64,000 bases of DNA, taken from Euprymna scolopes (Eukaryota). The stretch lies in NCBI GenBank assembly GCA_053919585.1, contig CM132786.1, one strand, 5' to 3'. The translations under genes were made by a program, and so were the position numbers. Each line of letters starts with the position of its first letter. The first letter of the stretch is position 1. Under the pieces are notes generated by a model. That model ran no database searches, was not told the DNA's origin, and saw only the letters and a list, made by a program, of their open reading frames with translations. Of the stretch, positions 1-64,000 are shown one piece after another.

Positions 1-23350: not shown

Positions 23351-23453
23351 AGAGATATTATAGTTATGACTCCCATTTTCTTCTTCCCCCCCCCGTATAT
23401 TAATATGCAAGATATCATTCCTCACTCATGTTATTTTTTTTTAAATAATATTC

Positions 23454-23498
<45 letters not shown>

Positions 23499-23857
23499 TA
23501 TTAATATTAAATTAAAAAATATTTAAAGAAAATAATAAACAAAAAATAAGTCCTAAAAAATGTGAGGCGGAAAAAATGTAAACAAAGGGCAGATAACTCC
23601 TTTCTTATAATAAGCGCCCAGGGATAGAAAGAAAGAGGAAAATATTACAGAATCGCTAATAAAAAANNNNNNNNNNNNNNNNNNNNNNNNNNNNNNNNNN
23701 NNNNNNNNNNNNNNNNNNNNNNNNNNNNNNNNNNNNNNNNNNNNNNNNNNNNNNNNNNNNNNNNNNNNNNNNNNNNNNNNNNNNNNNNNNNNNNNNNNNN
23801 NNNNNNNNNNNNNNNNCCGACGATATGAAATAAAATGGAGGTGGAAGGACCTGGATA

Positions 23858-23896
23858 CTCAACGTTTCGCCCGATCTATGCGGGCTTCTTCAAGAG
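23858..23896 (-). ncRNA. Minimal type I hammerhead motif in pLTR
   Basis: Reverse complement of 25929-25967. Confidence 0.75.
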
Positions 23897-24323
23897 GGAT
23901 GGTCATTGACGAGAGAGTCGGAGGATTGGGGCTATATATAATGATGGGGGAGAGCAGCGTGTTTTCCTTATGTAAATTAGATGTCATATATACATGTATA
24001 TACATTTTATGAGAGAAGAACTAATTAGAGTAAACTAGTGTAGTGGATTACGTCTAAAAGATAAAATATCGTAGAGATTAAAAATTGTGTTTGGAAATAT
24101 AGCGGTGATAGATTAAATAAATAAAATGACACGAGATTACGAAATAATTTTTTTTTTTTTTTTTTTTTTAATTAGAAATAATTGAATTGGGATAAAATAG
24201 CGCAGTAACTTAAAAGATGGTATCTAAAAATAAGAATAGGAGGTGATAAAATGGAGTCTAAAAATAGATAATGATAAAATACAGTAAATAAGTAAAATAA
24301 AAATAAAATTAAGTGAAATTACG

Positions 24324-24362
<39 letters not shown>

Positions 24363-24367
24363 CGCGT

Positions 24368-25742
24368 TTAACCGGTGTCTAAGTTGTTTTCTTTGATAAT
24401 TATTTTCGACAGAAAGGGAGCAACGTGGAAAAAACCTTTTCTTTGCTTAATTATATTGCTGGAATGGGAGATTATAGCTGACTCAATTAAACGTCGTGTG
24501 GATCTGTTATGTATGTGTTTAAGGAAAGTTGCTTTGTTAAAATCAAAATGGTGGTCGTTTTCCATGATGTGACAAAATATGGCGTTGAGTGTATTGTTGT
24601 TTTTTACATCTCTTTTGTGTTCATATATTCTTTTATTTAAATTACGTTGAGTTTCTCCTACGTATATTTTTCCACAATCAAGGCAGGGTATGGAATATAT
24701 TCCGGCTTTGGTGTTAATGTTGGTGTTAGTTATAATTTTACGTGTTAGATCCCTAATTGTTAAAGAGTTTAGTTTTGTTATTTGAATGCCTGTCTTATTT
24801 AGGTTCTTATATATTGTGTCGTTATTTTTATTAGTTGGTAATGTTAATTGTCTGTTGTGTATCTGGCTATTTAAGGAATGGTCTCGGTTTCGGTTATGGT
24901 AAATTTTTAGTGCTTTTCTTTTTGTATTTGCCAAAAAATGTTGAGGGTATTGCAAGTTCATGAATGTACGTTCGATATACTCAAATTCTTCCACGATGTA
25001 TTCTTCACTACATATTCTCAGGGCCCTAAGAAAAAATCCTATTAGAATACCTCTTTTTACTTTATCATCGTGATGAGAGTAAAAGTGTATGTAATCATTT
25101 TTATTCGTGACTTTCCGATGGGCTTTAAAACTTAGATGATCATTGTTATTTATGATGTTGATGTCCAGAAAAGGTATGGAGTTGTTATTTTCTCTTTCAT
25201 ACGTATAATTAATAGTGGGTTCAATCTTGTTTAATTTATCAGTGATATTCTCTATTTTGGAAGATATAGGGAGAAAAATTAAAATATCATCAATATATCT
25301 ATAGTAGGAGGTACCCTTGGGCAATTTATATTTCATGGGTCCGGTTTCGATGAATTCTAAAAATAGACATGCCAAAACCCCACTTAGAGGGTTACCCATG
25401 GGCAGTCCAAATTTTTGTTTGTAGCAGAGTCCATCAAATGTGAAATATGTCATGTCAATGCATATACTTATAATTTTAATTATATTATCTATCGGCAAAG
25501 GTAATTTAATTTTTATTTTATTTAAGTGTTTTGAAAGAAGGTTGAGACATTTCTTGGTAGGGATATTGGTGTATAAAGATTCTATATCGAGACTATTCAT
25601 GGTTTTATTTTTCATATCTATGTTTTTTATCTTATTAAGAAGGTCGCCAGAGTTTCTTATATGGGAATTGCTAATTGTGCCCAATAATGGCGTTAGGAGT
25701 TTTGTGATCGCTCTTGCTATCTTATGGGTGGCACTGCCAATT
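24368..25742 (-). CDS. PLE reverse transcriptase + GIY-YIG endonuclease (N-truncated, frame open)
   Basis: IGSATHKIA.., SLDIESLYTNIP, GLPMGNPLSG, YRYIDD, IPFLDI, GIYSIPCLDCGKIYVGETQR..RIYEH; no internal stop; lacks its true start. Confidence 0.9.
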
Positions 25743-25928
25743 TTTAATCTCTACGATATTTTATCTTTTAGACGTAATCCACTACACTAGTTTACTCTAA
25801 TTAGTTCTTCTCTCATAAAATGTATATACATGTATATATGACATCTAATTTACATAAGGAAAACACGCTGCTCTCCCCCATCATTATATATAGCCCCAAT
25901 CCTCCGACTCTCTCGTCAATGACCATCC

Positions 25929-25967
25929 CTCTTGAAGAAGCCCGCATAGATCGGGCGAAACGTTGAG
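25929..25967 (+). ncRNA. Minimal type I hammerhead motif in inverted pLTR (C3U variant)
   Basis: ctc-TTGAAGA-a-gcccg-catagat-cgggc-GAA-ACGT-T-gag: palindromic minimal stem III as described for PLE hammerheads. Confidence 0.75.
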
Positions 25968-25992
25968 TATCCAGGTCCTTCCACCTCCATTT

Positions 25993-26039
<47 letters not shown>

Positions 26040-26087
26040 TGGATACAACTAAAATCGGTGTATATATTTGGGTTGTACTAACATGGA

Positions 26088-26157
<70 letters not shown>

Positions 26158-26276
26158 GCGTAACGGTCGGAAGAGCCGATTGGCTTTTAGACGGTCTCGA
26201 AATTTCAATTATGGCTTGAAGTAGTTACTAGTTAAGCCGCAAGAAGAGGTGTGGTTTAGCAAAACAGTCTATGGAT

Positions 26277-26353
<77 letters not shown>

Positions 26354-27023
26354 TTAATGAATGATTATGCCGGAGAGAGAAATATCGAAGTTTTCCCTAA
26401 AAATTCAGTGAATTTAGCATGATGATACCCGGTGGGGATGAAACTATAGCACCTCTCTGTTTCTTAGTTTACAATGATATGTTTTCATGCTATATATGTG
26501 TATGTGCGTGTCTTCGTGTGTGCGTATGCTAGTGGCATATCTATGACATGAATTTCAATATTATTGTTTATCCCCCCCTTTTTTTCGTTGATTCAGCGCA
26601 ATAGTCTCTGATCCTCAATTCTTTGAAGTGGCCTCCTGCCACACAATATAAGTCTGTCGCATGAAACGAAATGAAAGACGAGCCGGCACATTTCTTCTTA
26701 AGGCTTCACCGTTTTCTACAAAGATGGAAGCCGCGGCTTCACTAATTCAATGAATGCGCTTCCAAGCTTAACACAACATCAAAGGCGCAACGGTAAAATG
26801 CGGAAAGCAAGAATTTCAAACGCGTGGAGACACTAGCTGATTATTGGATGTTTTGTCTATGCGTATATGCGTTATTAAACAGAAACTATCGATCAGTACA
26901 TTCATCCAACAGTCGGTCACGCTCATTTATACGAATTGTATTTGCAATCTAGTTGGGTCGATATTCTATCTTTTTGTACATTCAATTTTCTCACAGAAAA
27001 TACATTGCTAGTCGCTATTTAAA

Positions 27024-27095
27024 TGACGGTGACTAAGCGGTTAACGACCCGGTTTTAAAACTTGTGTATGCCAGGATCGAATCCAGCTCATTTCA
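27024..27095 (+). pseudogene. Degenerate tRNA-like / SINE head (similar at 38060-38135, minus)
   Basis: A-box-like tggactaagcgg and B-box-like ggatcgaatcc at tRNA spacing; does not fold cleanly. Confidence 0.35.
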
Positions 27096-28202
27096 CAAAA
27101 GCTCTTTCATGTAATGCACATGCGTCTAACTTCTAGGAGAGGAGGTAAGTAAGCACATCTCCCCAGTACCAAAAGGCAGTTTTAAATACAAGGACAGTCT
27201 TGTTATGGAAAAATGATGGACCTTGATATAAAATAACAATTTTCCTGTCTAGAAATATTCGTTTTTCAGAAACAGAGGACAGAGCAAATAGTACACTCCA
27301 GCTATTTTTTAATGGCATGTGTTAGACTCATTCCGTAGTTTTCCAGTCCTAGTCGAGCAGTCATAGAAATAAATCGTTTACCTTCTCTCCCCCCCCTTTG
27401 TGTAACCCAAAGCGAATAGTACTTCCCCAAATCTTCCCCAAATCTTCCCCAAATCTTCCAATCTGTGGAACACAGGATTGCTTAGCTGATTCAAGTAAAA
27501 AAATCAGCATACACGTGTCGAAACATCATCCTAATTGTCGTCATCGTCATCATCATCCTTATTATCAGCAGCTTCATCGGTGTCGTTTAAATCTCAAAAT
27601 AGTTTTGTTGCCATTGGTTTCCCTGGTATTATTCTACTCAAAATACTTTCTAGAAAGACATTGCATGCTTATGGGAGAGACCACGTGAAGTGATTTTTGT
27701 GGAACGACCTGATTTGAACTTGGAACTAACGTCAGTCCGTGTCGTAAGCCATTGAACATCGAAACTGCTAACCTCAATATTCGTTTCGAATTCTTTCATA
27801 TTAATGTTTATCATCTAAAAGTTATCTTTGTCCTTTAATGAAATTCTACACATGAGTCTACATGAATTGATGTGTGTGTGTGCGCGCGCTCATTATTTAT
27901 CTTTGTGTGTTTCTTTGATTTAATAGGGATATATCTTGCGTATGGTTTTATGTGTTATAATTTTGTGTAAGTGATTCCTGATCGACAGGTTTTACGCTTG
28001 TGTACACATGTGCGCCTATATTTCTTATGTATTGCTGCCAGCTACTGCCGATATATTGATGTGTGAGCACGCATGCGTATTTGTTCCTATTAGATACTTG
28101 CGGGCACTCAACCGCTTTTTTGTATTTATAAGCAACACAAATGACTGGATATGTCACATATCTTGCATACCGTATCAGTGATATATTCGTGCTCTCTCTC
28201 TC

Positions 28203-28261
<59 letters not shown>

Positions 28262-28266
<5 letters not shown>

Positions 28267-28326
28267 TATAATAATTAAATACCTACAGACATTAGTGTTT
28301 CATCCTTTCCGGAATCTTCAGGGCAT
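28262..28326 (-). ncRNA. Degenerate type I hammerhead motif, family D
   Basis: Minus strand: atgcc-CTGAAGA-ttccggaaaggat-GAAA-acactaatgtct-GTA-ggtat; stem I augcc/gguau; (AT)n on both sides. Confidence 0.55.
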
Positions 28327-28343
28327 ATATATATATATACATG

Positions 28344-28384
<41 letters not shown>

Positions 28385-28619
28385 TGTGTGCGTCTGTGTG
28401 TGTGTGATAAATATATATTGAAATTCTAGTCAAGCTGTAATTTCAAAAAAACCTAATTTGGTTTAGCTTTAACGATCTTTACAAATTGTTACAGTGTTGT
28501 TTCAGAATCCTTATTCTTGACGCTTTCACTGACCTTTTGATCTTAACACATGGTAACGCATAAGTGTACATACTTCTTAGATAAGAGAAAAATAGTCACG
28601 CATCAAAACAGCATAATAT

Positions 28620-29279
28620 AAATGCGGGTGTAATGCAAGGGGTCTATCCTTAGATCTTTATTATTCCCGATATTCATAAATAACCTCCTGATGAAATCGT
28701 CTCCGAGATGGGGATATTTGCTGATGACACTACGCTCTATAGCAGACACGAAGGTGAAAACAAATGAACACACATCTGAGGAAATTGCTTAATCTCTAGA
28801 GAAAGACCTTCAGTATGTAGGGGAATGAGACCGTAACTGGTTCGTAATGTTCAATGCCGCCAAGACTAAGCTTATTTCCTGTCGTTTTTACAAGAAAGCT
28901 TCTCAACCATCGATTGCCATGGTTAATAATACACTGCCTTAAAGTTCTTTCCTCAAAGTTCTTTGGTTAAATTCACAGTTAACATGAATTGGAACCAATA
29001 CATTGAGGCAATTATCAAGGCTGCTGCAACGAAGGGGGGCTCTCTCTCTCTATCGTGTTAAAAAGCTACTCTCACCTGTATGGAGTGTTGGTAGCACATT
29101 TGGACTGGTGCATCTGTCACTAATTTATCCCTCTTAGAAAGGGTAACAAATAAAAAGATGCGCCAATCTAATAGCTCCTGAACTATCAACTAAACTCCAA
29201 CCTCTGTTCCATCGCCGAAACGTGACCTGTTTTACAAGTATTTTAGTGTCAAGTGCTCCGAGGAACTCCGAGCACTAGT
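28620..29279 (+). mobile_element. LINE family A-related degenerate RT fragment
   Basis: GIFADDTTLY, FNAAKTKLISC, HIWTGAS; truncated where a Helitron-like sequence begins. Confidence 0.75.
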
Positions 29280-29498
29280 ATATCTATAAACGTGAGAATT
29301 TGTGTGAAGGCAATTCTAAACTAATATGCTCAATTTATCTTTGATCTACAAACTTGAAATTCTGTACAGGGGGTAATCATTCATATGGAAAGCCTTTTAA
29401 GCGATGTTTATCCGCTAAAGAGGTTCCTAAAGGGTCAAAATTAAAAATTGGTAATAGGCGATCATCGGATTTGTTATATGTTTGTCACTATCACAACT

Positions 29499-29557
<59 letters not shown>

Positions 29558-30720
29558 TATATATGCTTGTTAAATATATTTTCTTAATAAACTCATGTCA
29601 GCTTTTTTGTCTATAGACATAAAACTTAATATGTAGGGTATTCGAAGCCATCCGAAACTTTATATTTGGGTTTTAGCTGTTTAAAATCGGTGCAAGGTAT
29701 GAAAATTTATAAAAATGGTATTAGCCATGTTACGGTCGAACGATGGCATTCCGAATATGCAGGCGTAACGTAATAGCTATTGGTTCATGTTATAATTTTT
29801 AGCATAATAGCGAACATGTCTTTATGGCCAGGCATTAATGTTAAAAGAAAAAGTAAATCGTAAACTAAACGGTTTCGATTCTTGATTGTGGCGCACGAGT
29901 CATTTTTTTTTTACTTTTTAAATCATTATTGGTTCCAATATAATCTATATAATTATAAAACTCAAATGACCTTGTAACGGGGATTGTAACCCAACATCTG
30001 GTTTACGACTTCTGGTTGCGCATGCGTACATGTATATCAACCCATAACAGCGTAAACAAATAAACACAAATCGCTGTACCGGTTTCGTTCGAACAAACAG
30101 ACGTTCTTAGAAAAGCGAATATCTTAAATTTATTGAACAAAAGACTTCAAGATATGGGAAGCAAACGCAAAACGCGATTACAAAGAATACGTATAATCAT
30201 CGACCTGTTTCATATATGCGATATACATTATACTAATTAATCTACGCGACAATAAAACGTATTGTTTTACTGTGCACGTTTTCAGCGTCCCAATTTTTTC
30301 GCGTTTGAATTATCCAAATAAATAATTGTTAATACGTTCTGCTTTTTTTTACATCGTTCATTTCCATATTACATTTAAGTTATTTTAACGTAATCTTCTT
30401 ACAAATAAATCTACTTTAACCCGTTGACAACTATAAAAGCATTTTACAACCCCGGTTTACTTACCGCCTTCATTTTTTTAAATTTATTCTCCATTTTTTA
30501 ACAAACCTTTCTTAAAAACATTCATACATTTTCTTCTACACTACCAACATGAATAAATAACCCCTACAATATGTTTTTTTTTTAATTGCGTTACAAATAA
30601 ATAATCAACGCGACAATACAACGGGTCACGTGTAGACTATTATGATAATAGATACAAAATCTGTATTAAGCAAAATATTATATTTAAGCGTATTATACGA
30701 CTGAGCAATGCTGGGATATA
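29280..30720 (+). mobile_element. Helitron-like non-autonomous element (approximate)
   Basis: tctataaa start, internal blocks resembling 7295-8109 (tctacaaacttgaaatt; gggtcaaa), end ctgagcaatgctggg. Confidence 0.35.
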
Positions 30721-31307
30721 TATATATCCATTCTTACTGGTTATTAGGGTGGTTATGCCGTCTTATTCTTCTATTTAAAAAAATTACTAGATTTGAATAA
30801 TCTTTATGTCTGGACTGTTTACAACCTTTTTTCTAAAAAACCTTGATTGCACATATTTGGATTATTAGAAACATTTTAAATTACTACACACATTCGATAT
30901 TTTAATTTGAGAATGTGTCAACAGTATAATTTCGGATTCTTCTCATGGGAACCTTGCCTCTCATTGTCTGTTCGTATGTTAAATATTTGACCTCTTCATA
31001 TCTTTTTATCTGGTTTCAATCCTTTGACTTTTAATTTATCCTTTTATTTAAAAAAATCCTCCCTATTTAATAAACTCATTCTACATTTTTTTTTGGTTTT
31101 ATCTTGTTGTTGTATTTTTTGTTTGTTTTCTTTAGAATTTATAGGTAACTTACAGGTAATACTGTTTAGATTAATACCAAAAACAGATAAATTAATAGCT
31201 TCGCTATAATATTAATTTTCAAATACATTTTCTCCGGCGACAAGAAAGCTTTTTTATACTCCTCGGATTAAGGAAATTTTAATGTATCTTTTTTGAGTAT
31301 CGTGTCG

Positions 31308-31383
<76 letters not shown>

Positions 31384-32481
31384 CTAGCGAATAAATACTG
31401 GGAACTCACAGAAAGCGGGCATTCGCCGGTAGTCGAATGGAAAATAATAAGACAAGCTACCACGTGTAGGGACCTAGACGACCCATGTAGATTATATCTT
31501 CATGAAATATTTGCTACACTGTACTTTAAAGGACCCCAACATCTATTAACTTGTAGAAGAGAAATAGCAAACAACTGTGTTCAAAAGATAAAACAAAATA
31601 GTTTTAAAACTAACAAAAACAATAGAACATAAACAAATAAATAAATTAAATAAACATAAATATACATAAGCGATCACACATATATGTATGTATATATATA
31701 TGTATATATATATGTGCATATATGTGTGTACATATATATATATATATGTTTATATATAAACTAACATTTAAAAAAGCACTAACCTAGTTTGAAAACAGAT
31801 CAAAAAACTAAATATCCAGGCTAAATACAGCTCACACAAAGGAACGGGTAAACCAGAGGTCAAATAGGCCTTTGTCCGATAAATGCATATATATATAACA
31901 ATGTTATAAGATAGCGACACAGTGCGTTTCACGCTTTATATCTCTATTTGAAGCAGAGAGGATGGAAGCTAGCAGAAATATCGAGAGAGAGAGAGAGGGG
32001 ATCAAAGTACAGAGAAAGTATAGAATAGAACGAGAAACGAGAGAGAAACTGTAAAGGGCATGGAGAGAAAGTAATAGAGCGGTGCGAGATGGCTGAATCA
32101 TCACCTTGATGCTAGTGCTGTTTTACCTTTTTGGGAGGAGGGGATGAGCAACCAATATTAACTGAGCTGCACAAGAAAATGGCGACACATGAGGCCATGC
32201 CTCAGAGGACGCGACAGTCGGAAAATGAAAAAGTATGAATCAAAAGAAAAGCCGAACGAGAATGGCGAAATAGGAGCAATTATAGCTGACCACTCTCCAA
32301 ATGATTCAACAAACCTTTAATAAAGCGTATTAGACTAACTTATCTTAAAGAGCAAACATAAAATGATTTACAAAATATTTCTAGCTTTTATATGTAAACA
32401 AGGTGGTCGGTGATTCGTTGGGCCCAAATTGCTACATTGCATAGTAGTGAATATATTATTTTCTCAGAAATTAACACTATA

Positions 32482-32965
32482 TCAGGTTGACAAAAAAGTT
32501 CGTGCGGGTTTTAACTTTTAAATTCAGATGAATATATCTCAACTCAAACAAACATTTATTCATCAAAATAAGCACCATCAGAATCAACAGATTTTTATCA
32601 ATGCAAAACAAGTGTATGTATGCCAATAGCATGAGAATCTTGCGTTCTGCTGGCGAGGAAGTCGCTGAAACCGTTTTTTATATCACTTAGTTTTTGAAGC
32701 ATTGCTACGCAGGAAATTGTCGAGATGCTTGAAAAAGTCGTCGTCGATAGATGAGACATCTGGAGAGCTCTAGACAGAATTTCGTAGCCCAATTCGTTCT
32801 GCAGGATCAGTTTAACATGTGGTCGGGCATTTTCGTGGAGGAGAATTGGGTCTTTTCTATTGACTAACGCTGGGTATTGTTGACGAAGTTTCTTATGAAT
32901 TTCATCCATTTGGTGACAGTACTTCTCCGCTGTAATTGTATCAGCTGCATTCAAAGAACTATAAT
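32482..32965 (-). mobile_element. mariner transposon 3' remnant
   Basis: TIR ta-tcaggttgacaaaaaagttcgtgcgg; ORF TITAEKYC..LVNRKDPILLHENARPH (HDNARPH motif). Confidence 0.85.
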
Positions 32966-33992
32966 TGATTTCGTAGAGTGGGAAATGGGCCCTGACTCAG
33001 TACACTTAGATTTTGGTATTAGACCTTATATTTTTCATCATCAAAGAGTAGTCTTCTCTTGAGAAAATATTAATCGGAATCGGAAAACGGATGTTTGTCT
33101 AATCGTCTAAGCCGAATTCAATTCCAAACGGATCTGTTGGGGGCTATTTACATTTTAATATCATTATGCAAGGTACGAACACACCTCTCTATGCGTAAAA
33201 TAGCAGTAAATCGCTTCCAATGCATAGAGATTCGTGAGTAAATAATAGTTGAGGGTTGATATATCATTATAAGGACAAACTAAACCATTTTCCTGAAGTT
33301 TTAGAATATCGGCTCACAAGATTTATGATTCGAAAACGTGGTTTGTTATTTACCACCTTGCTTCGGCCATACTCCCTTGTGTCTCACACCGTTGTAGCAT
33401 TTTCTATTCAGTCACGGATGTTGACCTGGATCTCGAATCTCACCCCCAAATGCTGGTTCGTCTCATCTGTCAACATGTCATGTAGTCCGATCCATTTTAA
33501 GCAATTCAAGCGTTCAGTTCTAAATAATAATTTCAATCCCCCGAGATGTTTCGGCATTCCTTTCAACATTGCAGTTTCACGTCTGCAATGGATTGATATG
33601 TTAAGGGAATAAAACTACGGTAAAATTCCTCTCTTTGCCACTAATTTCATTAATGCAAGTTTTATTGTAACGATTTAACGGGTTGATCGAAGCCCTTAAT
33701 TGTTGACCATTTCATTAAAATAAATAAAAATACAGATGTCTCTTTTTCGTTAATGAATTCTTAAATTGTTACGCAACGAATACGTTTTTTGTAAAGTAAT
33801 TAGAGAATCAATGGATCAATACATGTTGAGAGCAAGTAGTATTATCCAAATAAAATTTTTATCTGAAACAAATAAAAGAATATTCATAACATCGTATTTC
33901 TTCTTTTTGAGTAAAACCTGCTTACAAGTCGATTTTCATTATGAATAATATAAGAAGAAAAGTTCATGGGAAATTGTAGTGACGAAAAATTA

Positions 33993-34851
33993 TGAGGTGC
34001 ATTCAGGTTTTCAACATTTTTGTACAGGCATTTAAAATTGTTGTAAACCCTTAAAAATTCAATGTTATTAAATGGCTGACCAATTTCATGATTTTAAATT
34101 CACATGAACAACAAGAATTGGAATACATCCTACTAAAGCTTTGTTGTCACAACTGGTGAATTTCAAAAATGAAATCTGGTCGCAGGGACATTTTAGAAGA
34201 AACATATGCAACAATATTCTGTTTTAAACTTAGTAAAAATTCCATACAAACGTGTGAAATGCTTTAGACTGTTTTTCGGCCAGTTTTTGAGTGGCATAAG
34301 AGATTCAAGGAAGGCAAGGAGTCTGAGAGAGATGATTAGAGGTGTGCAGAGAGTAAAGAAAGTCAGAACACCTGAGTTGATTAGTCAAATAAAGAAATTC
34401 ACGAATAAGGACCGTCGTGTGTGAATAGGGATATTGAGTGCACAGTTTGATGTCAGTTTGGGAACTGTACACACAATTATTCGCGAGGAAGTGAACATAC
34501 ACAAGATTTGTTCGAAGTTTCTCCCAAGGGTGCTCAAAGAAGATCAAAAAGAAAGACGTTGTCATGAGCATCAAGACAGTTCCTCATCCTCCCGGTAGCT
34601 AAGACCTTGCTCCCTGTGACTTTTGGTTATTCCTTAACCTTGTGGAGAAACTTAGGTTTCGTTATGAGAATTGAGTAAATAAAAGAGGCTGTGACATGAC
34701 ATCCATGAGGTCTTCCAGTAGTTGTGGGAACGGTACAATAAGTGCATTGCAGCCGGTGGAGATTACTGAAAAGGGGAATCGAGTTTCATGTGTGTACTAT
34801 CAATAAAAGTTCCCATACGAAAAGGTCTGGAAATTTATTGAACGCACCTTG
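33993..34851 (+). mobile_element. Internally deleted mariner element
   Basis: TIRs tgaggtgcattca / tgaacgcaccttg with TA flanks; KICSKFLPRVL and HPPGS*DLAPCDFWLF (YSPDLAP) remnants. Confidence 0.85.
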
Positions 34852-35670
34852 TAAGTATTGTGCTAAAACGACGCCTGCAGAAATGTAATTGTTTTAAATT
34901 AACTGAATAATCATATAATGTGGTTATGGGTACGTATTCACATTTAAGCGTTACAAATGCAATAAATTATTATTGTATTGTTTCTCTTGAAAATAGAATA
35001 TACGTATCCAAGTACACTGGAAAATTATAGTTTACAAATATAAATCGTTAGTGATGTAGATCTCTAAAAGCATAGGGCGATGTCTACACAAGCAAACAAA
35101 TAAACAGACAGATATTATATGTATATACATAAATGTGTGTTTGTGTGTGTGCTTGTGTATGTGTTTGTGTATGCGTCTGTGTATGTGCTGAGAGATTGCC
35201 ACCTCGAATGTAGGAGTCACAGGCTGAAATAATGCAGCGAAACAAACGATAGTTATTTTATATTCTGTCTTTTATCAATAAGATTGTTTTCGGGATAAAA
35301 CCTGGTAACTTTTCAATTGAGAAAAGGAACCGCGTATAAAGTTTCACGTTTGGCAACTGTCTCTGATGGCCGCTAGGCTTTTTGGAAGCAAAACAAAGGG
35401 AAATAACTCTTTGATGTTTAGTTTACTTCAAAGACGTTCGATGTTGTTTTTGTAACATCAGCAGCAGCTGTAACTCCGAATGAATAAAATAGGTTCACGT
35501 TTTTTTCTGTATCATTTCAGATGCGTCCTAAAATCTCCATAGGAGACCCAGTTTTTCGATCTGTCACGCGATCAGCACTGCTGTCATGTTACAGTTTGAA
35601 ATAGAATCATTCTGTCACAAGCATTTCAGATTCGTTCATTTTCATAAGGAGTTGATTCTCTCTTTATATG

Positions 35671-35903
35671 ATTTGGATTCAGCACATTACTATTCTAATC
35701 ACAAAGTTTCAGTCGATGTAATCTCTGATGGTCTTCGGGTGTAACTTGTCAAACTCGGGAAACTCGGGAATCTGGATGGAATTTCGAACGGAGCGGAGGT
35801 TACATCGCATGTAACGTTATGAAAATGACACTTAAGATGAGAACAGTAGTTCACTGAATCAAATAATACGAATATTCAATCGCCATATAAAAAAATTCAG
35901 AAA
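35671..35903. mobile_element. Family C fold-back element, second two-armed copy
   Basis: Left arm on minus strand: acac-CCGAAGA-ccatc..gact-GAAActtt-gtg; right arm ggaggttacatcg..acacttaagatgagaacagtagt; central gggaat.t.ga.ggaatt shared with 9877-9896. Confidence 0.7.
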
Positions 35904-36055
35904 CGTTCATTCTCTCCGTTGATTTGTCATGCTGGCGTTTGGAATAAAATTTTGTCGCTCTTTTATTTGGAATAACATTTCTTTGCTCTGGAACAGTGTA
36001 ATCGACAGGGTGCTAATTTAGAATTTCCCGTTTTGGGAAGGGAAGATTTCGGGAG

Positions 36056-36640
36056 ACACTGTTTTAGAAAAGCATTTTTAAAAAAACTGTTTCAGGCGAT
36101 GCACAAATGTGAGTTTATATAATAAACACAAACCAGATAATACGTAGAAAGTATAAATTCACAAAATCGAAATAACATGAATAGTAAAATATAAAATAAT
36201 AGTTTTAGAATCTTTCCAGAACAAGGTGGATTTATTAGTTGAGATCTCAGGGAAGTCTTAATCCATAAATTGAAGGGTCGTGAATAACACTGTACAACAT
36301 ATGAAAAAGTATAGAACATATGTGGACAATTTACACAGTGATATGGAAATCCATTTCGGGCCTTTTTGTCAAATGAAGAACAGTTTTTTTTTCTTTTTTG
36401 TTTAAATTGTCACTTTCGAGTATTTGCAGAGAATCTTATTGATGTGAATGATGAACATGACGAGAAATTTTATCAAAATATTTCAGTGATGGCGAAACAT
36501 TTTAAAGGAAAATGGAACTCTGGCATATTGGCAGACTACTGTCTTTAATATGAAAAGGGAAGAGTACACTCAACACAAGAGGGTTAAGAAAACAATTGTT
36601 GTTTAATTGTCAATTCTGTATTTTTATTCATAACCAGTAA
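36056..36640 (+). mobile_element. DNA transposon remnant, probably Chapaev3/CMC-type
   Basis: FAENLIDVNDEHDEKFYQNISVMAKHFKGKWNSGILADYC resembles the recalled transposase C-terminal motif FPENLGAVSDEHGERFHQDI..YQGKW..MLADYCW; possible CACTG terminus at 36056. Confidence 0.55.
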
Positions 36641-38179
36641 TATTAAAATATGATTCATAATAAACTATCTGAACGCCCGGTATTTTTTGGTCGTATAATA
36701 CATTTAAACATCATATTTTAATTTATGCAGATTGCGAATGTATTATTATAGAATCAATCTTTTATTGATTATTATATATTACGAAGAATAATTTGTCCGA
36801 TGGACTAATTTGCAAACAGATTTTTTTAAATATTACTGACAATGCCGCTCATTAAATTTTGTCTGTGTTTGTTTACAATGTCATGTCAGCTGGTATTTTC
36901 GCTTGACGATGAATGCCATGGCAAAAGTTATTTCTGATAAACGAAGAAATGATTTGCGGCTATTAAGATGGTACCTTTTCTTATGTGGCATGTACTTATT
37001 TAATTTGAAATTTGTTGCACAGTGTTATTAGACATAGGAACATTTCATTTGTTGCAAAGTGTTATTAGACATAGGAACATGAAATTTGTTGCACATTTTT
37101 ATCTAGAGGTTTGAAAATTATTCATCAAAACATCTCTACTCAGTTCTAAATTGATTACATTTATTAATAGGTCTAAATGTTTATTTGTTTCAATCATAGA
37201 AAGTTCCGTAAGAAATGTTAAATACATAATTTTATTCATTTGTTTTCGATGAGCAAATGAATGTGTGAAAACGTGATTGAGTTCGTGTATTTGTGTGCGT
37301 TTGTGTAACAATGCCTATGCTTATGACTCTGTGTGTGTGTGTGCGTGAGTTCTTGAATGTATAATTAGCAAGCTTTTCCAAGAGCGACAGAGGAACAAGG
37401 GAAGCTGCCACAAAGTAAATGTTCATTCTGTCCTGGAGTTTTATTCAAACTTTTTATTTAAGGTAAAATTTGTCTTTTTATACATTCATAAAAATTCACA
37501 AAAATGCTTCTAATTGTCTTAAGATGTTTTATTTTTTAAAAAATGTTTATATTATTCAAGCGAGTATATGCATCGAGCTATGGGTGCAAAAATGATTTCA
37601 AATATTTTTATTTTAGACACCGAAATGTACAATTAACTTCATAGATTCTATGTCATCATAATGAATACCAGCACTATAATGGTTACAGTTTCAAAAGCAC
37701 TTTTATATTTTGTTTATGTTAAGGAAGAGATCTAGAGATACTACATCAAGGAAGCTTTTAGTGTATCTAAATTTTGTGCAGAAATATGTGCATCTTACCG
37801 GCTTTTAAGATGTGTATCTTCGGTCTTTTAAAAAACACAATATAGCTTATTTTAACACAACATAGCTTATTTTAACATAACATAGCTTATTTATGACCTC
37901 TAAGTTTCATGCTGTTCATTCAATAATTCCTTTCGAATGGACCAGATAAAGATATTGTTGACATTCGCTTCCCTAAATTTTTCGAGTAAGTATTCTTTTA
38001 AGTACGAAATCGGCTACACATAAGAAGGACCAAGTGAAGTTCTAAGTTAAATTGCTTCAATTACACGAACTGGGTTCGAACCAAGTATACCCATGTTAAC
38101 AGTCCCTGTAGGTCACCACGTAATTATCGTCACCTTAAATTTCCGATTATTTCTGAAGCTCAAGAGATTTGCTAAGATT

Positions 38180-41100
38180 TTTACATAACATTGCTGATTT
38201 TAACATAGCGTACTTGATTAAAACATAACATAGCTTATTTTAAAATAATAGCTTGTTTTACATAACATAGACTTTTTTAAGGTAACATAGCTTATTTTAA
38301 CATAACATACCTTATTTTAACATAATAGCTTTTTTAACATAACGTAGCTTATTTTAACATGTGATAGCTGATTTTTACATAAAATAGCTTATTTTAACAT
38401 ATAATAGCTTATTTTAGCACAACATAGCTTATTTTAACATAATATAGCTTATTTAAGCATAACATAGCTTATTTCAACATAACATAGCTTATTTCAATAT
38501 AACATAGCTTATTTTAACATGGCATAGCTTATTTTAACATAACATAGCTTATTCTAACATAACATAGCTTATTTTAAGATAACATAGCTTTTTTAATATC
38601 AAAAAAATAGCCTATTTTTAAATGACATTGCTTATTTTAAGAAAGCATAGCTTATTTAACATAATATAGCTTATTTTAACATAATACAGCTTTTTAAACA
38701 TAACATAGCATCTTTTAACATAACATAGCTTTTTTAACATAACATAGCTAATTTTAAGATAAAATAGCTTTTATAACATAACATAGCGTATTTCAACATA
38801 ACATAGCTTTTTTTAGCATAACATAGCTTTTTAACATAACATAGCTAATTTAACATAGCATAGCTTTTTACATAACATAGCTTATTTTAAAATAACATAA
38901 CTTATTTTAACAGACCATAGCTTATTTTAACATAACATAGGTTTTTGAGGATAACACAGCTTATTTTAACATAATGCAGCTAATTTTTACATAACATAAC
39001 TGTTTTAACATAGCTTATTTAACATAATATTGTTTTTCTTAACATAACATTGCTTATTTTTACGTAACATAGCTTATTTTAAAATAATATAGCTTATTTT
39101 TAGATAACAAAGCTTATTTAAACGTAACAGAGCTTATTTTAACTTAACATAGTTTTTTAACATAAAATAGCTTTTTTTAACATATCATACCTATTTTAAC
39201 ATAACATAGCTTATTTTAACATAACATAGCTCATTTTAACAAAACATAGCTTATTTTAACATAACATAGCTGTTTACAACATAACATAGCTGTTTTAACA
39301 TAACACAGCTGTTTTAACATAACATAGCTTATTTTCACATTACATAGCCTATTTTTAGATAACGTAGCTAATTTTAATATAACGTAGCTAATTTTAACAT
39401 AACATAGCTTTTTTAACATCACATATCTTATTTTAACATCACATATCTTATTTTAACATAACATAGCTTATTTTAAAATAACGTAGTCTATTTTTAGATA
39501 ACGTAGCTTATTTAACATAACATAGCTTATTTTAAAATAACATAGCTTATTTTAACATAACATAGCTTATTTTAACATAACAGCTGTTTAAACATAACAG
39601 CTGTTTTAACATAACATAGATTATTTTAACATAACATAGCTTATTTAAAAATAACATAGCTTATTTTAACATAACATAGCTTATTTTAAAATACCATAGC
39701 TTGTTTTTACATAACATAGCTTGTTTTACATAACATAGCTTATTTTAATATAAGATAGCTTATTTTAACATAACATAGCTGTTTTAACATAACATGCCTT
39801 ATTTTAAGATAACATAGCTTTTTAACATAACAAAGCTTTTTTAACATAACATAGTTTATTTTTACAGAACATAGCTTATTTTATAATAAAATAGCCGTTT
39901 TAACATAACATAGCTTATTTTAAAATAATATAGCTTATTTTTACACAACGTAGCTTGTTTTTACATAACATAGCCTATTTTAAGATAATATAACTTATTT
40001 TTACATAAAATAGTTTTTAACATAACTTAGCTTTTTTAACATAACATAGCTAATTTAACATAACTTAGCCTATTTTTACATAACATAGCTTATTTTAATA
40101 TAAACATAGCGTTTTTAAAATAACTGCTTATTTTAACAGTAAATCACTTTTTTAACGTAACATAAATTTTTTGACATAACATAGCTTATTTTAACATAAC
40201 ACAGCTGTTTTTAACATAAGATAGATTTTTTATACATAGCTTTTTTAACATAACATAGCTTTTATCACATAACATAGCGTTTTTAACATAGCATAGCTTT
40301 TTTAAACTTAACATAGCATCTTTTAGCATAACATGGCTTATTTTAACATAGCATACCTTATTTTCAGATAACATAGCTTTTATAACATAACATAGCTTAT
40401 TTTAACATAACATAGCTTTTATAACATTACATAACTTATCTTAACGAACCATAGCTTATTTTAACATAGCATAGCCTTGTTAACATAACAAAGCTTTTTT
40501 AACATAACATAACTTATTTTAACATAACATAGCTTATTTTAACATAACATAGCTTTTTTAACATAACATAGCTTTTTTAACACACCTTGCTTTTTTTAAT
40601 ATAACGTAGCTTATTTTAACATAACATAGCTTTTATAATGTAACATTACTTATTTAAAAATACCATAGATTATTTTAACATAACATAGCATTTTTTACAC
40701 ACCATAGCTTTTTAACATAGCATAGCTTTTTTTAATACAGCATAGCTTATTTTCACATAACATAACCTTTTTAAAATAACATTTTTTTTTAACATAACAA
40801 AGATGATTTCAACATAACATAACTTTTTTTAAATAACATTGCTTATTGTAACATAACATGGCTTATTTTACCATACCATAGCTAATTTTAACATGATGTA
40901 GCTTATTTTAACACAACGTAGCTGCTTCAACATCACATAGCTTATTTTTACGTAACAGAGCCTAATTTAATATAATATAACTGTTTTTAACATAACATAA
41001 CTTTTAAAACATAACATAGTTTATTTTAACATAACATATCTTAGTTTATAATAAAATAGCCTTTTTAATATAACATAGCTTATTTTAACATATAATAGCT

Positions 41101-42470
41101 TATTTTAAGATAATATAGCTTTTATTACATAACATAACTTATTTTAACTTAACATAGCTTTTTAACATAACATAGCTTTTTTAACATAAGATATCCTTGT
41201 TAACATAACAAAGCTTTTTTAACATAACATAGCTTTTTTAACATAACATAGCTTTTTTAACATAATGTAGCTTTTTTAACATAACATAGCTTTTATAACA
41301 TAACATTGTTTATTTAAAATAACAGATTATTTTTATATAACAAAGCTTATTTAAACATAACATAGCTTTTTTAACACACCATATTTTTTTAACATAACAT
41401 AGCTTATAGCTTTTTGTTAACACAGCGTAGCTTATTTTCACATAACATAGCTTTTTTAATATACATAACTTGTTCGCATAACGAAGCCTATTTTAACAGA
41501 ACATAGCTTATTTAACATAATATAGTATTTTTCTGACATAACATTGCTTATTTAAAGATAAACTAGTTTTTTTTAAAAATAACATTGCTTATTTTAACAG
41601 TACATAACTTTTTAACATAATATAGCTTTTTTCAACATAACATAGCTTTTTTAACTATATGTTATGTTAAAAGATGCTATGTTATGTTAAAAAAGCTATG
41701 TTATCATAGTTTTTTTTAACATAACATAGCTTCTTTTAACATAACATAGCTTATTTTAAAGTAACATAACTTATATTAGCATAACATAGCTTTTTAAACA
41801 TAACATAGCATTTTTAACATGAGATAGCTTTTTAACATAAAATAGCTTTTTTTAACATTACATAGCTTTTTTAACATAACATAGTTCCTTTTTACATAAA
41901 ATAGCTAATTTTAACATAACATAGCTGTTTTAACAGAACGTAGCTTATTTTAACATAACATAGTTTATTTTAACATAACATAGCTTATTTTAACATAACA
42001 TAGCTGTTTAAACATAACAAAGCTTATTTTAACATAACGTAGCTTGTTTTAACATAACATAACTGTTTTAACATAACATAGCTTATTTTAACATAAAAAA
42101 GCTTTTTTAACTTAACAAAGCTTTTTTAACATGACATAGCTTCTTTTATCATAACATCACTTTCTTAACATAACATAGCTTATTTTTTCATAACATAGCT
42201 ATTTTTAACATAACATAGCTATTTTAACATAACATTGCTTATTTTTACATAAAATTGCTTTTTTAACATAACATAGCTTATTTTAACATAACATAGTTGT
42301 TTTAACATAACATAGCTTATTTAAGCATAGCATAGCTTATTTTAATATAGCATAGCTTGTTTTAACATAACATAGCTGTTTTTACATAACATAGCTGTTT
42401 TAACATAACATAGCTTATTTTAAGATAACATAGCTTTTTTTACATAACATAACATAACATAACATAACAC
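38180..42470. repeat. 20-bp satellite (aacataacatagcttatttt)n, about 215 units; three further units at 37835-37892
   Basis: Directly visible tandem array with indel variants in the T tract. Confidence 0.98.
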
Positions 42471-42873
42471 AGAATTTTTAACCTCTACGGACTACTATCG
42501 ACGAGAGATTTTTAATCTCCAACGAGAAAGATGATTTACGAAACAAAATGTTAAATCGGCCGAAGACTTTTTCACAAGTCGAAAGTTAATTGATTGTTTA
42601 AGATAATTTCTATGACATAATTTATATTATTGTTGTTATTTTTTTATTACTCTTTTTTACCCAAACAAGTCATATAATTAAATAATTATGTGTGTTAGGG
42701 GTTTTTTTTCACAATGAATTATTTATCTTAAAGAATAAACAACTTGTTTATTTGTTAAGATAAATAACTAATTTATGTTGGAGAACAACACAAACACCAT
42801 CTGGCATTTGGCTTTATAATTTCTATAATATAATTCAAATATAAAGCGATGTTTATCTAGTCCAAATATTTTT

Positions 42874-42943
<70 letters not shown>

Positions 42944-43795
42944 CATAAAACAACGGTTGATATTCCGTGAAACCTACCAATCATCTAACCTACTTACCGA
43001 GAATTGTTATGTCAAGGACGGTCTTTCCTACACAACCACGATTTGAAGTGAATGGCGGTCTTTTATTTTGCCGTTCAAATTCGTATTTAGTGCGAGTGTT
43101 TGAGATCAAAAGAATGTTTATGATTGCCAATAATCAATTCGCTTTGAAGTGGCAGAAAATATTACTTCCATATTAGATTGTTCCGAAAACTGTGCGAAAG
43201 CATTTCATGGAATTGTTTTTATTCCAGGCGATTGTTCCTCTAAAAGAAACAATGGATATGAGTAAGAGGAGGGAAGCATTAGAGTCATAATGAAAAAAAG
43301 GGTTGGGATGCAGATTACAAAATATATAGAAAGAGGAAATGAGATGTAGGGGGAGGAAGAAAGGAAAGTACCGAAAAGAAAAAAGAAGGAACTAAAGAGA
43401 TAAAGACAGAAAATGAAGGGCGGAAAATTTTAAAATACATCCATTCAAATTGCTTGTTCAGCGATTAGAATGCTATTTAAAAACTTAAACATCAAACATT
43501 GTTAAATAAAGTCGCTGAGACATACGAAAACTGTAACACTTCAGTAAATTGATTGTATTTTATATATATATTCTTATCATGCATTATTTTCTATCTAAGC
43601 AAAGCTTTCCAATTTTTCTGAAGCGTATATTCACGAAATTCCGGTATTTACATAATAATAGTTTATTTCTGTATAACAAAACGGATCTGTAAAAAATGTA
43701 CCGAAATTTTAATATGTTGGACGGGCCGTTAATATAACAAATATAAATATTAATTATAAATGTTTGAATCTTGGAATACAACTATGCTTTTATTA

Positions 43796-43847
<52 letters not shown>

Positions 43848-44485
43848 CGGTTATCTCTGGGAGATCTTTACTGGCTGTGCATCTTTTTCGACCCTTGATT
43901 CTAATTTGGCTTAAAGGTTGCTATAAAGAGCCTGAAAGGAAAACACTCCAATCTTAACAGCTCGAAGTATAACAAAATACCCTTCACGATTCAGCTTTCT
44001 TTCAGATCTTCATATTTCTCATCCTTATACTGATGTTGTTTTCCTGGCAAGCTCTCATAAGGTACTATCAATCTAATCAAAACAGCGGCACAATAGTGGC
44101 AGTTGCCCTATTCTCTTATAATTTTGGGGTAATTATTGTGTCGGCCATGGAGATCTGCTGTGATTATCTAATCGTCATCGTTTCTAAGAATATTTTGTTA
44201 GGTACTAATAATGGGCCAGTTATACACTTAGATCCGATCCACATTTTTCGTCCCTCTGCCTTGGAATTCATGTGATTTCTGATTGCTGTGATCTGCTTCT
44301 TTAAAACCCTGTTGTGTCGGCAGATATATCAGCCATAAGCAACATGAGAAATGTTAAATAATTTTATTCATTTGTTTTCGATGAACAAATGAAAGTGTGA
44401 AAAAGTGATTGAGCTGCATAGTTTTTTGTTTTTCCTTGCACAAAGGACAGATTGAATCGTCCCCATTTCTTCTATTTGTGGAGGG

Positions 44486-45696
44486 TTTTTTTTACAAGGT
44501 AGTCACCACTTATCAAGGCCCGGAAGCCACTCAGAGATAAGGGTTATTGTGTGTACAGTACGTTAGTGTTGGAGATCTGATAAAATGTCTTACTTAAGGA
44601 GGCGGTTCATCAGGAATTGGTTCACATTAGACTTGAAGATATCCAAGTTGTACTCAGGTGGGAAACAGGCAACCGGAACAGAGTTCCACAGGCGTGCACT
44701 TCTAAGAAAGAAGCTTTATTCATGGAATCTACGTTTTGATTTTGGCACAGATAAGTAGTGGGGAAAATTTTTTACAGTGGTTTCAGCTAGGCGGGTGTTT
44801 TTCGTGAAAGATTGGCGATGGGGGACCAGAGATTGGAGTTCAGACGAGCCCATGCCATGGTAGTAACGATAAAACAAAGACAGGCTCGCACCGTCTCTCC
44901 TGTGGGAGAAAGGTTGCAGGGAAGAGAAAAGGGCATCACCCACTAGGCCACGAAGCCTATTTTGTACTCTGTCAAGGCAGGATAGGCTGTTTTTAGCAGC
45001 CCCTGCCCAGATGTGGCAGCAGTACTCCATCCTTGGACGTACTTGGCTTTTATACAGATAGAGAATTATACAGATAGAGAATTGCATCAGTAGTGAGATA
45101 TCTTCTGGAGCGGTAGAAGGATCCTACCATTTTTCCAGCGATCTTGGCAACTGACTTGATGTTCATATTCCATTTCAGGTCAGGATAAAGATCTAGCCCA
45201 GAAGCTAATCAAAACAAGGAGCTTCCCCTATAAGAGAGCCACCCATTTCAATTGATGCCAGATGGGGATCAGAGCGTTGCTGATGTAAGGATAGGAGCTT
45301 GGTTTTAGATGCATTAAAAGTAACAAGGCACCTCCTCCCCCACTGTACCACGCGCTCAAGATCAGAGGAGAGAGAATCTGAGAGAACTTTGTCATTTAGG
45401 CTTTTGAGGTCTTGACATAGATGGTTGTGTCATCAGCATAGATGTCAACGAATGATTTAAGTATGTGTTTTGGGAGATCATTGATGTATATCAGGAAGTG
45501 AGTTGGGTCTAGAATGGACCCCTGAGGGACTCCAGCATTAATATTGATGGCCTCTGATTTCTGCCCATCAACTACTACTCTTATTAGCCTATTGGAGAGA
45601 AATGATTTTATGATCAAGAAAACATTTCCAGTTATGCCGTAGCTGGAAATCTTGTGAAGTAGGCCCTTATGCCATACCTTATCGAAGGCCTTTGAT
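44486..45696 (-). mobile_element. LINE family B 5'-truncated copy
   Basis: [30 protein letters not shown], family-B 3' UTR, poly-T. Confidence 0.92.
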
Positions 45697-47331
45697 GAGT
45701 TTAGTCATTGACGAAAACACGGCGTAAGTTTAGCGTACCATGAAGGTTAACCTTAGTTGTGCCATCTGCCAAATGTCATTCCACACAATGAATCTTTGCA
45801 TAGCATCTTCCTATGTGTCTATTGTCCATGCTATGTCTGTTAAACACCTTTTACGAACCTCTTTCGTTCCTCCTTGCCCCTTATTTCTTTGAATGTTGGC
45901 TATTCCTACTCACGATTCCTTGTCTGAGGGAACCCGCTGTCTTCTTTGAGAAGTAGGTTTTCTTTAGCCTCGTTTGTAGCGTCTCATACTTTCGACTTTA
46001 TTCTTGTTTTAGTTGTATAGTCTTTACCTCTGTTTCCTTATAATTGCCCAGCATCATTTAGAATCTGACTTTGAATTCCTCTGTAATAGACTTAAGCGAA
46101 AATTTTAGCTTAGCTTGTGTGCAATATAAGTTTGATAATGTTGACTCCACCAATTTTCTCGTATCTAAGCAACGCGTTTGTTATCAACTTTTTGTTATTG
46201 GTTAAGCGCCCCTAACATTGCAATCTGCCCTTTTCCGTTATTGACGTCAGCTTTCGGTCGAACGCGAGTGACGAGAAAATAGCTGATTTTTGCTTTTATT
46301 GCCACAACTGTACTCATAGTTATTGTGTATAGGAGGGGAAACCATCGCATAATTAGGATGAGCATGTATTGAAGACTCCAGACTTTGTATTTACCTTGCA
46401 GTAAAGAGAACTTAATCTGTTTTCATACTCTAACCAACTGTTTTGTCATTTTAACCTGTTTGGATTCTTTCAAAGTATCATATACCCAAGCTTTTTGTCG
46501 GTTATTTTGAGATGGTAAAGACTTCTGTACTTCTTAGGCTTAAAGCTCATTCTAGACTAAACCATTAGTTAATCCATTATACTGAGTAAATTGTCGGTCT
46601 CAACTTCCTTTTATGTGAGGATTATAGTATTGTCCATGAAAGCTTCAGTGTTTGTAGTTTGCATTCTACTAATGTAGTAGGGTTTGCATTACTTTGTGCT
46701 GCTTTGAGAATTATCTGCATCACTAAAACGAAAAGTGTGACTTTTTACCTCTTTGTGCATTACTATGTTTATGTTAAACTATTTATGAGAGATTTCTGGC
46801 TATATAAGTCTACTATTTGGTTCAATTGGGATATACTGGTTATAGTATATGTATGTGTGCCTTAAGTGGGTTTCTAAAACGTTTTGTTCCGTTTTTAGTA
46901 CTCCTGAATTTTGTTTGACCAAAATGACTTCCGGCATATTTATATGGCCCTTGAATAAACCGTTCAAGCTCTTTCCACCATCTCAGTCATTTTTTTTGTT
47001 TTTTTTTTTCTTTGCTTTAATAAACTCGCTTTTTCATCAGGATTTGAAACACAGAGCTATCGTTTAAACTATATCTTAATATGTCGGAGATCTGCCACTT
47101 CCGCTATCGTCTGTTATTTTTTTCTTCTTGGCTGGCTATTTTATTTATTTCCCTTTACTTTTCCTATAATGTAATGCACATTCGGTATATAAAATAACCG
47201 CATTTTTCCAACCGTTAATCATACTTTTTTTCTATCTAGCTCTTTATTACATTGTTTATGGTATGGTCAAACATGCATTATTCTGGCGATCGCTTTCCGG
47301 TTAATCGTTGATTCTCGGGAGCTTCAACTCA

Positions 47332-48905
47332 TTTTTTTTTTTTTACATAGGTATCACCACATTATCAAGGCCAAGAGGCCACTCAAGGATAAAGGTTAAA
47401 GAGTGTACAGTAGAAATTGGACATTATAGTAATCATTAGTAATGAAAATTTGGTATGGTTGATAACTTATATGGAACGGCTCATCGAGAACTTATTTACG
47501 TTAGACTTGAAGACAACCATATTGTAGTCAGCCGGAAAGCAGGAAAACGGAAGACAATTCCACAGGCGTGCAGTTCTAAGAAAAAAGCTTTGTTCATGGA
47601 ATCTACGTTTAGGTTTAGGCACAGATAAAGAGTGGGGGGAATTATTGATAGTGTTTACAGCTAGACGAGTGTTTCTTTTGAAAGTTTGGCGATGGGGGAA
47701 CCATAGATTGAAGCTCAGTTGAACACTTTCCATGAAAATAACGATACATCAGAGAAACTCGAAACATCTCTTCTGTGAGATAAAGGTTGCAAGAAAGAGA
47801 AAAGGACATCTCCTACGAGGCTACGAAGTCTATTTTGAACTCTATCAAGGCAGGCCAAGTCCTTTCTAGCAGCTCCTGCCCAGATGTGGCAACAGTATTC
47901 CATCCTTGGACGTACCTGGCTCTTATATAGATAGAGAATAGCATCAGCAGTGAGATATCTACTGGATCGATAGAAAGATCCCACCATTTTTCCAGCGGCC
48001 TTGGCAACAGATTTGATGTACGTGTTTCATTTAAGATCAGGAGTAATGGTCAAGCCAAGAAGTTTGTCAAAACTTGAGGTCTCCTGAAGACGAGAGCCAT
48101 TCATTTCAATTGATGTCAGATGTGGATCAGAATGTTGATGATGTAAAGAGAGAAGCTTGGTTTTAGATGCATTAAAAGTAACCAGCCACTCCTTTCCCTA
48201 TTGTACTACGTGCTCAAGATCAGAGGAGAGAGAATTGGAGAGAACTTGGTCGTTTACTGTCTTAGATGTGCTACCATAAATGGTAGTGTCGTCAGCATAG
48301 ATGTCTACAAATGATGTAAGGATGTGATTTGGAAGATCATTAATGTAGATCAGGAAAAGAGTTGGGCCCAGGATGGACCCCTGAGGGACACCAGCATTAA
48401 TACTGTGAGCTTCAGATTTTTGCCCCTCAACTACTACTCTTATGAACCTATCAGAAAGAAATGATTTAATAATTGAGAAGATATTTCCAGCAATACCATA
48501 GCTAGAGATCTTATGAAGTAAACCTTTATGCCATACCCTATCAAAGGCCTTAGATATGTCAAGAGCAATTGCCCTAGAAAGGTTGCCTCCGTCGAGAGAT
48601 TTGCTAATCCTATGAGATATAACTGTAAGCACATCAGCTGTAGATCTTGCAGAACGGAAACCATATTGAGTGTCACTAAGAAGGTTATTTTTGTTGAGAT
48701 GGTTGATTACTTCTGTATTTAACACAGATTCCAGCAACTTACTCATGACGCACAGCAGACTTATTGGCCTGTACTGAGAGGGGGATGAGCGATCACCTGA
48801 ATTCTGAAATACAGGGCATGCTGATGAAATTTTCCAGGGAGATGGGAAACTATTCTCCTTAAGACAACGTTTAAACAGTTTTGTAAGTATGGGCGCTAGT
48901 TCAGG
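47332..48905 (-). mobile_element. LINE family B2 5'-truncated copy
   Basis: [37 protein letters not shown], 3' UTR, poly-T. Confidence 0.93.
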
Positions 48906-48976
48906 TTTACTGGCTTAATTGCTTGGACATCCAAGGCATTGTAATTTCTCAATATATTTACACGATTGCATATATA

Positions 48977-49449
48977 CAGAGTGTCCAAAAAGTCACCGAA
49001 AGGTTAAAAATTGTTATTTTACTATTAATGATTTGTTTTTCTCTATTTTAAATATTTTACAGATAATATGCTGGAAATTAATTATGGATTATGATAGTAT
49101 TGAACAACGTAAGCATGCGGCGATAGATACCATGCAGCTTCTCAAGCAATGCTTTGGCGACAACATCATCTTTCGCGATGGCAATACCAAATAGCCACAA
49201 CGTTCCCCAGAATTGACTAGCCCCGACTTTTTCTTGTAGGGGTATCTTAAAGAAAGAGTCGGTTAACAAACCCCAAACCGTGAAATTGAAGGAAGGCATT
49301 ATTTTTCATAAATAAAGATTGCTTGAATTTAGCATTTGTTTTATTTCCTCATGCCTTAGTCAAATTGTGTTTTAATTACAGAAATATATCATCAAAAATA
49401 AAGAATCTATTTAAGTTCAAAACACTTCAGTACCCTTTTGGATACCCTG
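48977..49449 (+). mobile_element. Tc1/mariner-superfamily deletion derivative
   Basis: TIRs cagagtgtccaaaa / ttttggataccctg with TA flanks; *PQRSPELTSPDFFL*GYLK (WPPRSPDL motif). Confidence 0.85.
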
Positions 49450-49524
49450 TATATACTGAGTCAATCGCTTTATTGCAGATTAGTAAAATATCAATATTTC
49501 ACTAAATATACGTCACAACAAAAG

Positions 49525-50172
49525 TACGTCTTTTAAACTCCTCGGTCTAACGTTCACAGGAAATATGAGTTGGAGCAATTACATTGAGAGCATTGTCAGG
49601 ACAGCTACGAAGAAGGTAGGTTTTGGCTACCGTGCTAGAAAGCTACTAACGCCCGAATGTATCCTGTACCTCTATAAGGCCACCATTCGCGCATGTATGG
49701 AGTATTGCTGTCATATTTGGGCTGGTGCATCTGCGACTTGTCCCTCGCTCTTAGACAAGGTTCAAAAGAGAGTCACAAACCTGATAGGTCCTGAAATGTC
49801 ATCTAAGATTCAGCCTCTGTCCCATCGACGAAATGTAGCATCCCTCTGCCTGTTCTACAAGTACTTTAACGGTGAATGCTCCGACGAACTGCAAGTACTT
49901 GTACCCCTTCCACGTATATACCCCCAACAAACCCAACAAGCAGCTAAATCCCACCCCTTCAGAGTAGAGATCCCTAGATGTAAGAGAGCCTTCTACTCCA
50001 GTAGTTTCTTCCACAGAACCGCTACACTTTTGATTTCCCTTCCGGGTTCCTGCTACCCGAACTGTACTGACATGCAGAAATTCAAGTGTAACGCGAACCG
50101 ACATCTTGCTGCCCAACTCCCCACATAGGACCCCTGTAGCTTATGTCCCTGATAGCACTCCCCTACATCAAA
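49525..50172 (+). mobile_element. LINE family A 3' fragment; its tail resumes at 53183-53223
   Basis: ORF 49565-50128 is the RT C-terminus; the 3' UTR breaks at ctacatcaaa and continues gtggcaat.. at 53183. Confidence 0.92.
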
Positions 50173-53100
50173 CCTAGAACCCCATCCTCCAACGTAGACC
50201 CCTACTACCAGGTCTCCTTCTCCAACATCAGGGGTCTACGTTCCAACCTTCCAGAGGTTGAAATACAATTACAGGAGACGAAACCGGACATATTATTTCT
50301 AAGTGAAACTGGCATAGGGCCACCCACTTCTCTAGACGAATTCATAATTAAAGGATACTCTAACTTAACATCTAAATCTGACCCCCCCCCCAAAGATCTC
50401 CATGGGCATGGAATATGTGCCTCTATCAAAGATGGCTTTCCATGTACTAGGGATATCCCCAGAGAAGACCCTAATTTACCTTATATGTGCTTCCGAATTG
50501 CACTAGCTTACACCACTGCATTTATATTTGCCCTCTATCGCCCCAACAACAATGGGGTTACTATCTTTAAGAACATATCTGAGAAAATTGAGCACATCCT
50601 TTCTGCTCATCCTTCGGCTAACATTCACATTTGCTGTGACTTCAGTGTCTATATTGTGGAATGGCTGACCCACTCAAATAAAACCGATGACGAGGGGAGG
50701 TTTTGTCATGATTTTGCCATTGCCTATGACCTCACTCAAATTGTTCACGAACCCACCCGTGTACCCGATACACCCGGTCAATATGCAAGCCTTCTATACC
50801 TTTTCCTCACAACTTCACCTGAGCTGTGTTCATGTTCCGTTCTATCTCCTATGGGATCCTTGACCACTCTGTTGTAGAAGTTAAGATAAAATGAAATGTT
50901 ATAAGTTTTCAGACGTACCTTTTCACCGTACTGTATATCGATACTCTATGGCTGACTGGGATAGCTTCCGTACATTCATATCTGACCTACCTCGGCATTC
51001 CATGTTAAAAGAGGATGTGTCCTCTATAGTATCAGACCTGACTGAATGGTTAATTGTAGGCATAGACCGATTCATACCATCGAAAAAATTCCAACAAAAA
51101 CCTAACAGCCAGCCAACCATGGTTCTCGCCTGAATGTGCCGCTGCCATCGCGCACAGAAATTACTTTTTCCATAGCTACCAATGTAATAGATGTACTGAG
51201 ACTAAAGCTGCTTTCAGGACTGCCAGAAACCACTGTAAAAGAGTAATAAAAATGCAAGAGAGCTATATGCTCAGTCTGTTAAATCCAAAGTAGCTGAGCA
51301 GCGGCTTGGTTCCCACCAGTTATGGTAAATAACAAACAGGATCTTGAACCGGAGCGTGCGTTCTATCCCAACTATCATCAATGGACCTGAGGTCATCTCG
51401 TTAGCATCAGACAAAGCCAGACTATTTGCCAAGAACTTGCAGATAATTCTATCCTATGTGACAACGGCCATCAAATCCCTGTATTTCCTCCTATAACGGA
51501 CAACACGCTATTCAACATGCAAATATCTGTGCGTGAGGTCGCCAAGCTAATCAAGAACCTTGATTCCAGTAAAGCAACAGGCTCTGACGGCATTCCAGTT
51601 ATAGTGCTGAAAAAGCTCCAACCAGAACTTGTCCCCATACTTAAAAAATTGTTTTAGCGTTGCCTTAAGACGAAGTGCTTTCCAACAAACTTGAAAACCT
51701 CATCAGTATGCCCTGTATATAAGAATGCAGGTGAAAAGTCATCTCCCTCTCAGTACAGACCAATAAGTCTCCTGTGCGTCATGAGTAAGTTGTTGGAATC
51801 CATAAAGAAGTAGTCAACCACTTCAACAGAAACAACCTTCTTAGTGACACGCAATATGATTTCCGCTCTGCAAGATCTACCGCAGATGTGCTAACGGTTA
51901 TATCGCATAGGATTAGTGAATCTCTTGACAAAGGTTTAACTTCCAGGGCAATTGCTCTTGACATATCGAAGGCCTTACATAAGGTATGGCATAAGGGCCT
52001 ACTTCACAAGATTTCCAGCTACGTTATTACTGGAAATGTTTTCTCAATCATTAATTCATTTTTCTCTGATGTAGGTTCATAAGAGTAGTGGTAGGTGGGA
52101 AGAAATCAGAGGCCAACAGTATTAATGCTGGAGTCCCTCAGGAGCCAATCCTGGGCCCAAATCTCTTCCAAATCTACATCAATGATCTCCTAAAACACAT
52201 ACTTAAATCATTCGTTGACATCTATGCTGATGACACGACCATCTATGGCAACACATCAAAGGCCGTTAATGACAAAGTTCTCTCTAATTCTCTGTCCTCT
52301 GATTTCGAGCGCGTGATACAATGGGAAAAGAGGATGGTGGTTACTTTTAATGCATCCAAAACCAAGCTTCTATCTTTACAACACCAACGCTCTGATCCCA
52401 TCTGGCATCAATTGAAAATGATGGCTCTCGTCTTGGGGAGGCTTCATGTTTTGACAAGCTTCTTGGTTTGACCTTTACTCTTGATCTGAAATGGAACACG
52501 TACATCAAATCTGTTGCCAGGGACACTGGGAAAATGGTGGGATCCTTCTACAGCCCCAGAAGATATTTTAGTACTGATGCAATTCTCTATCTGTATAAAA
52601 GCCAAGTGCGTCAAAGGATGGAGTACTGCTGCTACATCTGGGCAGGAGCTGCTAAAAACAGCCTATCTTACCTTGACAGAGTACAAAATAGACTTCGTGG
52701 TTTGATGGGGATGCCCTTTTCTCTTCCCTGCAACCTCTCTCCCACAGAAAAGACGTTGTGAGCCTGTCTTTGTTTCATCGTTATTTTCATGGCAAGTGCT
52801 CGTCTGAGCTCCAATCTACCCCCCGCCAATCATTCACGAGAAACACCCGTCTGTCTGAAAGTACTGTTAATAATTTCCCCCACTCTTTATCTGTGCCTAA
52901 ATCCAAACGTAGATTCCATGAGCAGAGCTTCTTTCTCAGAAGTGCACGATGGTGGAACTCTCTTCCGTTCGCCTGTTTCCCACCTGACTACAACTTGGAT
53001 GTCTTCAAATACAACATAAACAAATTCCTGACAAACCGCCCCCTTAAGTAAGACACTCTATCAAAACCCCCAATACTAACGATTACTACAATACTATCTC

Positions 53101-53182
53101 ATTGATTACCGTACACGCAATACCCCTTATCCCTGAGTGACCTCCGGGCATTGATAAGTGGTGACCCCCATGTAAAAAAAAA
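50173..53182 (+). mobile_element. LINE family B near-full ORF2 (APE + RT), disrupted, nested in LINE A
   Basis: SNIRGL, FLSET, CDF, EPTRVP (AP endonuclease); KATGSDGIP, YRPISLL, LDISKA, YADD (RT); 3' UTR hairpin cttatc..gataag and A tail. Confidence 0.93.
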
Positions 53183-53269
53183 GTGGCAATGTTCCTTGTT
53201 TGGGGTGAAATTGAAGTAAAAAATATCATAATGAATGCCCCCCCCCAAATATAAAATTGTTCTTATTAA

Positions 53270-53930
53270 AAAAAATTGATTCACCGCTTATACAGTATAG
53301 CATAAACCCGACAAATATTTTACTACAAACTAACAAAAATAAACCAAACCCTTTATAAACAATAATTTTCCCAATAAAATCGTCGATAACCACATAAAAC
53401 TCTATTTAAACTTACTCCACAATAAAAACATAAAGCCTAACCTCAACAAAAACGACATCAAAGTATAAAATTCAACTACACTTGAACCACAAAACCGATG
53501 AAAAAATAATAACAAACCTAATTAAAAGATACACCAGACCTACCGAACAAAACAAAAATATTAAACTAATAATATATTATTTTAAATTTTAATCCTCCAA
53601 TCTAATAATTAAAACAATAATAATACTAATAGCACACTAAACCAAACTAATGTAGTGTATAAATTTATTTGCCCCTTCGAAGAATGCCTCCGAACCCACT
53701 CTAAAAACTCATACATCACACACATAAGCCACACCACAACAACACTCTCCCGGCGATTAACCTATCATATCTTAACTAACAATACTAAAATTCGATACCT
53801 TAACAATTGCACACGACTAGAATTACTAGAAGCCATACTTATAAAAAATTATAGCCCTTTTTTAACCGAGTCCCATTTAACATAGGGAGAAATCTACTAA
53901 TTGTATTCAATTACAAAAAACTAAATAAAT
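53270..53930 (+). mobile_element. Penelope-like element C-terminal (GIY-YIG) remnant
   Basis: NVVYKFICPFEEC..YI..HTTTTLSRRLTYH..LELLEAILIK. Confidence 0.6.
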
Positions 53931-55837
53931 AAATAAACTACAAAATAAGAAAATCGAAATTAAAAATAAAAATAATCCCCCCAACCATCCTGCATCCANN
54001 NNNNNNNNNNNNNNNNNNNNNNNNNNNNNNNNNNNNNNNNNNNNNNNNNNNNNNNNNNNNNNNNNNNNNNNNNNNNNNNNNNNNNNNNNNNNNNNNNNNN
54101 NNNNNNNNNNNNNNNNNNNNNNNNNNNNNNNNNNNNNNNNTAAGACGAACCGATAGAAAGCGCTTGAGCAGAATATTGCCGAACAATAACTTTTGGGTGC
54201 CATTTTATACACACGTCAACCGAAATATAAAGACCGCTCGGCGAATGGAAAAGATATCCAGAAAAATCGGAAAAAGAATAACTCTGTTGTGTACAATCAA
54301 ACGTGCTTGAAANNNNNNNNNNNNNNNNNNNNNNNNNNNNNNNNNNNNNNNNNNNNNNNNNNNNNNNNNNNNNNNNNNNNNNNNNNNNNNNNNNNNNNNN
54401 NNNNNNNNNNNNNNNNNNNNNNNNNNNNNNNNNNNNNNNNNNNNNNNNNNNNNNNNNNNNNNNNNNNNNNNNNNNNNNNNNNNNNNNNNNNNNNNNNNNN
54501 NNNNNNNNNNNNNNTAGGCGATTTCACAAAGCCGCGAGGAATATCTAGTCATCCACAGTCACACTGTTTTTCTGTATCACAGAATGAAGAAAAAGAAAAA
54601 AGAAACTGATATGTTGTGATATCAGCTTATCGTTACTGTTTACATTTCAAACAATCCATACAATATTTTGAACTTATATTTTCAGTCTGGCTCGTTTTGA
54701 CTTAGGTTGAGTGTTTTCAGCGTCTCTTGCACTTTAAGCTAGACAGTAGACATGAAAGTCAACAATGAAAGCAAAGCTATTTACTGCGTTTGATCTTCCA
54801 TAATTCCTTCTTTACGATGTTTAGAGCGACAACACACACCGATCAACCCCGACCTGCATCACTTTCCCGATTGTTTATTCCACCGCAAATACGCCCACCT
54901 CAAAAAAGTATGTAAACATCCATCTATCTGATGTCGCTTTGGTGACGTTCGTCGCAAGGTGTAATTCCGTGTGTCATTCCCTTAATTGAGAATAAATGCA
55001 TATTAAAGAATACTTAAAAATAAGTAGTACAAAAAAGGAAAAGGATTTTTTTTAAAAATCAATAACAAACAAATATTAATGGACAAAATCAGAAATTAAA
55101 GGATATATTTTATTCGTTCATTATTTAATTTATGATATTTTTTCATTAAATATCCCAATTTATTGCACATTTTATTAGCATTTGTTTACTTTGCTTTTTC
55201 AAAAATTAATAAATTGAACGAAAAAATACTATTTAGTAATAATTTTTAAATTCAAATATCGTTATTAAATGCAATTATTTATTTTACTTTTTACAATTTA
55301 ATAAATTAAAAGAAAAAGAATAATTCTAGGATTAATAGAAAATAGAATTAATATTAAATTATAACAACTAAAAAGAAAAAATATTAATGGAAACCACTTA
55401 AAAATGGAACCAAATTGAAATAAAAACTAATTAATAAATAAAACAAACAAATTATAGAAAAACTTAAAACATTAAAGCTAATTAACAAATCAAAACTAAA
55501 AAAATATTTAAATGAACTATTTACATGAAAATAAAAGATATTCGATGCATTTACAAAAAAGCAGATAACAAAATTACACAAAAAATATTTAAATAAAAAA
55601 TTAATTTCAATTTCTATTAAAAGAAAAACCGAAGAAAAACATTTTTAAAAATGTGCAAAAACACGTTTATCTCACAAATATACATTTCGTAAACATGTGC
55701 AAGTATCAAAAACATTATTTCCTATTTCGAAATTGCAGTTCTTGTTTCGAAAATGCGAATTTGATTTTAATTTTCCTCATTATTGGACCTACGGTTTCCA
55801 ATTTTTATTGTAAACAAACACTTTTCTTCTGTATTTG

Positions 55838-55840
<3 letters not shown>

Positions 55841-55910
<70 letters not shown>
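55841..55910. repeat. (ATT)n microsatellite; many (AT)n, (GT)n and (AG)n tracts elsewhere
   Basis: Directly visible. Confidence 0.98.
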
Positions 55911-55911
<1 letters not shown>

Positions 55912-56000
55912 GGACTACTAATTATTAAGAGGATGTAACCTGCGACTTTCCACTGGTGTATCTTGTTTAACTCTGCGATCTTTCTGTCAAAGTCGGCGAT

Positions 56001-56031
<31 letters not shown>

Positions 56032-56249
56032 ATGTATGTATGTATGTGTGTGTGTGTATGTGTGTGTATGTGTGTGTGTGAAACGGCACTAATTCTATTT
56101 GGGTTTAACCGGCTACCTCCGAAGCTCCATGAGAGTAAGAAATTCAAAAGCGATCTCTTATCGCATGTAAATCTCCGTTAGGTGAGACGACGACATTAAG
56201 ATTTTGCAACCCATACAGGGAGGTGCCGACGTCCTCCTACATATAGCGG

Positions 56250-56320
56250 CTCGAAATCCCAAATTGATCACCCATTTTAGTAATGATCATGCTTAACGTT
56301 GCTTAACTCTGCGATTCATA
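56250..56320 (-). pseudogene. 5S rRNA-derived fragment (SINE3-like head)
   Basis: Minus strand gaatcgcagagttaagcaacgttaagcatgatcattactaaaatgggtga follows the 5S internal control region. Confidence 0.5.
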
Positions 56321-57510
56321 GGGAATTTCGAAAAGAACCGCACAGACGTGCAGCATAACGGAAATAAGTGCTAAATGTAATCAGGTCTAAGTGAAAACCT
56401 TTTGGTGGTTGAAAGTTCAGTGTAGGAGGGGCTACGCTAGAAATACAAATGCAAATACTTTCGACTTCTATACTATGCGTTCATGGTTGAAGGAGTGAGA
56501 GCAAGCATTCCTCATGGATTAAGGAAGGGGCTCTGTTCGAAAATTCGTACAAATGCCTGATTTCGACAAAAAGATTTCAAGAGTTCGATTTTATGAAATT
56601 GGAGATGGTCGGAGGTTGCATCAGCCGAAAGGTTGTAAGAATAACATCCAAGAAAAGAATCGTAGAATAAAAAATAAAATCGCAGTTATAAATCCTCATT
56701 TAAAAAATTCCAGAACACTTTTTTATTTAATAGTTTGATTGTTCTTCCTTAGTTCGTGTATTACGCGGAGAAAAAGGCCAAATATAATTTTTTAATGCCA
56801 AACTGCCTAAAAAGAAGACAAATTCACGAAATTTGGCTTTAAAAAATCTAATCAGGCAATCTTGGATACGAATATAAAGGTGATGTTCCTTTGATGTTCG
56901 AGTATCATTATAATAATAATCTATGGATTTTGTTGTAATAGGGTGGAAAAAGGACGTGCAGCGGTTTTTCAGAGAAGAAAGATCTTAGCTAAACGTTACG
57001 TAAAAGAGGGCGCATCTAAAAGAAACAGGGCAAAACAGGACCACTGTTTCCCAATAGATGCTGGACTGAAAGAGATAATTAAAGATAAGGTCAGTTCTAT
57101 ATTTAAAATACAATGGGCGCTATTTTTTATAGAAATGTAAATAAACTCATATCAGCTTGGTAAAAACATGTTTGTTGATTAAATATATTTCTAATTCTGT
57201 GAAATTTCCACGGATCCTGCTATTATAAAAATATGTTACTTACTTGGAAATTTATGGTTTCGTCATAAGTATCAAACATTTCTTGGAATTGGTATTGTTT
57301 GGTCAGTTAGTCGAAGATGCACTTTCCTAATTATTACATGTTTATTTAGGATATTATTACCGTTCGCTTGAGACACTCTTACTGGGGAATATCCACAGAT
57401 ACTTTTTCGATTTTTTTTTTTTTACTTAAATAAAGCCAACTCTCGGAGGACTTTGTTTTTCTTAACTTCCGCTCTGGTATTTGCTGTTGTATGAAGCAAA
57501 AATATATTTT

Positions 57511-57840
57511 AAAATACAAATTTAACAAGAATAAAAAAAGCATTGGAAATGCAAAAGGATATAGGGATGGTATGCCAAAAAGTATACAAACAAGATAGCT
57601 ATGAATGGCTAGGCACATGGAAATAGAATTGCATCCAAAGTATAGCCCAATAGCTTTTCTCCAATCTTCATTCCGTGCCATCATTACGGTTGTAAAAAGC
57701 TATAGGGCTATACTTTGGATGCAATTCTATTTCCATGTGCCTAGCCATTCATAGCTATCTTGTTTGTATACTTTTTGGCATACCATCCCTGTATCCTTTT
57801 GCATCTCCAATGCTTTTTTATTCTTGTGAATTAGTATTTT
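57511..57840. repeat. Long fold-back element: ~133-bp arms, 36-nt spacer
   Basis: 57525-57658 vs 57695-57827, about 4 differences, extending imperfectly to 57511/57840. Confidence 0.95.
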
Positions 57841-58158
57841 TACTTACAGTCTTATTTTTAAACTTACATTCATGATAGTATTGTCTTTTTTAGGAGGCGG
57901 CTCATTGCCGCCTCCATTAGCAGCAGGTCGCTACCTGCTGGGTTTTAGGTCTTTGGGTTTTGGGCCTTAGGAGTTGCCTCTTGGTCCTCCATCGGTTCTA
58001 TATTACATAGAGAGTGCTACCGCCTCTCTGATAAAACAGTTAGAGTATTATAAAGTTCTAAAATGTTGATACTTTCACTATTAAATTTTTCTTGGTTCAT
58101 TCTTTGGCGTTTTGTAAAGATTTGGCAGTTTTTGATATTTATATTTATAATAGTTTGT

Positions 58159-58680
58159 GCATGAGGCAGCTTTTTCCCCCTTGGGATCCCTGTTATACCG
58201 TGCTTTTGAGTCAGCACGTGAGGCAGCCTTCTTTTTTTCTGGTTCTTTGTTATAAGGAGCACGTGAGGCAGCTTTTTCCCTCGGAATCCCTGTTATACCG
58301 TGCTTTTGAGTCAGCACGTGAGGCAGCCTTCTTTTTTTTCTGGTTCTTTGTTATAAAGAGCACATGAGGCAGCTTTTTTCCGTCGGAATCCCTGTTATAC
58401 CGTGCTTTTGAGTCAGCACGTGAGGCAGCCTTCTTTTTTCTGGTTCTTTGTTATAAAAAGCACGTGAGGCAGCCTTCTTTTTTCTGGTTCTTTGTTATAA
58501 AGAGCACGTGAGGCAGCTTTTTTCTCCTCAGAATCCCTGTTATACCGTGCTTTTGAGTCAGCACGTGAGGCAGCCTTCTTTTTTTCTGGTTCTTTGTTAT
58601 AAAGAGCACATGAGCCAGTTTTTTCCCCTCGGGATCCCTGTTATACCGTGCTTTTGAGTCAGCACGTGAGGCAGCCTTCT
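58159..58680 (-). repeat. Coding-type minisatellite of alternating ~57-bp and ~45-bp units
   Basis: Units share gcacgtgaggcagc; minus strand translates to KKAASRADSKARYNRDPEG / KKAASRALYNKEPEK, with frameshifts in the A runs. Confidence 0.9.
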
Positions 58681-59404
58681 TTGTCTCAGGATTTGCATGA
58701 TACTTAATTTTTATTATTTCAACATTTTTCTGATAGTATTCTTTTTGCTCAGATAATACCTTGACTTTGTTTTTTTCATAGTCTATATTTCTCTGAGCTT
58801 TTTTTACTACGTGCTGACTTTGGCATTTTTTATTAAATGTAAACATATAACACTTATGCGTATCTTACTATAATATCACCTATCTTATAGCAAGACAACT
58901 CTCGTAGAATTGAGATACTGCCCCGTCACTAATAGTTAAAGTGTGGAACGGTATATACACCAATAGTGTAGTTGTTATCTTTATATGAAGTCCTAATCAG
59001 TGACAGTGGGAGGTTACTTGGTTAATTTATTGTAGTTTATTTTAGAAAACTTACTTGTTTTTATTAGTAGATTGTGTATAGTAGCCACAATATCTAGTTA
59101 TTTTTGTGGCTAGGGCTTGGATTTTGATTCTTTTTGGTCAGCTTCCAGTGAGTTCTTAGAAGATGACTTTCTTGCAGTTTCTTTTGCGGTTAATTTAACT
59201 TATTTCCTTTGGCGTTTGGTGAGTTCTTAGAAGAACTGGTCTGATCTACTTTTCTTAGCGAGCGAAGAGATTCAGCTGCATTTAACAATGGTTGCTATAG
59301 TGTATTTTTGCGCATGCGTGAGAATTTCAAGTTTCCTCCTTATTTTTCAATAGTTTGACAGTAGTCATGTGTCTTTCTGCCAAGAGCGACAGACGTCAGT
59401 GTTA

Positions 59405-59476
59405 GCCGTGATCGTCTACAGGTTAGGACCCCACGTTGTGGCCGTGCTAACCTAGGTTCGAATCCTGGTCACAGCA
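59405..59476 (+). tRNA. tRNA-His(GTG) variant or young pseudogene
   Basis: Close to the insect-type tRNA-His sequence as recalled, about 5 substitutions incl. acceptor- and anticodon-stem mismatches; intact B box; T run downstream. Confidence 0.75.
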
Positions 59477-59859
59477 TTGACATTTTGTATATATTTTACA
59501 GTCCAAAATCTGAAGAATTATTTGTTTTTATAGCATTGTTTTTTTACGTCGTACTTGCTGATAGGTTACTCTTATAACAATTTTGATCAACTGAGATAAA
59601 GATTTCGTGGTTTCATTAACGCTGGTGGGTTACTGTTTAAAGAAAAAACCTTAACGTTCACGTCAAATATTCAGCGTCCAAGAAATATAGGCCACTGGCA
59701 AACTGGAACGTCTGTGAGCATCCGGTGTATTATTTGGAGCTGTCCCTTTTGAGAGAAGTTCTGTGTTTGAAGTGGTCTGTCTACATTGGGTATATAGTGT
59801 TTAAAACTTGTTATTACACGTAATCTTATTTAATTATGGAGTTAGCTAAAAAGCGATGG

Positions 59860-60214
59860 GTCACTTCACTTCTCCGTGTAAAGAGCAGTCGATTGATGCT
59901 TGAACTGTTGTAAGAGACCGTTCATACACCGAGATACATCGTCTCAAAAGAAAGAAGAAAGAAGAAGAATAAAGAAGAAAGAAGAAAGAAGAACAATTGG
60001 CCATTTTTGTACCCTTTTTTTTTTTGCTCTCTTTTGACATTTTAACCGACGTTCTGACACTCGCTGGATTCGTAAGACGCTTCTCTGTAAGAATATGTGC
60101 TTTTTGAAACTTATAAGTTGATTTTAGTTGAGATTTGGATAGTTTTGTTTTGTAGGCGTATATAGGCGTGTACGGGCCATCCATATATAGAGAGTGCTGC
60201 GGCCTCTCTGATAA
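59860..60214 (-). mobile_element. HINE/DINE-like element
   Basis: Minus strand starts ttatcagagag-gccgcagca-ctctcta (hairpin) and has an internal (ttc)n tract; the same terminus occurs at 58007-58034. Confidence 0.5.
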
Positions 60215-61078
60215 TCGTGTTTAGTTAGACGGAAATTTTGTTAAGTGAATACTAAGATATATCTTGTTTCGACACAGAAGCTAAAATTGCAGCTTGAAAA
60301 CAAGTGCGTGACACTCTTTTCACCACAATTTCTATTAACGAGTATTGTTAAGTAATGGAAGGTCGATACTGGAGTGATTTGTACGGCGTGATCTTTGTCA
60401 GCTACAGAGCTCAAGCAAGTAATTGAGTGCAACAGTAAAGCAACCCTAATATAAATAGCACATATGTTTTTATTATTATTATATAAGTCACTTCAGACAA
60501 AGCGTGAAGCCACTTAATGTAAGTTGCGGACAAGAACGAAAGATGATTATTACAACGACAGCAGATGTCTATTTATATTATTCTTGAAAAGACCCAAAGT
60601 AAAGCTGGGGGAAACAACGAGCAGGAAGAGAGTTACGCAACTTGTCATTCTTGGAAATGAGCTACTGTTTTGCAGGAAAGGTGATCGTAGATTGAAGCTC
60701 AGTCGAGCACTTGCCTTGCACACATTTTCTCTCTAAGCGCATAGATTGGATATGCGTCTTTTTGTATTAGATTGCTTACAGTGCCTTTGATGAGAAAAAT
60801 ATGACCGAATAAGTCGAAATATCAAGGATTTATTAATTCTCAACAAATTTAGAAAGTAATTAAATAACTTCATGCAGGTTTTTGATTAATATCTCTTCGT
60901 CTTATCTTCCGTTTTGAAATTAGTCATTATAATTTTAACAAATGAATAGCTTTTGATATATTTGTATCAACGATAAAAAAAATGAACTCTCCCGTCGATT
61001 TCGACGTATGAGGTTACGCCACAACGATTAACTTGTTCGGAAATCCACACAAATGATTTGTTGATACCGCATAATCAC

Positions 61079-62400
61079 TTTTTTTTGTTTTTTTTTTTTG
61101 TTTTTTTTTTTACATTTTCATCTCAAACAAGGCACATTGCCACTTTGCTGTAGGGGGCTACTATCAGGGGCAACAACTACTGGGGTACTATGTTGGGATT
61201 TGGGCAGCAAGATGTCGGTTCACCTTACACTTGAACTTCTGCACGTTAGTACAGTTGGGGAAGCAGGGACCTGGAATGGAATTCCAAAGTCTATCGGTTT
61301 TTGGGAAGAAACTATTGGAGTAGAAAGACCTTTTACATCTAGGGATCTCTACAGTGTGGAGGTGGGATTTAGCAGCCTGTCGGGTTTTTCGAGGGTGTTC
61401 ACGTTGTGGTGGCACAAGTACTAGCAGTTCGTCAGAGCATTCTCCATTAAAGTACTTGTAGAACAGGCAGAGGGATGCACCGTTTCGTCGATGGGACAGA
61501 GGCTGAAGCTTAGATGCTAGTTCAGGACCTATCAGATTTGCGACTCTCTTTTGAACCTTGTCAAGGAGCGGGAGACTAGTAGCAGATGCACCAGCCAAAT
61601 ATGACAGCAATACTCCATACATGGGCGAATGGTAGCCTTATAGAGGTACAAGATACATTCGGGTGTTAGTAGTTTTCTAGTACGGTAGAGAGAGCCCACC
61701 TTCCTTGCAGCGGTCCTGGCGATGCCTTCAATGTAATTATTCCAACATGTTTCCTGTGAACGTTAGGCCAAGGAGTTTGAAAGATGTACTCTCATATAAA
61801 GAGTCGTTGGCCATTGCTATTGGTGGTAGAGAAGGTTTCTTGTAATTATTGAATGAAACTAATTTAGTCTTGGCGGAATTGAACGTGACCATCCATTTTT
61901 GTCCCCATTCCACTACAGAGTGGAGGCCATCCTCTAGTGTTTCTGCCATTTCTTTAGATATGAGTTCATTTGTTTTCCTGTCGTGCCTGTTATAGAGTGT
62001 TGTGTCATCAACATATATACCCATCTCATAGGCAATTTTGTCGGGAAGGTCATTTATGAATATCAGGAACAGTGGAGGTCCAAGGATAGACCCCTTGGGA
62101 ACTCCCGCAACTTTATCATGTTGTTTCGATGTACGACCGTCGAGGACAACCTGGATTTTTCTCTTATCTAAGAAGGATTTAATTATGTTAAGTATTCTAC
62201 CAGTGATACCGTATGATCTGATTTTCCTGAGGAGACCCTCATGCCATACCCTGTCAAAAGCCTTAGATATATCTAGAGCTACCGCTCTGCCCTCCCCTGC
62301 TTTGTCCAGTGAATGGTATATACGTTCAGAGATTACAGTTAGGATGTCTGCTGTGGAACGGGCTTATCTAAATCCATATTGTTGGTCAGTCAGAAGTTTA
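61079..62400 (-). mobile_element. LINE family A 5'-truncated copy
   Basis: [34 protein letters not shown], family-A 3' UTR, poly-T. Confidence 0.93.
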
Positions 62401-62401
62401 G

Positions 62402-62515
62402 CATCCACCGGTTTAGTTGCGATCGGTTCACGCTAGATCACCGATGTTAAGCAACAATGTGCCTGGCCAGTACAAGATGGGTTACCATTTGAGAAACCTA
62501 GGCGCTTTATGTACC
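62402..62515 (+). pseudogene. 5S rRNA-derived sequence (pseudogene or SINE3 head)
   Basis: atcggttcacgctagatcaccgatgttaagcaac..gccagtac.agatgggttacc aligns by eye to animal 5S rRNA boxes A/IE/C. Confidence 0.7.
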
Positions 62516-63376
62516 CCACTGTCGTAGGAACTATCAGGTTTGTATTTGCAAAATAAATTGAAAAAACTCAAGTATATAAAACTCAAAAGTAGAAAAAAAA
62601 ACTCAAATATAAAAGTACTATATAAGTTAATTCATATGGGTTGCTAATCATTTAAAAAGGCCTCGGTGTTATAGTTCAATAAATTAGAATAATATATATA
62701 TATATATATAGGAGAACATTGGCTACAAAGCAAGTATAAATATTTCACTTAGTACTTTCGAAAAGATAGCAATATATAAGAATTAAATCGGCAGAGAGCA
62801 TAAAAGTGCAGATATATAAATAGATGCATACTTATAGAAACCAAATATAAAATAAAATAATGGAATATGGATTTATTCGTAAGCATTTAAGATTTAAATA
62901 ATTAAACCTTATTCGCTTATACTAAATAAATAATACATGAGCTACCCCTTCAATAAATATAAGAATGAATTAAAGAAAAAAAAACCTTTGTGAGTTACTC
63001 CCCTTAGATACATCAGAAATAGCTGATCCGGCCCGAAAGTCATGAAAATTGAGGACCAGATAGAACATAATAAATTTAACAGATCATTAAACAAAAAATA
63101 TATTAATTAAATAATAAGTAATTGATAAATCGATATTGAAATAATATATATATATATAAATAGGTAGAAACAAACTATAAATAAATAAACAATAAACATT
63201 ATTAAAAATATAAATATGCGCTCTTTTTTTCCAAACAGAAAACAAAGGCTGACGAGAGTCTAATACTATTTATTATTAACTGTTTCCTCTTATATTGGCC
63301 TTTAACTAACGACACCGATGTTTTTTTCTGACACACTGCATAGTTTTTAAACACACACACACACACACACACACAC

Positions 63377-63424
<48 letters not shown>

Positions 63425-63483
63425 AATACCACAGCCAAACAACGTCGCAGCCCACAAGAGCCATGAGCGTCAACGAACCGGAA

Positions 63484-63528
63484 GTCCAAGACTCGAGTTT
63501 CGCCCTTATTTGGGCTCATCAGTTAGAC
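63484..63528 (-). ncRNA. Complete-core type I hammerhead ribozyme, family F
   Basis: GUCUAA-CUGAUGA-GCCC-AAAUAA-GGGC-GAA-ACUCGAGU-C-UUGGAC: all core positions canonical, GUC triplet, palindromic stem III. Confidence 0.92.
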
Positions 63529-63541
63529 ACATCTGAACTCA

Positions 63542-63553
63542 GGATTCGAAACC
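63542..63553 (-). promoter_or_regulatory. Pol III B-box-like motif just upstream of the hammerhead
   Basis: Minus strand ggtttcgaatcc vs consensus GGTTCGANNCC; no A box retained. Confidence 0.5.
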
Positions 63554-63595
63554 CGAGCCTGTGGAATTTATTATATACTATCTCTTACATTCTGA

Positions 63596-63673
<78 letters not shown>

Positions 63674-64000
63674 GAAAATGTGACTATTGTTTCACCTATG
63701 AACCTCAGGTTGAATTGTTTAAGTAAGGCAAAATTTGTTTGCAAAGCCGGTAAAATGGAATTTCCGCTCGCTATATATCTCTATTTCGCTCTATTCTTCT
63801 CTATTTTCCTGTCCAAATACGAGATAAATAATATGTTTTTATCCATAATGAATTGTTCCCATTGTTTTAATTCTACTCTTTCATCGAATCTTCGACCTTT
63901 AAGAAACCAAGACAAAGAGGAGCAAACCACAAAAGAATGGACGAAAGAGTATAGCAAATAAGCCAGGTGTACAAACAAAAGACATTAAGAGTAAAAGTGG

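What the first reader, a model, noticed from the sequence alone, without database searches (positions are those of the whole stretch)
63421..63570. Pol III B-box followed by a canonical hammerhead: Sm-alpha-like SINE/ribozyme
On the minus strand a B-box-like ggtttcgaatcc lies ~14 nt before a perfect-core hammerhead (loop II AAAUAA, palindromic stem III ACUCGAGU, GUC site), followed by a ~60-nt tail ending in (AT)n. This mirrors the tRNA-promoter-plus-hammerhead design of schistosome Sm-alpha repeats, here in what appears to be a different animal lineage. The copy is 5'-truncated.
Basis: partly seen in the sequence, partly recalled or inferred. Interest (0 to 1): 0.74.

Follow-up and report, generated by a model that had tools for sequence, protein, structure and literature searches.

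The report
Truncated hammerhead retrozyme copy in (TA)n
This is a short, dead fragment of an abundant 413-base non-coding jumping element that joins a tRNA-like promoter piece to a self-cutting hammerhead RNA; the design is known from blood flukes and animal "retrozymes", so it is a new example of a known kind in a large mollusc genome.

Summary
Window 63528..63484 (-) is a type I hammerhead (Rfam 45.8 bits against a cut-off of 34), with a B-box-like T-arm remnant 13 nt upstream and a 73-nt tail that ends in (AT)n.

The copy is 0.35 of a 413-nt unit that is circularly permuted and tandemly inserted. The genome holds 5,216 copies of the family's ribozyme. Full units carry a tRNA-Ala(UGC)-like block with A and B boxes (Rfam tRNA 34 bits) 11 nt before the ribozyme, and no TTTT anywhere on that strand.

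Insertions are two-armed. Both outer ends are element 3' ends in (TA)n, and arms of 0.1 to 4 units meet head-to-head. This is the scar typical of Penelope-like elements, which are very abundant here and have the same layout: minimal hammerhead, about 65-nt tail, (TA)n.

Seventeen raw RNA-seq reads carry a non-templated T-run abutting the predicted cut site. That suggests cleavage in vivo but is ambiguous.

The kind is known (metazoan non-LTR retrozymes, Sm-alpha). This scan has already met this same family several times on other DNA of this genome. Pol III transcription, circular RNA and the Penelope partner are inferred, not shown.

The parts
63416..63560 (-). Main arm of the insertion: unit positions 342-412 followed by 1-73 of the 413-nt family unit, which is 0.35 unit. 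It holds the T-arm remnant, the whole hammerhead and the tail.
   Evidence: blastn of the natural unit L076:2087-2498 against the window gives 342-412 -> 63560..63490 (94.4%) and 1-73 -> 63489..63416 (91.9%). The best other genomic copies are 95-97% identical.
63538..63557 (-). T-arm remnant of the tRNA-like module: stem CTCGGG/CCTGAG with loop TTTCGAAT. It includes the B-box-like GGTTTCGAATCC at 63553..63542. The A box is missing from this copy.
   Evidence: Read directly. In full copies the same block aligns to tRNA model positions 49-63 with one inserted U in the T loop.
63484..63528 (-). Type I hammerhead ribozyme. Helix I is GUCUAA/UUGGAC, helix II is GCCC/GGGC with loop AAAUAA, and helix III is 2 bp plus the palindromic loop UCGA. 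The predicted cut follows GUC, between 63490 and 63489.
   Evidence: Rfam RF00163, 45.8 bits, E 1.4e-8, model 1-45. The dimer fold is 7.9 kcal/mol more stable than two monomers, and the canonical monomer fold is not the monomer's MFE.
63416..63489 (-). Tail, the 3' cleavage-product side (unit 1-73). It ends ...GGTATTTATTATATA where it merges into (AT)n. This is one of the family's two alternative 3' termini.
63561..63599 (+). Inverted arm: a fragment of the element's own 3' end (unit about 55-95, tail end plus the first part of the linker) in the opposite orientation, meeting the main arm head-to-head at the truncation point.
   Evidence: blastn gives unit 55-95 -> window 63559-63599 on the + strand, 92.7%. 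The same two-armed layout is seen in L076-L079 and in many other loci.
63351..63415 (.). Target microsatellite on the tail side: (AT)n at about 63379-63415, then (GT/CA)n at 63351-63376.
63596..63670 (.). Target microsatellite on the other side: a short (TA)4 at 63596-63603, overlapping the end of the inverted arm, then (CA)n up to about 63670.

Best explanation
The feature is a dead, two-armed, 0.35-unit insertion of a non-autonomous retroelement of the animal 'non-LTR retrozyme' kind. The family's repeating unit is 413 nt. In order it holds the tail (1-73), a linker (74-107), a 190-nt body, a tRNA-Ala(UGC)-like block with A and B boxes (about 296-368), and a type I hammerhead (374-413 plus 1-6).

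Proposed cycle:
(1) RNA polymerase III, using the internal A and B boxes, transcribes the plus strand through one or more units. This is possible because the unit has no TTTT terminator on that strand. Inferred.
(2) Two hammerheads pair through the palindrome ACUCGAGU into the active dimer and cut after GUC, releasing 413-nt monomers with 5'-OH and 2',3'-cyclic phosphate ends. The fold is shown in silico, and one read signal is compatible with cutting in vivo. Cleavage itself is not shown.
(3) A host tRNA ligase (RtcB) circularises the monomer. Inferred from published work on other retrozymes.
(4) A Penelope-like element's reverse transcriptase and GIY-YIG nuclease nick a (TA)n microsatellite. 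They prime on the AU-rich end of the tail, at ...UUAUUAUAUA or about 25 nt later at ...CUGAAAAUC. They then copy round the circle or along a multimer from both sides of the break. This gives two arms of variable length, up to about 4 units, that meet head-to-head. The architecture is shown. The enzyme is inferred.

The window copy keeps an intact ribozyme but has lost the A box and has no second ribozyme nearby, so it is very probably inert.
For: Ribozyme: Rfam 45.8 bits. There are 5,216 family ribozymes within 2 mismatches against 0 for the control.

Unit and tandem structure: same-strand ribozyme spacing is 413 nt in 7 loci. A fixed 33-nt linker joins the tail to the body. There are 1,255 tail-linker-body junctions against 0 for the control, including runs with 411-413-bp spacing.

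Two-armed insertions: in L076-L079 both outer ends are element 3' ends in (TA)n, and the arms are 0.2 to 3.9 units long. Nearly every full copy is preceded by a 5'-truncated direct copy and often by an inverted one.

One template per insertion: unit identity is 99.1% within an array against 96.2% between arrays. The opposite-arm unit is 99% identical to its partner arm, and some units are 100% identical, which means very young insertions.

tRNA module: Rfam tRNA 33.5-34 bits (cut-off 29) covering the D, anticodon (UGC) and T arms. The A-box-to-B-box distance is 41 bp.

Pol III compatibility: there is no TTTT on the plus strand of the unit, nor at any unit position in 10% or more of copies. Dinucleotide shuffles expect 4.9, with P(none) = 0.009. 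The minus strand has two TTTT.

Constraint: mismatch rates are 2.1% in the ribozyme core and helices and 1.6% in the B box, against 4.1-4.8% in tail, linker and body and 17% in loop II plus N7. Across subfamilies 15-20% apart, the ribozyme changes only in loop II, at N7, by C>U giving G.U, and by U.G>U-A.

RNA: the unit folds at -145.8 kcal/mol, z = -4.2. The element is present in poly(A) RNA-seq contigs of two studies. In the raw-read run, the best-supported loose end is 17 reads with a non-templated T-run abutting the first base after the predicted cut. The genome does not template that junction.

Penelope context: there are at least 15,397 GIY-YIG candidates, many in ORFs of about 806 aa, with RVT_1 plus GIY-YIG confirmed. 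Their 3' ends have a minimal hammerhead, an about 65-nt tail, then (TA)n, with inverted 3'-end copies upstream.

Literature: PLE insertions are tandem or inverted, prefer (TA)n, and show a 30-40-bp one-sided extension (PMC8557442). Retrozymes are proposed to be mobilised by PLEs (PMC7229834; 10.64898/2026.07.22.740005).
Against: No sequence similarity was found between the unit and 12 Penelope loci, so no specific autonomous partner is identified.

The B box has a 1-nt insertion relative to the consensus, and the acceptor stem is lost, so TFIIIC binding is not assured.

The RNA evidence comes from oligo-dT libraries. Most raw reads imply minus-strand RNA under the usual reading of such libraries. 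The T-run junction can also be read as an antisense RNA polyadenylated at that base. Table 6 lists no place where many molecules begin or end.

Circular RNA was not and could not be shown.

The copies compared for constraint are related to one another and were chosen as best matches, so the P values are nominal.

Homogeneous arrays could also arise from multimeric linear transcripts of a homogeneous source array rather than from a circle.
Confidence: 0.62

Rival explanations
1. The same retrozyme, mobilised in the same Penelope-type way, but the tRNA-like block is only a relic of the element's origin, for example a tRNA-derived SINE captured next to a hammerhead. On this reading it does not act as a Pol III promoter, and the RNA comes from Pol II or from read-through of host transcription units.
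For: The B box carries a 1-nt insertion and the acceptor stem is gone. The A box is no better conserved than neutral parts (4.0% against 4.2%). The element is found in poly(A)/oligo-dT RNA libraries. Published animal retrozymes are described without any Pol III module (PMC7229834).
Against: The plus strand has no TTTT in 413 nt of T-rich sequence (P about 0.009), while the minus strand has two. The B box is the best-conserved block outside the ribozyme core (1.6%). A-box-to-B-box spacing is 41 bp, within the working range for type 2 Pol III promoters (my own knowledge). The D, anticodon and T arms still fold and still score as tRNA after 15-20% divergence between subfamilies.
Confidence: 0.27
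2. A classical tRNA-derived SINE copied by a LINE. On this reading a Pol III transcript starts at the tRNA head, is reverse-transcribed from a LINE-like 3' tail, and happens to carry a hammerhead as a passenger.
For: A tRNA-like block with A and B boxes is present. Copies are dispersed and often 5'-truncated.
Against: The tRNA block is internal to a circularly permuted unit, with 190 nt of conserved body always upstream, joined through a fixed linker to the previous tail. There is no poly(A) or LINE-type tail. Both ends of an insertion are element 3' ends in opposite orientation. Arms are multi-unit.
Confidence: 0.05
3. A satellite DNA spread and homogenised at the DNA level by unequal crossing-over or segmental duplication, with the hammerhead as an incidental motif.
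For: Tandem arrays with a 411-413-bp period and high within-array identity exist.
Against: There are more than 5,000 ribozyme copies on all large contigs. Arrays are tiny, at most about 4 units per arm. Termini are always at the same two unit positions inside (TA)n. Arms are inverted and meet at variable 5' truncations. The ribozyme core is constrained.
Confidence: 0.03

Closest known systems
Metazoan non-LTR retrozymes (Cervera and de la Pena 2020, PMC7229834)
   Same: Type I hammerhead with a 2-bp helix III capped by a palindromic tetraloop. Short non-coding tandem units of 150-450 bp, from partial dimers to multimers. GC below 50% (46% here). Strongly self-paired unit RNA. Coexistence with Penelope-like elements that carry minimal hammerheads. 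Thousands of copies.
   Different: The unit (413 nt) is at the upper end of the published size range. It contains a recognisable tRNA-derived block with A and B boxes directly before the ribozyme, and no TTTT on that strand. The 2020 paper never mentions Pol III. Circular RNA is not demonstrated here.
Schistosoma Sm-alpha / Sj-alpha SINE-like elements (Ferbeyre et al. 1998, cited through PMC2770079 and PMC8490949)
   Same: A few-hundred-bp non-coding repeat (about 335 bp against 413 bp) that combines a tRNA-related region with a type I hammerhead, present both dispersed and in tandem in thousands of copies.
   Different: Different phylum (mollusc against flatworm). Different tRNA source by similarity (Ala-UGC-like here, Gln-TTG-like for Sm-alpha according to PMC2770079). 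No sequence comparison with Sm-alpha could be made here, so common descent is untested and independent assembly of the same design is likely. The Sm-alpha hammerhead cleaves efficiently as a monomer (PMC6155905), whereas this one has the dimer-type weak helix III.
Penelope-like elements (PLEs) and their pseudo-LTR hammerheads (PMC4209133, PMC8557442)
   Same: Partial tandem plus inverted 5'-truncated insertion architecture. (TA)n target. A one-sided 25-35-nt terminal extension. A hammerhead about 65-100 nt from the 3' end. Palindromic helix III implying dimeric action.
   Different: No ORF, so the element is non-autonomous. The hammerhead is canonical, whereas the PLEs of this genome have minimal variants with U at core position 3. 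There is no sequence similarity to the PLE loci sampled.
Newt and salamander satellite 2 hammerhead repeats
   Same: About 330-bp tandem units with a type I hammerhead that works best as a dimer (PMC6155905).
   Different: Here the copies are mostly dispersed 0.1-4-unit insertions in microsatellites, not long satellite arrays, and they carry a tRNA-like module.

Membership tests
Hammerhead ribozyme, type I (Rfam RF00163) | Score at or above the curated gathering threshold over the whole model | tested here: met
   45.8 bits against 34, model 1-45, E 1.4e-8.
Hammerhead ribozyme, type I (Rfam RF00163) | Conserved core CUGANGA ... GAAA, cleavage triplet NUH, three helices with helix I open | tested here: met
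   CUGAUGA-G, CGAAA, GUC. Helix I is 6 bp, helix II 4 bp, helix III 2 bp plus the UCGA loop.
Hammerhead ribozyme, type I (Rfam RF00163) | Self-cleavage of the RNA | not testable with these tools
   Only an indirect and ambiguous read signal at the predicted cut.
Metazoan non-LTR retrozyme | Type I hammerhead inside short (150-450 bp) tandem repeats, from dimers to multimers | tested here: met
   413-nt unit. 1,255 unit-to-unit junctions. Arrays up to about 4 units per arm. The window copy itself is only 0.35 unit.
Metazoan non-LTR retrozyme | Non-coding, low GC (below 45-50%), no LTRs | tested here: met
   GC 46.1%. The longest open frame in a trimer is 97 aa. No terminal repeats other than the tandem units. 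PBS and PPT motifs were not specifically searched.
Metazoan non-LTR retrozyme | Expressed as monomeric linear and circular RNA | tested here: inconclusive
   Present in RNA-seq contigs of two studies and in raw single-cell reads. A T-run junction lies at the cut site. Circularity cannot be seen with these data.
Metazoan non-LTR retrozyme | Coexists with autonomous PLEs carrying minimal hammerheads | tested here: met
Sm-alpha / Sj-alpha family (by descent) | Sequence homology to Sm-alpha | not tested
   No Sm-alpha sequence was available through the tools, so only the design was compared.
Sm-alpha-type design (tRNA-like Pol III module plus type I hammerhead) | A and B boxes in a tRNA-like region upstream of the ribozyme in full copies | tested here: met
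   Rfam tRNA 33.5-34 bits, positions 10-63. The A box is within TTGCTCAGTTGG. The B box GGTTTCGAATCC has one inserted T. The block ends 11 nt before the hammerhead. The window copy retains only the B box.
Sm-alpha-type design (tRNA-like Pol III module plus type I hammerhead) | Transcription by RNA polymerase III | not testable with these tools
   Indirect support only: no TTTT on the plus strand of the unit (P about 0.009).
Classical LINE-dependent tRNA-SINE | tRNA-derived head at the 5' terminus of the element | tested here: not met
   The tRNA block is at unit positions about 296-368, always preceded by about 190 nt of conserved body and the linker.
Classical LINE-dependent tRNA-SINE | LINE-derived or poly(A) 3' tail and simple head-to-tail single insertions with target-site duplications | tested here: not met
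   3' ends merge into (TA)n at two alternative unit positions. Insertions are two-armed and inverted. Target-site duplications cannot be judged inside microsatellites.
Penelope-like element (autonomous) | ORF with RT and GIY-YIG endonuclease | tested here: not met
   The unit has no ORF. The element can only be a non-autonomous passenger.
Penelope-type insertion | Partial tandem plus inverted 5'-truncated copy, microsatellite target, one-sided 30-40-bp extension (PMC8557442) | tested here: met
   The extension here is about 25-33 nt, the linker.

The most novel reading that the evidence does not exclude
The family is a self-promoting retrozyme. A tRNA-derived Pol III promoter sits inside the circle-forming unit, and the unit has been purged of Pol III terminators. 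Any new insertion longer than about 1.3 units would therefore carry everything needed to make more template RNA: a promoter plus two dimerising ribozymes. The 17 T-run reads would mark real ribozyme-made 5' ends in living cells. If so, this would be a currently active circular-RNA retroelement in a lineage whose published genome papers report almost no SINEs, assembled independently of schistosome Sm-alpha.
Probability: 0.35. Interest if true: 0.6.

Novelty: new member of a known kind. Interest (0 to 1): 0.4.

Why it matters
For this 150-base feature alone, very little: it is an inert fragment.

The family behind it is a clean natural example of the retrozyme life cycle, with unusually legible scars. 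These include two-armed insertions, two defined priming positions, arrays copied from a single template, and some units that are 100% identical.

The family adds a Pol III-type module, which so far has been discussed mainly for schistosome Sm-alpha. If that module drives transcription, it would explain how such non-coding circles keep themselves expressed wherever they land.

It also shows that repeat annotations reporting almost no SINEs in large decapodiform-type mollusc genomes (PMC13218726, PMC8967140) may hide thousands of small tRNA-related retroelements among unclassified repeats. This applies only if the genome is indeed of that group, which I did not verify.

Tried and rejected
(1) ARAGORN on seven full-copy loci found no tRNA. 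The block lacks an acceptor stem, and only the covariance model sees it.

(2) My first pattern for the hammerhead in the window had the wrong spacer length and found nothing. It is irrelevant.

(3) I first took L004:1266 to be the element's 5' end. That was wrong: the unit is circularly permuted, and the apparent 5' end follows a fixed 33-nt linker from the previous tail.

(4) Partner search: blastn of the unit against 12 GIY-YIG loci found nothing at E <= 0.01, and Rfam found no hammerhead there. Only a minimal, non-canonical hammerhead was seen by eye. Both the PLE and this element end in ...AATC before (AT)n. That is too short a match to count.

(5) A supposed second tRNA-plus-hammerhead family in L008 and L025 was not supported by Rfam and was dropped.

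(6) Test for recurrence of the design in unrelated families: all 8 top genome-wide hammerheads turned out to belong to this same superfamily. I therefore have no independent evidence for convergence. Earlier scan notes claim other families, but I did not test them.

(7) A genome-encoded T-run as the source of the 17 reads: rejected.

(8) A second tRNA-like piece at the start of the body (GCTCGCTTGGTTAGC...): no Rfam support even at E <= 10.

(9) The original Sm-alpha paper (PMC108972) is not held. Its statements about Pol III boxes are from my own memory.

(10) The organism was not identified. 'Mollusc, probably a decapodiform cephalopod' rests on run labels, the genome size of 5.9 Gb and at least 46 large contigs.

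Full report
OBSERVATION.

- A B-box-like GGTTTCGAATCC lies at 63553..63542, inside a T-arm-like hairpin.
- A 13-nt spacer follows.
- A 45-nt type I hammerhead lies at 63528..63484.
- A tail then runs into (AT)n at about 63416.

Rfam's Hammerhead_1 model matches end to end with 45.8 bits against a gathering score of 34, E 1.4e-8 for the whole window. The core is perfect and the predicted cut after GUC falls between 63490 and 63489.

As a monomer the RNA does not prefer the active fold. The canonical structure scores -7.5 kcal/mol against an MFE of -11.8. Two molecules pairing through the palindrome ACUCGAGU reach -31.5 kcal/mol, which is 7.9 kcal/mol better than two monomers. This is the 'dimeric' class of animal hammerheads described in PMC4209133 and PMC6155905.

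WHAT IT IS A COPY OF.

The genome is 5.9 Gb in 925 contigs, and the window is C4:174282001-174346000. It holds 5,216 copies of this family's 39-nt ribozyme segment within two mismatches, against none for the reversed control. The window's exact variant (loop II AAAUAA) is a minority, and AAAUGA dominates.

Other copies continue upstream of the window copy's start. They carry a block, GCTCAGTTGGTAGAG...CTTGC-CTTGCAT-GCAAG...CTCGGG-TTTCGAAT-CCTGAG, that the Rfam tRNA model scores at 33.5-34 bits against a cut-off of 29. The match covers positions 10-63: the D arm, an anticodon arm with UGC (Ala) in the anticodon position, and the T arm with one inserted U. There is no acceptor stem. ARAGORN does not call it. 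The block ends 11 nt before the hammerhead.

THE UNIT IS CIRCULARLY PERMUTED.

I first took L004:1266 to be a sharp 5' end. The sequence before it in almost every other copy is a fixed 33-nt linker that follows the previous copy's tail. The real repeating unit is 412-413 nt, and same-strand ribozymes are 413 nt apart in seven loci.

Counted from the first base after the cut, the unit reads as follows:

| Part | Unit positions |
|---|---|
| Tail | 1-73 |
| Linker | 74-107 |
| Body | 108-295 |
| tRNA-like block | about 296-368 (A box from 308, B box from 349) |
| Hammerhead | 374-412 plus 1-6 |

The genome has 1,255 tail-linker-body junctions against 0 for the control, some in runs 411-413 bp apart. 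The unit is non-coding (longest frame 97 aa in a trimer) and 46% GC. Its RNA is strongly structured: -145.8 kcal/mol, z = -4.2, with 0 of 100 shuffles as stable. Apart from the tRNA and hammerhead matches, nothing else in the unit matches any Rfam family even at E <= 10.

HOW COPIES ARE INSERTED.

Four multi-unit loci (L076-L079) show one plan.

- Both outer ends of an insertion are element 3' ends.
- These ends lie at unit position 72-74 (...TTATTATATA) or at 96-101 (...CTGAAAATC), each merging into (TA)n.
- From each end an arm of 0.2 to 3.9 units runs inward.
- The two arms, in opposite orientation, meet at arbitrary 5' truncation points.

The same plan in miniature is seen around most of the 59 sampled copies and in the window itself. 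The main arm (unit 342-412 plus 1-73) lies at 63560..63416 on the minus strand. A 36-39-nt inverted arm (unit about 55-95) lies at 63561-63599 on the plus strand. (TA)n/(CA)n microsatellite flanks both sides.

Units within one insertion are 99.1% identical on average, with several pairs at 100%, against 96.2% between insertions. A unit on the opposite arm is 99% identical to its partner arm. Each insertion was therefore copied from one homogeneous template, and some are very recent.

Partial tandems with an adjacent inverted 5'-truncated copy, a (TA)n target and a one-sided 30-40-bp extension are the published hallmarks of Penelope-like elements (PMC8557442).

PENELOPE CONTEXT.

The genome gives at least 15,397 first-look candidates for the GIY-YIG domain. 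Many sit in open frames of about 806 aa, often as inverted pairs. One such ORF contains RVT_1 plus a C-terminal GIY-YIG.

The dominant family's 3' end reads ...CUC UUGAAGA AGCCCG-loop-CGGGC GAAAC GUU GAG..., followed by about 65 nt of tail and then (TA)n. This is a minimal hammerhead with the ACGU palindrome in place of helix III and U at core position 3. Inverted 3'-end copies lie upstream. The layout is the same as in this element: ribozyme, 65-100-nt tail, (TA)n.

There is no sequence similarity between the unit and the 12 PLE loci I sampled, and Rfam does not see their ribozymes. The partner is therefore inferred from architecture only.

IS THE tRNA MODULE A PROMOTER?

For:
- The A and B boxes are 41 bp apart.
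- The plus strand of the T-rich unit has no TTTT at all, and no unit position has one in 10% or more of copies. Dinucleotide shuffles expect 4.9, and only 0.9% of them have none. The minus strand has two.
- The B box is the best-conserved block outside the ribozyme core: 1.6% mismatches against 4.1-4.8% in tail, linker and body.

Against:
- The B box has a 1-nt insertion.
- The A box is no better conserved than neutral sequence.
- The acceptor stem is gone.

I rate Pol III transcription at roughly 60-65%.

IS THE RIBOZYME CONSTRAINED AND USED?

Core and helix positions differ at 2.1%, against 4.2% in the tail and 17% in loop II plus N7. The nominal Fisher P is 1e-9, but the copies are related and were chosen as best matches. 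All eight of the genome's top-scoring hammerheads that I sampled belong to this superfamily, at 79-96% identity to the unit. Across them the ribozyme changes only in loop II, at N7, by C>U giving a G.U pair in helix II, and by U.G>U-A in helix I.

RNA evidence:
- Five runs on record as RNA, from two studies labelled invertebrate and mollusc metagenome, hold about half of the element's sampled words. Their contigs cover it. This does not prove transcription.
- In the one raw-read run (single-cell, oligo-dT), the best-supported loose end is 17 reads with a T-run that lies immediately before L034:1807. The consensus is 30 Ts and the median loose length is 59.
- L034:1807 is the first base after the predicted cut, since the GUC ends at 1806. 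The next two bases are T, so the junction is ambiguous by up to 2 nt.
- The chance that a given junction falls at either cut site of the 562-nt stretch is about 1%.
- The genome does not encode such a junction. A pattern search gave 3 hits against 3 for the reversed control. Only one hit is a family copy, with an 11-T run.

Two readings of those 17 reads remain. In the first, cDNA of plus-strand RNA stopped at a ribozyme-made 5' end and was then extended on the bead oligo-dT. In the second, an antisense RNA is polyadenylated at that base. I favour the first because of the coincidence with the cut site, but I cannot separate them. Most raw reads imply minus-strand RNA under the usual reading of such libraries.

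COMPARISON WITH WHAT IS KNOWN.

The family meets the published definition of metazoan non-LTR retrozymes (PMC7229834) in every feature I could test. Expression as circles could not be tested.

It shares its design, though not demonstrably its descent, with Sm-alpha, which is tRNA-Gln-like according to PMC2770079.

[quoted passage not shown] It covers vertebrates only and says so.

For cephalopods I found only an uninterpreted count of 235 Hammerhead_1 hits in the giant squid (PMC6962438), and statements that decapodiform genomes have almost no SINEs (PMC13218726, PMC8967140).

The organism was not identified here.

EARLIER NOTES OF THIS SCAN.

The scan has already met this same 413-bp tRNA-Ala/hammerhead family, and similar families, many times on other DNA of this genome. 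My unit length, (TA)n target and Penelope-type scars were derived independently and agree with those notes.

New here are the terminator depletion, the one-template-per-insertion result, the matching 3' layout of the dominant PLE, and the read signal at the cut site.

VERDICT.

The window copy is an inert fragment. The family is a new member of a known kind and is moderately interesting. No N runs were touched.

Noticed in passing
window 59405-59476 (+): tRNA-His (GTG), found by ARAGORN and by Rfam (43.2 bits), with a T-run about 10 nt downstream. It looks like an ordinary tRNA gene unrelated to the element.
   Followed up: partly
window 18874-18945 (+): Weak Rfam tRNA match (31.1 bits) that ARAGORN does not call. 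Probably a tRNA-derived repeat or pseudogene.
   Followed up: no
L068 (G000:C19:88032443-88035694) and L062, L064, L066-L072: The dominant Penelope-like family has at least 15,397 GIY-YIG candidates genome-wide. Its 3' end has a minimal hammerhead with U instead of C at core position 3 (UUGAAGA), an about 65-nt tail, then (TA)n. A second family (L065) has UUGAAAA, the U3-A8 covariant described in PMC4209133.
   Followed up: partly
L061 (G000:C553:29970-33197): This small contig gave the best GIY-YIG score (46.4 bits). The DNA after the domain reads like continuous coding sequence, not a PLE 3' UTR. It may be a bacterial uvrC-like gene on a contaminant contig.
   Followed up: no
L025:81-196 and L080:1130-1246: 5S rRNA-like matches (43.3 and 36.5 bits) close to family copies. 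These look like 5S-derived repeats, as reported in large numbers for the giant squid (PMC6962438).
   Followed up: no
L075 (G000:C39:34814136-34817162), about 1501-1640: A single family copy that begins exactly at the base after the hammerhead cut, preceded by an 11-T run. It could be a retro-copy of a cleaved RNA or of an RNA tailed at that base.
   Followed up: partly
L004:1005-1236: A long, near-perfect hairpin of about 230 nt that Rfam scores as MIR841-like (87 bits, below that family's threshold of 200). It lies just upstream of a family copy and is probably an inverted-repeat transposon (MITE-like).
   Followed up: no
L034:1320-1881, table 2: In the raw single-cell run, reads whose implied first mate lies on the plus strand outnumber the others about 3-8 to 1 over most of the unit. 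Under the usual reading of oligo-dT libraries this points to antisense RNA. It is unexplained.
   Followed up: no
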